IMG/VR virus record: IMGVR_UViG_3300031998_000049
Origin: an uncultured virus (IMG/VR IMGVR_UViG_3300031998_000049)
Lineage: Duplodnaviria > Heunggongvirae > Uroviricota > Caudoviricetes
Direction: 5' to 3' (one strand)
Length of the DNA stretch: 64,000 nt
In this document: positions 1 to 64,000 of the stretch, piece by piece
How the letters are laid out: each line of letters starts with the position of its first letter
Position numbering within the stretch: the stretch's first letter is position 1
Program-made: the position numbers and the translations under genes
The notes under the pieces: generated by a model
What the model was told of the DNA's origin: nothing
The model's database searches: none
Seen by the model: the letters and a program-made list of their open reading frames with translations, nothing else

Positions 1-142
1 AAATCGTATAAGGCCGGGAATTGCTCTTATACAAAGGGCCACACCTACCATTGTATGAGAGACGGCTACTTGAACGATGACAACAATGTCAGCTGGTCTT
101 GCACGGGAAGTTGGTGCGACGAACACTTAAAGAAGTAGAGAT

Positions 143-664
143 ATGAAATTAGAAGTAATCAAAGGCGTTAAGCACTCGATAGAACTGAACTTCGGTGAAT
201 CCTCCGTGTGCATCACGCCCGACGAGGCCCAGAAGCTCATTGGCCAACTCCAGGCCGTTGTTCCCGTCCCCTCGGATGTGGAGGAAGCGGCAGAGAGTTG
301 GTCAAGCAAAACGCATTTCTCCTGGCCAAACCAGGTTCCGGCAGGCAAGCAAGGTTTCATCGCCGGAGCGGAGTGGCAAAAAGAACAGATGGAGAAGAAA
401 ATTTCTCTCATCCAGAAGTCTTGGTATGAGGAAGGAAAGATTGCTGGGAAGTATGAAGGACTAACCGACGACGAGAAATATCAACAAGGCGCGTTTGACG
501 AGCGCGAGCGGCTGATGAAGGAAGCGGTGGAGGGAAGGGTTTGTAAAGATCCAACTGCAGATCAAGGGCCGTGTTATTATGTTGAGACCGATTGCGGGAA
601 CTTTGAAGGATTCGCACCCGGTGACAAAGTATCAGTAATCATCATCAAAAAGGACGAGAAATGA
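143..664 (+). CDS. hypothetical phage protein
   Basis: 173-aa ORF, ATGA-coupled to next gene. Confidence 0.75.
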   Translation: MKLEVIKGVKHSIELNFGESSVCITPDEAQKLIGQLQAVVPVPSDVEEAAESWSSKTHFSWPNQVPAGKQGFIAGAEWQKEQMEKKISLIQKSWYEEGKIAGKYEGLTDDEKYQQGAFDERERLMKEAVEGRVCKDPTADQGPCYYVETDCGNFEGFAPGDKVSVIIIKKDEK

Positions 665-987
665 ATTACTACACATCATTAGTTCCGACGGAACTCGTAG
701 AGAAGCTCTACAAGGCCGGATGCCCTAATATCGGGAGATACGAAGAAGCTGATGGCTCGGTCAAATACTCCGAGGCGACCTACGCGGACATCTTCGATGG
801 GCTTATCGAGAAAGGTATTGTTGTTTGTGTTCGGCCTGTCTTTGACGACTCAACTATGAAGCTTGGCTTTATGGCGGATATTGCGGTAGGTAAGGGTGGC
901 AGCGCGTTGGGTTGGCGTACTTCTTGGCACGATTCCGCCAACGCCGCCATTGAGAAAGCAATCGAAATCATCAAAAAGGAGAAATAG
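661..987 (+). CDS. hypothetical phage protein
   Basis: 108-aa ORF in tightly packed operon. Confidence 0.75.
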   Translation: MNYYTSLVPTELVEKLYKAGCPNIGRYEEADGSVKYSEATYADIFDGLIEKGIVVCVRPVFDDSTMKLGFMADIAVGKGGSALGWRTSWHDSANAAIEKAIEIIKKEK

Positions 988-988
988 T

Positions 989-1153
989 ATGGCAAAGGCA
1001 TTTGTGAAGATAGACCGAAAGGTGTTGTTCGAGATATTGGATGCTATCCTTGAAAGCGAAGGCAGCTTCACAACGGGCTACACCGATTTATATCCCCATC
1101 GGTGGGACAAGAATTTCTATCAGAAGGTGAAGAACATTAGAAAGAATTCTTAA
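989..1153 (+). CDS. hypothetical protein (MAKAFVKIDRK...)
   Basis: ATG 1 nt after upstream stop. Confidence 0.65.
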   Translation: MAKAFVKIDRKVLFEILDAILESEGSFTTGYTDLYPHRWDKNFYQKVKNIRKNS

Positions 1154-1165
1154 ACACGAATAGTT

Positions 1166-1348
1166 ATGAAAGTGAGAGAACTAATTGAAAAATTGCAGGG
1201 ACTTGACCAAGAGCGCAATATCTGGGTGTTCTATGATTTCCCCTGCGATTGCGACGAACCGGACTTCCACGAGTGTAATAAAGAAGAAGCCGATATGTTC
1301 AAGGACGACGGCTGCAAGCCGGGTGATTATGTTCATTATGCAGGATAA
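1166..1348 (+). CDS. hypothetical phage protein
   Basis: MKVRELIEKLQ start typical of small phage proteins. Confidence 0.7.
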   Translation: MKVRELIEKLQGLDQERNIWVFYDFPCDCDEPDFHECNKEEADMFKDDGCKPGDYVHYAG

Positions 1349-1366
1349 CCACAAAACACGAATAGT

Positions 1367-1636
1367 ATGACTATCCGAAGCCTTAATGACAACCGAGACA
1401 GGTTGAGCATCTTCCGTCAGCCAGACGGAGATATACAAGTGACCATCATCCACGATGGGGAAACGCATAGAGAGAACCACCTACTTGGGGTTCGTGTCGG
1501 CGGATGCGGCTCCGGCCACGATATTCCCCGGCGCATCTGGTCTCTGCTGAACGAGCTTGCGACCGAGTTCGAGAAGTTCGAGGATTGCAAGTATGAACAC
1601 GATGCCTACTACAAAGAAATGGAGGGCGTGAAATGA
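1367..1636 (+). CDS. hypothetical protein
   Basis: 89-aa ORF, ATGA overlap downstream. Confidence 0.7.
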   Translation: MTIRSLNDNRDRLSIFRQPDGDIQVTIIHDGETHRENHLLGVRVGGCGSGHDIPRRIWSLLNELATEFEKFEDCKYEHDAYYKEMEGVK

Positions 1637-2271
1637 GCAAGACCGATTCACTACACTACCAACTCTGCTGCGAGGGCGCGAAGTGGCTCCGGCGGCAGAA
1701 ACGCAATCCGTATGAGTGCCACAAGAAGCCGTGCTACCGGGTTCGCTCTTGCCCGTCTTATGCTTGCAACAAGTTCAAGTATGTGGCCGTCGAACTCGTC
1801 TCTTTGGGCGAGAACACCGATGTATGGGGGCTTGGGAACTACAACGAAAGCGCGGTCATCGAGGTCAAGGTGTCCCACGCGGATTTCCTCGCCGACCAGA
1901 AGAAGTGGTGCCGGAGTAATGAGGCGGAGGAAAAGGGGTATCAGGCCGGTTCCTTCCGTTGGTATCTCTGCCCGGAGGGTATCATCAAGCCCGAAGAACT
2001 CCCCGAAAAGTGGGGGTTGCTCTATTGGAACGGCAAGAAAATCTATCCCGTTGTCCTCCCGAAGAAGTTCGAGAACACGGCATACGAGGATATGTTGATG
2101 CTGACCAGCATCCTGCGCCGGGAGGGGTTCCCGGAGGGGATATTCAACTACCGCTATGCTCGCCCGATGTGCCGAAACTGCGGCCACTATTCCGACGGCA
2201 AGTGCAACATTGGTTGTGACAGCTTCGGGCCGGGCGATGTATGCAACAGATTCACCAAAAAAGAACAATAG
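1633..2271 (+). CDS. MmcB-like PD-(D/E)XK nuclease-fold protein
   Basis: TDVWG...VIEVKVSHADFLAD...WYLCPEG...LPEKWGLL motifs. Confidence 0.55.
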   Translation: MSKTDSLHYQLCCEGAKWLRRQKRNPYECHKKPCYRVRSCPSYACNKFKYVAVELVSLGENTDVWGLGNYNESAVIEVKVSHADFLADQKKWCRSNEAEEKGYQAGSFRWYLCPEGIIKPEELPEKWGLLYWNGKKIYPVVLPKKFENTAYEDMLMLTSILRREGFPEGIFNYRYARPMCRNCGHYSDGKCNIGCDSFGPGDVCNRFTKKEQ

Positions 2272-2272
2272 T

Positions 2273-2539
2273 ATGAGCAAACTGAACTACAAGACAAGCA
2301 AGGACTACAAGCGGCTCAAGGAGCTGCTGGATGATGGTAAAGAGGTGGTTTGCATCATCCCCCCCGAATTTCCGAGAGGGAATATGTGCGCTTTTGCGAG
2401 GCGCGAGCATTCCGCTGTCTATCCGCACAGAAGAGACTATATATTCGCCGAATTTGGCTTCTACGCACCAGAAAAGAATTTCATCGAGGCGTGTGTGTCT
2501 AAAAGCATCGAGTTCATCGAGCCTAACGGGGAGGAATAG
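2273..2539 (+). CDS. hypothetical protein
   Basis: Operon packing; ATG at 2273. Confidence 0.7.
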   Translation: MSKLNYKTSKDYKRLKELLDDGKEVVCIIPPEFPRGNMCAFARREHSAVYPHRRDYIFAEFGFYAPEKNFIEACVSKSIEFIEPNGEE

Positions 2540-2542
2540 AGT

Positions 2543-2785
2543 ATGATTACCGAGAAAGACCTACTCAAATGGGGGTTCGTCCGAGGCGAGTATTCCGAAG
2601 GGTATCTTTGCACTTATGAAGGCAACGCAATATGGTTCTACCCCGACTGCCAAAGGCTTATGATATACTCCGATGGCGACGACTATCTTGACCTTTCATA
2701 TTGCCCCACCAAGCGCAAGGCCGACCAAGCTCTCCGGCTGCTCGGACTTCCGCCCATCGACAAACTAAAGGAGATCAAGAAATGA
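2543..2785 (+). CDS. hypothetical protein
   Basis: 80-aa ORF in operon. Confidence 0.7.
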   Translation: MITEKDLLKWGFVRGEYSEGYLCTYEGNAIWFYPDCQRLMIYSDGDDYLDLSYCPTKRKADQALRLLGLPPIDKLKEIKK

Positions 2786-3012
2786 AGATCGGGAATTTCG
2801 ACATCCTCCTCTGGTGGGGAATCGCCGCCGTCATCTGCGCGGTCTGTGAGACCTCGCTATATGTCTCGGCTGTGTTGCGCGGCGGGAGCCCCCGTGCAAG
2901 CAGGTTCGTCGAGCAAGTGGTGTTTAACATCGTGTTCGCCCCGGCTTGCTTGCTCGCGTGGTTTTCCGTAGCGTTGATGTGGCTTAACGAAAAGATACAC
3001 AAGTATGACTAA
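2782..3012 (+). CDS. small membrane protein
   Basis: Two hydrophobic segments; ATGA coupling. Confidence 0.6.
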   Translation: MKIGNFDILLWWGIAAVICAVCETSLYVSAVLRGGSPRASRFVEQVVFNIVFAPACLLAWFSVALMWLNEKIHKYD

Positions 3013-3928
3013 CCGAGAGATCAACGACGCCATCTACAAACGGCGCGGCTACCGCCAAGTGCAAGGCAACAAGGACAACCTCACCGCCATCGTCTACTTC
3101 TTCCTCCTCGATGCCGCCAAGCAGGTTTTCGAGCAGAGCATACGCAAGCAACCTTGCAAGGGCCTCCAGAAGAAGTACAAGAACCAGATGGCAGACGGCT
3201 TCTACACCTTCTTCCGCAACTTCTTCTCCGCGTTCAACCAAGAGCAGACCGAGTACGTCATCGACAAGGCCGACGAGCTTGAGGCGTTCATCCAACCGCA
3301 CCTCGACATCGCGGAGATCGCCCTCCAGGAGTGCGACAACTCGCTCCCGATAGAGACGCAACGCGAGCTCTCCCAAACGTGGCTCTGCAACCTCCTTGCC
3401 GCCGACGCCCAGGACTTCCACGGCGAATGTTGGAAGACCGCCTCCGGCCAACCCCTCTACGATCCCTACATCGACCGGGTGCTCAAGGCCAGCAAGGAAT
3501 ACTCACGCCTCCGCTTCGGCGAAGGCCGTACCATCTCCCAGAAGCAATTCGACCGCGTACAAGCCGCCGTCAAGGTGGTCGCCAACAAGATTTGCCTCTG
3601 GCTCTACGAAGACTATAAACGAGAAATCAATGGCAAGACCAAAGAAACCGGCGCCGGTGCTCTCGCCCAGGATGCGGGAGTGGGCCGAGGAGTTGCGACA
3701 GACGATGCTCCGCGTGTCGGGAGCGGATGCCGCAACCAAGACAAGGGAACGGGACAACGTGGTTGCACGGGCGATGATCGCCCACGTCCTGCTGGAGAGG
3801 GGAATGACCACCATACAAGTGGGCGCCCTCCTCGGCAAGAACCACGCGACCATCTCACACTACCGGAGCCTTATGGCGGCTTTCATGTCATCCCCCGGGT
3901 ACACGGTGGAACGAGAACTCTGGAATGA
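3005..3928 (+). CDS. hypothetical phage protein (last ~100 aa overlap the next gene)
   Basis: Strong codon bias over first ~208 codons. Confidence 0.7.
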   Translation: MTNREINDAIYKRRGYRQVQGNKDNLTAIVYFFLLDAAKQVFEQSIRKQPCKGLQKKYKNQMADGFYTFFRNFFSAFNQEQTEYVIDKADELEAFIQPHLDIAEIALQECDNSLPIETQRELSQTWLCNLLAADAQDFHGECWKTASGQPLYDPYIDRVLKASKEYSRLRFGEGRTISQKQFDRVQAAVKVVANKICLWLYEDYKREINGKTKETGAGALAQDAGVGRGVATDDAPRVGSGCRNQDKGTGQRGCTGDDRPRPAGEGNDHHTSGRPPRQEPRDHLTLPEPYGGFHVIPRVHGGTRTLE

Positions 3929-3983
3929 CTTCTCCGAAGCCGTCAAAAATGCCCGGGAAGCGAAAGCGGCCCGCCAAATTTAA
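3630..3983 (+). CDS. HTH DNA-binding protein, DnaA C-terminal-like
   Basis: ARAMIAHVL...TTIQVGALLGKNHATISH resembles DnaA domain IV (IG..FG.RDHTTV.H). Confidence 0.65.
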   Translation: MARPKKPAPVLSPRMREWAEELRQTMLRVSGADAATKTRERDNVVARAMIAHVLLERGMTTIQVGALLGKNHATISHYRSLMAAFMSSPGYTVERELWNDFSEAVKNAREAKAARQI

Positions 3984-4022
3984 GTGCGAAGCGCAAGCAA
4001 GTAAATCTATACCACAAAATCT

Positions 4023-4048
4023 ACGGGGGCCGTAATGCCCCCGTTTTT
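4023..4048 (+). terminator. rho-independent terminator
   Basis: ACGGGGGC-cgtaat-GCCCCCGT followed by T run. Confidence 0.7.
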
Positions 4049-4113
4049 CGGTCTATGGACGGCGGACAAGGAAATCGCCGTCCGAAAGTTTAATCGTAAA
4101 AATAGGACTATTT

Positions 4114-4476
4114 ATGTTCGGAAACAAAATCAAGAAACTCCGGGAGGAGAATATGAAACTGCGGGAATCGCTCGCCCGCGCAAAGAGATTGCTCGACGCT
4201 GCTGAAAACGATCTCAACAAGCAACAGACTTTCACCGCCTACTACACCATCACCGACTCCGACACCATCAAGTTCGGCAAGAACATCATCGGGATGCAGA
4301 AAGAAGCCCAGCGCCGGATGGCCGGTTTCCTCGGTCGCTCGATAGTCCGTCAGCTCGGCGCCGACGAGATCACAGAGGGCGGCAGACTCGTGGGGTACAG
4401 CATCGAGGTCAAGGTCAAGAGAAACCACGCGACGCCGATTAAACCCGGAATCTGGTGCGACCCGAAAGACCTTTAG
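4114..4476 (+). CDS. hypothetical protein
   Basis: 120-aa ORF with N-terminal coiled coil. Confidence 0.7.
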   Translation: MFGNKIKKLREENMKLRESLARAKRLLDAAENDLNKQQTFTAYYTITDSDTIKFGKNIIGMQKEAQRRMAGFLGRSIVRQLGADEITEGGRLVGYSIEVKVKRNHATPIKPGIWCDPKDL

Positions 4477-4478
4477 CC

Positions 4479-5267
4479 ATGAAGACATCCATCATCGTAC
4501 CGGTCTTCAACACCGAGAAATACATCGAGCGCTGCCTGGACTCCGTGAAAGAGCAGACCGAGGAGGACTGGGAGTGCATCGTCGTCAACGACGGCTCCAT
4601 CGACGGAAGTCTGCGCGAGATCATCGCCCAGACGGATGGCGACCCCCGGTTTACCATCGTCTCATCCACGAAGAACAACGGCCTCTTCCACGCCCGCAAC
4701 CTCGGTCTCGCCGTGGCATCCGGCGTCTTCGTCACCTTCCTCGACTCCGACGACTGGCTCTTCCCGGAAGCCCTCAGCACCCTCCTCGCCGAGATGGAGC
4801 GCAACCCGGAAGCGGACCGCATCGTGGGGCTTGAGATGAACGAATGGGAGGCAACTGGAGAGAAGAGCATCTGGAAGATAGAACCGCCCGGCCTCCGGCA
4901 CCGGCTCTCCCCCGTCCTATTCACGCCTACCTGCGATGTCGGCCATGTGACCGGATGCCTCTACCGGCGCAAAGCCATCACATCCTTCCCCAGAGTGCGA
5001 GTCTTCGAGGACATGATCTTCAACATGGAGTTCGCGTTCGCCGGGAAGCGGACCTTCATCAGCACCGAGGTCGTCTATCACTACACCAGGCGCAACGGAT
5101 CGCTCATCACCGGGAAATACACCCTGGCTGACGCGAGAGAGGCGCGTGACGCCTTCGCCTCCGTAGCCCTCATGCACAATCCGCCGGAACTCCTGCGCGA
5201 GCAGTACCGCACCTTCCTGGAGAACGCGATCCGGGGCAGGCTGCGCCGGATGGGGATAGTCGAATAA
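4479..5267 (+). CDS. glycosyltransferase family 2
   Basis: SIIVPVFNTEKYIERCLDSV, VVNDGS.DGS, NNGL..ARN.GL, FLDSDD, FED motifs. Confidence 0.92.
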   Translation: MKTSIIVPVFNTEKYIERCLDSVKEQTEEDWECIVVNDGSIDGSLREIIAQTDGDPRFTIVSSTKNNGLFHARNLGLAVASGVFVTFLDSDDWLFPEALSTLLAEMERNPEADRIVGLEMNEWEATGEKSIWKIEPPGLRHRLSPVLFTPTCDVGHVTGCLYRRKAITSFPRVRVFEDMIFNMEFAFAGKRTFISTEVVYHYTRRNGSLITGKYTLADAREARDAFASVALMHNPPELLREQYRTFLENAIRGRLRRMGIVE

Positions 5268-5351
5268 GAAAATCCGGAGAGGCTTTGATTTCCCCTCCGG
5301 ATTCACTATCTTTGCACCGGATTATTTAATCCATAATGCAAAATTTAGAGG

Positions 5352-5390
5352 CGCCGTCCACGCAGAGATGTGTGGGCGGCTTTTTTTATT
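5352..5390. terminator. terminator between convergent genes
   Basis: GCCGTCCACGCA...TGTGTGGGCGGC followed by T7. Confidence 0.55.
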
Positions 5391-5829
5391 CACCTCCGTC
5401 TTTCCCGACCATCTCCTTGACCTCGCCCTCGAAATCCATCATCTCCTTCACCTCCTGCACGGCGGCGGCATCCTCCTCATCCGTGCCGTCCAGCTTCATG
5501 CCGTAGCACTCCGGATGACGCTTCATACACGCCTCAGTCTCCTTGAAGATGTTCTCCAGGTACTCCTGGTCCGGGATGCACGAGAAGACGGAGAAGATGA
5601 CCGCGAGCCAGTTGTGAAGCCCGTTGCCGTTGCCGTCGCTCCTGCCGCCCTTGATCTCGTCGTAGAGCTGCTTGAGGAACATACCGACCGGTACGCCCTT
5701 CGCCGCCCGGTGCGTGAAGAGGGAGTTGATGTCCATGACCTTCATGTGGTTCTCCTCGTCGCGGACGACGAAGTTACCCACACGCTGCTCGTTCGCGTCG
5801 AGCTTGATTTTGTCTTTCAATACTTTCAT
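5386..5829 (-). CDS. hypothetical phage protein
   Basis: 147-aa ORF, strong codon bias. Confidence 0.8.
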   Translation of the reverse strand: MKVLKDKIKLDANEQRVGNFVVRDEENHMKVMDINSLFTHRAAKGVPVGMFLKQLYDEIKGGRSDGNGNGLHNWLAVIFSVFSCIPDQEYLENIFKETEACMKRHPECYGMKLDGTDEEDAAAVQEVKEMMDFEGEVKEMVGKDGGE

Positions 5830-5831
5830 TT

Positions 5832-7151
5832 CTATTTCGTTTTGGGATATACCTTGTAGAACAGCTCCTTGCTCCGGAAAGTCTGGACGCCAAGGCGCTT
5901 GAGTTCCGCCGTAATCATGTAACGCGACACGGTGTCGCGCAAGCCCAGCGCGATCTCGTTCTGCGAGACAAGCACCGGCGTCTGCCCGTCGAACTCCGGA
6001 CGCACCGAGTAGCCCCGGCTCTCCAGGTACGCCCGCGCCGGGTACGAACAGGCGGACACCTCACGGCGCATCGACTCCAGCTCGCCGTCCATCTTCGGAC
6101 AAGGGGTAAACTCGCCGCCGTTCAGGATGAGCCGGTCACGCCCGGCAATCACCCAGTTGAAGATGCCCGGAAGGTCCGTCGCGCACAACCGGTCGGCCAG
6201 CGTCCTGTCCTGACGCTCGGTAGGTATCTGGACATCGAACCGGAAGAGCAGCAGACGGCGGAAGAAAGCGGGCGTGAGGTCGCGGAAGACCGGCAACTCG
6301 TTCAGGGCGAAACACAACGGCGGACACTTCACCCGCTCCGGGTCCTGGTAGTTCCGCCTCGCAGTCACCTCCTGGCCGGAGGCAAGCGCCTTGATCGCTG
6401 AGTCGAAATCCTTGTTCCGAGCCATGTCCGGGACGAAATTCAACCGCTTCCCGATGAAAGGCAACATCTTCTCGTCCCGCAACTGCGCCGTGTCCAGAGA
6501 GGTGACGCCGGTGGCGCCAAGCACCCTGCGCATCACATTGCCGATCACGCTCTTCCCATTCGCACCGGAACCGACCATCAACGCGAACTTCTCCACGCTC
6601 AACCGCTCGCGGTCCAGAAAGACCATGCCGAAGAACTCCTGGAGGACGCTCCGCACCGAAGCATCGGGCAACACCTCGCAAAGAAACGCCTCCCATGCCG
6701 CACATCCGGCAGAAGGGTCGTAGCGGTACTCCATCCGCTCCGTACACACACGATCCGCACTGAAACCCTCCGCGAACGAGCCGTCGTCCAGGTCGTACAC
6801 GCCGTTCTGGAAACAGAGAAGACGGCCAGAACGGAACGACCGCTCACCAATCACCGACATCGGCATGTCAGACATCCTCCGGACATCCGTCGGCGATACC
6901 CCTCCATCCACAAGCACATTCCCCAGCACAGCCACCACATCAGCCCGCGAACACGACACATAACTCCGACCATCGAAGACATGCAGATCACCATCCACCA
7001 GACACAACGACGACGACCGCAACAACTCCCGGCAAAATAGCGTCAAGGAGTCCACACGGTCGTTCACCGCGCGTACAGACAACACCGACGACAATGGCTC
7101 AGCCCTCGCCGTCAACAGCCCCGAAAACTCCTCACGCAGAATGGAAATCAT
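5832..7151 (-). CDS. D5/P4-family SF3 helicase (phage/plasmid primase C-terminal-like)
   Basis: LCFQNGVYDL (D5-N), Walker A GSGANGKS, ALNELP motif C, FFRRLL. Confidence 0.85.
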   Translation of the reverse strand: MISILREEFSGLLTARAEPLSSVLSVRAVNDRVDSLTLFCRELLRSSSLCLVDGDLHVFDGRSYVSCSRADVVAVLGNVLVDGGVSPTDVRRMSDMPMSVIGERSFRSGRLLCFQNGVYDLDDGSFAEGFSADRVCTERMEYRYDPSAGCAAWEAFLCEVLPDASVRSVLQEFFGMVFLDRERLSVEKFALMVGSGANGKSVIGNVMRRVLGATGVTSLDTAQLRDEKMLPFIGKRLNFVPDMARNKDFDSAIKALASGQEVTARRNYQDPERVKCPPLCFALNELPVFRDLTPAFFRRLLLFRFDVQIPTERQDRTLADRLCATDLPGIFNWVIAGRDRLILNGGEFTPCPKMDGELESMRREVSACSYPARAYLESRGYSVRPEFDGQTPVLVSQNEIALGLRDTVSRYMITAELKRLGVQTFRSKELFYKVYPKTK

Positions 7152-7480
7152 ACAACCTCCTCGAACCAGACATTGTTGCCGTCACTCCGGTCGAACTTCG
7201 AGCACCGCAATCCAGCACACTTCGCATCAGACTGATTGAACGCGCACCCGGAACACGCCTCGCAAGGCAAACCAACTCGACGACGAGGAATACACCTGTA
7301 CTGCTTGCCCTTGCGGAAAAATGTCTCCCCAACGCCGATGTCGGTACGGGGAATCCTCGAACGCTTCGCGTCCCTGTTGCAGATTTCAATGGCTCGGTGC
7401 GCGAACGCGACCTGCTCGTCCGTGAAATTTGATACGCCAGGGTATAACTCCGACAATATCCTTTCTTCTTTCCTTGTCAT
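7148..7480 (-). CDS. hypothetical Cys-rich protein
   Basis: CEACSGCAF...CAGLRC; ATG right after a TATCTTTG promoter element. Confidence 0.7.
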   Translation of the reverse strand: MTRKEERILSELYPGVSNFTDEQVAFAHRAIEICNRDAKRSRIPRTDIGVGETFFRKGKQYRCIPRRRVGLPCEACSGCAFNQSDAKCAGLRCSKFDRSDGNNVWFEEVV

Positions 7481-7570
7481 ACCGCAAAGATAAAAAATAG
7501 TTTCACTTAAAACAACTATCTGTTGCTTTTTATGAAACAATTTTTATACAAAACGCCGAATCCTAACCCA

Positions 7571-7780
7571 ATTTACACCAATTTACGAAATTTGCAACTT
7601 TTACACCAGCTAACGCATTGATAATCAGGACTTCGTAAATCTCGTATATTTTTTTCAGTCCTTTCTATATATATATTTTATCTCTCCTGCGTAAAGCCCT
7701 AAAAAAGATTTACGAAATTTACGAAACGCTCTGTATCAACACTTTACAGCATGCAGATTTTGCATTTGTCGTAAATTGCA
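7571..7780. repeat. AT-rich non-coding region with TTTAC(G/A) repeats in both orientations (origin/terminus candidate)
   Basis: ATTTACGAAA at 7581, 7708, 7717; reverse copies TCGTAAAT at ~7633 and 7769; TTTACACCA twice. Confidence 0.55.
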
Positions 7781-7902
7781 AGAAAAAAATTTGAGAAAAA
7801 ATATTTCGGAGGATAGGGAGAGCGTTTCCTTCGTTGGTGGTTTGCCCCCCCCCGCCCCCCTTCCTGCCCGCTGGATCGCTTCGCCGGTCGCTTACAAAAT
7901 AC

Positions 7903-8469
7903 CTATTTTATAGTCCTTTCCTTGGCTTTCAGATATAAAGGGCAAGATTCGCACCGCTGCGGTAAGTAGGCGTGAACTTGTTTTTGGTCTCGTGCGGCTT
8001 GCCTATCATCGCGCTGCGTTTGTTGTATTGCTTTTATGGCGTCTAATTGGGTTTTTGGGTCATCTTTGGACTCCGCAATAATTCTATTTATTTGGGTTCG
8101 TTGGTTTTCGGGGTTGTAGTAGTCAACCGGCGCAAAATCTTTTTTTTGCTTGCCGTTGGTGGGTTCACTCTCCGCCTGATCAAATTGCCGTTGTTCGTTT
8201 CTCGTCCTTTCCTCCTCTGCTCCTCTTCTCCTGGCGTCGCTATCTCGGTCGGCTATTATCCGCCGTAGGTCTTCTATGCAATTGCGGACTTTTTCGGAGT
8301 TTTTCCACCTGGACACAAGCGGGTTCAGGCTTGTATGCTTTTCGGCGTCTGCTCGGCTTTTGTCCTCTGCGGACAAATAGAGCTCTTTCCAACTTGTTTC
8401 GATGCCGAGGACATAAAGCAGTAAAACGGCTTTTTCTCGGTTGGTTAGTCTTGTTTTCTCGCCTGGCAT
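7903..8469 (-). CDS. putative terminase small subunit
   Basis: LTNREK...LY...VSRWKNSEKVRNCIEDL HTH pattern plus helical C-terminus typical of TerS. Confidence 0.5.
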   Translation of the reverse strand: MPGEKTRLTNREKAVLLLYVLGIETSWKELYLSAEDKSRADAEKHTSLNPLVSRWKNSEKVRNCIEDLRRIIADRDSDARRRGAEEERTRNEQRQFDQAESEPTNGKQKKDFAPVDYYNPENQRTQINRIIAESKDDPKTQLDAIKAIQQTQRDDRQAARDQKQVHAYLPQRCESCPLYLKAKERTIK

Positions 8470-8548
8470 GGTGTTAGGGTGTCTGAAACTTTTTTGTGTA
8501 AAGTGAAACTTTTTGGTGAAACTTTTTGTATCGCTTACGATATGAGTT

Positions 8549-8824
8549 TCATTTTATGGTTATAGTTAGAGGTTTTCCGCAATGAGGACAAATTGCGGTT
8601 GTTAGTGTTGTGTTCTCCCTGGGTTGATCAGGTGCGAGCAGTTCGGCGGCGTTGATGCCGATTGCATCGGCCATTTTTAGGAAAGTATCGAGCCGAGGAA
8701 CACCGGCCAAATATTGGCTTACCTGGTTTTGACTTACTCCGAGTTTTTTTGCTAAATCGGCTTGTGTTAGGTGGCGTTCTTTCATCGCCGCCCTGATTAG
8801 GGAAATAGTTGTATTTACATCCAT
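8549..8824 (-). CDS. XRE-family HTH repressor with C-terminal CPHC knuckle
   Basis: LTQADLAKKLGVSQNQVSQY; ICPHCGK. Confidence 0.85.
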   Translation of the reverse strand: MDVNTTISLIRAAMKERHLTQADLAKKLGVSQNQVSQYLAGVPRLDTFLKMADAIGINAAELLAPDQPRENTTLTTAICPHCGKPLTITIK

Positions 8825-8887
8825 ATTTGCAAAGGTAGTTTTTTAAAATATTTATTTGATAATTTGATGAAAAAAAGTGTATAAATA

Positions 8888-8920
8888 TTTTGTAGTTTAA
8901 AATATTTATCTTATATTTGT
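8888..8920 (+). promoter_or_regulatory. early promoter (Bacteroidota -33 TTTG / -7 TAnnTTTG)
   Basis: TTTTGTAGTTTAAAATATTTATCTTATATTTGT; near-identical copy at 13161. Confidence 0.7.
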
Positions 8921-9148
8921 GTAGGCAAAGGAACGAAACGAAGTTACCCACACTCGCGGCCAGCCTTTAGTCAGTCTCTCGGAGTTTTCAGGTAGATACG
9001 CCCAGGCTACGAAGAGAGACGGAAGAGATCAAAATCTCCTCTTTTTCTTCTTCTGCTTGTGGGTGGTTCGGAAAACCCTCTGAAATAGCCCCTTACCTGG
9101 TCAACACTCGGCGAGGGGTACGAAATTAACCCTTTAAATTTTTGTATT

Positions 9149-9454
9149 ATGGTACGCTTTTCCACTAATCGCAAGTATAATAAAACTTGCGTTGAAATCC
9201 TCGCCCAACTTACCGAGATGTGTGACACGGAGCAAGAGAGCCGAAACGAGATTGCACGCTATCGGCGCGAGTTCCCCAAAGAGCCGGACTACAACCTGGC
9301 CCAATATGGAAATTTGCTGATATATTACTATCAGGTGCGCGAGATGTTCAGAAAATGCGGCTACTCTGAAAAGACCCTAAAACGAGTTAGTGACGCTCGC
9401 CTATGGGGAATGTATTTGTATAGGGTTGGGGAGGTTGTCCGCTTGGCTTTCTGA
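9149..9454 (+). CDS. hypothetical early protein
   Basis: ORF behind conserved AACC..TAAATTTT leader. Confidence 0.75.
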   Translation: MVRFSTNRKYNKTCVEILAQLTEMCDTEQESRNEIARYRREFPKEPDYNLAQYGNLLIYYYQVREMFRKCGYSEKTLKRVSDARLWGMYLYRVGEVVRLAF

Positions 9455-9520
9455 CCTGATCAACTAACCTCGGTAGGCTTGACCGCTTGCCGAGGTTCTG
9501 AACCTCTAATTTTGTAGATT

Positions 9521-9805
9521 ATGGCAACCAAGAAAGTAGATCACCTCGGTGTATCGGTGTATATGTCCGAGCGCGGCGACGCTTACGGCAACCCTCGTTG
9601 TATCGTCCATTTTACCGCATTCCTGACTAAAGGCGAATTTATGGAAATGAGCGTCGAAGACGGCTACCACCTCGCACACGAGCGAGCAAAGAAAGCCGGC
9701 TTCCGCAAGTATACCGCGAAAGAGTTTGGCGGCGGTTTCATTTGTGAATACGACTACTGCGGCGGTCTTGAGATTGCCGAGCGCGTTGTCCTGGCGCGTG
9801 GTTAG
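9521..9805 (+). CDS. hypothetical early protein
   Basis: D.YGNPR and FGGG motifs seen in small phage early proteins. Confidence 0.75.
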   Translation: MATKKVDHLGVSVYMSERGDAYGNPRCIVHFTAFLTKGEFMEMSVEDGYHLAHERAKKAGFRKYTAKEFGGGFICEYDYCGGLEIAERVVLARG

Positions 9806-9865
9806 TTTCGGTTTTGTGGGCTTGGCCGCCCACTTGACCGCCAAAACCTCTAAAATTTGCAAAGT

Positions 9866-10084
9866 ATGGAAAAGTACACACAAAAAAGCCTCCGCCAAAT
9901 GGTTGAGTTGGGCCTCGCTATTGACATAACCCACGAAACCGACCGAAATGCCATCGCCGGCGACTACACCCTGATAGGAATATCAAAGGGCGTGTACGGG
10001 GTAAATGGCAAGCTCTTCAAGTCCTCGGTTAGTGGTCAACTCTACGCGATCACGGCGAGAACGACCGCTATCTACATTTTCTGA
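9866..10084 (+). CDS. hypothetical early protein
   Basis: ORF with conserved leader; SKGVYGVNG.L...YAITAR. Confidence 0.75.
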   Translation: MEKYTQKSLRQMVELGLAIDITHETDRNAIAGDYTLIGISKGVYGVNGKLFKSSVSGQLYAITARTTAIYIF

Positions 10085-10141
10085 TTCTTCGGTTATCGCA
10101 TCCCGGCCGATGCGAAGACCGCCAACCAATTTTAATATATT

Positions 10142-10399
10142 ATGGTAGATTTCACTTTTCACGAGCTGCTTGACGGAAAAGATTTCAAGCTGCACCGCGA
10201 TGTCCTCCCAATCGGCGAGGACGGGAACGAACTCTCAAAGGGCGCCCCGGTCTATATGGCCTACATCCGCAAGGAGTATGAAAAGCACGAGATGCTTTGC
10301 GATATGTTCGATAGTATGGGATGGGAGAGGATGGAAGACGAAGAGATCGAGGGGGAGGGGTACACCTATTATAGCAAATTCGACGAAGAGGTCGAGTAG
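10142..10399 (+). CDS. small acidic hypothetical protein
   Basis: 85 aa, D/E-rich. Confidence 0.7.
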   Translation: MVDFTFHELLDGKDFKLHRDVLPIGEDGNELSKGAPVYMAYIRKEYEKHEMLCDMFDSMGWERMEDEEIEGEGYTYYSKFDEEVE

Positions 10400-10523
10400 A
10401 TGGTGGCGGCATCCTGGCCGATGCCCCCACCGCGACAAACCAAATAATTGAGTTATGGAAAAGAGGGGGGAGGGGGTGTGAAAACGCCCTCCCTCGCAAA
10501 GTTAACCCCTAAATTACTGCATT

Positions 10524-10940
10524 ATGATTATTGATTTGATCATTGACCGAAAGGACGGCCACGAGTATAGCGCGAGGGCGTTCTACTCCGAGGTTGTCGC
10601 GCACAACGCGAGCAACCCCACCGATAGTGCTTCGATTGCCACGGCGTTCCGGATTGGAAAAGAGAAGATGGTCCGCTTTGCTCTTTGCAACTACATCCGA
10701 GAGAATGGATATAATGAGGAGCTTTGCGATTACATCAACTCGGTTGAATGGCTTGACGGAAGCCTGCATGTCACCCTGGTCGAAGAGGAGAGGGATGCCC
10801 TATCCTATGCCATCCTTGACTCCCTCTCCCACCTTGCGAAACTCCGCGAGGAGGCCGGCACGAACGGCTTCGACATTAAGCCCTATCAGGAAAGGATAGA
10901 ACTCTTGAGTAGGATTCACTCAAAGGTTCTCGGAATCTGA
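10524..10940 (+). CDS. hypothetical early protein
   Basis: MIIDLIIDRKDG...YNEELCDYINSVEW. Confidence 0.8.
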   Translation: MIIDLIIDRKDGHEYSARAFYSEVVAHNASNPTDSASIATAFRIGKEKMVRFALCNYIRENGYNEELCDYINSVEWLDGSLHVTLVEEERDALSYAILDSLSHLAKLREEAGTNGFDIKPYQERIELLSRIHSKVLGI

Positions 10941-11002
10941 GAGAAAGAGGGCGAGGGGGTGACACCCCTCTCCCTCTCGACAAACCGCTAAAGTTTCAAG
11001 TT

Positions 11003-11245
11003 ATGTCCGAAGGAATTACCCCTTTCCGCGTCACATTCAACAAACCGAATGAGGGCGCACCTTTCTTCGCTACCGAGGTGGAAATCAGCCGCAACCTCCC
11101 TCTTGAGGAGCGCAACCATATCGCCGGACTGCTCGCGCAGCTTGGTTTCGAGAATATGGATTGCGAGGGCGATGATGCCGGCGAGTGGGACTACTACGCC
11201 GCCTACGGCGATGGCTATGAACGCAATAATGGGGAGGAGTCCTAA
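11003..11245 (+). CDS. small acidic hypothetical protein
   Basis: 80 aa, acidic C-terminus. Confidence 0.7.
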   Translation: MSEGITPFRVTFNKPNEGAPFFATEVEISRNLPLEERNHIAGLLAQLGFENMDCEGDDAGEWDYYAAYGDGYERNNGEES

Positions 11246-11279
11246 CAGGCTCCCCTCGTTCAAATCAATCTCTCGTATT

Positions 11280-11642
11280 ATGAAAATCATTCTTCTTTGT
11301 TGGGTCATCGGTGCAATCATCGGTGTCATCTGGGGCTTGTGCCGCCGCCAGGAAAATGGCAGGGGCGAGGAAACCGAGGGCGGTGTCCTTGTTCCTACGA
11401 GTGCCGCCCTACCCGACACATACGCCGCGATGGAGGCTCAACCCAACCTCTTGTCGGAGGTTCTTGGGAATGCGTTGCGCGAGTATCGGCGTATGGGCGG
11501 CAGCGGTCTTCCGCTCGTTCAGCTTGACTGCTGTGTCCGCGCCGCGCTTTGCGGAAACCTTGAAACTTCGGTTGCGGTGTATGTCTTGGAAAAGACCGGG
11601 ATGCACTCGTATGCCGAGAAAATCAAGGGGATGGGGCTTTGA
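11280..11642 (+). CDS. membrane-anchored hypothetical protein
   Basis: N-terminal hydrophobic segment. Confidence 0.6.
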   Translation: MKIILLCWVIGAIIGVIWGLCRRQENGRGEETEGGVLVPTSAALPDTYAAMEAQPNLLSEVLGNALREYRRMGGSGLPLVQLDCCVRAALCGNLETSVAVYVLEKTGMHSYAEKIKGMGL

Positions 11643-11683
11643 TCGGCCCCCACCCTCTCAAATTAACCTCTAAATTTTGTGAT

Positions 11684-12040
11684 ATGAACGAATTAAATCT
11701 TACGTTCCAGCTATCAAGGACGGAAATTTTTGAAGTTAGCTACAAGACTATTGGTAGCAATGCCTCTCCGTATTTCTCCACGTCTGCGTCTGTCTTTAAT
11801 CGTCCGAAGACGGATTTCAACATGTGCGGCCAGTGCCAGGATGACGTCCTGAAAACCCACCGCGCCGCGATGCGCTTTTATAAGAAGTGGGACCCGTTCC
11901 ACCTTCACGCCTTGACTCCTAAACAATACAAGGAACTGGTGGATGACATCGAGACCATGAAAGATCGCTATAACTGGTGCAGTGGGACCAGTTTTTGCGA
12001 ACAAAGGGCCCTTTCAATGCAAAATCCAAAGAAAGCATAA
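11684..12040 (+). CDS. hypothetical early protein
   Basis: ORF with conserved leader. Confidence 0.75.
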   Translation: MNELNLTFQLSRTEIFEVSYKTIGSNASPYFSTSASVFNRPKTDFNMCGQCQDDVLKTHRAAMRFYKKWDPFHLHALTPKQYKELVDDIETMKDRYNWCSGTSFCEQRALSMQNPKKA

Positions 12041-12099
12041 CACGGAGGGGACGGCCTGGCCGCCATCCCCTTTGCAAATAACTTCTAAATTTTGGCATT

Positions 12100-12708
12100 A
12101 TGGGTACTACAAATTTCTCCAAGATCAACGCACAAAACTATTATGTCGTTGAAAACAAAACCATCCGCGACATCCAGGAGGCTGCCAAGAATCGGCCCGA
12201 CGGGGAGCGATTCCGGATCATGAACGAACCGGAGCATGGCGCAAGATACCACAGGGACGAGGGGACGGTCATCCTTGAATTTAAGTGGGGCGATGTCCAA
12301 CTCTCTCGGAATTACTGTTTCAACCTGTACGGAAAGATCATCGTGCGGCCAGGCTACTACCAGGACGCCACGCTGGACTGGGATTTCGAGGCCGTTGGCT
12401 GGAATGACCGTTTCAGCATGAACGACTACGACGACCTGGAGGCCATCGCTCGTGACATCTTCGAGGACTGGGATTATTGCGAGCGCGGGACCGACTGGAA
12501 CGCCGGGATCAAGAAAATGCAGGAGGCCAACATCCACAAGAAGATAAACGAAGCCCTGGAGGGAGTCATCTCGTATCTGGAAGGTGTTTGCGCCGATCTT
12601 GTGGGTGACAACATCTTCGAGCGGGGCGGGCTGTTTAGCGACGGGACATGCGTATATCACAAAGTCACCACGCAGCGCGGGCGCCTGCTCGCTGCTGTCG
12701 CGGCATAA
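12100..12708 (+). CDS. hypothetical early protein
   Basis: 202 aa; MGTTNF start, RPGYY motif. Confidence 0.8.
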   Translation: MGTTNFSKINAQNYYVVENKTIRDIQEAAKNRPDGERFRIMNEPEHGARYHRDEGTVILEFKWGDVQLSRNYCFNLYGKIIVRPGYYQDATLDWDFEAVGWNDRFSMNDYDDLEAIARDIFEDWDYCERGTDWNAGIKKMQEANIHKKINEALEGVISYLEGVCADLVGDNIFERGGLFSDGTCVYHKVTTQRGRLLAAVAA

Positions 12709-12816
12709 TGCAAGGGCCTGGCCCCCTGACCGGGGCCTGGTCCTCCAATTCGTTTTTATTGTGCAAATACATTGCACACCTTTGCCCTACCTTTGCCTTA
12801 ACAAAAACAAAAAGCC

Positions 12817-13137
12817 ATGACAAACTCAATGACCTTTGAGGAGATTTTCTCCCTGATCCAGAAGCACAATTTAACTGTGAGGTGTTTCCCTACGCATATT
12901 GTTGGCTTCCACATATACCGCGATGGAGAAACGATCAACGACGGGGACACCATCAAGGAGAAAGTGTTTAAAAACGGCACTCATAAGGTTGTGTACCACG
13001 AGGAGTTTAGAGAACCTAAGTGGGGTGTAAAGATCGGAGATTGGCCGCACTGGACCAAGCATGATTTCTATGGCACAACCTTAGAGGATGCTGTAAGAAA
13101 AGCAGTGGAGAGCCTGGAGCGCACCACCAAGGAATAG
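12817..13137 (+). CDS. hypothetical protein
   Basis: 106 aa, own TACCTTTG promoter upstream. Confidence 0.7.
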   Translation: MTNSMTFEEIFSLIQKHNLTVRCFPTHIVGFHIYRDGETINDGDTIKEKVFKNGTHKVVYHEEFREPKWGVKIGDWPHWTKHDFYGTTLEDAVRKAVESLERTTKE

Positions 13138-13160
13138 AACCGCGAAATACTTCAAATTTA

Positions 13161-13193
13161 TTTTGCAGTTTAAAATATTCTGCTTATATTTGT
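13161..13193 (+). promoter_or_regulatory. second copy of early promoter, upstream of ardA
   Basis: 29/33 identical to 8888-8920. Confidence 0.7.
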
Positions 13194-13251
13194 ATCGCCT
13201 TCTAAATTTTGCACCGCAAGTCCGGCGGGATATAAACAGGGCTTCCGTGCT

Positions 13252-14253
13252 ATGGCACAAGTTTATGTTAGTACTTATGGGAAGTACAACTCCGGCAGCA
13301 TCGCCGGTGCGTGGATCGACCTCTCCGACTGCGCAAGCTATTCCGATTTCCTGGCCAAGTGCAAGGACGCGCACAAGGACGAGCGTGACCCTGAGTTTAT
13401 GATCCAGGACACCGAGGGCTTCCCTGACGGTCTCTCCTGCATGGAGTGGCTGTCCGAGGCCGACTTCAACGATGTCAAGGCCGCCATGAAGGAGGAGGCC
13501 CAGGAGGAGGCTCCGGCGCCCTCTTTCGAGGTCGTTGACTATTCCGAGAAAGCTATCGCCGTTACGGGTGATACGAGGTCCATTTCTGACAGTCTCAAGG
13601 CGCTGGGCGGGCGCTTCAATCCTCGCCTGTCTTGCGGTCCTGGCTGGATTTTCTCCAAGCGCCAGGAGGATGCCGTCCGCGCCCTTCTTGGAGGCGCTAA
13701 AACCGCCACGGCGAAGAAAGAGGAGGCCGAGGCCCCCTACCTCGTCGCCCGCCGCGAATATCTCGACACCTGCCAGGGCGGACGGGAATACAAGGAGCGC
13801 AATACCGCTGCCTGCGTCAAACTGCCGGAGGGCTTCTATCTGATCAGCAAGCCGTCGATCGAGAACAAGTTCTGTTTCGAGGACGAAGGCCCCGACTACG
13901 ACCTGTATAATTCCCTCCTCGCCGACGAGGAGAAACTTCGCGCCTACTTCCTCAACGCGAACCTCTCCGACTTCGATGTCAAATTGAAGTTCCTGGAGGA
14001 AGGCGACGATCCGGTCCTTGTCGCCGCCGACAAGTACGACTCTAACACGGCCTGGATACGGACCAAGCAGTACAGCGTAGACTATTGGGACGCTGTGCGC
14101 GAGGGCTGGCGCCAGCTCACAGACGAGGAGCGCAAGGCCGTGGCCGCTGCTCTCCGCTTCGTCCGGGACGGCTTCGAGAAGCGCCTGCATGCCTACCTGA
14201 AACGCTACGGCGTTTCCAAGATTCACACCTGGTCCTACTGGGCCAATGCGTAA
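13252..14253 (+). CDS. ardA: ArdA-like antirestriction protein N-domain fused to additional domains
   Basis: VYVSTYGKYNSGSIAGAWIDL...HKDERDPEFMIQD.EGFP. Confidence 0.8.
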   Translation: MAQVYVSTYGKYNSGSIAGAWIDLSDCASYSDFLAKCKDAHKDERDPEFMIQDTEGFPDGLSCMEWLSEADFNDVKAAMKEEAQEEAPAPSFEVVDYSEKAIAVTGDTRSISDSLKALGGRFNPRLSCGPGWIFSKRQEDAVRALLGGAKTATAKKEEAEAPYLVARREYLDTCQGGREYKERNTAACVKLPEGFYLISKPSIENKFCFEDEGPDYDLYNSLLADEEKLRAYFLNANLSDFDVKLKFLEEGDDPVLVAADKYDSNTAWIRTKQYSVDYWDAVREGWRQLTDEERKAVAAALRFVRDGFEKRLHAYLKRYGVSKIHTWSYWANA

Positions 14254-14321
14254 CAAAAAGAGGGGGGGGGAGGGGGTGATACCCCTCCCGTCTCTCCAGA
14301 TAACCATAAAAACACACGGAT

Positions 14322-14627
14322 ATGAAAAAGACCATTAAAGTAACACCCTACTGGCAGGACGACCGCCATGATCTCAACTATGATCGGACCTACGCAGGGA
14401 ACAACTTCGAGCATTGTGAAATCTGCGGTAGGAGGCTGAACCCAAAAACGACGAAGCTGGTACAACTATTGGAGTGCGGCTTCTGGACTGACGAACAAGA
14501 GGAAGTAAAGGATGTACTTGACGACGGAGGGAGAGGTCAAGGGTTCTTCCCTGTCGGTCCTACCTGCTACAAGGAAATCCGCCGCCGGATCGCGGAGTCG
14601 AAAGAGACACGACAGGTGGAAATCTAA
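14322..14627 (+). CDS. hypothetical Zn-binding protein
   Basis: CEICG...FPVGPTC. Confidence 0.7.
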   Translation: MKKTIKVTPYWQDDRHDLNYDRTYAGNNFEHCEICGRRLNPKTTKLVQLLECGFWTDEQEEVKDVLDDGGRGQGFFPVGPTCYKEIRRRIAESKETRQVEI

Positions 14628-14640
14628 AGACCTTAGTGTT

Positions 14641-14949
14641 ATGGCTAAATCATTACTTACAATCTTCCATCAGTACCGGAGAATCTGCGATAACTGGGAC
14701 CGCTCCAAGCACGACCGCAAGACCTGGCAGCGTGTCTTCCGCATCTATTCGCAGTATCTTATCAACATAGGGAAGGCGGAGGGGGTGGCCATCCCCGATG
14801 GCTCAGACTACATGCCTGGCGTGGCCGCAAAGATCGCCTTCCCGGAGAACCACTGGCGCATGTCCAGTGAAGCCATCAACAACTCCCCGGAGTTCCAGGC
14901 CGCAAGAGCCAAGATGTACCCCAGGAGCGTTTACGCAGCAACCGTTTAA
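14641..14949 (+). CDS. hypothetical protein
   Basis: 102-aa ORF. Confidence 0.7.
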   Translation: MAKSLLTIFHQYRRICDNWDRSKHDRKTWQRVFRIYSQYLINIGKAEGVAIPDGSDYMPGVAAKIAFPENHWRMSSEAINNSPEFQAARAKMYPRSVYAATV

Positions 14950-14967
14950 TCCTAAATACTTTTGCTT

Positions 14968-15222
14968 ATGATCATCATTGAAAACACGGTCGGCAAGACC
15001 GATTCCGAAATTCGCGGCACCGTCATCGTTGCCGTCGCAACCGCAACCGGGCGCAACCCCAAGGTCTGGGTGCATGTCGAGAAGGAACACCGGGAGGTGG
15101 TCGTCAACACTGACGACGATCCGGTCCGTCCAGGCATGCTCTCCTACGAGAACTACAACGAGGGGGGCGTCTCGCTGGACAACCTGGACTTCGACGCTTT
15201 GGTCAAAGAACTGGGCCTGTAA
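14968..15222 (+). CDS. hypothetical protein
   Basis: 84-aa ORF with conserved leader. Confidence 0.7.
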   Translation: MIIIENTVGKTDSEIRGTVIVAVATATGRNPKVWVHVEKEHREVVVNTDDDPVRPGMLSYENYNEGGVSLDNLDFDALVKELGL

Positions 15223-15285
15223 CCTCTTCGGGCTTGCGCGGGTGATACCGCGCAGGCTCGCCAATAACCTCTAATTTTTTGCGCT

Positions 15286-15552
15286 ATGTTCACATTTGTA
15301 TCTCAGAATCAGGAGTTCGGCGATTACGTCGCCGATGTCCTCAAGGACGAGGAGGGCGACACCTACCTGGCCGTCTATGTCGATTTCCCTGACGGGATGG
15401 GCGTGGTGACGCATGTATTCGTTGTGTATATCGGGAACCTCCCCGACTTCGTAGCAAGCGGCAAGGACTTTGGCGCGATGACAAACGCATCGTATAGGGC
15501 CTTCACGCTCCCCAAATTCTGCCAGTGGGTCTCGTATAATGTCGCGTCCTAA
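15286..15552 (+). CDS. hypothetical protein
   Basis: 88-aa ORF with conserved leader. Confidence 0.65.
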   Translation: MFTFVSQNQEFGDYVADVLKDEEGDTYLAVYVDFPDGMGVVTHVFVVYIGNLPDFVASGKDFGAMTNASYRAFTLPKFCQWVSYNVAS

Positions 15553-15563
15553 TCCCTGGCGCT

Positions 15564-15773
15564 ATGGCAAGTTATGTGCTTATGCGCTTCGGGAGTTACC
15601 TCGCGTCAAGGGTGGGCTGGGGGCCTACCACGACGAAAGAACTCGACCAGGCGAAGAAGTTCAACTCTATTTCTTCCGCCTACGAATACCGGAGAAATCA
15701 TAGTTTCTTCGAGAAATATGATATTGGCCGCATCAATATGTGTGGCCATGTAGAACCTGTTGCGTCAAGATAA
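15564..15773 (+). CDS. hypothetical protein
   Basis: 69-aa ORF. Confidence 0.6.
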   Translation: MASYVLMRFGSYLASRVGWGPTTTKELDQAKKFNSISSAYEYRRNHSFFEKYDIGRINMCGHVEPVASR

Positions 15774-15873
15774 TCATCCGCTTGGCGCATCGTGTTAACT
15801 GTGTTTTTATGGGGAAAAAGGCCGGGAGGGGGTGATACCTCCCCGGTCTTCCAAACATCTAAATCTTTGCCTT

Positions 15874-16710
15874 ATGAAAGAGTTATTTGAGTCTATCGAA
15901 CACGCCGCCGCCAACCCCGGCCAGGCCGCTTCTATCATCAAGCACCTCCGCGCCGTCGGCATCTTCACCTGGGACGGCCTCACGAAGAGCAATTTCTACG
16001 AGTTTCGTGACCATTTAGCCCGGGCGGTGGCCCCCAACACGGCCAAGACCGTATGCGCCGCTTTTAAGGCCATTTTAAAGCGATTCTCGGACGATATAGA
16101 ACTCCCGAAGGATTGGGAGTCCATCATCACCGCCAGGGGCGAGAAACCGCTTAAAACCTACCTTACCACGTACGAACTTGAAGCGCTGGAGCGCGTGACC
16201 CCCAGGAACGAGATCGAGGAGATAGTCCTGAACCAGTTCCTCGTGTCCGCCTGGACCGGCATGCGTATCTCCGACACCAACACCGTCTGCCCGGAAAAGA
16301 CGGAGGGGGGTATGCTCACCTATGTGAGCCAGAAGACCAAGACCACGGCCACCATCCCCTTGCGCCCCGGCATCGCGGAGCGGATCGAGTGGTTGAAGGA
16401 GAATGGGCGCGAACTCTACCTCGCCACCTACAACGATGCTATCCGGCGCCTGGCAAGGCGGGCGGGTATCCGCACCGCCGTGGTGGTCTTCAAGAACGGA
16501 AAGGAAGAGAGGGGGGAGAAGTGGGAGTTCATCACGAGCCACACGGCCAGGGTGAGCTTCTGCACGAACCTCGCCAAGACCGGCACGGACCTCCTCTCCA
16601 TCAGCCGCCTCGCCGGGCATAGCTCCGTCCAGATGACGCAGCGTTACTGCGTCCCAACATCCGTTGACCTCAACGACCAGGCGAGAACATTTTTCGGATT
16701 AAATTCTTAA
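15874..16710 (+). CDS. short tyrosine recombinase (no arm-binding domain)
   Basis: TGMRISD, SQKT, HTAR, AGHSS..MT.RY catalytic motifs; 278 aa. Confidence 0.9.
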   Translation: MKELFESIEHAAANPGQAASIIKHLRAVGIFTWDGLTKSNFYEFRDHLARAVAPNTAKTVCAAFKAILKRFSDDIELPKDWESIITARGEKPLKTYLTTYELEALERVTPRNEIEEIVLNQFLVSAWTGMRISDTNTVCPEKTEGGMLTYVSQKTKTTATIPLRPGIAERIEWLKENGRELYLATYNDAIRRLARRAGIRTAVVVFKNGKEERGEKWEFITSHTARVSFCTNLAKTGTDLLSISRLAGHSSVQMTQRYCVPTSVDLNDQARTFFGLNS

Positions 16711-16734
16711 ATTTGAACGCTTAATCTCAATGCC

Positions 16735-17130
16735 ATGAAGAAGTTAATGCTTATCCTCGCGGCGGTGCTTGTTGCTTGTGCCGCCTGCCACAAGATCGAG
16801 AACCCCACGGGAATAGAACTTGGTCTTTACTCCGCTTCCACGCCTGACGGCGACCTCTACACCGAGTTCCTGGGCGAGAACACCCACAAACTCTACTTCA
16901 ACGGCCAGGCCGGTAATATGGGCTACTATGCCATCGACGGCGACAAGATTACCTTCACCGGGGTGGTGGAGATAGAGTGCCGCCGTGCCGAGCATTTCGG
17001 CCAGACGCTCGTGTACTCGTTCAGTTCATCCAGCCCCGGCACGATTACCAGCCGCACCTCGTTCAAGGTCGAGGGGCGCATCAATGGTAAGAACGGCGAG
17101 GCGGTGGTCTGCGAGTTCAAGAAAAGATAA
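16735..17130 (+). CDS. lipoprotein
   Basis: MKKLMLILAAVLVACAAC lipoprotein signal. Confidence 0.75.
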   Translation: MKKLMLILAAVLVACAACHKIENPTGIELGLYSASTPDGDLYTEFLGENTHKLYFNGQAGNMGYYAIDGDKITFTGVVEIECRRAEHFGQTLVYSFSSSSPGTITSRTSFKVEGRINGKNGEAVVCEFKKR

Positions 17131-17163
17131 GGACGGGGAGGGGTGATACCCTCCTCGCTCTCT

Positions 17164-17367
17164 CAGCCAACAATCCAGCCAACGAAAAAGGAAATCCCGC
17201 TTTGATGCACTCAAGGCGGGATTCTTCGAGCCACTTAACAGACTTGAACTCTTCCTTTCCACGGCGCTCTCCTGGCGCACTATCAGGCAGTTAGTGTGAA
17301 TGTTTGCGAACCATAGTGATAAGCGATTCACAAAAAGTTAGCGGATTTCAGCCAATAATCCAGCCAA
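17164..17367. other. attP with tRNA-Thr-like core (17228-17250) and arm-type repeats
   Basis: Minus strand AGTTCAAGTCTGTTAAGTGGCTC = T-loop plus acceptor 3' strand; CAGCCAA(C/T)AATCCAGCCAA at 17164 and 17349; adjacent to integrase. Confidence 0.7.
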
Positions 17368-17406
17368 TTTTCATACCTTTGTCGAGCAAAGAAATCCGAC
17401 AAAGAA

Positions 17407-18588
17407 ATGACTTTCGCGTTTTATCCGTTCGACCGCCAGGAGGACATCAGCCCCGCCCGGCAGAAACCCACGCCGCTGCGCCTTGTCATAAACCACGGCG
17501 GCAAGCAATACAGGAAGATGGTGGGCATCAAGGTGCGCCCCTGCGATTTCAAGAAGCAGCGATGCAAGGACGAGGAGATAAACGCCCGGCTGAGGGCGAT
17601 CGAGGTGCGCCTTAACGAGAAATTGACACAGTTTTCCACTCCGGATCAGATAGAGGATGCCATAGCCTATGCGCTGACCGGCGAGGAGCAGAAGAAGAAA
17701 GAGGGTGCGGGTATGTCCCGCCCAAAGTTTTGGGACTATTTCAGAGAATGGGCAGCTCGTGACACGAGGTCTGCGAAAGACCGGAATCTCGCCTACCGGC
17801 GCGTGTCCGAGATTATGGGGACCAGGGAGGACTGGGAGGAGGTCAACGGCGCCTGGTATGTGCGGTTCTCGCATCGGTGCAACGCCCTCAACCTCTCGGC
17901 CAACTACTGCGCCACCCTCGCGGCCAAGGTGAAGTCCGTGCTGATCGAGGGGTACAAACTCGGCTACCACGAATCCCAGGAGTATAGGAAATTCTCGTAT
18001 CGGTGGGAAACGGCGGACTCCATCGCCCTCACGCAAGCGGAGGTGGACGCCCTATGGTCTGCCGACCTGCAAGGCCGGGACGCTATGGCCCGCGACCTCT
18101 TCATCCTTGGAGTCTATACCGCCTCGCGTTTCCAGAACTACTCTCGCCTCTCGGACGCCAACATCGTTAATGGTATGATCCAGTTCGTCCAGCCGAAGAC
18201 CGGCGATGCCGTCATCGTTCCGCTCTCCCCTCGCGTCCGCCAGGTGCTTGAAAGGAACGGAGGGGCGGCGCCCAGGATGACCGAGCAGGAACTTGGCCGT
18301 AGGATGAAAGCTATATGCAAGACGCTGGGCGACTCGTTTCTTGAGACCTACGACACCAGGCAGACCAAGGGCGGCAAGGTCACGGTCAGGAAGATGGCGA
18401 AATGGGAGAAAGTGAGCGCCCACACCGCGAGGAGGACGGGTGCCACCATCCTCCACCTCGCCGGAGTTCCGGACTATCAGTTAATGAAGATCACCGGCCA
18501 CCGTACCATCCAGAACTTCCAGAAGTATCTCCGGATCAGCAAGGAGGAGAACGCGCGGATGCTCGCGTCCATTCCGTTCTTCAAATAA
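17407..18588 (+). CDS. int: phage integrase (tyrosine recombinase with N-terminal arm-binding-like domain)
   Basis: YTASRF, QPKT, HTARR, TGH...F.KY; 393 aa. Confidence 0.9.
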   Translation: MTFAFYPFDRQEDISPARQKPTPLRLVINHGGKQYRKMVGIKVRPCDFKKQRCKDEEINARLRAIEVRLNEKLTQFSTPDQIEDAIAYALTGEEQKKKEGAGMSRPKFWDYFREWAARDTRSAKDRNLAYRRVSEIMGTREDWEEVNGAWYVRFSHRCNALNLSANYCATLAAKVKSVLIEGYKLGYHESQEYRKFSYRWETADSIALTQAEVDALWSADLQGRDAMARDLFILGVYTASRFQNYSRLSDANIVNGMIQFVQPKTGDAVIVPLSPRVRQVLERNGGAAPRMTEQELGRRMKAICKTLGDSFLETYDTRQTKGGKVTVRKMAKWEKVSAHTARRTGATILHLAGVPDYQLMKITGHRTIQNFQKYLRISKEENARMLASIPFFK

Positions 18589-18813
18589 AAGACAGGGGGC
18601 GGTCACGAATCTTTGTCGCGCCGCGTCCCGATTACATTCCACACTTGTGGATGTACTAATGGACGCTTGTTAACTGCCCAAGCGTCCGAAGGCTCTGTAT
18701 GCCACCTACCATCGGTAGAGGTATTGCAAATGTACGAATTTAATTCCTAATAAAGAAAGGGGTGGGAGTACCGGCAAGCCAATCCGACAAGCCTCCGGCA
18801 CTACGCGCACCCC

Positions 18814-19395
18814 TTATTTTTGTAGTATGTTGAATTTCGTACCAACCTGGGCGAAGGGGCCTTTGCCGAGTGATCCGTATTCGTACCCGACAGCGGCATA
18901 TCCTCTCCAGCGTCCGCTAATCTGGCGGTCGTACATCAACCCGGCTCGTGCATTGTAATAGTTGAGCGTGGCGGATGCTTCCGCGAAAGCGGAGAAAGTG
19001 TACTTATAGGGTACTTCTTTCGTAACCGTGTTGGTGATGTAGGTTGTCTTGGGGTACACCTCTATCCACCGCAGGAAGGGTTGTATGCCCTCTATCTCCA
19101 AAGCGAAGTCCTCGTCCTTGTAACCCTTTACCTCCATCTGCATGACCAGGTAGGTGGTGTCGTGCTGATGTATGGTGTCCGTCACTGGGACATAGACAAG
19201 CCGGTCCACATACTTGTACTCCTCGACTGGGTAGTATTCCCGGACGGTATCTACAACTATGGTGGTGTCGTGTTGGGTGTTCCCCGTTCCGTCTGCGAAT
19301 CCTCTCTTGTAGCCCTTGTTTTCGCAATAGATGGCTTCTATCGCGCACCACACAAGGAATACGGCGAGGCCGATAAGGATTGTCTTCGTCTTCAT
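18814..19395 (-). CDS. membrane-anchored lysis-module protein (spanin-like candidate)
   Basis: N-terminal TM, HDT repeats, beta-rich C-terminus; follows lysin. Confidence 0.5.
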   Translation of the reverse strand: MKTKTILIGLAVFLVWCAIEAIYCENKGYKRGFADGTGNTQHDTTIVVDTVREYYPVEEYKYVDRLVYVPVTDTIHQHDTTYLVMQMEVKGYKDEDFALEIEGIQPFLRWIEVYPKTTYITNTVTKEVPYKYTFSAFAEASATLNYYNARAGLMYDRQISGRWRGYAAVGYEYGSLGKGPFAQVGTKFNILQK

Positions 19396-19396
19396 A

Positions 19397-19876
19397 CTAC
19401 TCGACCTTGTAGGTTATCCTGTCACCACGGAGGAAGGCGGGCCAGAGGTAGAAATCCATCAAGTCCTGGTAGGCCCTGACGGAGTTCGCCACATAGTCCG
19501 GTTTGCTGGGGCTAAAGTCGCCGGTGATTTGACACGCCTTCGTGTCTTTCGGCGTGTTTCCGGGGTGGAAAAGAACGCTGTCGAAACCGGGGACATCCAT
19601 GATGTACGGGAATCGCCCTCCGTATTTCTTCGCGTAGGATTTGTCCTTCATCGAGGGGGACACGAGCAACCTGATCTCGTATTCACCCTTGGGTATAGCG
19701 GTCGCGCCATAGACCTTCTTCTTGCGGATTTCGTCTATGGGCATCGACTTGTCGAGACCACGATCCGGCGGTTCGAGGATGTGGCAGAGGAAGCCGCCCT
19801 CCTCGACATAGAGCCGACCGATGGTGGACTTATCGGTGCTTGCGGCGGGATTCCTTTGGTTAGTCAATCGTACCAT
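19397..19876 (-). CDS. putative endolysin (DUF5675-like)
   Basis: STIGRLY...LE..DRGL...TAIPKGEY...VPGF..VLFHPGN..KDT.AC. Confidence 0.7.
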   Translation of the reverse strand: MVRLTNQRNPAASTDKSTIGRLYVEEGGFLCHILEPPDRGLDKSMPIDEIRKKKVYGATAIPKGEYEIRLLVSPSMKDKSYAKKYGGRFPYIMDVPGFDSVLFHPGNTPKDTKACQITGDFSPSKPDYVANSVRAYQDLMDFYLWPAFLRGDRITYKVE

Positions 19877-20037
19877 TACCTTTCTTCTTCTTTGATTTTG
19901 TTCCAGATTCTCCTCTTGTTCATCTTGGAGAAGAACAAGTTGATACGGGCGCCCAGCCTCGTATGGAATACCTCACGATGCTGGATGAGAGCGCCCTTAT
20001 ATCCGATCTCGGCATAGGTCATCACATACTGCTTCAT
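19876..20037 (-). CDS. small basic protein (53 aa, not in ORF track)
   Basis: MKQYVMTYAEIGYKG...KEEER; fills the gap between holin and lysin with TAATG coupling. Confidence 0.6.
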   Translation of the reverse strand: MKQYVMTYAEIGYKGALIQHREVFHTRLGARINLFFSKMNKRRIWNKIKEEER

Positions 20038-20040
20038 ACC

Positions 20041-20550
20041 CTACTTCTTTGTGAATTTACCTGCGCTTGGATCACGGTTCGGCTTGGGTTTAACCACCTC
20101 GCCTACATCAATGTCGCCCGTGTCGATTCCGGCTTTGGCGCCGACGATACGGAGCAACTTGTTCCAGATGTAAGACCAGGAGATAGTCACATCCTTCGTT
20201 TCCGCGTAGTTGCCGATGATACTGGCCATCTCGTTGATGTTCACCGCACCCATCACCAGCCATTCGAGCCATTTGGCCTCGAATGCGCGGGCGGCGGTTG
20301 CGGCGAAGCAGCACCACGCGACATACTCCACAGCCTTGCCGAAGGTCTTCCTAAAAGCCTTACTGAATCGGATTTTGTCGCCGCGATGTCGCGCGGCCTT
20401 GATGCCGTAATTGAGGTCAAGGACGATCAACGGCACGGAGAGAATGAGCCAGGGTATCATAGCAGTTACGGCGTCACGAAAGAATATGACGGCGGTGCTG
20501 CCAATTCCGCTGGAAATGACCGCAGTAATAGTGTTATTTTCCGTTGTCAT
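20041..20550 (-). CDS. holin
   Basis: Several TM segments, DL..GI.AA...FS.A.R.T..K..EY, E..SI..N pattern. Confidence 0.8.
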   Translation of the reverse strand: MTTENNTITAVISSGIGSTAVIFFRDAVTAMIPWLILSVPLIVLDLNYGIKAARHRGDKIRFSKAFRKTFGKAVEYVAWCCFAATAARAFEAKWLEWLVMGAVNINEMASIIGNYAETKDVTISWSYIWNKLLRIVGAKAGIDTGDIDVGEVVKPKPNRDPSAGKFTKK

Positions 20551-20649
20551 AATCTTTTTTGTTTTTTGAAAGTAAATTCTTAAATTCGTGAGCCTTTATA
20601 TTTTAGAAGATAGGGGGTACGCCGCGAGGTGCGCCTCCTTTTTTAGTCT

Positions 20650-20928
20650 TTACACCCCAAGTGCAAGGTCTGCGGTGACGCCAGCGATGGCTCCGGTCAT
20701 GAAATTGACCAAATCCATAACCTTTGTCAAATCGGTAAAATGGGGGTTGTAGTTCCATCCGCCGTCGTCGAGGTAGGCTTCGAAGGAGCCGACGCCCTCT
20801 TTCGTACCGGAGATGGAAGTGAGGTTGAGGTTGCCGTCCGCGTTGAAGTGGCCGGAACCATCGGAGTACGCGAAGTCGCCACGGTAGCTTGTCGCGGCGA
20901 TGTTCGTGATGCAAGAGTAGTTAGGCAT
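20650..20928 (-). CDS. hypothetical virion-module protein
   Basis: 92-aa ORF. Confidence 0.7.
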   Translation of the reverse strand: MPNYSCITNIAATSYRGDFAYSDGSGHFNADGNLNLTSISGTKEGVGSFEAYLDDGGWNYNPHFTDLTKVMDLVNFMTGAIAGVTADLALGV

Positions 20929-20954
20929 TGTGTTTTGAGTTTAAGGGTTAATGA

Positions 20955-21428
20955 TTACTCCTCGGCGGGGGCGACCCAGAGGACGCCTTCGAGGATGTCT
21001 TCTACCGCGCCGGAGAGAAGGTCGCATTTCTTGCCGTAAATCTCCTTCTCGGCGTTTTCGTTCTGGAGCTTGTGCCACTCGTCATAGGGCATCGTCTTGC
21101 AGTCGAGGACGACCTCTTCGTTGAGTGCCGTGGTCAGGAGTTCGTTGAAGCGGTTGATCTTCCCGTTGAGCTCGTCAAGGCGTTTCTTCTGCTCGTCCGT
21201 GGGGTTCTCCGTCTTGCGGAGCGAAACAAGTTCGTCGTCGAAAGCCTGGGGGTCTTCGATGCCAGCTTCTTTGAGGAGGTCGATGCGCTCCTTCTCGAAG
21301 GCTTCGTTCTCGGCGAGGAGGGCCTTGCGGAACTGCACGACCTTGTAGGCGTGCTTGGAATCAAGGGAGTGGGCGGTGATAGTCGCCACACCCCCGTTGA
21401 CAAGGTTGAGTACCTGGAATCGTTTCAT
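20955..21428 (-). CDS. hypothetical protein (possible fibre chaperone)
   Basis: 157 aa helical/acidic, downstream of tail genes. Confidence 0.7.
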   Translation of the reverse strand: MKRFQVLNLVNGGVATITAHSLDSKHAYKVVQFRKALLAENEAFEKERIDLLKEAGIEDPQAFDDELVSLRKTENPTDEQKKRLDELNGKINRFNELLTTALNEEVVLDCKTMPYDEWHKLQNENAEKEIYGKKCDLLSGAVEDILEGVLWVAPAEE

Positions 21429-21431
21429 ACT

Positions 21432-21671
21432 TCACTTCTTGATTTCTCTGGGAGGGAAGAACTTCTTGCCGATCTTGTAGATGGCGAAGCCGTTGTAGAT
21501 GATGTTGACGAGGCCGACCAGCCAGAAAAGGTTGTCCGGGTCCCCGGCTTTGTTGGCGAGGGTGGCGTAGTTGAAGCACCCCACGGAGGAGAGGATTGCG
21601 AGGATGATAAGCCCCGCGAGAAGGAGAACATTCTTAATTTCTTCCATTCTCTGTTTGTTGTCGTCGTTCAT
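21432..21671 (-). CDS. small membrane protein
   Basis: Two TM segments. Confidence 0.7.
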   Translation of the reverse strand: MNDDNKQRMEEIKNVLLLAGLIILAILSSVGCFNYATLANKAGDPDNLFWLVGLVNIIYNGFAIYKIGKKFFPPREIKK

Positions 21672-21690
21672 AATGCTTTATCGTTGGTGA

Positions 21691-22854
21691 TTATGATTGT
21701 TCCATAACAGGCAACGTCTGCTCCTTGTATGCGGAGGCGGAGGTGTATATGCGGATGAGGAAGGTCGTGCCGGTGGCCCACCCACTTGCGTATGTCGCCG
21801 AGAAACTGGCGGGTGTCTGCGTGAGTGTCCCGGCAGTATTCGTGAACGATGCGGATCGCGTGGTCTGGCCGTCCTGCCATATCAGCGAGATATGGTGGTA
21901 CGGGATGTCCGAACTCGTGGCCGATATGGTCAGCGAGATGGTGTCGCGGGCCGCATTCATAATGGCGGTCGTGTCGATGCCCAAGGAGTAGTCGTAGTGG
22001 AATTGCACATACGGCTGCGGAGCGAGGATGTGCGTCCCGGACAAAGGGGAGGAGCCTCCGTTGTATATCGCTCCGCCAGCCGTCTGGGGCTTGAAGAAGA
22101 AGAAGACCACATCGTAGTCTTTCGTCGTTGTAACGGAGTTGAAATAGTCCACGGTCAACGGAAGGTCCGCACTCTCGAAGCACATGATCCATTGAGGCCC
22201 GGAAGCGCCACGCTCCGCGATGGCTATGGCGAAGTAGAAGTCGGAGAGCTTGTAGTAGGCATGGTTGGCGCTCGTGTAGCCGCTCGTGCCGTCGCCCTGC
22301 AAGTCGGAGAGGTCGATTGCGTCTGCGGAGAGCATGACATCACTCGGAAGTTGCACCTTCGGCGGGACATTCCACCTGGTCATCGGGTTCGGGAGAAGGC
22401 GGTAGCCGAATTGGAACTTCGAGGTGGAGCAATACCCCCTCGTGGTGCTGTCCTCGTTGATGAAGTCGTTAGCCCGCTTCGGCTCGGAGGTCTGCGATGC
22501 GCGGGGCGGCTCGTAGGCCCAGCAAAACTCATCCGGGGCGAGCGCAAGTGCCGCAGACCACATCGTTGAGAGCGCGGAATAACCCCTCATCGTGAGGCCG
22601 CAGTTACGAGCCACACGCGCCGCCTCACGCGCCGCTTCGGAAGCGAACGGGACGGTATTATAACAGAACGGCTTGTACCTCGACGCCGCGTTAATCTTGT
22701 TCACCCGGTTTCCGTTCCCGTCGATGTCACAGATGAGTTGCAGATGCGAGTTATTGCCGGAGCGACCGAGTGCGGCCTGGAGGTCGCCGTTCCCATTCGC
22801 GCCTATCTTCGTGAACCCTTTCGTGAGGGTGTTTGTGGTAGGGTCCCAAGCCAT
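21691..22854 (-). CDS. putative tail/structural protein
   Basis: 387 aa beta-rich, directly after tail fibre; IN..SRYKP motif. Confidence 0.65.
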   Translation of the reverse strand: MAWDPTTNTLTKGFTKIGANGNGDLQAALGRSGNNSHLQLICDIDGNGNRVNKINAASRYKPFCYNTVPFASEAAREAARVARNCGLTMRGYSALSTMWSAALALAPDEFCWAYEPPRASQTSEPKRANDFINEDSTTRGYCSTSKFQFGYRLLPNPMTRWNVPPKVQLPSDVMLSADAIDLSDLQGDGTSGYTSANHAYYKLSDFYFAIAIAERGASGPQWIMCFESADLPLTVDYFNSVTTTKDYDVVFFFFKPQTAGGAIYNGGSSPLSGTHILAPQPYVQFHYDYSLGIDTTAIMNAARDTISLTISATSSDIPYHHISLIWQDGQTTRSASFTNTAGTLTQTPASFSATYASGWATGTTFLIRIYTSASAYKEQTLPVMEQS

Positions 22855-22857
22855 AAG

Positions 22858-25800
22858 CTAACTTCTTAATCGTTTCACTTCTTCTTCGAGGTATTTCACT
22901 CTTTCTTTCAATTCCCGTATCTCCGTGTCCTGCTCGGTCTCGTGATTGGCGAGTGTGATGCCGATGACTGTTCCGAGCTGTGCGTAGGCGAGCGAGAGGG
23001 TGTTTCCCTTGTGTACGGCCTCCGGGAGAATGTCGAGCCAATCCTGGGCGATGGAGCCGAAGGAGTGGCCTCCCGTGGTCCAGTCGAAGGTCACGGCCCG
23101 GCACTTCGCAATCTGCTCAACGGTCAACTCGACCGGTTTGAGGTTGGTCTTCATCCGGGCATCGGAAGTGACCACCTGGTCGCCCGTGGACGCTATTACG
23201 CCGGTGACGGAGAGGGTCGCCCCGGAGATGGCCGTGGCAGAGCCGATAACCGCCGTGCCGTAGGCGTAGAGGGTGTTGGAGAAGTCCGACGCACCAATGA
23301 GGACATTCCCGTTGTAGGAAACCCTCATGGCCCGCTTCCAATCCGGCTCGTAAGGGTCGGTCGTGACATTCGAGGAGTAGAAGTTGAGCGCGAGACGGCC
23401 ACGGTTATTGCTGGACGCCGCTTTCTCAACCGCAATCTTGAAGCCGTTGTGGTTGGCGCTCGAACTCTTGAACAGGATGGTCGCGCCGTCGGTATTGTCG
23501 CCCGTTCCGCGCAAGGTGAGGGTGGGGCCGTTGGCCTTTATAAGCATCATCTCCTGCGCGTACACATTCCAGAGGCGGTTGTTGTCCGCCGACGAGGAAT
23601 CGACATAGCCGAGATTGTACCCGCCGTTGGAGCCGGGCCGGATGTCCGTAGCCGTGAAGATGGCCGTGGAGTTCGCCGCGCTCAACGAGGAATTGGCGAC
23701 CACATTGAGTTGCCCGTTGGCGGGGATTTGCAGGTAGTTGTACCCCTCGCGGGCGAAGACGATCTTGGAGCTTGCGTTGGTCGCAGAAAGAGCGAAGTTC
23801 AACGCGGTGATAGTTCCGGTCGCCGTTTCCGTGGTGGTGCTGATGCCGCCATTGAGGGTGGCGAGGCCGCTCGCCGTAAGGGTGCCAGCCGCCGTGAGGT
23901 TGAGCGCCGACCAGCTTACGGAAAGGAGGTTCGCGTTCGCCTCGTCGAAAATCGTGTACTCGTTGTAGCCGGACGCGGTGTTCGAGGTGTACCTTCTGTG
24001 TTTGAGGTCCATATCGCCGGACCGGATGAGGAAAGCGGAGGACACCTGGTAGCCGGGGCCGCAATAGAACACGCCGGTGGACGAGAGGCCGAGCATGGCC
24101 CAAGTGCCGGTGGAATCCATGATCTGCTTCCCGTCGGTCATGTTGATGCTACCCGTCATCGTGCCGCCGGAGAGCGGGAGGTAGGTGCCGTTACCCGCAT
24201 CGAGCAAGCCGGTGATGACGGACTTCGTGAGATTGGCGCTGTCGTAGATGAGATGCCAGTCGTCGCCCCATTGCTCGCTATTGCGGACGCGGAACCAGAG
24301 GCTCTTCGTCGGGGTCGTCCCGGTGTAGTTGCCGTTCCACGCGAATTGCATCGCGCCCGTCTCCGATGAATGGGCGTTGATCTGCCACGCCGCGCCGAAG
24401 TAGCCGATGCCGCTCGGTGCGTGATTCCAGTAGCCTTGATTCCAGACATTCCTGGTGATGCCACCTCCGGCCAGGATGGTGTTGAGGTCGATGGCATCTG
24501 CGGATTGCGTCGGGGTGACATACTTCGGTCGCTCGGTCATCGTTGCGAACGGAACGGTGATGTAGCTCGTTGACCCCGCTTTCGTGATGGCAAGCTCTGT
24601 TGTATGCCCGGAGCCGCCGACGGCGACATTCGACACCGTGTTCGCCGTGGTGGAGTATTCCTTGTTGGCCAGCCATGAGGCGAGGGTGGCGGGCGCCCAC
24701 ACCATCTTATCGGTCGAGGGCGTCCCTGCGTTCAAGTTCGCCTCCGTACCTTCCGTGGTCACGCCGACGGAACTCGCCGCGACATTCACCCAGGCGTTGC
24801 CGTTCCATTGGAGGAGGTTGGTATTTGCGAGGTTCGTGAGGGTCACATCGTTGAGGTCCGCGAGGAAGGACGCGCCGCCGCCACCGCCGCCGGGGGTGCC
24901 GGAAAGCACTATTTGGTCCCCGTCGGTCACGAGCGGTGCGTTGATATGGACATAGCCGTTGCCGGAGTTGTCAACATACTCGATGTAGATACCATCGGCA
25001 AGGTACACCTTCTTCGTGTATAACTCCTTCCAATACCTGTTGGCATTTCCGAGCTTGTAGTTATTGTCCACATTGGGAATCGTGTCGAGGCTCATTGTGA
25101 TGGCCGACTGCGAAACCGAAAGGCGGGAGGTCAAGGTCGAGGTGCCGGTACGGATATAGACGGACTTGCCTTCGAGGTAGGAATCATAGGAGTTGTTCGC
25201 TACCCCGCGCCCGATGATGAAGATGTTCCCGGAGGTCAGCTTGATGCAGTCGATTGCTGTCGGGTCGCCCTCCGAAGGGTTGTTCATCCACTTTAAGACG
25301 CCAGCGTTTGCAAGGATGACCGACTTGTCGTATTTGATGCGGAGGGTTTCGTACCAATCCGGGGAATACGGAGAGGTTCGGTTGTTCGACGCCGAAAACA
25401 CGATGTCGGTGAGGTCGTAGGAAGTGCTTCCGGCGACCGCAGAAATCTTCGCGCCGTTCCGTATCTGCGTCCCGTGCGGATTGAAGACGATCTCGCCAGA
25501 AGCGGCGTTGTGCGTGGAACCCTGGATGTTCAACGCGCCGCCGCCGGACTTCTTGATGGTCAGGTCGCCGGTCATGGTGTCCCCGGCCTTCAGGACATAA
25601 GTGTCCGCCGCAGATGACGTGGTAAGGTAGGTGTTGGAATCCACGCTGCCGTCCGCCTTGAGGAACTGCGCCGATGTGCCGCCGCGCTTCACGAAAGACC
25701 CCGCTTTCAATGCGCCGGTGTTCGGGTTGTATGTCAGGCCCTTGTCCGCATCGACATTGTAGTAGCGGAGGTTGGCATCATCCCCGTTCGCCCCGAAGTA

Positions 25801-28740
25801 GAGCGCCCGGTCGGAGTTCGTCCACGACGAGGACGCCGTGTTCAGTTTCAAGCCGTTGGAGAAGGTGTGCGCCGCCGTGATGGTCTGGGCCGTCGTCCTC
25901 ATCACATAGTCCTTGCCGGAAAGCCAGGATGCGAGGACGGAAGGGGTCCACACGCGATCGACGGTGCCGGAGCCTGCGTTCAACTCCTCAACCGTACCGG
26001 AAGTGTAGCTTGTTCCGCCACCGCCACCGGACGCCGTGAGGACGCCGTTGCTCAACGAAAGTCCGCTCCCAAGTTGAACGGCATACCAACCCTTCGTAGA
26101 ATCATACGCGAGGAGGTCGGTGCTTCCGACATTGCCGGAGGCGTATCGCCTTACGCCGCTCTCGTTATGGTACACATCTTCAAGGAGGCGGAGGTAGTTG
26201 CTCCCGCCGCCACCTCCGGGCGTCCCGGACAAGACGATCTGGTCTCCCTCGGTAATCAACGGGAGCGGAGAGTAAAGAACCCTCTGCCCGTCTATCGTCC
26301 TCACATAGAGGTCGGGCGGGTTGCTCTCTATCCTGCTTGTCTGCGCGTCGAAAATCAAGCCCTTTCTGGGGCCGAGGAAGTTGTATTCGGATTTGAGACG
26401 GACGAAACCGGACGGATCGCCGGACCCGCCGAGTTCAAAGTATTGCGCCAACTCCTCGGTGCGAGGAATCTTGTACCCAGGCGCCAGGCTTAGTCCAAGT
26501 ATTCCGGCAGTCGTAACCGGAGAGCCGGACACATTCAACCCCTCTGGAGCGGTAAGGCCAACGGATGTAACAGTCCCGCGAACCTCAGATGACTCGTTCC
26601 CGGAAACGGAAACGGAAGACCTGCCAGACGATGCAGAGCCGATATTCTCTGTCCAATCCAGCCCCTTCTCCTGGCGAAGCGCAACATCGTATATTGGAAT
26701 GTTCGAGCCGTTCTCGTCAATCGTGATGGAGTCGATTAACGCATACTCCTGGGTGCCGTTGAAAGAGATGTCCATCCAAAGACCCTCAAGGAGAACACGA
26801 GACTCGTCAACTACTGCCTTTGCGTCGATCTGCGGAGCATAGAACGGCTTCTCCTCGCAGATGTCTGCAAGGAGTTTCTGCGCTGCTTCAAGAAGGCGCT
26901 GGGACGCAACCGTCACATACATCTCCGGCATGGCGATGTCAAGTAGCACGAACTGATCTCCGGAAGCTATCTGGTAATCGGTATTCGGGAAGAGGATATT
27001 CAAATCCTCGTCGTTGCTTCGATATAGGGTCAGATGCCAACTATCCGTTGCTATCTGATAATTCACCTCCTTGATCTCGAAGTCGCGTCCAGCACACATA
27101 CCGGTCTTCATCGAAATCTTCTTCCCCTCTCCAAGAGCAGCATACTTTTCGATGTCGAAACCAATTTGAGGGATGACAACCGAGAAGGTCTTGTCAAGCA
27201 TGTACTCGACACCACCCTCAATAGTTGTATCACCATCTATGGCAATGGTAACGGTGTCAGTCTCAGCCGTTGGCGCGTTGTCAAGGACGAAAATATTCAG
27301 ACCGACACGGAGCGTACCGGCGACAGCATTCTGGATGACAACCTGTTCCGGGAGGACAAAGGAGAACGAGGAGGATGACACCGGCGCAATGTTGAGTGGT
27401 ATGGTCTCTACCGTGTTTCCATTAGCAACCTCCATCGTGGCCACATTGAACCTCGCATCCCAGGCAGCATTGAGGGTGATCGTCTGTATGTTGCGGCCAA
27501 ACTTCAACACGAGGCGACCACTCTTGGTGAGCGTGGTGGTGTAGATGTCCGGCTCGATGAAATCGTTAGCCGAGCCGACCTCGGTCACGGCATCAAAAGT
27601 GTCAGATATAGACTCCTTGAAACGAACGCCCATATCAGATGCAGCGCCTTCGTCCGATGGGTTGGTCGCGCCGATGATCTCGTCAATCCTTTGGTCACGG
27701 GACCACTCGTTAAGGTCGGGGAGATACCCGGCGCCACCGGCATCATATACCTCTCCTATCGTCATCCGCTCAATCGTAGGGTGGATGTCCGGGAGGTCGC
27801 CGGTGCCGTCAAAGTATGCAGTACGGGGTATGATGCCCATCTTTGCGATGGCCGTTGCATCCTGAATGTATGCTTTCCTCGCATCCGGCTTGCTGCTCGT
27901 GGTCCCCCAGTTTGAAATCGGTATCATCAGATGCTCGATGTCAACCGACTCGGCCTGGTAGATGTCAAGGCCGCGATAGTAAGTCGCGTCCATGTTCTTC
28001 ATCGAACCATAGGCGAAAAGGCGTGTTCCAATCTCAGCAGCATTGGCGATGGACTTCTCCACGGCAACAAGGCCGTCATCATAGGCATAGCCCTCCGTGG
28101 TGTTGGCCGCCGTGCGATCGTTTGGCGCACCAATGGTCAGGATATTCTTCCCATTCTCGATTGTGTACGCCCAGCCGAGTTTGTTCCAGGTCTCGTACAC
28201 CTTGTCGAGAACCTGCAAGCAGTTCACGCCGCTCACCGAGAACTCTACCTCTGTGTTGAGGATTTCCAGAATGTCTGCATCAGATGTTTCCACAATGCGG
28301 ACCTCCCAGCTATTTGCACCGTACTGATTCTCAAGACAAGCCTGCAAGCGCTCTGCTACATTCAACGGCTTTCCGAAGAAAGAAACAACGCCCTGCGTGG
28401 AGAAATGGACAGTGTTGTCGTCAGGCACCAGGTCGGTGAACGGGCAGAGTTCCCACTGCTTCATATCATCGAAGAACTGCACATTCTCGTAGAGGAACGC
28501 CGCGCCGAACTTGTTCGCATCGGACTGCTCCGTTGCTTTCGGCGTTCCGTAGAGCCGATAAGTCCGGCCCGTCCTGGAATACACAACATAGTCCCCCACA
28601 TGCCAGCCAATCGCGGTCGGAGAACCAATCTCCGGGAACTCAAGATAGCCGGGTTTCAGATATGCGCCGACATAGCGAGGCGCACCCGTGAAAAGTACCG
28701 GGTGCTGACCTTGCGATGATATGATGGAAAAGTGGGCCAT
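22858..28740 (-). CDS. tail tip/fibre protein with C-terminal S74 intramolecular chaperone
   Basis: 1960 aa; TRLFAYGS..N tail domain; Gly-rich linkers; SDARMKTNL followed by coiled coil. Confidence 0.85.
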   Translation of the reverse strand: MAHFSIISSQGQHPVLFTGAPRYVGAYLKPGYLEFPEIGSPTAIGWHVGDYVVYSRTGRTYRLYGTPKATEQSDANKFGAAFLYENVQFFDDMKQWELCPFTDLVPDDNTVHFSTQGVVSFFGKPLNVAERLQACLENQYGANSWEVRIVETSDADILEILNTEVEFSVSGVNCLQVLDKVYETWNKLGWAYTIENGKNILTIGAPNDRTAANTTEGYAYDDGLVAVEKSIANAAEIGTRLFAYGSMKNMDATYYRGLDIYQAESVDIEHLMIPISNWGTTSSKPDARKAYIQDATAIAKMGIIPRTAYFDGTGDLPDIHPTIERMTIGEVYDAGGAGYLPDLNEWSRDQRIDEIIGATNPSDEGAASDMGVRFKESISDTFDAVTEVGSANDFIEPDIYTTTLTKSGRLVLKFGRNIQTITLNAAWDARFNVATMEVANGNTVETIPLNIAPVSSSSFSFVLPEQVVIQNAVAGTLRVGLNIFVLDNAPTAETDTVTIAIDGDTTIEGGVEYMLDKTFSVVIPQIGFDIEKYAALGEGKKISMKTGMCAGRDFEIKEVNYQIATDSWHLTLYRSNDEDLNILFPNTDYQIASGDQFVLLDIAMPEMYVTVASQRLLEAAQKLLADICEEKPFYAPQIDAKAVVDESRVLLEGLWMDISFNGTQEYALIDSITIDENGSNIPIYDVALRQEKGLDWTENIGSASSGRSSVSVSGNESSEVRGTVTSVGLTAPEGLNVSGSPVTTAGILGLSLAPGYKIPRTEELAQYFELGGSGDPSGFVRLKSEYNFLGPRKGLIFDAQTSRIESNPPDLYVRTIDGQRVLYSPLPLITEGDQIVLSGTPGGGGGSNYLRLLEDVYHNESGVRRYASGNVGSTDLLAYDSTKGWYAVQLGSGLSLSNGVLTASGGGGGTSYTSGTVEELNAGSGTVDRVWTPSVLASWLSGKDYVMRTTAQTITAAHTFSNGLKLNTASSSWTNSDRALYFGANGDDANLRYYNVDADKGLTYNPNTGALKAGSFVKRGGTSAQFLKADGSVDSNTYLTTSSAADTYVLKAGDTMTGDLTIKKSGGGALNIQGSTHNAASGEIVFNPHGTQIRNGAKISAVAGSTSYDLTDIVFSASNNRTSPYSPDWYETLRIKYDKSVILANAGVLKWMNNPSEGDPTAIDCIKLTSGNIFIIGRGVANNSYDSYLEGKSVYIRTGTSTLTSRLSVSQSAITMSLDTIPNVDNNYKLGNANRYWKELYTKKVYLADGIYIEYVDNSGNGYVHINAPLVTDGDQIVLSGTPGGGGGGASFLADLNDVTLTNLANTNLLQWNGNAWVNVAASSVGVTTEGTEANLNAGTPSTDKMVWAPATLASWLANKEYSTTANTVSNVAVGGSGHTTELAITKAGSTSYITVPFATMTERPKYVTPTQSADAIDLNTILAGGGITRNVWNQGYWNHAPSGIGYFGAAWQINAHSSETGAMQFAWNGNYTGTTPTKSLWFRVRNSEQWGDDWHLIYDSANLTKSVITGLLDAGNGTYLPLSGGTMTGSINMTDGKQIMDSTGTWAMLGLSSTGVFYCGPGYQVSSAFLIRSGDMDLKHRRYTSNTASGYNEYTIFDEANANLLSVSWSALNLTAAGTLTASGLATLNGGISTTTETATGTITALNFALSATNASSKIVFAREGYNYLQIPANGQLNVVANSSLSAANSTAIFTATDIRPGSNGGYNLGYVDSSSADNNRLWNVYAQEMMLIKANGPTLTLRGTGDNTDGATILFKSSSANHNGFKIAVEKAASSNNRGRLALNFYSSNVTTDPYEPDWKRAMRVSYNGNVLIGASDFSNTLYAYGTAVIGSATAISGATLSVTGVIASTGDQVVTSDARMKTNLKPVELTVEQIAKCRAVTFDWTTGGHSFGSIAQDWLDILPEAVHKGNTLSLAYAQLGTVIGITLANHETEQDTEIRELKERVKYLEEEVKRLRS

Positions 28741-28741
28741 T

Positions 28742-29257
28742 TTATGCGGTGACGATTGATCCGTTGTAATATTTCATTTCAGTCACCGGGTCGTTAATCT
28801 TCACAACCATCTTGAAAATAAGACGGCAGTGACCATCGAACTCGGAGAAGCCGGAAGAACCAGGGTCCGGGAACTCCTCAATCCGAACTTTCTGAAAACC
28901 GAACTTGCTCCATTCCGACCATATCTTGAACTCTCCGTCCTTGATGGCATTCTGGAAAGTCCTCACAGCATTCTTCAACTCCTGCCTTGCGGTGGACGAG
29001 TTCGCTGCGGTTGAGAAGAGGGCGCACTCCAAAGTGTACTCGAATGCCTCGTACTGGAGGCTGGCGTTCCACTCATCGTCACCATTCCGGTCCTTCCAGT
29101 CATTCTTGTACGGCTGTTTGACCTTACGCTGCATCGGGTAGCCGCTATCCTTGATGATGATTCCGTAGGTGGTACGGACATCTATCGCGCTGACATCGCT
29201 TGCCCGCTGGATGTAGAAAGGCGCGTAGTCGCGGATTGCCGGATTGTAGATTGCCAT
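28742..29257 (-). CDS. distal tail protein (putative)
   Basis: Position between TMP and tail tip; K.PYKNDW.D..G.DE. Confidence 0.65.
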   Translation of the reverse strand: MAIYNPAIRDYAPFYIQRASDVSAIDVRTTYGIIIKDSGYPMQRKVKQPYKNDWKDRNGDDEWNASLQYEAFEYTLECALFSTAANSSTARQELKNAVRTFQNAIKDGEFKIWSEWSKFGFQKVRIEEFPDPGSSGFSEFDGHCRLIFKMVVKINDPVTEMKYYNGSIVTA

Positions 29258-29314
29258 ATTGCGAATGTAGTCTTGAGTTATTCAATTTGAAACAAATAGT
29301 TTCACTTGAAAGAA

Positions 29315-32300
29315 CTATTTGGTAGTCCGGACCGCGCTGCCACCGGCAGGCGATGCCGTGATGATGCTCTTGAACTTCGCCAGAATCTCTCCGGTGTTCC
29401 TGGCGGTATTCTCGTCGGCGGCAGCAATCCTGGCGAGGTGGTCGCCAAGCGTGGGCATAGCAACCATTATCGCATTGACATCCTTCCACCCGGCGGCATC
29501 CTGCGCCCGCATTACGGAGAGGTCTGCCCGCATCGCATTGATGTAGGATGCGATGAGCGACGAATTACCCTCCACGAGTTCCTTGTTGATTCCGTCGCGG
29601 AGCGTGTCGGATGAAACTCCCCCGCCATTGATGTACGGGCGGAGCGGTTCAAGCGCCTCGGTAATCTGCGGCGCGAGAGCCTGCATCGTTTCCATACCCT
29701 CCATGATGAGTTCCATTGCGCCGGCGGTATCCCCAACGGAGAACTTCGACGAGAGTTGTTTCTTGAAGTCCTCGGTCATCACGGAGTCTATGAGCATGGA
29801 CTGGGTGATCATCTTGGCATAAGCAACGGCCACATCGTTCAGGATGTCAGCATAGTCGAGCGCGGCATCGCCAGCCTTGATCCAGCTATCGACTATCTTA
29901 TCAGCCGCCTGGGATGCGATGTCTCCGAACAGTGACTCCATCACGGAGTAGATTTGATTCATCGCATCCATATACATCTCCGAATCGTGGATGGCCTGTT
30001 CTATCCACTCCCTCTCGGTGGCACCGAGATTCTTGTATGTGTCGAGAATCTTTTGCAGCGTGTCGGCGTTGAGGTTGCCATAAGCATCATAGAGGTCGCC
30101 ACCGATGGACTCGGCAAGCTGCTCCAATGAGTATTTGTTGTACCTCTCATCCGACAGGCCGCTATTGAAGAACCACTCCCAGAAGTCGCGCTTCTCCTTG
30201 AAGACCTTCGGCATCTCGGCGCCAAGAGTATTGATGTGCTTCCTGATTTCGTCAACGGCAGCAACGGCGGCGCGTACCTTGCCAACATCATTGGTGCCGA
30301 AGATAGAATCCATATTGAGAGCGTCCTTGATTTCAGAAACGCGAATCTCCTCTTTCATGGCGCGAAGTTCCCGCTCAAACTCGGCAACAGCCCGCTTCGC
30401 CTCAAAGAACCCGGTCACGATGGTCGTAACGAGGCCGGAAAAAGCACCGATAATATCGCCGCTCAGAATCTTCGACGCGAAGTTTCCGGCAGCATTGGCG
30501 AGGATAGAGAAATCTTCCGCAACCGAGGCCAGGCCAACATTTCCCGTTACCTCTGCGTACCCCTTGATCGAGTCTGCAACCTGCGTGAAATCGCCGACCA
30601 CCTCCTGAACGAGTTCGCCGATTTTCTTGTGGTACTCCTCTTTGGCCTCGTCGGTCATCCTGTCCAGCTCCTCCTTGGTCTTGGCGCGGAACTTCTCAAG
30701 GGTGATACCGGCCTTGGTGAGCAATTCGTTCGTTTTGGAGTCAAGCTGGATGTCGGGGTTCTTAGCGAGTTCGGAAAGGCCACGCCAGATGCCGCGAACC
30801 TGGCCGATACTCTTATCGCCCCAGTCGCGCATATCGAATCCAGACGCAAGTTCCTGCGCCTTGCCCCTCGCCAGAGCATTGATGGCGGACTGCGCCTGCT
30901 GCTTGTTGTACTCGCGCTCCGCAAAGAGGAGGTCGTTAAGCGCCGCGATCTCGGCGCGGATTGCTTGCTCATCACCCTTGTGCGCCTCACGCGCTTTCTC
31001 AGCATTCTCCTTGTACTTCTCAAGCGCCTTGTTGTTCGCTTCGATCAGGTCGGTGACAATCTTCCGGACATCTCTCTCCGTGCCGTCACCGCCGCCGAAA
31101 CCATACTCCTCGGTCATCCAACGGGACTTACTATCCTCGTAGGCTTTGAGCGCCTTCTGACGCTTGAGTAGGAGGCCGAGCGCATCGGTGCCAAGCCTGA
31201 CCTCTATCTGCTCGGCGGCCTGGATGCCTTCTTCTCCGAGCGCCTTGAGGTCACTGATGAGTTTTTGCAGGGCAGTATCAATGTTGTCGTAGCTCGCAGC
31301 ATCACCCCCGAAGAGCGTGGCAAGCTGGTTGTTGGTATCGCCGCCGAAATACGGCTGCAATTTCTCCCTCGCATCGCGGTACTTCTCAAAGATAGCGATT
31401 TCCGCCTTGAGGTTCTGGATGCGATCCTTGACGGCCTGATTCTGCTCTCTCGTGGACGATTTGATGAACTTGTCATAATCAACGCCCATAATCGACTTAT
31501 AGAGTTTCGCCTGTTCCTCCCTGCTCTCAACGAGCGCATCAAGACGATTCTTCTCGGACTCGGTAAGTCCGGAATCACTCTTTGCCTTGCGACGAAGTGC
31601 CTCGATGTCCTTGTCGAACTTCTTGATGCCTTCAATAATAGACGACAACTTATAGACATTCTCTGATCCATCCTCGTTGGCATCACCGATTTTCGACATC
31701 GTGTTTTGATAGAGTGTCACGGCCTCCTCCATCTTGCTGGAATAGACATCCATCAAGGACTCGTATCCCTCACGAACATCGTTTATCTGGTCGAGGAAGG
31801 TATAGTTCTGGTATGCGAGTTTGTTCTTATGGATGCCCTTCTCTCGCTTGTTCAGAATCGCGCGGGCCTCCGAACTCAGCCCAGTAAGCGCGTTGAGGTC
31901 GCCCATCATGTAAGACCAGATGCTCGCCTGGTCTGACATAGAGAGTTCTCCGCCAAGACGCTTATTCATCTGACCAATGATAGCATTAAACCGCTCCTCA
32001 ATGGTCTTCATCTCTGCCTCCTTTGCGCCCAAGATGCTCTCTTGCGCGGACTCAAGGAACCTTTGCTTGTTGGCCTCGCGGACCTTTGTGGCCAGACCAT
32101 CATATAGCACGGCGAGATTTCCGACCTCGACACCCTCTGCCTTGAGTTGGTTGATGTACGGAGAGAACCTATTCTCAAGGGCAAGTTTAGCCGTTGTATA
32201 TTCCTCCGTTCCCTCTTTCGCGTGTCTTACGCGCTCGTAGAGTTTATCAAGCTCGCGGGTCTCTGCGTTGAGTGTTGTGATATACTTTTCATTGTTCTTT

Positions 32301-33454
32301 ATTGCAGCCTCCCTCACCTTGTTTCCGGAAGACTCCAACGACTGGACATCTTTCTCCGCTTTGACGATAGCACCAACGGTTGCTGCAATAGCAGCAGCAA
32401 AGAGGGTGTATGGTCTCAAAGCCACGCTAACTGCGTTGCCCACAACCGAGATAAGACGAATCTGTGATGCAGTAAGCGTATCGGTCGCCGCCGCCGCAAT
32501 CAAGGATGCTACCTTCCATCCGCCGAGTATTCCGATAGCCCAAGAGACGGCCTGCCCGAACGATTCAGTAGAGGAAACAATCTTGGTAAGGGCGCCAACT
32601 ACACCCTTCAATATTCCCTCCTGGGATTCTCCCATAGCATACATCAAGTTCTCCCACTTGCCCTTGAGGATGTTGATCTGACCTGCGAGGGTCTTCGCCA
32701 ACACCTCTTGCATCTTATAGAACTTCCCTCCCTCGCTCGTCATACGCTTGAATGCCTCCTCAACCATCTCAAAAGTAATCTCTCGCCGAGTCATCTTGTC
32801 GAAGACATCGCCAAGCGTAACCATCTTCCCGGATGTTTCGGTAAGCATCTTGGAAAGTTCCTCAAGCACCGGGACGCCGTTCTGGGCGAATGAACGGAGC
32901 TGGATGCCACGCAGGAAGCCGGAGGACTTTACATGGCCGTATGCCAGGATGATGCGATCCATCGAGACACCAATTCCGGAAGCTACATCGCCCAAGCGCT
33001 TGGTGGTATCAAGCAGGTCGTTGGACTCAATGCTGAATGCAGCCAACTGCTTGGCATACTTGGCGAGTTCCGAGAACCGATAAGTGGACTTCGAGGAGAA
33101 GTTGTAGAGGTCTTCAAATATCTTGTCCGCCTTGTCGATGTCTTGCACCATGTTCCGCAAGGCCATCTTCTGCACCTCGAACTGACCGGTAATCTCGATC
33201 AGCGAGGAGAGGAAACGACGGACGCCGACGGCGCTGAAAGCAACGCCGGTCAACTGCGAGATGGTCCGAAGCGCCGAACTCGTACCGGTAAGGTGCTGGT
33301 TCGTGTCGCGGATTTTCCCACGGAAATCAAGGACTTTCGACAACTGCGTGTTGAACTTCTCAGCATTGGCGAGATCGCTCTTGATCTTCGCATCAAACTG
33401 CTTGTCGTCCAGAAGAACCTCAAAGTTCAATGAATCTATCGTACCCGCTGCCAT
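29315..33454 (-). CDS. tape measure protein
   Basis: 1379 aa helical; KQLAAF...RLGDVASG...LAYGHV...LRSFAQNGVP tape-measure domain. Confidence 0.92.
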   Translation of the reverse strand: MAAGTIDSLNFEVLLDDKQFDAKIKSDLANAEKFNTQLSKVLDFRGKIRDTNQHLTGTSSALRTISQLTGVAFSAVGVRRFLSSLIEITGQFEVQKMALRNMVQDIDKADKIFEDLYNFSSKSTYRFSELAKYAKQLAAFSIESNDLLDTTKRLGDVASGIGVSMDRIILAYGHVKSSGFLRGIQLRSFAQNGVPVLEELSKMLTETSGKMVTLGDVFDKMTRREITFEMVEEAFKRMTSEGGKFYKMQEVLAKTLAGQINILKGKWENLMYAMGESQEGILKGVVGALTKIVSSTESFGQAVSWAIGILGGWKVASLIAAAATDTLTASQIRLISVVGNAVSVALRPYTLFAAAIAATVGAIVKAEKDVQSLESSGNKVREAAIKNNEKYITTLNAETRELDKLYERVRHAKEGTEEYTTAKLALENRFSPYINQLKAEGVEVGNLAVLYDGLATKVREANKQRFLESAQESILGAKEAEMKTIEERFNAIIGQMNKRLGGELSMSDQASIWSYMMGDLNALTGLSSEARAILNKREKGIHKNKLAYQNYTFLDQINDVREGYESLMDVYSSKMEEAVTLYQNTMSKIGDANEDGSENVYKLSSIIEGIKKFDKDIEALRRKAKSDSGLTESEKNRLDALVESREEQAKLYKSIMGVDYDKFIKSSTREQNQAVKDRIQNLKAEIAIFEKYRDAREKLQPYFGGDTNNQLATLFGGDAASYDNIDTALQKLISDLKALGEEGIQAAEQIEVRLGTDALGLLLKRQKALKAYEDSKSRWMTEEYGFGGGDGTERDVRKIVTDLIEANNKALEKYKENAEKAREAHKGDEQAIRAEIAALNDLLFAEREYNKQQAQSAINALARGKAQELASGFDMRDWGDKSIGQVRGIWRGLSELAKNPDIQLDSKTNELLTKAGITLEKFRAKTKEELDRMTDEAKEEYHKKIGELVQEVVGDFTQVADSIKGYAEVTGNVGLASVAEDFSILANAAGNFASKILSGDIIGAFSGLVTTIVTGFFEAKRAVAEFERELRAMKEEIRVSEIKDALNMDSIFGTNDVGKVRAAVAAVDEIRKHINTLGAEMPKVFKEKRDFWEWFFNSGLSDERYNKYSLEQLAESIGGDLYDAYGNLNADTLQKILDTYKNLGATEREWIEQAIHDSEMYMDAMNQIYSVMESLFGDIASQAADKIVDSWIKAGDAALDYADILNDVAVAYAKMITQSMLIDSVMTEDFKKQLSSKFSVGDTAGAMELIMEGMETMQALAPQITEALEPLRPYINGGGVSSDTLRDGINKELVEGNSSLIASYINAMRADLSVMRAQDAAGWKDVNAIMVAMPTLGDHLARIAAADENTARNTGEILAKFKSIITASPAGGSAVRTTK

Positions 33455-33465
33455 AGACTATGTGA

Positions 33466-33898
33466 TTATTGGAATAACTGTTCTGTTGTATATTCGCCGC
33501 TCTTGTGCGCCTTGCGCAAGGCGGCTCTCTTGTTGGCCTCCAGTTGCTTCTGGATGGCCGGATCATTCTCGTTGTACTTGAACCCGCCCTGGCTGCCGCC
33601 TCTCTTGCCGTCTTTCCGGTTCGGCCTCTTGTATAGCGTGTGCGGTAGGTCGGACTGCATCAGTTCAATCTGGGCGCAGGTCAGGATGCACCTGTACCCG
33701 AAGTTCCTTTCCCATCGGCCAAGCCGCCAGCGAGGGCGTCCGTAGGCCGGGAAGTCTTTGACGAAAGCTGCTTCGCAGCCAAGAGCAGTTCGGCTCGGTA
33801 CTGCTCGGCTTCCTTCGCCGTCATCTTCATCACATCCGTCCTCATATCCATCGAGAACGCGATAACTCTGTAATGCGCCTCCAGCGGAAGTTTTTTTT
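33466..33898 (-). CDS. tail assembly chaperone frameshift extension (gpT-like, -1 frame)
   Basis: Frame is open from the A9 slippery run to the stop at 33466. Confidence 0.7.
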
Positions 33899-34247
33899 TA
33901 CCCGCTTCGACTATCTGCGCAATCTGCGTCTCGTCGTACTTGTGCGCCAGATAGCGCCACAGGAATCCGTAGAAAAGGCGAATCTTGATGTCGTTGTTAA
34001 GGATCATCAGCGCCGCTTCCTTGAAAGCGAAATACGGCTCCTTGCACATGTCTTTCAGGACATCTGCGCCCTTGCGCACCTCGGCGGATGCCAGGTCGCG
34101 CTCAAGCCACACCTCGGTCAACCGCTCCATCGTGTACGGCTTGATCCAATGTATCTGGAAACGCCGCTTGCCGATGCGAATCTCGGTGGGCGCATCCTTC
34201 ACGATGTCGATGTAGTCCTTTCTTGCTATGAGGTCGGGTTGATTCAT
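33681..34247 (-). CDS. tail assembly chaperone (gpG-like)
   Basis: Between MTP and TMP; contains GGT AAA AAA AAA CTT. Confidence 0.75.
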   Translation of the reverse strand: MNQPDLIARKDYIDIVKDAPTEIRIGKRRFQIHWIKPYTMERLTEVWLERDLASAEVRKGADVLKDMCKEPYFAFKEAALMILNNDIKIRLFYGFLWRYLAHKYDETQIAQIVEAGKKKLPLEAHYRVIAFSMDMRTDVMKMTAKEAEQYRAELLLAAKQLSSKTSRPTDALAGGLADGKGTSGTGAS

Positions 34248-34315
34248 ATCTTTTTATTTAAAAAGGGGCAGGGCTTTTGACCCCGCCCCCGGACAAGGAA
34301 TTGTGATGAGAGCTG

Positions 34316-34942
34316 TTAAGCGTTCCCAGGTTTGTTGGTCGCCTTGAGGACGGCGAAGTCACCAACCAGGTTGTCGCTCTTCTTGTAGGGGTTCGGAAGA
34401 ACATACCCCACGAAGGAGAGGTACGCCGGGTTGTTGTTGTCGTCCTTCTTCGGCTTCGACACGATCATCTTGACATGAGGGAACAGGATGGCCGTGTTCT
34501 TGGACTCGGACTCGGCGAGGATCGTGACCTCGACGGTTTCCGGCGTGGCGAGGAAGCCCTTGCCGGTGTAGTACGCATTGCCGTCGGCGCCGGTGACACC
34601 GGTCGGATGGGACGCGGTTCCGGCAGCAACGGCTGCGCCGTCCGGGAAGAAGTAGGCAAGCAGGGCCTCGGCGACGGACGGGATGTTGCCCGTCATGCGC
34701 CAGTTGCCGCCCTTGTCAATCTGGGTGTCGATCACCTCCTGGTGCTGGTCGATCTTGACATCCGTGTTGGACGGGTCATCACTCTCAAGGTTGAAGGTCC
34801 CCTCAAGGGTGAAAATCTGGTCCGCCTGGGAGAAGTCCAGCCCAGAAGTGATGTCCACTCCCGAAGCGGAGTACGGGAGCAGAGAGAGGGATGCGTTACC
34901 GATGTGGAGGTCGTCAAGCATCGCGTGGGTAAGAGTAGGCAT
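34316..34942 (-). CDS. major tail protein
   Basis: 208 aa, strong codon bias, canonical position. Confidence 0.7.
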   Translation of the reverse strand: MPTLTHAMLDDLHIGNASLSLLPYSASGVDITSGLDFSQADQIFTLEGTFNLESDDPSNTDVKIDQHQEVIDTQIDKGGNWRMTGNIPSVAEALLAYFFPDGAAVAAGTASHPTGVTGADGNAYYTGKGFLATPETVEVTILAESESKNTAILFPHVKMIVSKPKKDDNNNPAYLSFVGYVLPNPYKKSDNLVGDFAVLKATNKPGNA

Positions 34943-34949
34943 AGGATTG

Positions 34950-35336
34950 TTATTTTGATTTGATGTAAGCCTTGAAATTCATGATACGAGCGTGGAAACC
35001 GAAGTCGTCGGGAGTGTCGCCTACAATCGTCGGATTGCCTTTGATGAGCAGCGGTTCTATCCAAATCGGAAGACCTTCTGCCGCCTTCTGCATAACCGAT
35101 AGCCTCTTCTTGTTCTTCATCTCCTTCACATCCCTTGCGAAGAGACGGATGGAGATGACGCATTCACCAAACGCGCACCTGTCCGTAACCCCTCCAGACA
35201 CCTTGACGACAACGAAGTCGTTGATGGTATCAGAGGTGGACTTGGGGCGATTGTTCCAGACATTGGAGGAAACACTGAGTTTCCTTACCTCGTCGGTAAC
35301 AAGAGTCTCTATGGCGGTAATGTCAAAATCGTTCAT
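34950..35336 (-). CDS. tail terminator (putative)
   Basis: Size and position. Confidence 0.55.
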   Translation of the reverse strand: MNDFDITAIETLVTDEVRKLSVSSNVWNNRPKSTSDTINDFVVVKVSGGVTDRCAFGECVISIRLFARDVKEMKNKKRLSVMQKAAEGLPIWIEPLLIKGNPTIVGDTPDDFGFHARIMNFKAYIKSK

Positions 35337-35761
35337 CGGTCTATCTTCTTAAAGTAGGTTTGGAACTCGGCGACGGTGTGGAATGACACATCGAACAGGA
35401 AGTCCTGCTCGTAGTCAACCCGGTAATACCCCTCCATTTCTGAAAGGATCACCGCTACCCAGCCGGAAGTGCCGGAGAGAATCGAAATGGCCGCATCCGT
35501 TGCAGAACCAGGAAGGTCATCATCGCCACCATTGTGGCATCCGGACGCGACGATAAGACCATCGTGTGCTACGGCATAGGCAAGCGTGTCTGTTTCGGTC
35601 GTGTGCGCCATGAACATTTCGTGCATGTTATGCACCGCAACCAGATACTCAAGCCCCGCTTTCGCCAGGTTGATCATACCCTCGCGGATGATCGTATCCT
35701 TACGCTCTTGCAGGCGGGCGAATGCCCGCTTGATGGTTGATTCGTTTTTCTCCTTTCCCAT
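35333..35761 (-). CDS. neck/tail completion protein (putative)
   Basis: Size and position. Confidence 0.5.
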   Translation of the reverse strand: MGKEKNESTIKRAFARLQERKDTIIREGMINLAKAGLEYLVAVHNMHEMFMAHTTETDTLAYAVAHDGLIVASGCHNGGDDDLPGSATDAAISILSGTSGWVAVILSEMEGYYRVDYEQDFLFDVSFHTVAEFQTYFKKIDR

Positions 35762-36171
35762 CAGTTCTTGACATTATCCACCCAAAGATTCGTCCCCCAG
35801 TTGTATGTGGTCATCTTGACCACCGTGACGCGGAAGGTGTGTACCGCATCAGTCATCAGGAGGACCGTCCCGGTAGGAATGTCAGTCAAGAGCATCGGGC
35901 ATGAAACCTTGTAATCCGCGACAATCACCTCACCGCTCGTCTTCATACCCCCCGTTGATGTCCTATACCCCCAGGGTACGGTGGTGACATCCTTGGTCTT
36001 GAACTGCCCGGCTGCGTTGCGGATGGGATTCCAGCGTCCGTCATAGACGACCTGCTTTATGGTCATCGAAGACACAACAGGTATCCCATTCTCGTCCGTA
36101 ACCGGAGCGCCGTTCTCGTCCAGGCTCTCGCCAGCCACGACGAAGGTATAGGGCCATCTGGGGTTATACAT
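35761..36171 (-). CDS. head closure protein (putative)
   Basis: MYNPRWP start, coupled to neighbours. Confidence 0.55.
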   Translation of the reverse strand: MYNPRWPYTFVVAGESLDENGAPVTDENGIPVVSSMTIKQVVYDGRWNPIRNAAGQFKTKDVTTVPWGYRTSTGGMKTSGEVIVADYKVSCPMLLTDIPTGTVLLMTDAVHTFRVTVVKMTTYNWGTNLWVDNVKN

Positions 36172-36545
36172 CAGTAGAGCGATTTCATGGTGATCTTCGG
36201 GCGCGGATCGGTGAACGGTTCTCCCCACTTGGCGTAGAGGTCACGAGCCATCTGCATCAAAGCATCCCGGCTAATGACATTCTTGATTGCCACATAGTGA
36301 GTCCAACCACCATCTGCTTCTCCCTGCGTTCCCGACTTGGTGGAAGAAACGGCAGCCGCAACATAACAATCCGCAAGACACAGGTCGCGTGTTCTCTCCG
36401 AGGTTGCGGACACCTTCTGATCATCGTCGTCAACACCCCTACCAAGGAGCGTTGCGTAGATGAAGTCATCGGAGAAATCCATATAGGGGTCGCACTTGGA
36501 ACGAAGCCAAGCCACCATCGTCATGTTATTTGCGATACTTGCCAT
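36171..36545 (-). CDS. head-tail adaptor (putative)
   Basis: RDLCLAD.Y...DGGWTH; follows MCP. Confidence 0.55.
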   Translation of the reverse strand: MASIANNMTMVAWLRSKCDPYMDFSDDFIYATLLGRGVDDDDQKVSATSERTRDLCLADCYVAAAVSSTKSGTQGEADGGWTHYVAIKNVISRDALMQMARDLYAKWGEPFTDPRPKITMKSLY

Positions 36546-36582
36546 TTCTTCCGTCGGTTTTCACTAACTCGTTTTCAAAGAA

Positions 36583-37749
36583 CTAAGCGTTCGGGAAGAG
36601 ATACCACATGTACTGCGGCATGGTCGGAATGACCAGGGAGGTCATCTCGGTGTAGATGCCCTGGAACTTGGTCACAGCGTCCACATCCACGGTCATGAGC
36701 AGCTTCCCGCCGTAGAACTGGGAGTAGTCACCGCCAGCGATGGCGATAGGCTCCACGGTCTGAACGGTGCCGATCGTGCCGTCCGGTACGAACACCCAGA
36801 CATCCTTGTTGAAGGCGTTGGTGTTGGCAGCGACGAGCGCCTTGTTCGCCTTGTCGAAGCTCTCGATGGCGACGAGCGAGTCGATCGCCTTGATCGGAGC
36901 GCCGATAAGACCCTCAAGTTCGGCAAGCCGAACATCGTAATTCCGGGAACGCGCGAAAGCGATCTGCGCGGTGGAATCCGAAGCGGGCAGCAGAGAGATG
37001 CCGATCTGCGCGAGGACCTTGCTGTGGGCAAGGCACTCCTTGAGGTAGTCGATCTCAACCTCGAAGTGGCCACGGATGCCAGCGTAGCGAGCCTTCGCCA
37101 CGATGTCGCTGAGGTCCTTCACGGGGTCGGAGTCGGCACCCTCGTTCGCGGTGGTGTGGGTGCTGGAAGTCCACCAACGGGCCGTGCTGGTCAGCGTGGT
37201 CTTGTTGGCGGCAGGCACATGGTAGTCAAGGGTGACATCCTTGATACCCTTCGGGTTGTTCGCGGCAGAGATGGTGAACTTACCGGCAGAGACGGCCTGG
37301 TGGCGCTGGTAGGTCAGGGCGTTGGTGTGACCACCGATGAGCTTGTCCACGGTGATGAACAGGTTACGGTAGGCAGCGGCCTGAACCGCCTCGGCAGAGA
37401 TGTCACGGCGACGCTCGATCTTGCGCATCTTGCGAATCTTGTCCTCGTTGAAGAACTCGACCTTCTTCATACGAGGAATCTTGCCGGTGTACTCCTTACC
37501 ACCGCGAGTTCCGTCGGGCAGAGCCGGGGAATCGACATCGTAGTATTGAGCGACCGGGTTGATGGCGAGTTCGGTCACGGTCTGGGTGTACGCGAAGTCA
37601 TCCAGCATAAACGGGTCGAAAGCGAAACCGTCGAGCTGGAGCTTGTTGTACTTCAAGGCCATCGTGTTGTCCAGGAAGTCCTGAAGGGTCTGCCCACCAA
37701 CGAGTGCGCGGGAGAGCAGATCATAGAATTGAATCTGATAGGTATCCAT
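36583..37749 (-). CDS. major capsid protein
   Basis: 388 aa, strongest codon bias, G.IPRMK and DPVKDL motifs of lambda gpE-like capsids. Confidence 0.8.
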   Translation of the reverse strand: MDTYQIQFYDLLSRALVGGQTLQDFLDNTMALKYNKLQLDGFAFDPFMLDDFAYTQTVTELAINPVAQYYDVDSPALPDGTRGGKEYTGKIPRMKKVEFFNEDKIRKMRKIERRRDISAEAVQAAAYRNLFITVDKLIGGHTNALTYQRHQAVSAGKFTISAANNPKGIKDVTLDYHVPAANKTTLTSTARWWTSSTHTTANEGADSDPVKDLSDIVAKARYAGIRGHFEVEIDYLKECLAHSKVLAQIGISLLPASDSTAQIAFARSRNYDVRLAELEGLIGAPIKAIDSLVAIESFDKANKALVAANTNAFNKDVWVFVPDGTIGTVQTVEPIAIAGGDYSQFYGGKLLMTVDVDAVTKFQGIYTEMTSLVIPTMPQYMWYLFPNA

Positions 37750-37772
37750 AGTGATTTCTCTTTTTTGCGGGA

Positions 37773-38489
37773 TTACACTTCAACCTGGAGAACACCCGGT
37801 ACGGCCTTCTGCATCTGGGCCTTCACAGCAGCGCTGGAGGTCATATCGACGAGCAGACCATACTTGTGGAACTGGACGACAGCACCAGTGGCGGCGATGG
37901 TCTTGGCGCTCTTGGCGGCGGCGGAGTCATCGAGGTTGCCGAGGTAGATGTCGTTGTAGAGGTACGCATTGGGCTGCACCTTGAGAGACTTGCTCGAACC
38001 AGCAGACTCGGCGGAGGAGAGGGCGAGGACATCGCCAGCACTCACGGAGTCGACGGTGGCAGAGTGGAGGACGGTCACGGCATAGTTGCCAGCGTTCTGA
38101 CCCTCTTCGATGAGAGCGATGGAGGCGACGGCTGCGGCCTTGCCGGTGGCGGCAAAGGTGGAACCGACCTTCATGATCTTGTCATCGACGGCGGGAAGCA
38201 TGGTGACATTGCCGAGAACAGCGGGCTTGATGACGATGGTATCCACCGTCTCGGAGCCAGAAGCACCGGTGAAGGAAACGACCTCCCAGCCGACGAACGG
38301 GGTGATCACCTTGTTGGCGTACTTGATTGGAGAACCGGCACCGATCAGGATGCCCTTCTTCAAGAAGTCGCTTGCAAGGTTGCCGCCCACGGGAACGGGA
38401 GAGACATTACCCAGCCACACGGGAACATGGCTCTGTCCGATTTCAAGGGACTCGGAGCCATAGGCGTTGAATGAGCTGAAAGTAGGCAT
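37773..38489 (-). CDS. head decoration protein (putative)
   Basis: Between scaffold and MCP; PNAYLYND motif. Confidence 0.6.
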   Translation of the reverse strand: MPTFSSFNAYGSESLEIGQSHVPVWLGNVSPVPVGGNLASDFLKKGILIGAGSPIKYANKVITPFVGWEVVSFTGASGSETVDTIVIKPAVLGNVTMLPAVDDKIMKVGSTFAATGKAAAVASIALIEEGQNAGNYAVTVLHSATVDSVSAGDVLALSSAESAGSSKSLKVQPNAYLYNDIYLGNLDDSAAAKSAKTIAATGAVVQFHKYGLLVDMTSSAAVKAQMQKAVPGVLQVEV

Positions 38490-38511
38490 TGCTGTTTGTT
38501 TTTAAAAGGGT

Positions 38512-39174
38512 TTACTCGTTTGCCGGGAGAAGCCCTTCCTGACGCAGAATGTCGTTCATCTTGTTGATGTTGGCTTTCGGGTCGGGATTGAAGTTTCCGC
38601 TTCCGAACCCAGGCTGAGGGCCATCGCCGAAAATCTCCTTGTAAGAGTTGTTGTACTCCTCCTGGAGTCTCGTCGCGGCAGCATCCACATCTTCGTCCTT
38701 TCCGAGCGCGAAGCCCTTGAGGACCCCCTTGAGGATTCCGGCATTGACACACCCGGCGGCTTTGAGTTTCGCTTCAACAGCCTGGAGGTTCGCCGCTGCT
38801 TTCTTGGCGTTGTCTTCCGCCTCGAAACGCGCTGCAATCGCCTCGTTCTGTTCGCGTAACCGCTTCGCCCACGCGGGTTCGTCGTCGTCAGCCTTGGTGT
38901 CAGGATCGGTCTTCCCCGGATCGGTGTCCGGGTGCTTCTCCTTGTAGCTGTTCAGTTCCTTGGCCTTATCGTGGTACTTGTTCTTCCACGAATCGACCTG
39001 GCCCTGAATGGTTTTGAGGAGGTTCTTAACATTGTCCCCGCTTACAGCAGTTGCAATCTCGGATTCCTCGGTGACAGTTTTCTCCAGCAGAGAGGCTACC
39101 CCGTCAAAAGCCTCATCACTCAACCCCAGCTTCGCGTAAGCAGTTTTGAGTTCTGCAATGATTTTTTCTTTCAT
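38512..39174 (-). CDS. capsid scaffold protein (putative)
   Basis: Charged helical protein with DEPAWAK motif upstream of capsid genes. Confidence 0.65.
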   Translation of the reverse strand: MKEKIIAELKTAYAKLGLSDEAFDGVASLLEKTVTEESEIATAVSGDNVKNLLKTIQGQVDSWKNKYHDKAKELNSYKEKHPDTDPGKTDPDTKADDDEPAWAKRLREQNEAIAARFEAEDNAKKAAANLQAVEAKLKAAGCVNAGILKGVLKGFALGKDEDVDAAATRLQEEYNNSYKEIFGDGPQPGFGSGNFNPDPKANINKMNDILRQEGLLPANE

Positions 39175-39294
39175 TTCAATGATCGTATTTGGGTTATACA
39201 AAAAGCCCGAAGCGCAAATCCGTATCTGGACTTGTACTCCGGGCCGATGGTTCGCGCAGGAACGCTGATAGCCGCTATGGTACGCTATGGTACG

Positions 39295-39486
39295 CTAACT
39301 ATTTTCTTCTTCGATGATGTTCTGGCGCTTGCACTTGGTGCATTTAACCTCAAGCGTCACCTTGCCGTGCAAGGCTTTCACATCAACCATTAGCCGACTG
39401 CCGCAATATCGGCAGTAGCGCTTTTCTGTATTCTTTTCTCCTTCCACACGGGCAAAAATAAAAAGAGGTTGTTTCAAGTGCAACAA
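39295..39486 (-). CDS. Com-like zinc-ribbon protein (start uncertain)
   Basis: YCRYCGSRL...LEVKCTKCKRQNII. Confidence 0.55.
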   Translation of the reverse strand: MLHLKQPLFIFARVEGEKNTEKRYCRYCGSRLMVDVKALHGKVTLEVKCTKCKRQNIIEEENS

Positions 39487-39527
39487 AAAGTTTCACTTAA
39501 AATAACATTTTTGCATTTTTGCCGCAA

Positions 39528-42296
39528 ATGACGGTGCAACCTCATAACGAAGCGAACATATTTGATCCCGTGTTCCTTGAATATGGGGAGGAGGTCTATA
39601 CTTATGAGTATGCCGAGAAGATCAGGATGGAGAATCTTGACCTCAAGCGGAAAGGTAAGCGCCTCTACAACATCATCCCCCAGGCCGGTTTCCAGGAAAA
39701 GGTTCTGACGAGCCAGGCGGACATCGTGATATGCGGCGGTTCGCGCGGCTCTGGTAAGGTTCTTCCGAACGACACGGATATTGTTACGCCCTTCGGCTAT
39801 CGAAAGAATGGCGATCTAAAAGTAGGCAGCATTCTTATCGACCCCTGCACTGGAGGATTCGAGAAAGTCATCCAGATTTTTGAGCATCCCAACCACGATT
39901 TCTATGAGATAACCTTCGATGATGGTTCAACCATCGAATGTGGGCTTGAACATCTTTGGAAGGTAAGGGAAACCGGACATTCGCATAAAACAAGAAAGAT
40001 CAATGGAACCGGAATAGAGGCTGATTGGCGCATCTGGGATTTTTCGATGATAAAGAAATGGCTTGACGAACAAGCAACCGGGAAACACTATGATCGCGGC
40101 ACTAAACACTATCTGGTAATCCCTTTGACTGAACCGGTCAAATTCACAAAATCAAGCCCGGCTATGGCGAAGCGAGCAGCATTCGACCCATATATTATTG
40201 GAGCGCTAATAGGAGACGGATACTTGCCCGATGGGAAAGAAACCCAGGTTAAGCTCACATCTGCCGATGAAGAGATAGTGAACCAATTCCGGGGTGCCGG
40301 ATTTGATATGTCGCACCAATACAAGGACCCGCGCAGCAATGCAACGGAGTACAGAATCCCAGCCGCGCAGATTCGTGAACCGCTTCGTGTATTGGGCCTT
40401 TTGGGGTGCAAAAGCGAGAATAAGTTTATTCCGACCTGTTATAAATGGGGGACAATAGAAGATCGCTTTGCCTTAATCCAGGGGTTGATGGACACTGATG
40501 GATTCGTATCAGAAGACGGACACGATATTTTGTTCAACACCGCGAGCGAAAAACTCGCGGATGACATGCGCTTTGTCCTCGAATCTCTTGGCGCAAATGT
40601 AAAGATCACCAAGAAGAACAAAGGGTATAAGAAAGATGGGGAATACATTCCCTGCAAGGATACCTTTGAACTTCGCTGCAAAATTAGAAATGCAGAAAGA
40701 CTTTTCCGGCTTTCGAGGAAGAAAGATAGATGCAAGCCTTTTAATGGAGGTGTATCAGAGGTGTGTCGCAGGATTGTGTCTTACAGGTATGTCGGGAAAA
40801 AGGACGGGCGCTGTATTACGGTCGATAGCCCTAATGCACTCTATATGGCAAAGGATTTTGTCGTCACGCATAATACCGCAGTCAGCCTCATCGGTTCTTT
40901 CTACTATGCAGACAATCCGGATGTGAACATGTACGGATTCCGCCGCCTTGAGGCTGATGTCAAGCGAGGTATCTGGAAGTCCTGCAAGCCGCTGTTCCGT
41001 GGCTTCGCATCCTTCGCAGACACCTCGTTCGAGGCAAAGTTCTACAACGGCAACGGCGCAACGATGAAGATGGAACACCTCGCCGACCTCAAGCAAGTGA
41101 AAGACCGATTCCGTGGTGCCGAGATGCCCTACATCGTGATCGAGGAGCTTGCGGAGTTCACGAAGGAAAACCTCAATGTCATCTTCGACCTGATGGGTTC
41201 CAACCGATCCACCACAGGACTCCCCTCCCGTTTCATCTGCACCTGCAACCCGGTCGGCAAGTCGAACGCCCTGCGGCATTTCGTGAGTTGGTGGATAGAC
41301 CCGGAAACGGACGAGGCTATCCCGGAGCGCTCCGGCGTACTGCGGTACTTCTGCCGCTATGGTGAAGACATCACCGAGATAGCTTGGGGCGACACTCCGG
41401 AGGAGGTTTATGAGAATCCGAATGCACACAACAAGATTTGCACCCTCACCGACAACCCTGACGAGGAGTACAAGAATTTCATTACCTCGCTAACCTTCAT
41501 CGACGGCGACTACTCCGAGAATGCCATCCTCCATGTGTCCGACCCGAAGTATATGAACCGCATCTCCTCTGGCGGCTCCCGCTCGACCATCAACGACATC
41601 AAGGGCGTCTGGAGGGATGTTGATGATAGCGGCGCCCTCGTCACCGCAAACGACATGCACAACTTCTTCCAGTGCGCCCCGCTCGTGAACGGAACGCGCG
41701 TTGGCGGCGGCGACATCGCCCTCCGCGACGACTGGCTCGTGCTTTGGGCTATGGATGGTTGGCATATCATAGATGTCGATGCCGCGAGGTGGCTCACCTC
41801 CGAAGATGTCATTCCGAGGATCAAGGCGTTCCTGCGCCGGAACAATATCCCGGACGAGAACTTCGCTTTCGATGTCAACGGCATCGGGAACTGGGTCAAG
41901 CAGTCCGAGGATATGCGCAACTGCTTCGCGTTCGACAACAAGGCACCGGCAAGGGACAAGACACAATACACCACGCGCAAGTCAGAGTGCGCGGGAATCC
42001 TTATAGAAAAGCTCCAGACAGGGCAAATGTCCATTGACGAAGCCGTACTCCGGAAGACCTTCTCCGAGAAGAAACTTCCGTTCACGATAGAAGACCGGCT
42101 GATGCAGGAACGGCTCGTCCTCAAGTGGAAAGAGGACGAGAACCCGCGCTCGCTGATCAAGAAGACCGATATGAAAAACATTATCGGCCACTCTCCGGAC
42201 TTCATTGAGTCGCTGATCTACTGCGTTGACCGCGCAGACGCAGCCAAGACCGCGAAGAAGATTAGGCGCGGCGACTGGGGCTGTTTTAATAGTTAA
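39528..42296 (+). CDS. terL: terminase large subunit with intein
   Basis: PQAGFQ, GGSRGSGK/T Walker A, IVIEEL Walker B, TCNP motif III, SPDFIES nuclease end. Confidence 0.92.
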   Translation: MTVQPHNEANIFDPVFLEYGEEVYTYEYAEKIRMENLDLKRKGKRLYNIIPQAGFQEKVLTSQADIVICGGSRGSGKVLPNDTDIVTPFGYRKNGDLKVGSILIDPCTGGFEKVIQIFEHPNHDFYEITFDDGSTIECGLEHLWKVRETGHSHKTRKINGTGIEADWRIWDFSMIKKWLDEQATGKHYDRGTKHYLVIPLTEPVKFTKSSPAMAKRAAFDPYIIGALIGDGYLPDGKETQVKLTSADEEIVNQFRGAGFDMSHQYKDPRSNATEYRIPAAQIREPLRVLGLLGCKSENKFIPTCYKWGTIEDRFALIQGLMDTDGFVSEDGHDILFNTASEKLADDMRFVLESLGANVKITKKNKGYKKDGEYIPCKDTFELRCKIRNAERLFRLSRKKDRCKPFNGGVSEVCRRIVSYRYVGKKDGRCITVDSPNALYMAKDFVVTHNTAVSLIGSFYYADNPDVNMYGFRRLEADVKRGIWKSCKPLFRGFASFADTSFEAKFYNGNGATMKMEHLADLKQVKDRFRGAEMPYIVIEELAEFTKENLNVIFDLMGSNRSTTGLPSRFICTCNPVGKSNALRHFVSWWIDPETDEAIPERSGVLRYFCRYGEDITEIAWGDTPEEVYENPNAHNKICTLTDNPDEEYKNFITSLTFIDGDYSENAILHVSDPKYMNRISSGGSRSTINDIKGVWRDVDDSGALVTANDMHNFFQCAPLVNGTRVGGGDIALRDDWLVLWAMDGWHIIDVDAARWLTSEDVIPRIKAFLRRNNIPDENFAFDVNGIGNWVKQSEDMRNCFAFDNKAPARDKTQYTTRKSECAGILIEKLQTGQMSIDEAVLRKTFSEKKLPFTIEDRLMQERLVLKWKEDENPRSLIKKTDMKNIIGHSPDFIESLIYCVDRADAAKTAKKIRRGDWGCFNS
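39759..40874 (+). mobile_element. class 3 intein with LAGLIDADG homing endonuclease (372 aa)
   Basis: VLPNDTDIVTP start, EHLW block B, IGALIGDG and LIQGLMDTDG, RCITVD block F, VVTHN/T end. Confidence 0.9.
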
Positions 42297-42315
42297 CCGC
42301 CAAAAATACAACGAT

Positions 42316-43818
42316 ATGAGACTTACACCATCCATCGAGACGATGAAACCCGACCAAATCGTTAAGAAGAAGCCGTTCTCTTTCATCATCCCCAGCGAAA
42401 AATCCTCCATAGGGAAGAATCTCGTCAAGCCGGGGCAGACCATTACGCTCCCTACCGATGTGCTGAATTTCGAGATGAAATCCCAGGCAGACTTCCTGCG
42501 CGAGTTCTACCCGTCCTCGCATTCCATCAACAGCATCTTATACTATCCGAATACGATGTTCCTGAACAAGAAGTCCGGGGCATACCAGGCCAAGGTCCGT
42601 TCTCGCATCTCCATCGGATTCCAGAACCGCATCCTCATCAAGAGGAAAGAATCGCTGCTCGGCAACAATGTCGGAATGCGGCTCATTTCCAATGCCACGA
42701 ACCAGAAGATGATCGACACTCTCTCCTTCTTCCGCGAGGGTTGGGAGGACAAGGATATGGAGGTGGCCATCGACAAGGCAATCGAGGCGGTGTTCAAGTC
42801 GGGAGATGCTGCCGTCTATGTCTTTATGGAGGAACAGAAGGTGAAGTGGCGCGTGTTCTCATACTCGGACGGCGATGTCCTCTACCCTCACTATGACACG
42901 CTCACCGGAGAAATGACGCTGCTGGGCAGAGCATACAAGCAAGAGGATTGGGATGGGGAATCCGCGATATATCTTGATGTCATTGACAAGACATCATTCG
43001 CAACCTACAAGCAGGGAAACGACGGGTCTTGGGTTCTTGAGGGCAAGATCGAGAAGCACGGATTCCCGATGATCCCGGTCGCATATTTCCGTCAGGACGA
43101 CGGCGCCGTGTGGTCTTTCTCCCAGAGTCTCATCGAGGGTTACGAACTTGCCATCTCGCAGTTCTCCGAGAACAATGCGGCCTATGCGCTTCGTATCCTC
43201 TACACCCTCGGCGGCGAGTTGGAAGTCCTAACCAACACCGACGGCACACCGAACCGCATCGACTCCCCCGACCCCAACGCAAAGGTTGGATTCCTGGAAC
43301 CCGCCCAGGGTGCGGACGGCGCATTCGCGGCGCAGCTCGCCATCATGGAGAAGAACATCATGCGCTGCTCGTTTGCGGTTGAAACGCCGGAAATCAAGTC
43401 CGGTGCGGATATGTCTTCCCGCACCGTGAAGATGCTCTTCGCCGACTCCTATGTCAAAGCGCTCTCCGATTCCCTGGATTTCCAGCCGCTCATCAACCAG
43501 ATCGCGGCGCTCTTCAAGCATGCCTACTTCACCGAAAGGGGCAAGACGAGCGAGGCCGAGGGATTCAAGATCAAGACCTACCTCGACCCGTTCATCTTCC
43601 TCTCCGAGAACGATGTCATTTCGGCGATCCAAATGCTCGTAGCCTGCGGATGTATGTCCCGCAAGACCGCAACGGAACTCGCCTACAACATCGGCTACTC
43701 CTCGCCCGACGAAATCAACCGCATCACCCAGGAGGCACACGACGAACTCGTTGCCCAGCAGCAGGCGCAGGCAAGCCAGCCGAGGAAGAACCCAGTTGCA
43801 GATTCTCGTAACAAGTAA
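42316..43818 (+). CDS. portal protein
   Basis: ~500 aa after TerL; HGF..IPVAY, SPP1-like layout. Confidence 0.8.
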   Translation: MRLTPSIETMKPDQIVKKKPFSFIIPSEKSSIGKNLVKPGQTITLPTDVLNFEMKSQADFLREFYPSSHSINSILYYPNTMFLNKKSGAYQAKVRSRISIGFQNRILIKRKESLLGNNVGMRLISNATNQKMIDTLSFFREGWEDKDMEVAIDKAIEAVFKSGDAAVYVFMEEQKVKWRVFSYSDGDVLYPHYDTLTGEMTLLGRAYKQEDWDGESAIYLDVIDKTSFATYKQGNDGSWVLEGKIEKHGFPMIPVAYFRQDDGAVWSFSQSLIEGYELAISQFSENNAAYALRILYTLGGELEVLTNTDGTPNRIDSPDPNAKVGFLEPAQGADGAFAAQLAIMEKNIMRCSFAVETPEIKSGADMSSRTVKMLFADSYVKALSDSLDFQPLINQIAALFKHAYFTERGKTSEAEGFKIKTYLDPFIFLSENDVISAIQMLVACGCMSRKTATELAYNIGYSSPDEINRITQEAHDELVAQQQAQASQPRKNPVADSRNK

Positions 43819-44549
43819 TGACGAACAAGCAGCTCACCGACCAAGCGGCGGCCTATAAGAAAGACGCAAACGACCTCTTCGACAAGGCGGTCGCCGCCCT
43901 CATCGCGCTTGCTTTCCGTTACTCATATCTCGGCGCCAACTTCCTCTGGGATGCCGTCCCGGAACTCAATGATGAAGCGAACAGGATTCTACGAGACCTG
44001 TCCGACAACGCAGCAGAAAGGGCCAAAAACCGCGCGATGAATCTCATCCGCGATTCCGGATGGGACGGCGGCGATGATGCCTGGGAGGTGGCAGATGCAC
44101 ATACTGACGAGGACATCGTTACGCGATTCGATCAGCAAGGCTCTTTCCTCAAGGAACTCCTTGAAATATGGATCGCGCTCGCTTTCGTAAAGGGGATGAC
44201 GCAGAGCTATCTCAAGATAAGCGTACTGCGCTACATCCGAAACCCTTATCTCTCCCCTGCCTGGAAAGAACTTCCGCAGGGACTGCTCAAGTGGGGTCGC
44301 GGCTATCAGAAAGACCTCATCGCGCAGATTACGCTCATCGGCCAGGACGCAATCATCAGCACGGTGCGCTATGCAGAATGGAAAGCCGAGGAGGAGGGCG
44401 GTGCGTCTTACTACATCCGCCGTCGCGGTAGCGGATTCCTCTGCCCGCAATGCGACTCGGAGTGCGGCAAACCAATCCCCATCTCGGTCCCATTCTTGGA
44501 ATCACACCCTCGGTGTATGTGCTGGCCGGAATATCACCACGAAGACTAA
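43818..44549 (+). CDS. minor head protein (SPP1 gp7-like)
   Basis: RGSGFLCPQCD...HPRCMC C-terminus. Confidence 0.7.
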   Translation: MTNKQLTDQAAAYKKDANDLFDKAVAALIALAFRYSYLGANFLWDAVPELNDEANRILRDLSDNAAERAKNRAMNLIRDSGWDGGDDAWEVADAHTDEDIVTRFDQQGSFLKELLEIWIALAFVKGMTQSYLKISVLRYIRNPYLSPAWKELPQGLLKWGRGYQKDLIAQITLIGQDAIISTVRYAEWKAEEEGGASYYIRRRGSGFLCPQCDSECGKPIPISVPFLESHPRCMCWPEYHHED

Positions 44550-44576
44550 CAACACTATGCACGGTAACAAGAGATC

Positions 44577-44912
44577 ATGGACGAAATCTTCATTGAAACA
44601 AAGCCGCTTTCCGTCAACGATGCCTGGCAAGGTAGGCGCTTCAAGACGAACGAGTATAAGACCTATGAGCGCAAGATGCTTTGGCTTCTCCCACAAAGGA
44701 AACTACCGGAACCGCCATTTCGTATTTACTATGAATTTGGGTTCAGTAATCCGCTCGCGGACTATGACAACCCCTGCAAGCCGCTTGGCGACATCCTTCA
44801 AAAGAAATATGGCTTCAACGACAAACTGATCCACGAGGCGCACATCAAAAAGGTGATTGTCAAGAAAGGAAAAGAATACATCAAGGTCAGGATCGAACAT
44901 CTTGACGAATAA
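44577..44912 (+). CDS. rusA: RusA-like Holliday junction resolvase
   Basis: KPLSVN, DYDNPCKPL.D, NDKLI motifs. Confidence 0.8.
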   Translation: MDEIFIETKPLSVNDAWQGRRFKTNEYKTYERKMLWLLPQRKLPEPPFRIYYEFGFSNPLADYDNPCKPLGDILQKKYGFNDKLIHEAHIKKVIVKKGKEYIKVRIEHLDE

Positions 44913-44960
44913 TAACTCTCTAAACTACTTCTATCATGGGAAAAGCAAAAACCACAACCT

Positions 44961-45452
44961 ATGCAATCAAGGGAAACTCCGCAGCACGAATCAAACCTCC
45001 GCACATCGGCCCCAGACCGAGAATCGTCGAACTCACCGCAGCCAAACGGTCCACAGGGAAGAAGTAGGCTCATACTGATTCTTCGGAGGATAACAATGGC
45101 CGTGCAAGTGTTCCCGTTCATCTACACGGCCTTGTTTCTCGTCCTCTTCACGGTGTACTCTTTCTGCTCCGGCGCCTGGCTGGATGTCATAGACTATGTG
45201 TTTTTCGTATCTCCGATTGTGGTGCTTGCGCACCTTGTCTATTCGCGTATGCTGCTGATGTGTGCCTGGCATCGTGTCGCCTGCGCACTACCTATCATCC
45301 CACAATCGGTTGACCTATTCGACACATACATCTACCACTTTGAACACGGCGCCTGGGTTGTTATCACCATTACGCTCATACTAACGACGGCGATCTTCAT
45401 GGTTGCCATTTACAAGGTATTCTTCACCGAAAATGGAAGATTTGGTCGATAA
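44961..45452 (+). CDS. membrane protein
   Basis: 3-4 TM segments. Confidence 0.65.
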   Translation: MQSRETPQHESNLRTSAPDRESSNSPQPNGPQGRSRLILILRRITMAVQVFPFIYTALFLVLFTVYSFCSGAWLDVIDYVFFVSPIVVLAHLVYSRMLLMCAWHRVACALPIIPQSVDLFDTYIYHFEHGAWVVITITLILTTAIFMVAIYKVFFTENGRFGR

Positions 45453-45741
45453 GATACTCATAGCAACGCTAAGATTCTGGATCAAGAAAATCAAGCGTGG
45501 CGATTGCACCAGGGAGCAGCAGATGGCGGTCCTAAACGCCATCGAGTCTTCCGGCGGTGCGCTCGGCACGGTGGATGAAATCGCAGACTTCTTCGGCAAG
45601 TCCAAGGATGCCGTCAACGGAGTGATAAAGCGCAGATACACCGGGAAGCCAAGAAGGAATGTGGTCTTATACTCGTTCTCTAAATTCATCCGGATTGCCC
45701 CGAAAGGTTGGCGCATAGGAGGCGAACAACCAAGAGGTTAG
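45433..45741 (+). CDS. hypothetical protein, possible HTH
   Basis: TVDEIADFFGKSKDAVNGVI. Confidence 0.65.
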   Translation: MEDLVDKILIATLRFWIKKIKRGDCTREQQMAVLNAIESSGGALGTVDEIADFFGKSKDAVNGVIKRRYTGKPRRNVVLYSFSKFIRIAPKGWRIGGEQPRG

Positions 45742-45849
45742 GATTTTTTCGACCATCCATTCATCGCCAGAGGGCAGATAGTGAACTTTGTACCAGCGGC
45801 TCGCTTTGAGCCGTTGGTATTTTGTTTCACTTTTAATCTTATTCAAGCA

Positions 45850-46347
45850 ATGGCTGATGAAATGATGAACCATTGGGGTCTCTCTCCCTATGAGAGCTTC
45901 AAGGTGTCGGAAATGTCGTCCCGTCGTCCCTCCGGTACGGCAGTGGCCGGTCTCGTCCTTGGCACCGTTGGTGCCGCCCTCGGCATCGGTGCGTGGATTT
46001 TCGCCCCTATCTTCTCCAACGCAAAGGCAAACGGCGTCCGCGACCTTGCCAACGCGCAGTTCAACGCGAACAACCAGCAGCTTGCTACGCTGACCAGCCT
46101 CCTGGCCAACGAGCGGGCAGAGCGCGTCGCGCAGGGTTACACTATCACCAACACGATTAACGATAGTGTTAGTGGAAGCCAGCAGGGCACTTTAACCGCT
46201 CAACAGGCAGCGGAACTTTCTGCTGTCCAAAGCGTCCAGAACACCCTCTTCAATCAGGCTGTGCTTGGCAACATGCAGCAGTGCCCGCAGAAGGTGGCTA
46301 TCTGGCGCGATGCGACGGCGTGTGGCTGCCCCGGTTGCGGCGAGTAA
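45850..46347 (+). CDS. hypothetical protein (TM plus Gln/Ala-rich, Cys tail)
   Basis: 165-aa ORF ending CGCPGCGE. Confidence 0.75.
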   Translation: MADEMMNHWGLSPYESFKVSEMSSRRPSGTAVAGLVLGTVGAALGIGAWIFAPIFSNAKANGVRDLANAQFNANNQQLATLTSLLANERAERVAQGYTITNTINDSVSGSQQGTLTAQQAAELSAVQSVQNTLFNQAVLGNMQQCPQKVAIWRDATACGCPGCGE

Positions 46348-46399
46348 TCCATTCGAGGGGGCGCGCAACCCCGCCCCCTCTTATGATTAGTTCTTTGAC

Positions 46400-47035
46400 T
46401 TATTGACAAGATTTTTCGTAGTCGGGTAGATACATCCACGAGTAACCTTTGTATTGTGGTTTTTTTCCGCTACAACAACGGCTTACCGCAGAATGGTGGA
46501 ATCCGAATCTTTCGCACTCCGCCAACGACACGAAGATACGAACAAGGCGTCCACACTTAATCTGCGCCACCTTCTTTTCCAGAGGTACATTTGGCACACC
46601 AATACGAGCAGAGCTTGCAAGTAGAGATCGCCGCTTTGATATTGGATTTGATAGGTTCATCGCTTGCGTACACCACCTCAAATTCTCAACACGATTATTG
46701 AGTCCGTTCGTGTCAATGTGATCAACATTTGGATAACCATCCGGGTTAGGAATGAACGCCATTGCAACAAGACGATGACCGGCCATGTGATAGCGTTTAC
46801 CACCCTTCCTAAAGGTGAAGATGTTATATCGGACGGTGTTTGTGTAATGGACGACATCCCCTCTTATGAGTTTTTGTTCGGTGTGGTGAAGAACACCATC
46901 ACTTCTAACATACTCTCGGTACATCGTGGCGACTCGTCCAAAAGACGATACCATGTAATATCCCTCCCACCCGACAACATCTCTCCACTCTTCTCCTTCG
47001 AGCCTAATAGACTCGATAAACTCTTGATTTGTCAT
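46400..47035 (-). CDS. NUMOD4-HNH homing endonuclease
   Basis: EEWRDVVGWEGYYMVSSFGRV; HRLVAMAFIPNP; VDHID...NNRVENLRW. Confidence 0.92.
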   Translation of the reverse strand: MTNQEFIESIRLEGEEWRDVVGWEGYYMVSSFGRVATMYREYVRSDGVLHHTEQKLIRGDVVHYTNTVRYNIFTFRKGGKRYHMAGHRLVAMAFIPNPDGYPNVDHIDTNGLNNRVENLRWCTQAMNLSNPISKRRSLLASSARIGVPNVPLEKKVAQIKCGRLVRIFVSLAECERFGFHHSAVSRCCSGKKPQYKGYSWMYLPDYEKSCQ

Positions 47036-47158
47036 AATGCCTCAAGTTTTATGCGATTCAAGACTATAATAGAAGGGGAAAGAGGTCTTGAAACTCTTGT
47101 CAGTAGGTTAATTACTCCTACCTATTCCCCGATACAAAGATAATAAAATTCGGGATAA

Positions 47159-47503
47159 ATGTTCAACAAAAACAAACGGCTATCCGAGATGGCTTCAATG
47201 ATCAAACCAACAAGCAAGGCCGCACTCAAGCAGCAAGCCCTATACCTCTCGCGTTTCGATGTGGCAAAAGCGGAGAAGATGTACGATTTCCTCGTCAAAG
47301 GCATGGAGGATGCGTTGCCGGATGTTGAGCCGGAGTCCCGGTCTTTCATCCAAAACTTCGGCGAACAGGCGAACGGCATCTTCGGGTGGCTTCGTGAGAA
47401 CCAAGATATGCTCACGCAAGGGCTGGACTTCGTTCGCGGTGTCCTTCGCGGAAGAAAAGGCGCTCCGGCACCAGCTTCTCCGCTTCCCCCGATAAACGGG
47501 TAG
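47159..47503 (+). CDS. hypothetical protein
   Basis: 114-aa ORF. Confidence 0.75.
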   Translation: MFNKNKRLSEMASMIKPTSKAALKQQALYLSRFDVAKAEKMYDFLVKGMEDALPDVEPESRSFIQNFGEQANGIFGWLRENQDMLTQGLDFVRGVLRGRKGAPAPASPLPPING

Positions 47504-47506
47504 CCT

Positions 47507-47695
47507 ATGAGCGGATTCGAGATGAAGTTCAATGTGTATGCCAACTCCCAGGAGGAGGCAGACCGGGCGTCCGCAGCCGTCAAGGGCTTTGTGTCAGCTA
47601 TGGCGGAGAAAGGGATAGCCGTCACCGCAGACAAAATCACCGCCGCCGTTGAGCGGTGGAAAGGAAACTACTTCGTAACTAATTATTTTAAATAG
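47507..47695 (+). CDS. hypothetical protein
   Basis: 62-aa ORF in operon. Confidence 0.7.
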   Translation: MSGFEMKFNVYANSQEEADRASAAVKGFVSAMAEKGIAVTADKITAAVERWKGNYFVTNYFK

Positions 47696-47696
47696 G

Positions 47697-47939
47697 ATGG
47701 AAGAAAAAAGATGTACGGGCGATTGCCTCAAATGCTCGTTCCAACAACAGGTGTATTGCGCGGCCCAGCATGGTCACGCCATCATGACCTTCTTGCCGGG
47801 CATCATCGAGCGGCTTGACAGAATCGAAAACGCGATGGCCAAGTTCGGCCAGGCAGACATCATCAACCCCTTGAAGAAAGAAGATGAAGCACAGAAAGAC
47901 CCCGGTGCAGAGAATAGGGGGTCCTCAAAAACAATCTAA
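47697..47939 (+). CDS. Cys-rich hypothetical protein
   Basis: CTGDCLKC...YC. Confidence 0.7.
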   Translation: MEEKRCTGDCLKCSFQQQVYCAAQHGHAIMTFLPGIIERLDRIENAMAKFGQADIINPLKKEDEAQKDPGAENRGSSKTI

Positions 47940-47951
47940 TCTTTCATAACA

Positions 47952-48410
47952 ATGGCTTGTTACAACAATGGGCAGACCTATGTGAACACTTGCATCCCTG
48001 CCCCCGGCGCTACCGCCACCGATGCCACCTATGTGGTGGACCTCACTCATTACCTCTGCGGCAACCGCAAGGTCTGCGCGAACGGGGCTTACCCGATTTC
48101 TGGCGACCTCAAGTACACCGCCCTCGGCGCTCCGCAGTCCGTAGGCAACGATGCCTATGTCATCGACATCCTGATCACCGGCAACGTGACCTACATGCCG
48201 TACCGCAATGGTCAGTACCAGTGCGGCTGCGAGTGTGCGTGTCCGAAGACCGACAACATCTACGCGACCGTCAGCGTACCTTGCGGCTCGGCCACCGCGC
48301 CCACCATCACCGCAGGGACCGTGATCGCGTCGCCCACGAACATGCGCGACTGCTGCAACATCACCAATGCCGTCTCTCTCGTTTGCTCTTTCAACCTGGC
48401 GACCGCTTAA
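47952..48410 (+). CDS. Cys-rich beta protein
   Basis: 152 aa, many Cys, strong codon bias. Confidence 0.75.
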   Translation: MACYNNGQTYVNTCIPAPGATATDATYVVDLTHYLCGNRKVCANGAYPISGDLKYTALGAPQSVGNDAYVIDILITGNVTYMPYRNGQYQCGCECACPKTDNIYATVSVPCGSATAPTITAGTVIASPTNMRDCCNITNAVSLVCSFNLATA

Positions 48411-48413
48411 ACT

Positions 48414-48794
48414 ATGTGGAGGGAGGCCGCATTTCTCGTCATCGGATGCGTCCTGTTCATAAGCATGGGCCTATCCGATGAGGTGCAGAGGAGGATTGGC
48501 ATACAATCCAAGTTCCTCTCCTGCCCGAAATGCCTATGCTTCTGGTCAACGCTCCTCCTCCTGCTCATAAGCGGATGTGAACTAATAACCGCAGTTTGCG
48601 CCTCCTTCCTTTTTTCTTATGTTGCTATGTGGGCCGACCTCGGCCTATCAATGCTAAACAAGAAGTACAATGAACTTTATAAACAAATATCCGACACCGA
48701 GGCCGCAAAGACCAAACCCGACAAGAAACGCAACAACGCAAAGGCCGGTGCGAGTCGTCCCGGCGTGTCCGAGGTGCGGAGGAATCACAAGTAG
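48414..48794 (+). CDS. membrane protein
   Basis: TM segments, CPKCLCFW. Confidence 0.7.
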   Translation: MWREAAFLVIGCVLFISMGLSDEVQRRIGIQSKFLSCPKCLCFWSTLLLLLISGCELITAVCASFLFSYVAMWADLGLSMLNKKYNELYKQISDTEAAKTKPDKKRNNAKAGASRPGVSEVRRNHK

Positions 48795-48799
48795 AAAGA

Positions 48800-49303
48800 A
48801 TGGAAACACTCTATGAAATGACCAAGCGCCTCGGCAAAGGCCAGGGCGAAGGGATGATGTGGGACACCGTGAAGATCGTGTCCGATGCTGTTGAGGAAAG
48901 CATGTCCACCAAGGACAAGGAAGCCCTCTATGCAAAACTCTTCGGCATGCTCTCCGGCGGACACTTCGACGAAGACCACGCCACCAACGAGGTGGTAAAG
49001 ATGTACTACATAGATAAGGACGGCGCAAAGCGATACGCGCCGTTCTGGACGATTCCGGAACTGGAGGAGGTCTATGAGTCCGTAAAGGACCAGATTCCGT
49101 CAGAATACAACGAGTGGGACTTCTATGTCACCATGCAGATGATGATGGCGAAGTACCGAGTCCTAATTGAGAAGTGGTGGCCGGGAATCAGCGCGGAAGA
49201 CCTCGCAGAAAAGGTAAGCGACCTCTCGGTCAACTACCTGGCCGACAAGGACGGCATCCACGGAACGAGAAAGATATGGTGCGAACTGCACCCATCCAAA
49301 TAA
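48800..49303 (+). CDS. hypothetical protein
   Basis: 167 aa; YNEWDFYVTM...YLADKD...KIW. Confidence 0.75.
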   Translation: METLYEMTKRLGKGQGEGMMWDTVKIVSDAVEESMSTKDKEALYAKLFGMLSGGHFDEDHATNEVVKMYYIDKDGAKRYAPFWTIPELEEVYESVKDQIPSEYNEWDFYVTMQMMMAKYRVLIEKWWPGISAEDLAEKVSDLSVNYLADKDGIHGTRKIWCELHPSK

Positions 49304-49639
49304 TTATTCCTTGTCTCGAAGCCCCGCAGTGATGCGGGACTTTTCTTTTGCTATCCGCTCGACCTTATGCTCGATCTCTCTCAGTTCCTTGAGAAGACCA
49401 ACGATTGCGTTTCCGGACTCTCCGAGCGGGTTTCCCTCTCCAGTGAGAAGCCAGCGGCAGTTCAACTCAGGGAACGCCCTGGCGATCCGCTCCGCATAAG
49501 GGCCGATGTCCGGGCCGAGTTTACCAGACCGGAGAAGCGACACCTGGGACTTGCCGATGGATGTCTTGTCGCTGAACACCTGGGCGGTGCCGTCGCAAAG
49601 TGTTTCTATGATGTAGTTGATTCTATCCGCCGAGTTCAT
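49304..49639 (-). CDS. CI-like HTH repressor
   Basis: FPELNCRWLLTGEG. Confidence 0.7.
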   Translation of the reverse strand: MNSADRINYIIETLCDGTAQVFSDKTSIGKSQVSLLRSGKLGPDIGPYAERIARAFPELNCRWLLTGEGNPLGESGNAIVGLLKELREIEHKVERIAKEKSRITAGLRDKE

Positions 49640-49953
49640 TTCTTCAATATTTTTGCGAGTTCTTCCAAGTTACCGATAATGATTGTTTGTGGAGGCGCCG
49701 CTGGCGTCAACTCCTCGGATTTCGGCTTTGTTACCATATCGCCGTCTCCGAGGATGAGCCAGGTTGGGGAAATTCCCAAGTCGGAAGCAAGAATATCATA
49801 TATAAGGTCGAATCCCGGAGCAGTACCCTTACCCCCGACAATATCCTTCACGGCATCCGCTTTTCGCCCTATATGGCGGCAGAACTCAGACTTATTCCCT
49901 CCGCAGAGGGCGTCAATCGCCATAGCGATCCGTTTTCTGATGTCCCTATCCAT
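49636..49953 (-). CDS. CI-like HTH repressor
   Basis: NKSEFCRHIG...ISPTWLILGDGDM. Confidence 0.75.
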   Translation of the reverse strand: MDRDIRKRIAMAIDALCGGNKSEFCRHIGRKADAVKDIVGGKGTAPGFDLIYDILASDLGISPTWLILGDGDMVTKPKSEELTPAAPPQTIIIGNLEELAKILKK

Positions 49954-50500
49954 AACACAAATTCTTGAGGTACAATAAGTTACAAAAAGGGGCAAAAATT
50001 TTTGTGAAATTTCCCAAGTTTTTCTTGCATATTTCGGGAATATTCCCCAACTTTGCAATCGGACAAGGATAACTAACCGAGTCGATTGACAAAAGTGAAA
50101 GGATACTCCCACAAAAAGAGTCTTGCCCTATAAAAACATTATAGCGAGTGTTTTCGGCGGCAAAGATAGCGAGTTCTCTTCACATTTACAAATCACCCAA
50201 TAAGTAACATTCCATTGTCCCTCCCGTCCATCCGAGTATTTGGTGGACTAAGCCCAAGCGCGGGTCACTAAAAAACGCATCAGCCGAGGAAACTTTCCGG
50301 GTTGAGGAGATGAAAGAGAGTTCGGAGGTGCGAGCGCGGCAGCGGAGGAAGCTGCGGTGAAAGCCGGGAGAAATCGGCGCACGGGGATGCACGGCATTAC
50401 CCTACCATCCAAATCAAAAGTCCGTAACGCACCGATGCCCAGTTCCAAGCCTGGGATGCAAGAATGCGGAGGACGACCAACTTCAAACACGAAACTAAAG

Positions 50501-50734
50501 ATGGATATTAAGAAGATCAACGAATTTATGTCCCAGTCCCGCTGGACCGACATGCTCAAGGAACTGACGCCGGGAAAGCACATTCTCCCCTGCCCTTCCG
50601 TTGACGCGATCCGGTCCTGCAAGGCTATCGCGTACTCTCTCAATTCCGACAGGAAGGGGCGCAGATACACTTTCCATGTCGATAAGGCGAAACTCTCCGT
50701 GACAATCAATGTTGAGGAATATGGAAACGATTAG
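50501..50734 (+). CDS. hypothetical protein
   Basis: 77-aa ORF. Confidence 0.65.
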   Translation: MDIKKINEFMSQSRWTDMLKELTPGKHILPCPSVDAIRSCKAIAYSLNSDRKGRRYTFHVDKAKLSVTINVEEYGND

Positions 50735-50975
50735 CCTTTCTCCTTCGGACCGAACGCTTATCTCAAAACTCATAGAATCCAACAACCGCCTGGCTGATGC
50801 TCTCACGCAGAAGAAGACCGAGCGTGTCTTCTCGTGCCGCGAGTTCGCAAAGATGATTGGCAAATCGCCGCAAACCATCTCGCGCTACATCGCCCAGGGA
50901 AGGATCAAGAAAGCGGTTCGTGGAGGAGTAATCGGAATACCGGAAAGTGAATTACAGAAGATAAACGCGCAGTGA
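50721..50975 (+). CDS. excisionase-like HTH protein
   Basis: FSCREFAKMIGKSPQTISRYIAQGRIK. Confidence 0.75.
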   Translation: METISLSPSDRTLISKLIESNNRLADALTQKKTERVFSCREFAKMIGKSPQTISRYIAQGRIKKAVRGGVIGIPESELQKINAQ

Positions 50976-51034
50976 TGCGCTCTCTTTTTCCATTGTTTTT
51001 TACTAATAATCTCCGATAGTCAAAACTATCTGTT

Positions 51035-51140
51035 AGGGGAACGGCCCGGCTGGTCTGGGCGAGAACCGGCATGAATCTTTCGTGAGTTGCAAGCTCGCGC
51101 CGGGAGAAAGGCGAGGGTTCGATTCCCTCTTCCCCTTCAA
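51035..51140 (+). ncRNA. tRNA-like element with elongated anticodon arm (Cys-like GCA loop)
   Basis: Acceptor AGGGGAA/TTCCCCT, D arm GCCC/GGGC, T arm GAGGG-TTCGATT-CCCTC. Confidence 0.6.
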
Positions 51141-51221
51141 AATCAGACACGCTAATTCATCTCTACAATTTTGTTTCACCAACCCCCACGCCGTCTGAGT
51201 GGGGGTTAATCTTCGTTTGTT

Positions 51222-51923
51222 ATGGAATGGATTTACACCAATGATAACCCACTCAAGGTTGTCACGCTCTGCTCCGGATATGACTCGCAGCTTATGGCTC
51301 TCCGAAACATCGGAATCCCCTATGAATGTGTTGCATGGAGCGAAATCGACCCTTTCGCCATCCGCGCACATAATGCGGTCTTTCCCGAACTCGCGGACAA
51401 GAACCTCGGCGATATGACGAAGATCGACTGGAGCAAGGTGCCGGATTTCGACCTACTCTTCTACTCCACGCCATGTACCGATTTTTCAAATGCCGGCAAG
51501 CAGGCAGGCGGCGAAGAGGGTTCGGGTACAAGAAGTTCAATCCTATGGTGGACGCGCTATGCCATTCTCCAGAAGAAGCCGAAGTACCTTATCATGGAGA
51601 ATGTGAAAGCGCTCGTGAGCGAGAAGTTCAGACCGCTCTTCCTGAAATGGTGCAAGGAACTTACCGAATACGGATACACCAATTTCCAGCAAGTCCTCAA
51701 CGCAAAGGACTACGGAATCCCACAAAACCGAGAGCGAATCTTCGTGGTTTCCATCCTCGGCGATGCGTGGTACAATTTCCCTCAGCCGATGGAACTCAAG
51801 CTGCGCCTCAAGGATATGCTTGAGGAGAAAGTTGATGAGAAATACTACCTTGACCAAGAGAAAGTCAACCAGTTCATAGATGGCCTTACCGAAGAGAAAA
51901 AGCAGTTGCTTGAGCGGGGGTAA
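51222..51923 (+). CDS. dcm: C5 cytosine methyltransferase, N-terminal half (motifs I-VIII)
   Basis: TLCSGYD, EID, DMTKID, STPCTDFSNAG, ENVK, QNRERIF. Confidence 0.93.
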   Translation: MEWIYTNDNPLKVVTLCSGYDSQLMALRNIGIPYECVAWSEIDPFAIRAHNAVFPELADKNLGDMTKIDWSKVPDFDLLFYSTPCTDFSNAGKQAGGEEGSGTRSSILWWTRYAILQKKPKYLIMENVKALVSEKFRPLFLKWCKELTEYGYTNFQQVLNAKDYGIPQNRERIFVVSILGDAWYNFPQPMELKLRLKDMLEEKVDEKYYLDQEKVNQFIDGLTEEKKQLLERG

Positions 51924-54287
51924 TCCAACGACTGGGAACATACGGCTCGATGCTATGCTCTCTCGTCTTCTTGGTCTTCCTTGTGGTGTGTATTTCCTGG
52001 ATTGCTACAACCTTGCATCGCGCGATAGGACGACATGCACAATCAAGTCAAGCATCAACCAAAACAATGACAAGTTCATCCTTGAAATCTCCGAATGATC
52101 CAGTTCCGATAGCCGTACTTGGAAGCGCTCAACGGAATGCTTTCTTCGGTCTTGTCACATCTTACTGCTCTTGCGTAACCGCGGCTTGTGGAATGGGCGG
52201 CGGCCAGATTCCTATGATAATTGAGTCTTATGATACGCATTAGACCGATAAACATAGATAGGGGGGGCGGCGAAATGTATCAAGGCAGGATACTACAAGT
52301 ATGGTTGGACGAACTTCACGAGAAGCCTTCTTGGAATAAAGGACGGGTTCTCCGCAACCGCAATCATTGAGATACATGATAACCCATGCCCTAACAACAC
52401 GGAATCCGAAAAAGAACTACGATAGACCATCGTGGGCATCCATCGCTGGTGCGCTCCTCGCTACCGACTACAAATCTCCACCACTCGCTCTACTCGTTTA
52501 TGAACAAGACGACAATACGGAACGAGATCATAATTGCATTTAAGGTAGGACGGCATCAGCAAGACCGGATCATCTCAACAGAGGGGGTTCTTCCAACGAT
52601 TCCCGCCGGGCATCACAACAATGCTCAATGGATGAACCTTATTCTTGTCTATGAAGAAGACAATACCAATCAACACAACGGCTGACGGATGTGCATTCAC
52701 GATAGTCACACGATACGAGGGAAGAGCATATCTAAAGTCTATGACGGGGGGGGCGGATACTATCCATGCACCGGCGTCCTTGAAGTGTCGGACGATTCTG
52801 AACCCCTGCAAGGGCGGAATCTGCAAGACGATATACTCAAGAGTCGGTAGGCTCTCCTGGGAGAACTACCTTGGTCGTCTTGAACACGGCGGATGGGACT
52901 GCCAAATGACGAGCATCCTTGAGGTCTATGAAGAAGATACTCCCAATGAACCCAATGCCGGACGGAACGGCGCGGACGCTGAAAGCACAATACTTTAAGA
53001 ACTCGTTGGCCAATTTTGTCCGTAACGGCTCGTTTGCCGCTACTGGCGCCATAGAAATATCCAATGCTGAACAACAAAAGGCTTGAGGCCATCCTTTCCG
53101 TTGCGGCGAGCAGCGAGCTTGATTGCGGTCTATACATCCTTGACTGCTATATGGGGAGAACCATTAGAAAGGACTACTCTCACGCAATAACCACCAGGAC
53201 GGCTACCGACAGCAACACATTCGTCCTTGAAATCAATGACAACTTGGATCATCCCAACGAAAGGGAAAGGGCATGAAGTCACCGCAAGGAACATCGCAAA
53301 AGACGACCCAACCGACATCTGCCGTCCGCTTACAACAGACCCTTGGGACAACGCCCTACTCTATGAATACGATTCGGATACCGCAAGCGACCGGGATAGG
53401 ATTCATTGAGGTTAAGCAGGGGGGAGTATTTGATATGTCCTACCCGACGAGCAAGACCCGCCGTGGCCGCGTCCAGGACAACGGCGAGGTGTCACCAACG
53501 ATAACCTGCAACCCGGAAATCTACTATTATGAAGGTACAAGAGAAGAATGAGGGCGTTTGGTACAAAGGACGCTTCTGCCCCGTATGGGGGGGGCTGTAT
53601 ATTTCAAACTCCGCAGACTTCGACCACGGCGCACTGCCGGACATTTCCAGGACGCTCAAAGCCGGCAAGCACGATGCTGCCGTAGTTGTAGAATATGAAT
53701 ACGAATAGGGTTGTTGAGGTTGGCAACATGGTCCGCACTGGGAACTGGGACTCTCCGCAGAGAGGACGGATTTATTCTCCACGCGGATGCAGCCCAGCAT
53801 TAAACACTTGTTGTGGGGGGGGCTTGGAACCAAAGATAATTCTCTATGAGGAAGATAAAGGTCTTCATCCTGACGAGGGAACGGAGCGAGGAAGAAAAGC
53901 TGCGTCGGCATCTATATGGGGATAAGGGGGCGAAGTTCTCCGGAGGGAAAGTTCCGAAACTTGCCCCCCCCTATGTCATAGGAACTATAACTACAATGGT
54001 CACGAAAGACCTGCTCCTCGCAGAAATATATGAAGACAATAATTCCTTACGATGATTATAACCATCAAATCCATATAGGGTGTGGCATAATTGGAACGGT
54101 CGCCCAAAACTTTGGAAGAGAGGCGTTGAGGAATGGCTGGAAGATAATCGAAGTATATGAAACCGAAAATTTACCAAATAGGCCAGATATGGAAAAGCGA
54201 GGCTAATGGTTGGGTTTACCATAGGGGGGGGGGCTTTCCCCTACCATCTGCTGCGGAGCGCATAGCGGAGTACAACCGAAGATAGTT
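51915..54287 (+). other. array of ~16 small target-recognition-like methyltransferase modules in staggered +1 frames
   Basis: ORFs starting at 52230, 52376, 52500, 52651, 52928, 53064, 53236, 53363, 53529, 53695, 53846, 54030, 54157, plus ATG-less units near 51915, 52090, 52785; motifs such as RIYSPRGCSPALNTCCGGGLEPKI, SYPTSKTRRGRVQ..VSPTIT, LLATDYK, RTLKAQY. Confidence 0.8.
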
Positions 54288-55085
54288 ATGGACGGCGTTT
54301 TATTCAAAGGCAAGTTCTTTCCAGCCTATGGAGGACTCTATACCCGAATGAGCGACAATCCTTCGTTCATTCGAGGAGGTCTTGAAAATATATCAAGGGC
54401 TTTAAAAGCGGAAATCGCAGATGCTGGAGTAGTAGTAGAAGACAACAATCAAAAAACAAATAGTATGCAAAACAATTATCGTGTTGTAAATGTAGAACTG
54501 GTAAGAACCATCGTCCCGGAGGGAACGAGCGGTGGCACCGGCTATTCACAATATGCAGACCTTCGCGTGACCTTTGACGGAGGAAACGCAACCGATGTTC
54601 GCATTTCGTACTACTATACAACCGCGCAGGATGCTTTCAAGGAGTTCCTTGAGCATCTTCCCGGTTGTGATAATGCAGAAGAAACCTATGCGCTTTTCGG
54701 CGATGCTATTCGTCATCTTCTCCTCGATTTTTGCGCATTCTCCGAACTGCCCGAATCTCTTCGCAAGCCGGAGTTTAAAACCGAGAAGAAGAAAATCTAT
54801 CGGATCAGGAAACTGACTCCGAGGGAGTGCTTCCGTCTTATGGGTGTCTCGGACTCGGATATTGACAAAATCCAAGCCTATCCGTTCCACGAGGCAATCC
54901 AGAATCCGTCATTCTCAAAAGATGAGATTCTTGCTGGTATGACGGAACAAGAGAAACGGAAATTGATGAAAGACTCAATTTCCGAGAGCCAGCAGTACAA
55001 GATGGCCGGAAACAGCATCGTGGTGAATGTCCTTGAGGGCATTTTCACGCAGCTCTTCCGCGCCGATACGGATTGTCTTTTTTAG
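54288..55085 (+). CDS. dcm: C5 cytosine methyltransferase, C-terminal half (motifs IX-X)
   Basis: RIRKLTPRECFRLMG; QQYKMAGNSIVVNVLEGIF. Confidence 0.9.
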   Translation: MDGVLFKGKFFPAYGGLYTRMSDNPSFIRGGLENISRALKAEIADAGVVVEDNNQKTNSMQNNYRVVNVELVRTIVPEGTSGGTGYSQYADLRVTFDGGNATDVRISYYYTTAQDAFKEFLEHLPGCDNAEETYALFGDAIRHLLLDFCAFSELPESLRKPEFKTEKKKIYRIRKLTPRECFRLMGVSDSDIDKIQAYPFHEAIQNPSFSKDEILAGMTEQEKRKLMKDSISESQQYKMAGNSIVVNVLEGIFTQLFRADTDCLF

Positions 55086-55094
55086 TCCTCTCGA

Positions 55095-55367
55095 ATGAGC
55101 CACGCGAAGAATTACATCGACCTCACCGGCAAGCGCTTCGGTCGCCTTACCGTCATCTGCCAGGATGATCTCACCGACAACCGGATGACAACCTGGCGAG
55201 TCAGATGCGACTGCGGCCAGGAGTTCACGGCACTCGGCATCAACCTGCGCCGGGGCGCGACCTTGAGTTGCGGGTGCCTCCGCCGGGATATGATGCGTGG
55301 AAATAAGAGGAACCACCTACAACCTACTACATATAGCCGTTGTGAAACGGCGGGGGCGGCTTCTTGA
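55095..55367 (+). CDS. AP2/HNH-associated N-terminal zinc domain protein, no nuclease domain
   Basis: DLTGKRFGRLTV...W..RCDCG...L..G.T.SCGC. Confidence 0.7.
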   Translation: MSHAKNYIDLTGKRFGRLTVICQDDLTDNRMTTWRVRCDCGQEFTALGINLRRGATLSCGCLRRDMMRGNKRNHLQPTTYSRCETAGAAS

Positions 55368-55438
55368 TGTGGCCATAATCGGATAGTTTCTTTGTTCTTA
55401 TACGCCGCCCCTTTCTCTCGTAATCAATAACACTCTAT

Positions 55439-55630
55439 ATGAAAAGGAAATGGATCAGCACCCTTGCTTGGGCGCTTGTGGTGATTCTCGGAATCGGGAT
55501 CGTCACCGACTTTCTCTGCGAACTCGGAATCAACCGAGGGTGGCAGTACATCTACAACCTCGCGTCTTGCCTCGCCGCGCCTTTCCTTATCGCCGTGGCT
55601 CTGCGCGACAAAATCTCGCAGAATATATGA
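55439..55630 (+). CDS. small membrane protein
   Basis: Two TM segments. Confidence 0.6.
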   Translation: MKRKWISTLAWALVVILGIGIVTDFLCELGINRGWQYIYNLASCLAAPFLIAVALRDKISQNI

Positions 55631-55836
55631 GCGACCAAGAAATCCGAAGCCTTCCTTGGTGGGAGAGAGAGAAGCTATTGACAGAAAAGGACAAGGAAGC
55701 AATCAATCGCGCCAAGGACACAAGGTGGGAGGATATTGACACGAATAGCGCCGAAACGGAAGCCGGAAAGGTAGAGATAGAGTTCATACAAAGCCGCAAG
55801 CGTCATCGAGACGAATGGCAAGCAGGAATACTTTAA
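55627..55836 (+). CDS. hypothetical protein
   Basis: ATGA-coupled 69-aa ORF. Confidence 0.65.
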   Translation: MSDQEIRSLPWWEREKLLTEKDKEAINRAKDTRWEDIDTNSAETEAGKVEIEFIQSRKRHRDEWQAGIL

Positions 55837-55846
55837 CACTATCACA

Positions 55847-56272
55847 ATGCAAGTCTTTGTACCATTCCCGTCGCCGATTGATGTGGCGAAGTGCCTCGAC
55901 AAGCGGCGCCTCCGCAAGCAGATCATCGAGTGCAGACAGATTCTTGATGCCATCACCGGACGGAAGGACGGATGGTTCAATCATCCTGTCGTCAAGATGT
56001 ACGAGAAGCATTGGGATTGGCTTTCGAGCTATACACTTTGCTTGCAGTATTACGAGATCGGCGACGAGGATGCGGCGCAACAAGAAAACGCTTACGCATT
56101 TCCTTATCGCCCTTCTTTCCTCACCAAAGACTTCTGCGACCAACACAAGCGCCGCCTCTACACCAAGGCCCCAGACCTCTACCCGCAATTCGCAAGGTAC
56201 GGCACGAGCGAGGAGAATTGGTATGTAGTGGACGGCAATCTTCTGAAATACATTAACGGAAAACAAATATGA
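55847..56272 (+). CDS. pyrimidine dimer DNA glycosylase / endonuclease V-like protein
   Basis: MQVF.P...LD.RRL.KQI.E..QIL...HP.VKM. Confidence 0.75.
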   Translation: MQVFVPFPSPIDVAKCLDKRRLRKQIIECRQILDAITGRKDGWFNHPVVKMYEKHWDWLSSYTLCLQYYEIGDEDAAQQENAYAFPYRPSFLTKDFCDQHKRRLYTKAPDLYPQFARYGTSEENWYVVDGNLLKYINGKQI

Positions 56273-57156
56273 TCACTAACTTTTCACCCATCCCGGAGGG
56301 ATTCTTCGGGGAGAGCGGCTTGACCGCCACCTCTGCGAACCATATCGCAAACATGCTGAAAATGCGGTATGAGTCAATCGAGAACAGACTTAATTCCGTG
56401 AACTTCACTGCCGAGACGATGCAGATCATCGGAAGCAACGAAAAGCACCTCTGCAAGAAGGAGTTCACGATGGACATCCAGACATTCAAGAACAGCCTGG
56501 ACGAGATTGCAAGATGCAAGGGCTTCATTGCTTTCCTGCGTGAAGCAATCAAGTGCAAGAACCTCCTTACGGACGAGATTGAGGCATTCTCAACCGAACT
56601 CCCCGGACCTCCTCCGCCTCCGGTTCCGAAGCGACCCGTCACGGTAGATATGGTCTTCGAGAAGATGAGCATCGGCGACCGCGTGACCTACCTCGCAACG
56701 CAGGCCCGCGCCGCGACCTACGGCGAGTACATCCACCCCGGCGGCCATCTTCACAACCAGCGCCTCCGCGCCTTCGATGCTTTCACCGAGCCGGACAAGG
56801 TTGCGAACACCGGGCGAGAAACCGTGTTCATCCACCGCGAGAATGCGATGACGATCAACGAGATCGACGACATCATCGCTGACCTCCAGGCCGAACACCG
56901 GAAATCAGAAGCCCAACTCAACGGCCTCAACCACGAGATTGAGGAAACCGTCAAGAGTGACGAGCAGCAACGGCTCGATGATGACCGCGAGCAACAGGCC
57001 AAGTACAACAAGATGATGGACGAGTACAACCGGCAGGTTGAAGAAATCCGTCTCTCAGACAAGCAGACGAGAATCGACCGCCGCAAGGAGATCGAGGCTC
57101 TGAAAATCATTATCCCCAATCAGTATCGGGACCTTTACGACGCAGTAAACAGATAA
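56269..57156 (+). CDS. coiled-coil protein of unknown function
   Basis: FFGESGLT.TSANHIAN...FLREAIK...KIIIP; long heptad segments. Confidence 0.8.
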   Translation: MITNFSPIPEGFFGESGLTATSANHIANMLKMRYESIENRLNSVNFTAETMQIIGSNEKHLCKKEFTMDIQTFKNSLDEIARCKGFIAFLREAIKCKNLLTDEIEAFSTELPGPPPPPVPKRPVTVDMVFEKMSIGDRVTYLATQARAATYGEYIHPGGHLHNQRLRAFDAFTEPDKVANTGRETVFIHRENAMTINEIDDIIADLQAEHRKSEAQLNGLNHEIEETVKSDEQQRLDDDREQQAKYNKMMDEYNRQVEEIRLSDKQTRIDRRKEIEALKIIIPNQYRDLYDAVNR

Positions 57157-57454
57157 TCTGGGGCTGAGGGCCTGTCCCGAAACCCAGACCAACGGGGAGG
57201 GTGAATACAAAATAGGTGACTTAAATCCAATCGAGGGGCGCGTCACTTCCCATCGCCAAAAGCAATAGAGCAACTGGTAAGCTCGCAAGAAATGTGGTTC
57301 TTGAGACGCGGTCCGAATCCGCAACTTACAACAACGGCTCTGCTCCCAAAGATTCATTTTCTGACTTTACCTTTGACTTTGACGGGAGCGGAGGTCTTCG
57401 TCCTCGCCCTTGCTTTTGTCTTCGTGGTATTCACCTTTCCCCGGTCTGTTTTTT
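57157..57454 (+). ncRNA. putative structured ncRNA with tRNA-like core
   Basis: Closing helix 57185-57208/57427-57448, internal helices, D/anticodon/T-like arms. Confidence 0.65.
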
Positions 57455-57467
57455 AATACTCAAGAGT

Positions 57468-58061
57468 ATGTCAATCTATTCTAAACTCCTTGAAGTCCAG
57501 ACGCGCATTATTGGTCTTAGCAAGGACGGCTCTGCCGACCAGAACAAATACCAATATGTGACCGGGAATAAACTTCTCGGCATTGTGCGACCCATTATGG
57601 ACGAACTCGGCCTCCTTCTTCTTTCCGAGATTAAGGAAGCGACCTACACCCGGCAAGAGTACAACACGCGCAACGGCCAGAAGACAGAGATGTTCTGTGC
57701 TGTGAAAATGCTCTTTACCTGGGTCGATGTTGAGTCCGGCGAAAAACTCCCAATCGAGTGGGCCAGTAGCGGCATGAACTCCTTTGACAAGTCTTTAGGT
57801 AGTGCAGTCACTTATGCCGAGCGCTATGTGATCATGAAGCAATTCCACATCGCCACCGACGAAGATGATGTTGATGCCGTCAAGACGCCGGAACAAGAGC
57901 TGAACGATATGAATTGGGAATCCTATTTCAAGTCACTCAATTCCGTCGCCGAACTTGATGCAGCATGGCAAAAGTACGGCGAACAGCTCAAGGGAAACAA
58001 GGCCGTACTCCTTGCATTCAACAAACGCAAAAAGGAATTGCTCAATGGAACTGCATCATGA
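57468..58061 (+). CDS. ERF-family ssDNA annealing protein
   Basis: DKSLGSAVTYAERY...FHIAT.EDD.DA. Confidence 0.85.
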   Translation: MSIYSKLLEVQTRIIGLSKDGSADQNKYQYVTGNKLLGIVRPIMDELGLLLLSEIKEATYTRQEYNTRNGQKTEMFCAVKMLFTWVDVESGEKLPIEWASSGMNSFDKSLGSAVTYAERYVIMKQFHIATDEDDVDAVKTPEQELNDMNWESYFKSLNSVAELDAAWQKYGEQLKGNKAVLLAFNKRKKELLNGTAS

Positions 58062-58977
58062 CGATCGGGTCTTCTTTGACCCCATATCCCACTCATATCT
58101 CCTGGATGGCGATGTCCTACTGATGGGCGTTACCGAGTTGATGCGGAAGCACAACTTGGGCGCCGACTATGGGAACATCCCTGCGTCTATCTTGAAAAAG
58201 GCGGCAGAGGAGGGAACGGCCATCCACAAGGAGATCGAGGACTACGATAGCGGAGAGGCGATCTTCGCATCCGAACTCATTGATGAGTATCGTGACCTCT
58301 GTCTCGCCAATGGTCTTAAATCCGTCGAGAGCGAGTACCCGATTACCGACTACGAGACGATTGCCTCCGCCATCGACAAGGTTTACGAGAACCGAAACGG
58401 CAAGGCGGTTCTCGTTGACATCAAGACAACGCTCGACCTTCACCGCCGTGCGCTCCAATGGCAACTTGGCATCTACAAAGTCTACTTTGAACGGTTGAAT
58501 CCAGACAAAGAGGTAGAGGGATGCTTCTGCATGTGGATCGACAAGAAGACCCGTAAGATCAAGGGCCTCATCCCGATCGAACCCGTCTCGGCGGAGGAGG
58601 TTGCCGCGCTCATAGAAGCGGAACGGAACGGCCTTATCTACATCGACGAGAACGATATTCCGGACGCCTCCCTCGTACTCAAGGAAGACGAGTTGGCCAC
58701 CTACATCTCCAAGGCGAACGAAATCGCCGCGCTCAAGGCGAAGATAAAGCAGATTGAGGACGGGTTGAAGTTCTACGCCGAGCAGATGTTGGCTTATATG
58801 GCCGACAATGACCTTGACGAGATGGCGGCTCCGGGAGGCGTCTTCAAGCGCAAGAAATCATACACACAGACCCGCGTGGACTCTGCCAAGTTGCAGAAGC
58901 TCTACCCGGCTGTATTTGAGAAGGTCACTAAACAAGTAGAGGTGGCCGCTTCATTGACATTTAAAACAAAAGAATAA
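58045..58977 (+). CDS. PD-(D/E)XK (Cas4-like) exonuclease
   Basis: GTAIHKEIE, SAID, VDIKTT, WQLGIY. Confidence 0.8.
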   Translation: MELHHDDRVFFDPISHSYLLDGDVLLMGVTELMRKHNLGADYGNIPASILKKAAEEGTAIHKEIEDYDSGEAIFASELIDEYRDLCLANGLKSVESEYPITDYETIASAIDKVYENRNGKAVLVDIKTTLDLHRRALQWQLGIYKVYFERLNPDKEVEGCFCMWIDKKTRKIKGLIPIEPVSAEEVAALIEAERNGLIYIDENDIPDASLVLKEDELATYISKANEIAALKAKIKQIEDGLKFYAEQMLAYMADNDLDEMAAPGGVFKRKKSYTQTRVDSAKLQKLYPAVFEKVTKQVEVAASLTFKTKE

Positions 58978-58979
58978 CA

Positions 58980-59522
58980 ATGGCATCACTCAACAAAGTT
59001 ATGTGCATCGGGAACATCACACGCGATGCAGAATCTCGTCCCGTGGGACAGAACCAGGTTGCAAGGTTCGGCCTTGCGATGTCCGAAAAGTTCAAGAAGC
59101 AAGACGGAACAATCGGAGAGAACACCGAGTTCATCAATGTCGAACTCTGGGGACAAGTCCCTGTCCATCAATATCTCGTGAAGGGCCAGTTAGTCTTCAT
59201 CGAAGGATCGATCAAGACGGACAACTGGACTGACAACAACGGGCAGCAACACCGCGAGACTAAAATCCATGCGAACATCATCCAACTCCTCGGATCACGC
59301 CCCCAGCAGGCCGCACAAGCTCCGAGAGCAGCCGCGCCCACTGGCCCGGTCTATGCGCAAGCCCCAGTAGCACCGCCGCCCGCACCGGCCTACTACCAAC
59401 AGCCCGTGCAACCCGCCGCGCCTGCTCCAGCCCCGGCTCCGCAACCGCAGTATCAGCAAGCGCCGCCCGCGCCGCAACCGCCCGTTGCACAAGCAAGTCC
59501 GACTGACGACCTCCCGTTCTAA
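58980..59522 (+). CDS. ssb: single-stranded DNA-binding protein
   Basis: LNKVMCIGN OB fold, Pro/Gln linker, DDLPF tail. Confidence 0.95.
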   Translation: MASLNKVMCIGNITRDAESRPVGQNQVARFGLAMSEKFKKQDGTIGENTEFINVELWGQVPVHQYLVKGQLVFIEGSIKTDNWTDNNGQQHRETKIHANIIQLLGSRPQQAAQAPRAAAPTGPVYAQAPVAPPPAPAYYQQPVQPAAPAPAPAPQPQYQQAPPAPQPPVAQASPTDDLPF

Positions 59523-59959
59523 TGAAACTCCTCTTGCAAAACACCGCCGTGGGACTTGTCCCGCTCTATGAGTCCGACTTCGACGAAAAGAAGAAACTCC
59601 GGGCCGGACAAGTCTATATGGCGGAGATCAAGGTGGCGCGGAACATCCAATTCCACCGGAAATTCTGGTCGATGCTGAACACCGCCTGGGCGCTCCTACC
59701 GGAGAAGACCCAAGGCGGTTTCCGCTCTCTCGAAGGATTCCGCGCCTACCTTCTCGTTGCTGCGGGGTTCTACGAAACCTACTACTCTCCTCGGCTCAAG
59801 GAGTTCGTGGAGATTCCGAAATCAATGTCCTTCGCCTCTATGGACGAGGCGGAGTTCAACGATTGCTACGAAAGGGTGAAAGATGTTATCTGGAGCATCC
59901 TCCAGACGCGCATCAACATCACCCAGGAAGTCTTTGAACAATATCTATCCAACTACTGA
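59522..59959 (+). CDS. DUF1367-like (NinB-related) protein
   Basis: RNIQFHRKF...PKSMSFASMDE.EF...Y. Confidence 0.75.
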   Translation: MKLLLQNTAVGLVPLYESDFDEKKKLRAGQVYMAEIKVARNIQFHRKFWSMLNTAWALLPEKTQGGFRSLEGFRAYLLVAAGFYETYYSPRLKEFVEIPKSMSFASMDEAEFNDCYERVKDVIWSILQTRINITQEVFEQYLSNY

Positions 59960-60705
59960 TGAAAAAGGAAATTCTCGTAGTGATACCCTTTGTCGCGGAA
60001 GACGCGCAGGGGTCTGAAATCCGTCTCGCCGCCGAGGGTTGGCGGAAGCACTTCAAGAGCAAGTGCCGCATCGTGGTTGTCGGTGACGATCCCGGCATCC
60101 AGAACATCGACACCGTACTCAAGGTTGACCGCTTGCCGGAGGTTGACGGCCAGTACCGCCCTCACCTCGACATCGCAAACAAGATGCGGGAGGTGATCAA
60201 CGCTTTCTCCGGCGCCTATGACGGCTGCATCTGGGCGTCCGATGACTGCTATGCGGTCAACGACTTCACCATCGCCGATGTGAAGCAGCCGAAGTTCCAG
60301 GATGCCGAGATGCCGTGGAAGGGAGAGCTTCATCCGAACCCCTGGAGGCGCAACCTCGTCAAGACACGCCACCTCTGCGACCGCGAAGGTCTCGGCATCG
60401 TCAACTGGGTCACTCACCTCCCCCTCTACTACAAGTTCGATAAACTCGCGTCCATCATCCAGGACTACGACCTGATTCACGAGAGTTATGTCATCGAGAA
60501 CATCTACTTCAACAAGTTCCGTCCGAGGCTCGTTCCGCACCAGATGCGCAACGATGACGGTTACAAGTTCGGGGTGTACTACGAGCCGCTTGACAAGAGG
60601 GGCTTCGCCGATGCTCTCAACAGAAAAATCTGGGTCTGCAACTCCGCCCACGGATGGAGCGAGGGCCTTGAGTCCGCGCTTCGCCAGCACTATGGGCTGG
60701 AATAG
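59959..60705 (+). CDS. GT-A-fold nucleotide-sugar/phospho-transferase-like protein
   Basis: VVIPF, VVVGD.P, IWASDD (DxD-like), THLP motifs. Confidence 0.5.
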   Translation: MKKEILVVIPFVAEDAQGSEIRLAAEGWRKHFKSKCRIVVVGDDPGIQNIDTVLKVDRLPEVDGQYRPHLDIANKMREVINAFSGAYDGCIWASDDCYAVNDFTIADVKQPKFQDAEMPWKGELHPNPWRRNLVKTRHLCDREGLGIVNWVTHLPLYYKFDKLASIIQDYDLIHESYVIENIYFNKFRPRLVPHQMRNDDGYKFGVYYEPLDKRGFADALNRKIWVCNSAHGWSEGLESALRQHYGLE

Positions 60706-60909
60706 TTTTTCCAAGTGAAACTATTTGTTTCTCGGAATGAAATGGTTTTGCATCTTTGTTATGTTCCTTTAAGTAGCGCGAAGGACGGACATAGTGCAAT
60801 CCCGCCAATTTGTGTCATACATCATATTTGGCTTGCGCCTCTTCGTCTTACGCGCTACCTCTTGAAAAAGAGAAGATGAAGAGGCGCAAGTGTTTTATTA
60901 CCAAGACTA

Positions 60910-61668
60910 ATGGCCGGATATATCACCATACCGAGAGACCTGTTTACGGACAAGACTTTCAAGCCAGGTAAAGCGAACGAAACATTTGCTTTCATCGACT
61001 TGATTCAGCTCGCCGAATACAAGGATCGAGATGTCAATATCAAGGGACAAATCATCCATCTGAATCGCGGTGAACTCGCCACTTCCGTCAGGATTCTTTC
61101 AGAGCGCTGGTGCTGGAGCGTAAACGCAACCACACACGCACTTGATACCCTCGAAAGGTGTGGCAAAGTGATACGCAGAAAAAGCAATGTAACTTCCATA
61201 ATATCAATCGTTAACTACGACAAGTACCAGCCGAACTCAAACGCAGAAAGTAACGCAGAAAGTAACGCAAAAGGTAACGCAGACGAAGACATTACTAAAG
61301 AAATAAATAAAATAAATAATACAAGAAAGAAAGATACTAAAGTATCTAAAGAAAAATCCGATGCCGTCCTACGGCTTTATGCCATGTACCCCGCTTCTGT
61401 CGTCCGCGCCGACGGCAACCGGGTTTCCCTGAAATCAGGTAAGGACAAGGATAAACTCTCAAGACTTCTTGACTCTCATACTGAGGAAGAGTTGACGAAC
61501 ACGATCAATCAGTATCTCTCCGAGAACCACGGAGCATATACCAAGATGTTCTCCACTTTCCTCAACAATCTGCCGGACTACTCAGAAACACCTACCATTG
61601 TGACACCAGCCCAGCAGGAACTATCGCTATTTGACCAGAAAAGAATCCGAAGACCCCAGGATGTATGA
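60910..61668 (+). CDS. phage replication initiator (replisome organizer)
   Basis: GYITIPR, L.RGE..TS...LSERW, SIISIVNYDKYQ; internal iterons. Confidence 0.8.
   Translation: MAGYITIPRDLFTDKTFKPGKANETFAFIDLIQLAEYKDRDVNIKGQIIHLNRGELATSVRILSERWCWSVNATTHALDTLERCGKVIRRKSNVTSIISIVNYDKYQPNSNAESNAESNAKGNADEDITKEINKINNTRKKDTKVSKEKSDAVLRLYAMYPASVVRADGNRVSLKSGKDKDKLSRLLDSHTEEELTNTINQYLSENHGAYTKMFSTFLNNLPDYSETPTIVTPAQQELSLFDQKRIRRPQDV
61240..61283 (+). repeat. 12-bp tandem iterons (probable origin)
   Basis: AACGCAGAAAGT x2, AACGCAAAAGGT, AACGCAGA, then an A-rich tract. Confidence 0.7.
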
Positions 61669-63716
61669 TTGACGAAAAAACGATCCGATGTTGGTGGTCG
61701 CTGTTCAAGGCTGACAACCCGCTGACGGAAATACGAATCTTGGGGAATGGGAAGACATTCTCCGGATACTACACCGATGTTGAGGCGGTCCTTCGTGACA
61801 TCCGCAGTTTCGACGGCTATGGAATCTATGCGACCATCAACGCGATCAAGGAATCCTGCTATGGACGGATGCAGCACGATTGCATCATCCAGAAGCCGAA
61901 AGAGACCACTTCGGACAACGACATCGACTACCGCACCACGCTCCTGATCGACATCGACCCCAAGCGCACGAGCGGCACGAATGCGAGCGACAGCGAGAAG
62001 GAGGCGGCGCACAAGAAAGCGCTGGAGATTTACAAGTTCCTTGACGAGCAGGGATTCGAGAAGCCGGTGGTTGCCGACTCCGCAAACGGATACCATCTGC
62101 TCTACAAGGTCTTCCTCGCCAACTCGCCGGAGGTGAACGAGACGGTCAAGAAGTTCCTCCAGGCGCTCGATATGCTCTTCTCGGACAACGAGGACGGCGG
62201 CGCGATGGTGGATACATCGGTCTTCAATGCCGCCCGAATCGCCAAACTGATCGGTACGACCTCAAGCAAGGGCGCCAACACACATGACAGGCCACAGCGG
62301 ATTTCCAAGATACTCAAGATTCCAAGCGAGTACAAGGAAACGAACATCGCCTACATCCAGAAGGTCGCCGCGATGCTCCCGGAACCGGAGAGGCCCAGCC
62401 AGTACAACAACTACAACACCGAGCGCTTCGACCTCGACGCTTTCATCCAGGAACACAACATCGAGGTGGTCAAGGTCGTCCGGTTCTCCGGAGGAACGAA
62501 ATACATCCTCAAGGAGTGTCCGTTCAACAACAACCACAAGGCGCCGGATGCGGCCATCTTCGCGCTTGACAATGGGGCGTTCGCGTTCAAGTGCCTCCAC
62601 GCTTCCTGCCAACAATACCATTGGCGCGATTTTAGGCTGTTTTATGACCCTCAAGCATACGACCGGAGGGAATACGAGGCATTCGACCGGAAGCGCAAAT
62701 ATAACGCCCAAATTCGCCAAGAAGACCTAAAGCCGGTGCCGGAGGACGATCGCGGTCACAAGTGGAAGACCGCATCGGAGTTCAAGTTCTTCGACCTCAA
62801 GGATGCCCAGGCTATCCCGTTCGGAATCCCGGCCATAGACCGGAAGACGATGGGGCAGATTCTCGGAGAGGTGACAGTCCTCTCCGGCGGATCGGGTAGC
62901 GGAAAGACGACATTTGTCAACCACCTCATCCTTACCGCAGTCCAAAGGAACTACCATGCGGCGCTCTGGTCGGGAGAAATGGCCGGAGGACGAATAGTTG
63001 CTTGGCTCGACCAGATGGCCGCAGGGAAGAACAATGTAGAGAGCGTCCCAGGGACGGATGGTCTTTACTCGGTTCCGAAGAGAATCCGCGACAAGATCAA
63101 CGATTGGCTCGGTGATAGGTTCCACATCTACGAGAACTCCTACGGAAACCGATGGAGCCAGCTCTGCGCAGACATTGAAGACTGCATCAAGCAGCACAAT
63201 GTGAACCTCATCGTCCTTGACAACAAGATGAGCCTTTCGCTCGACAACATCGTAGGCGACGCGAACGAGAAAGACCGAGAGTTCATCCTTGAACTGACGG
63301 ACATCGCAAAGCGGACGAACACACATATCGTCCTCGTCGCGCATCCGAGAAAGGAAAACCTCACGCAGCTCATCCGCAAGGAGAGTATCGCCGGGTCGAG
63401 CGACATCACGAACCTCGCGTTCAATGTCGTCCTCCTCCATCGCGTTGGCCGTGACTTCGAGAAGCGTGGCCGCGAGTTCTTCGGCCCTATCGCCGTCCAG
63501 GAACTCATGGACTACTCGCTCGTGGTTGAGGTCGTCAAGGCGAGGACATCAGGCGTCCAGGACTTGCTCGTCGGTCTCTACTACGAGCAAGAAACCAGGC
63601 GGCTCAAGAACGAGCAAGCCGAGAACATCGTCTACGGTTGGGACGAGCAACCCGTACAGGCAGAGTTTGAGGATATGCCGGATTTCACGAATGTTCCGTA
63701 CTACGAAAATTTCTGA
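61665..63716 (+). CDS. primase-helicase (AEP-like primase + zinc finger + SF4 helicase)
   Basis: LIDID, SANGYHL, CPF..H, CLHASC, SGGSGSGKT, IVLDN, LVAHPRK, IAGS. Confidence 0.88.
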   Translation: MIDEKTIRCWWSLFKADNPLTEIRILGNGKTFSGYYTDVEAVLRDIRSFDGYGIYATINAIKESCYGRMQHDCIIQKPKETTSDNDIDYRTTLLIDIDPKRTSGTNASDSEKEAAHKKALEIYKFLDEQGFEKPVVADSANGYHLLYKVFLANSPEVNETVKKFLQALDMLFSDNEDGGAMVDTSVFNAARIAKLIGTTSSKGANTHDRPQRISKILKIPSEYKETNIAYIQKVAAMLPEPERPSQYNNYNTERFDLDAFIQEHNIEVVKVVRFSGGTKYILKECPFNNNHKAPDAAIFALDNGAFAFKCLHASCQQYHWRDFRLFYDPQAYDRREYEAFDRKRKYNAQIRQEDLKPVPEDDRGHKWKTASEFKFFDLKDAQAIPFGIPAIDRKTMGQILGEVTVLSGGSGSGKTTFVNHLILTAVQRNYHAALWSGEMAGGRIVAWLDQMAAGKNNVESVPGTDGLYSVPKRIRDKINDWLGDRFHIYENSYGNRWSQLCADIEDCIKQHNVNLIVLDNKMSLSLDNIVGDANEKDREFILELTDIAKRTNTHIVLVAHPRKENLTQLIRKESIAGSSDITNLAFNVVLLHRVGRDFEKRGREFFGPIAVQELMDYSLVVEVVKARTSGVQDLLVGLYYEQETRRLKNEQAENIVYGWDEQPVQAEFEDMPDFTNVPYYENF

Positions 63717-64000
63717 TGCCTATGGACTGCAAGGTTTATGCTTACTACCGGACGGATCACAGCGTGGTGCTTGAGCCGGGTGAGCGGATCGTCCAAGACA
63801 AGTGGCCTGGGCGACTCGCCGAGATCATTTCCAACGGCGACGATGTATGGCAACTCCATCTCGACAACCCCGCTGATTTCAACACCATCCGTCGATGTTT
63901 CTATGACAAGAGATACTGGGCTGGGAGGAGCTGGAACGAAGAATACAACGAAACACAAAGAGATAACACCATGAGAAAACTTGACACCATCACCACCTGC

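Follow-up and report, generated by a model that had tools for sequence, protein, structure and literature searches.

How might a phage cytosine-5 (C5) methyltransferase work when its gene is cut at the variable region and a chain of short, frame-staggered reading frames occupies the cut? The locus raising this question lies in the window, by which we mean the whole stretch of 64,000 nucleotides analyzed here, and its carrier is a temperate rumen phage of Bacteroidia. A literature search for this architecture did not find it described.

The original prediction had proposed a split C5 methyltransferase with motifs I-VIII ending at 51923 and motifs IX-X within 54288-55085, and both parts were matched by the PF00145 profile. 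Specifically, the upstream ORF (51222-51923, N-half) matched profile positions 2-213 of 324 with an E value of 5e-49, a span covering motifs I-VIII, and the downstream ORF (54288-55085, C-half) matched the C-terminal part of the profile, with the best stretch at positions 252-292 (E 9e-9). The TPC (with the catalytic Pro-Cys), ENV, and QNRER motifs are visible in the N-half translation and were invariant across 16 relatives; likewise, RKLT..E..RLM and GNSIVV of the C-half (motifs IX-X) were invariant across 8 relatives. The window thus encodes in parts what is, by sequence, a cytosine-5 DNA methyltransferase of predicted activity. The array of units of the size of target recognition domains (TRDs) was borne out, together with every quoted peptide and module-end motif, with the difference that 17 modules (M1-M17) were counted instead of about 16, the last of them heading the C-half ORF. 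The features of the locus are as follows:

51222-51923, plus strand: N-half, C5 methyltransferase motifs I-VIII (PF00145), 233 aa, stop-terminated, with a G5 run (51916-51920) at the extreme end of the ORF
51880-52098, plus strand: M1, 72 aa, frame 1, with an ATG that overlaps the tail of the N-half; paralogue of M9 (36% identity)
52082-52243, plus strand: M2, frame 2; junction without ATG, candidate starts TTG 52082 or the upstream ATG 51950; homologue present in the translations of locus L003
52230-52425, plus strand: M3, broken at a G7 run (52261-52267); ATG 52230 opens the head in frame 0, and the tail ends in frame 1 at stop 52425
52376-52543, plus strand: M4, 55 aa, frame 2, intact; interrupted C-run near 52474, a site that reads C9 in L004 and C8 in L010
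52500-52685, plus strand: M5, 61 aa, frame 0, intact
52651-52998, plus strand: M6 head and M7 in one 115-aa ORF, frame 1, with a G8 run (52746-52753); as assembled, the M6 head runs through a 12-aa linker into M7, which lacks an ATG of its own, and the M6 tail lies in frame 0 (52743-52795)
52928-53086, plus strand: M8, 52 aa, frame 2
53064-53276, plus strand: M9, 70 aa, frame 0
53236-53409, plus strand: M10, 57 aa, frame 1; 7 homologues at 48-75% identity
53363-53551, plus strand: M11, 62 aa, frame 2; in-frame G6 run at 53419
53529-53708, plus strand: M12, 59 aa, frame 0; paralogue of M17; G8 run (53587-53594)
53695-53925, plus strand: M13, 76 aa, frame 1; G8 run (53815-53822)
53846-54055, plus strand: M14, 69 aa, frame 2; C8 run (53964-53971), in frame
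54030-54206, plus strand: M15, 58 aa, frame 0
54157-54287, plus strand: M16, broken at a G10 run (54224-54233) that separates the head (frame 1) from the tail (frame 0), the tail being in frame with the ORF that follows
54288-55085, plus strand: M17, insert and motifs IX-X in a single 265-aa ORF (PF00145)
54288-54455, plus strand: M17 part of the C-half ORF
54456-54770, plus strand: insert of about 105 aa without relatives (no homologue among 22 loci or in the Atlas)
54786-55082, plus strand: motifs IX-X part of the C-half ORF, by C-tail alignment

Comparisons of three module types (M14, a module of L016, and M13) indicate that the modules are TRDs homologous to the variable region of one-piece enzymes. 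The M14 type matched residues 241-301, the TRD, of a complete PF00145 methyltransferase of 376 aa, and its homologues formed 75 clusters, 62 of which are at most 133 aa long and one of which lies inside a one-piece methyltransferase. The L016 module aligned with the one-piece L021 enzyme over residues 229-270 (48% identity, E 3e-11), and the best 11 of 12 PDB matches of the M13 family profile fell, weakly (E 0.05-0.8), on TRD residues 222-257 of M.HhaI. Within the array just four module pairs were detectably related, which fits distinct targets without demonstrating them. The substitution patterns point to purifying selection on the modules: in most module pairs dS was saturated while amino-acid identity stood at 60-94%, and the estimable dN/dS values were mostly 0.03-0.48, not near 1 (0.05 for the M3 tail, which is 75% identical to its counterpart in L081). 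High identity extended to the heads of modules now out of frame, reaching 94% for M6 (against L010 and L005, with saturated dS) and 91% for M16. A dN/dS of 1.55 was obtained once, from a poor alignment of a mis-framed piece of M2.

The modules are joined in a regular way. When tail frames are used, 16 of the 17 boundaries step +1, the exception being M16 to M17, which is in frame (ATG 54288). The original prediction had counted an ATG within N-ATG at 13 junctions; the +1 steps and the eight occurrences of TATGAA (52499, 52650, 52927, 53362, 53528, 53694, 54029, and 54156) stand, and the ATG count becomes 14 of the 16 +1 boundaries, with M1 to M2 and M6 to M7 lacking one. Its view that the same register holds at every junction was right for the +1 steps, but it missed the homopolymer runs that break three modules, so the junctions are not the whole frame logic. 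Across 21 arrays, the module-end Tyr that precedes Glu or Asp was encoded by TAT 118 times and by TAC 12 times (91% TAT of 130), compared with 365 to 316 (54%) in the rest of the same open segments and 1239 to 1467 (46%) in flanking ORFs. This preference for TAT indicates that the overlapping start codon is selected. An ATG was also found within the first 10 codons of 178 of 307 plus-strand open segments, as opposed to 53 of 323 on the minus strand. Among RNA runs, none was found to contain this stretch. Since the ATG is embedded in the end of the prior module, each cassette is +1 to its predecessor and has its own reading frame. The stop of the prior frame comes at a median of 36.5 nt beyond the junction TAT-GAA.

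The layout is not peculiar to this phage. From 186 viral relatives found, 80 loci were kept, the first of which (L001) duplicates the window. In L001-L020 the N-half stops early, at the same place in L002-L020, whose N-halves are 52-88% identical to that of the window; the IX-X tail was located 1.2-3.3 kb downstream in 12 of these loci, upstream in 2, and was cut off by the contig end in 6. Among L021-L080, 59 are one-piece enzymes of 342-395 aa and one (L040) stops at 243. In 9 of 41 loci from bacterial genomes the gene was split and its tail lay over 600 nt downstream, and in 4 the tail was upstream; among the split ones are Prevotella sp. MGM1 and a Bacteroidia MAG contig of 268 kb (84% identity). 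In total, the split arrangement accounts for 19 of the 80 viral loci kept and 13 of the 41 genome loci, and was found in 13 studies. Head, modules, and tail recur in this order in 12 viral and 8 bacterial MAG contigs, with the modules shuffled. These 20 other loci bore out the expectation that homologous modules would vary in order and number from locus to locus. Split modular methylases are thereby common in rumen and gut metagenomes. The C-half opens with a conserved Met, placed two codons ahead of the motif IX strand, in all 7 of the close relatives compared. The window's sole C-half is fused to M17, without the free Met-Ala-Lys start, so free TRDs would need to compete with a TRD held in cis.

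Structure prediction of the N-half with M13 and the C-tail, another check proposed at the outset, gave complex scores of 0.87, 0.86, and 0.87, while the best of three controls scored 0.01; 116 of 157 solved complexes and 2 of 215 mismatched pairs attained that mark. The runs shared at least 96% of their contacts, and partner pLDDT was at least 77. In the modelled contacts, TRD residues 45-52 lie against C-half residues 3-10, and TRD residues 26-38 against N-half residues 167-171 and 195-197. The model was built on small custom alignments (16, 8, and 5 rows) that fall outside the calibration, and its high score may reflect the predictor's familiarity with one-chain methylases of known structure, M.HhaI among them. 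As a prediction, it lends tentative support to docking of a TRD on the split core.

Of the two mechanisms originally put forward, separate docking peptides and serial +1 recoding, the former is favoured because of the start-codon selection, the loci with motifs IX-X upstream, the free-standing homologues, and the complex model, and the latter is disfavoured. We consider it fairly likely that the TRDs are free-standing peptides which bind in trans to a split C5 core, and that each run-bearing module is switched by the length of its run. The core would consist of two proteins, the N-half (motifs I-VIII) and the C-half (motifs IX-X, here joined to M17 and the insert), and DNA would be read by the products of 17 small arrayed genes, one complete TRD per gene. 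Each TRD gene would start at an ATG inside the conserved end of the module before it (x-AT|GAx, in most cases TAT-GAA), and gain, loss, or reordering of cassettes could leave the adjoining ones intact. In the assembled enzyme, the final strand of a TRD would pair with the first strand of the C-half, with its recognition loop against motif VIII of the N-half. One core could methylate many sequences in this manner, shielding the phage DNA from many host restriction enzymes. The notion of a modular multispecific split phage C5 methylase fits all the tests run; trans assembly, distinct specificities, heritable high-frequency switching, and an anti-restriction role are inferred.

The switching component derives from the homopolymer runs. 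The array of the window has six runs of at least 7 bases (G7 at 52261, G8 at 52746, 53587, and 53815, C8 at 53964, and G10 at 54224), compared with three G/C runs of that length elsewhere in the window. These runs, of 7-10 bases, lie in 6 of the 17 modules; three break the frame (M3, M6, and M16) and three are in frame (M12, M13, and M14). Over all loci, arrays had 125 G/C runs of at least 7 bases in 37.8 kb (3.31 per kb) and the sequence outside them 15 in 257.7 kb (0.058 per kb), a 57-fold difference. Likewise, Gly-Gly was written as GGGGGG in 220 of 399 cases in arrays (55%) and in 11 of 540 in flanking ORFs (2%). A frame census of the 125 runs by a crude rule, which mislabels at least the M6 run, gave 51 in frame, 37 at +1, and 37 at -1. 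Arrays without long runs exist as well (L016, L091, and L116), which means that switching is not essential to the architecture.

Comparison of assembled contigs 95-99% alike, from three studies, located strain differences at these runs. All 8 listed indels (at 6 places) fell at five of the six runs or at the interrupted C-run, and 6 of the 8 were not multiples of three. At M3, which is out of frame in the window, +2 in strains X3 and X4 brings head and tail into one frame. At the M12 run, which is in frame in the window, X3 has +3 and X4 has +1, the latter out of frame; the M13 run is in frame in the window and +1, again out of frame, in X4. At M16, the G10 run was -1 in X1 (a Logan contig of the same sample) and -3 in X4. 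Run lengths differed between samples and, in one case of a single base, between two assemblies of one sample. Related phages therefore probably carry different protective methylation patterns, as judged from these frames. Under the favoured docking of free peptides, a run change that is not a multiple of three would truncate its module or send the head into the next one, leaving the others unaffected, so that every specificity could be turned on or off by itself and the phage population would be a mixture of methylation patterns.

The head and tail of the M6 type (8 loci) and of the M16 type (5 loci) were out of frame in every locus read, including L002, L004, L008, and L010 for M16, and the open frame that links the M6 head to M7 is also present in L004 and L008. 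This constant out-of-frame state is odd for a free-running switch. The runs could instead act within each cell, through slippage of RNA polymerase or the ribosome, and yield a fixed mixture of products in place of heritable states. Polymerase stuttering is established for A/T runs, and runs of 8-12 bases are long enough for it; modules that are always out of frame would also make sense if that genotype were still partly expressed. Yet it is the DNA run lengths that differ between 95-99% alike strains and between two assemblies of one sample, and the direction of the same out-of-frame module varies by locus (-1 in the window and L002, +1 in L004 and L008). We regard slippage as the unlikely explanation of the two, with the proviso that slippage and heritable switching are compatible mechanisms that do not exclude each other.

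A wider version of the switching model can be advanced tentatively, at a little below an even chance: in rumen and gut Bacteroidia phages, one split core and up to about 20 exchangeable trans-acting peptides, many with a homopolymer switch, would amount to a combinatorial lottery in which the progeny of one prophage carry up to 2^n patterns. Such patterns would hedge between hosts whose restriction systems demand the marks and hosts with methyl-dependent nucleases. Some runs might then be three-way switches, selecting either M6 or M7 or, in the case of M16, a closing piece that is free or fused to a TRD.

If ribosomes instead made a programmed +1 shift at one x-AT-GAA junction after another, one giant multispecific enzyme would result, an idea suggested by the 16 internal boundaries that all step +1 at similar sequence, by the in-frame passage from M16 to M17 and at some boundaries of relatives, and by the classical multispecific enzymes, which hold their TRDs in cis. 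However, the TAT-over-TAC bias creates an ATG, which slippage does not need, and the module heads start with Met-Lys or Met-Asn, the new frame opening a few codons before the ATG. Sixteen shifts in series would leave almost no full-length product, and run changes would kill everything downstream, yet three of the six runs are out of frame here. Furthermore, L015 lacks a closing piece after its modules, and the 62 short clusters among the M14-type homologues were called as small proteins. UAU-GAA is not known to us as a +1 shift site, and we judge this explanation improbable. As a candidate programmed +1 site, the junctions were rejected: the conserved feature is the ATG and not a slippery P-site codon with a slow or stop codon.

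Still less probable is a silent library of cassettes, one of which would be moved, by copying or recombination, to a place between head and tail where it is expressed. Diverse cassettes in the same orientation with a common junction would resemble the donors of antigenic variation, but none of the fully read loci places a TRD in frame between the two halves of the core, every split locus has an N-half that ends early, and the cassette start codons are selected. In addition, 51100-55200 is without long direct or inverted repeats beyond the junction similarity, and no recombinase gene adjoins the array, the integrase being 33 kb off. Decay of a multispecific methylase gene or an assembly artefact, as many frame changes in 2.4 kb, several at sequencing-error-prone homopolymers, might suggest, is hardly credible given the same architecture in 20 other loci from many samples, the purifying selection on modules, the favoured junction TAT, the remaining window ORFs, which are long and intact (up to 1960 aa), and an independent 2025 contig (X3) that spans 51222-53822 and preserves every junction, with 57 substitutions and 5 gap letters, all of the latter at runs.

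The closest known systems share single features of this locus. The multispecific C5 methyltransferases of Bacillus phages studied by the Trautner laboratory (M.SPRI, M.Phi3TI, M.Rho11sI, M.H2I, and M.phiBssHII) have 2-5 TRDs in one polypeptide. They resemble the window in being orphan phage C5 enzymes with tandem, self-contained, rearrangeable TRDs between motifs VIII and IX and a presumed role in protection from several restriction enzymes, whereas the window has 17 TRDs as small overlapping ORFs, a two-protein core, and hypermutable runs. An SPR-type TRD set in one polypeptide was considered and rejected, the N-half ending at a stop and 16 of 17 boundaries changing frame. In Type I systems, a separate specificity protein (HsdS) targets a shared catalytic core, and alternative specificity genes can be swapped. 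If correct, the docking model would make the modules a C5 counterpart of these subunits, alike in that a separate specificity protein directs a shared core, yet unrelated in fold, enzyme class, and switching mode (mostly inversion or recombination in HsdS) and, in the window, without a restriction partner. Titles on the Bacillus phage enzymes are among those cited in PMC8936443.

C5 methyltransferases can work as separate chains split in or near the variable region, as the relevant parts of PMC3404938 report for M.AquI, M.EcoHK31I, and complementing fragments of M.SssI, M.BspRI, and other enzymes. On the one hand, the M.AquI chain layout recurs in the window, whose I-VIII ORF (51222-51923) and ORF of variable region plus IX-X (54288-55085) resemble the alpha and beta chains. 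On the other hand, M.AquI and M.EcoHK31I are treated in those parts of the source as two chains with one specificity; a free TRD chain or an array of TRD chains is not described in them, and the 16 additional TRD genes fall outside the M.AquI-type definition given there. Repeat-switched methyltransferases include Type III mod genes, Type I hsdS/hsdM phasevarions, and homopolymer-bearing genes of Helicobacter and Campylobacter (PMC7383803, PMC4889913, and PMC3936762). In these systems, a homopolymer or short repeat in the coding sequence changes length and toggles the frame, and methylation varies within the population; hypermutable repeats in coding sequence are present in the window too. The systems covered there are bacterial N6-adenine enzymes (Type I, IIG, and III) with one switch per gene, whereas window-type arrays belong to a phage C5 enzyme and have up to 17 runs, with one run to each specificity module.

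If the docking model holds, target recognition by C5 enzymes would be delegable to a free peptide of 50-70 aa. Such delegation would be a principle new to C5 enzymes, and the modules would offer a small, naturally occurring set of tools for programming cytosine methylation. The +1 junction, with its ATG in the last Tyr-Glu, would be a neat way of shuffling gene cassettes without frame errors, and the system bears on how temperate phages may keep a broad host range amid restriction-dense communities. On the same condition, this would be, to our knowledge, the first case of a phage, as opposed to a bacterium, that diversifies its own epigenetic coat by many independent repeat switches.

Circularly permuted C5 methyltransferases of the M.BssHII type also exist, and a IX-X match ahead of the I-VIII head was likewise found in L015, L017, L082, L083, L087, and L093. 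Unlike these, the window is not permuted, and the permuted relatives differ from the M.BssHII type in keeping their TRDs as separate downstream mini-genes. In L093, motifs IX-X and I-VIII are read as one 386-aa ORF, and in L015 a single 359-aa ORF places IX-X before I-VIII and is followed by five staggered modules.

The C5 methyltransferase at 51222-55085 was found to be encoded in pieces, as the original prediction proposed. The N-half ORF (51222-51923, 233 aa) matched positions 2-213 of the 324 in the C5 DNA methylase family PF00145 (Pfam, E 5e-49), with its stop codon immediately past motif VIII, and motifs IX-X lie in a C-half ORF of 265 aa (54288-55085) that matched the C-terminal part of the same family (Pfam, E 9e-9). 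The 2.4 kb separating these halves hold no long ORF and consist of a series of short plus-strand ORFs, which were resolved, between and into the closing piece, into 17 modules the size of a target-recognition domain (TRD), M1-M17 in array order. The staggered chain read in the original prediction thus stands, its count of about 16 units being slightly low, and all of the peptides and end motifs quoted there were found in the translations. From the tail frame of one module to the head frame of the next the step is +1 at 16 of the 17 boundaries, again as predicted, and 14 of these 16 (not 13) carry an ATG within N-ATG: TATGAA eight times, as had been counted, and TATGAT, CATGAT, AATGCT, AATGAC, TATGAG and GATGG once each. 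The junctions M1 to M2 and M6 to M7 are without ATG, and the boundary between M16 and M17 is in frame, with an ATG at 54288. A Pfam search of six single modules returned no family. Detectable similarity among the modules of the window was limited to the pairs M1-M9, M3-M8, M6-M8 and M12-M17; for the most part they are unrelated to one another, which is consistent with many different targets.

We propose that free TRD peptides would dock in trans on a split catalytic core. Each TRD gene would be a self-framing cassette that begins inside the last Tyr-Glu of its neighbour, and homopolymer runs would switch single specificities independently, in places selecting which of two adjacent modules, or which form of the closing piece (free or fused to a TRD), is used. 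The phage would in this way probably shield its DNA from restriction by many host systems and hedge its bets. Taken as a whole (split core, TRDs in trans, run switches and anti-restriction role), we consider this mechanism fairly likely.

The long homopolymers that fill the array, including those at which three modules are broken in frame, had been omitted from the original prediction. Contigs from four sequencing runs (X1, X3, X4 and X6), 95-99% alike to the window, were compared with it; of these, X3 and X4 belong to a study of 2025 and X6 to one of 2021, and X1 may be from the window's own source sample.

Homopolymer runs of the array, their frame state in the window, and length differences in strain contigs
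52261-52267, G7 in M3, out of frame; at 52260, +2 in X3 and X4, which brings M3 into frame
52746-52753, G8 in M6, out of frame; at 52745, +5 in X6
53587-53594, G8 in M12, in frame; at 53586, +3 in X3 and +1 in X4
53815-53822, G8 in M13, in frame; at 53814, +1 in X4
53964-53971, C8 in M14, in frame
54224-54233, G10 in M16, out of frame; at 54224, -1 in X1 and -3 in X4
52474, interrupted C-run in M4; -4 in X6

G or C runs of at least 7 number six in the 3.9-kb array versus three in the remaining 60 kb of the window. Over 21 arrays (the window, 12 viral loci and 8 loci in bacterial genomes, leaving out L001, identical to the window, and L092, a duplicate of L091) there were 125 in 37.8 kb (3.31/kb) versus 15 in 257.7 kb of flanks (0.058/kb), with none in three arrays (L016, L091 and L116). 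Gly-Gly was written as GGGGGG in 220 of 399 cases in arrays versus 11 of 540 in flanking ORFs, so the runs reflect codon choice and not a protein requirement. By a crude call, 51 of the 125 runs were in frame, 37 at +1 and 37 at -1. In the window, M3 has its head in frame 0 and its tail in frame 1, split at the G run. M6 passes from frame 1 to frame 0; its head as assembled is joined by an open 12-aa linker to M7, a module lacking an ATG, and this linking frame is likewise open in the relatives L004 and L008. M16 also passes from frame 1 to frame 0, its tail sharing a frame with M17 and the closing piece, and the sole closing piece in the window is the one fused to M17. Modules of the M6 and M16 types were out of frame at every locus read.

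The strain comparison gave eight indel rows, all at six places. X3 differs over 2.6 kb by 57 substitutions, with gaps at two runs only, and the position homologous to 52474 holds a C9 run in L004 and a C8 run in L010. Both X3 and X4 also show module replacement or deletion relative to the window. These differences lie between samples (contigs), and from them we infer run-length switching within one population; the runs are reasonably likely to be functional switches. They could instead act by slippage during expression without heritable switching, an unlikely alternative that is compatible with the preferred mechanism. At L012 (6724), L020 (6769) and L090 (6709) a G8-G9 run falls within the last codons of the N-half ORF, where a change in length could join the first module to the catalytic head; the homologous place in the window has a G5 run only (51916-51920).

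Whether the junction ATGs are start codons was approached through codon usage in the same 21 arrays. A Tyr was scored as terminal when it came after hydrophobic residues and before Glu or Asp, close to the end of an open segment.

Tyr codons by position
Module ends: TAT 118, TAC 12 (TAT share 91%)
Elsewhere in the same segments: TAT 365, TAC 316 (TAT share 54%)
Flanking long ORFs: TAT 1239, TAC 1467 (TAT share 46%)

The TAT excess at module ends points to selection for the overlapping ATG, since selection for Tyr alone would not prefer TAT. Among open segments of at least 40 aa, an ATG fell in the first 10 codons of 178 of 307 on the plus strand versus 53 of 323 on the minus strand, most commonly in the plus-strand context TATGAA (57 of 176). 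Bacteroidia largely lack a Shine-Dalgarno motif, and the low count in this phage (3 of its 28 long genes) is consistent with that; such a motif is therefore not expected at the junctions, and its presence at 1 of 15 junction ATGs is uninformative. The modules are very probably separate genes. Serial +1 recoding, which would take the regular frame step as a means of joining the pieces into one product, is improbable beside ATGs that appear to be selected at these steps.

With the N-half as query, viral contigs yielded 186 relatives, and 80 loci were kept (L001-L080). L001 holds no information on polymorphism. At 52-88% identity, the N-half of every locus from L002 to L020 ends early; 12 of these loci have the motif IX-X tail 1.2-3.3 kb further downstream, two (L015 and L017) have it upstream, and in the other five, as in L001, the contig breaks off within the locus. 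In L021-L080, 59 are ordinary one-piece enzymes of 342-395 aa; the exception, L040, ends at 243 aa. Mapped in three frames, L002, L003, L004, L006, L008, L010, L011, L015, L016, L019 and L020 showed staggered chains as in the window. Homologous modules vary in order and number between these loci, and homology stops at the junction ATG; the original prediction had named conserved junctions with variable module content as its test. A silent cassette library is very improbable: beyond the similarity of the junctions, the array contains no repeats able to drive cassette recombination.

Between the window and its relatives, synonymous sites were saturated in most module pairs, at 60-94% amino acid identity. 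The dN/dS ratio was 0.03-0.48 in the subset of pairs where it could be computed, dS being undefined in most, and this range leaves out the M2 piece, whose 1.55 is meaningless because it was taken in the wrong frame. Conservation is among the highest in the heads of modules that at present are out of frame (M6 94%, M16 91%). Decay or artefact is hardly credible, as these ratios are not near 1, the value that the original prediction took as counter-evidence, and pervasive indel error is excluded by the intact ORFs of up to 1960 aa in the rest of the window.

Several lines of evidence bear on whole TRDs acting in trans. A module of L016 aligned between motifs VIII and IX of the one-piece enzyme L021, at residues 229-270 (48% identity, E 3e-11), and a profile of the M13 family matched M.HhaI residues 222-257 in 11 of its best 12 hits to solved structures, all weak (E 0.05-0.8). 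Queried against 1.84 billion representative proteins, M14 matched 75 clusters, 62 of them of 49-133 aa; among eight of the 13 longer proteins tested, a whole methylase of 376 aa, matched at 241-301, stands beside seven fusions of a TRD with a closing piece. In L015, motifs IX-X and I-VIII share a single 359-aa ORF followed by five staggered modules, with no closing piece after them. The modules of this locus cannot insert between VIII and IX. All close relatives compared (7 of 7) open the closing piece with a conserved Met, placed two codons ahead of the strand of motif IX; the corresponding residue in the window is Lys, since the closing piece there is joined to M17 and an insert.

A three-chain model of the window N-half, residues 167-265 of the C-half ORF and M13, built on our own alignments of 16, 8 and 5 rows, scored 0.87, 0.86 and 0.87 (best control 0.01). 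Of 157 solved complexes, 116 reach the mark set for this score, as do 2 of 215 mismatched pairs; these counts are only rough given such small alignments. Runs of the model agreed in at least 96% of contacts, with partner pLDDT of at least 77. The last TRD strand (45-52) is predicted to pair with the first strand of the closing piece (3-10), and TRD residues 26-38 to lie on motif VIII (167-171) and N-half residues 195-197. This result may partly reflect structures already known to the predictor, since one-chain methylases of this fold are solved. For the docking envisaged in the original prediction, the model shows a fit of the pieces to the known fold and not their binding; together the comparisons make docking in trans probable.

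The locus would work like the multispecific phage C5 methylases, but lacks their defining feature, a single polypeptide. It has the two chains by which M.AquI is defined (PMC3404938), with 16 TRD genes in addition, and appears to have the repeat-switch principle in common with bacterial phase-variable methylases. The original prediction knew of no such architecture, and a search of published full texts outside subscription journals likewise yielded no description of TRD genes standing alone, arrays of staggered TRDs or phage C5 methylases with repeat switches. Among deposited phage genomes (50,697 records), a DNA search gave only short motif-level matches to ordinary methylases, M14 as a protein query gave no match, and the best N-half relatives were at most 67% identical.

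A scan of bacterial genomes gave 41 loci: in nine the enzyme is split and its tail follows downstream at a distance of over 600 nt, and in four the tail lies upstream of the head. They include, at 84% identity, a 268-kb contig from a MAG of the Bacteroidia (L081), as well as MAGs of Bacteroidaceae and Prevotella and a cultured strain, Prevotella sp. MGM1 (L093), so the host is most likely a rumen member of the Bacteroidia. Sequencing runs containing the stretch were bovine or other gut metagenomes from 13 studies; no RNA runs were listed among them. At 5668-7900, L093 has a permuted core, with IX-X ahead of I-VIII in one 386-aa ORF, followed by TRD-like pieces and G7-G11 runs, and this cultured strain is a possible laboratory handle. 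Three further runs lie upstream of its core (4491, 4999 and 5346).

Outside the array, the window is an ordinary temperate tailed phage with integrase, tape measure, tail fibre, major head protein, terminase, portal, RecE-like exonuclease and DnaB-like helicase. The nearest virus record (G001) has 59% of the window's sampled words in common, yet no match to the whole 3.9-kb array, which therefore behaves as an accessory cassette of the phage lineage. Searches with the insert between M17 and motif IX (54456-54770, ~105 aa) returned no relative among 22 loci, no family from Pfam and no usable hit in the Atlas; the insert is also present in X6, and X4 has a different 690-base stretch in its place. 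Directly after the methylase lies a small HNH-endonuclease-like ORF (55095-55367; PHROG 374, E 8e-18), and in L015 the array is followed by a small Cys-rich ORF that starts at a Tyr-Glu/ATG junction like those of the modules. Elsewhere in the window, a G9 run (14262-14270, C9 on the coding strand) falls about 12 codons into a 408-aa minus-strand ORF (13081-14307) with no PHROG match, which may be a second repeat-switched gene of the phage. A C9 run (7845-7853), with a C6 run close after, lies between a primase-like ORF (5832-7151, minus strand) and the ORF at 7903-8469 (minus strand). Finally, a 925-aa ORF (39519-42296) matches the terminase large subunit at residues 457-681 and, in its first 370 residues, also primase, helicase-loader and helicase families, and is possibly an unusually long, fused terminase.
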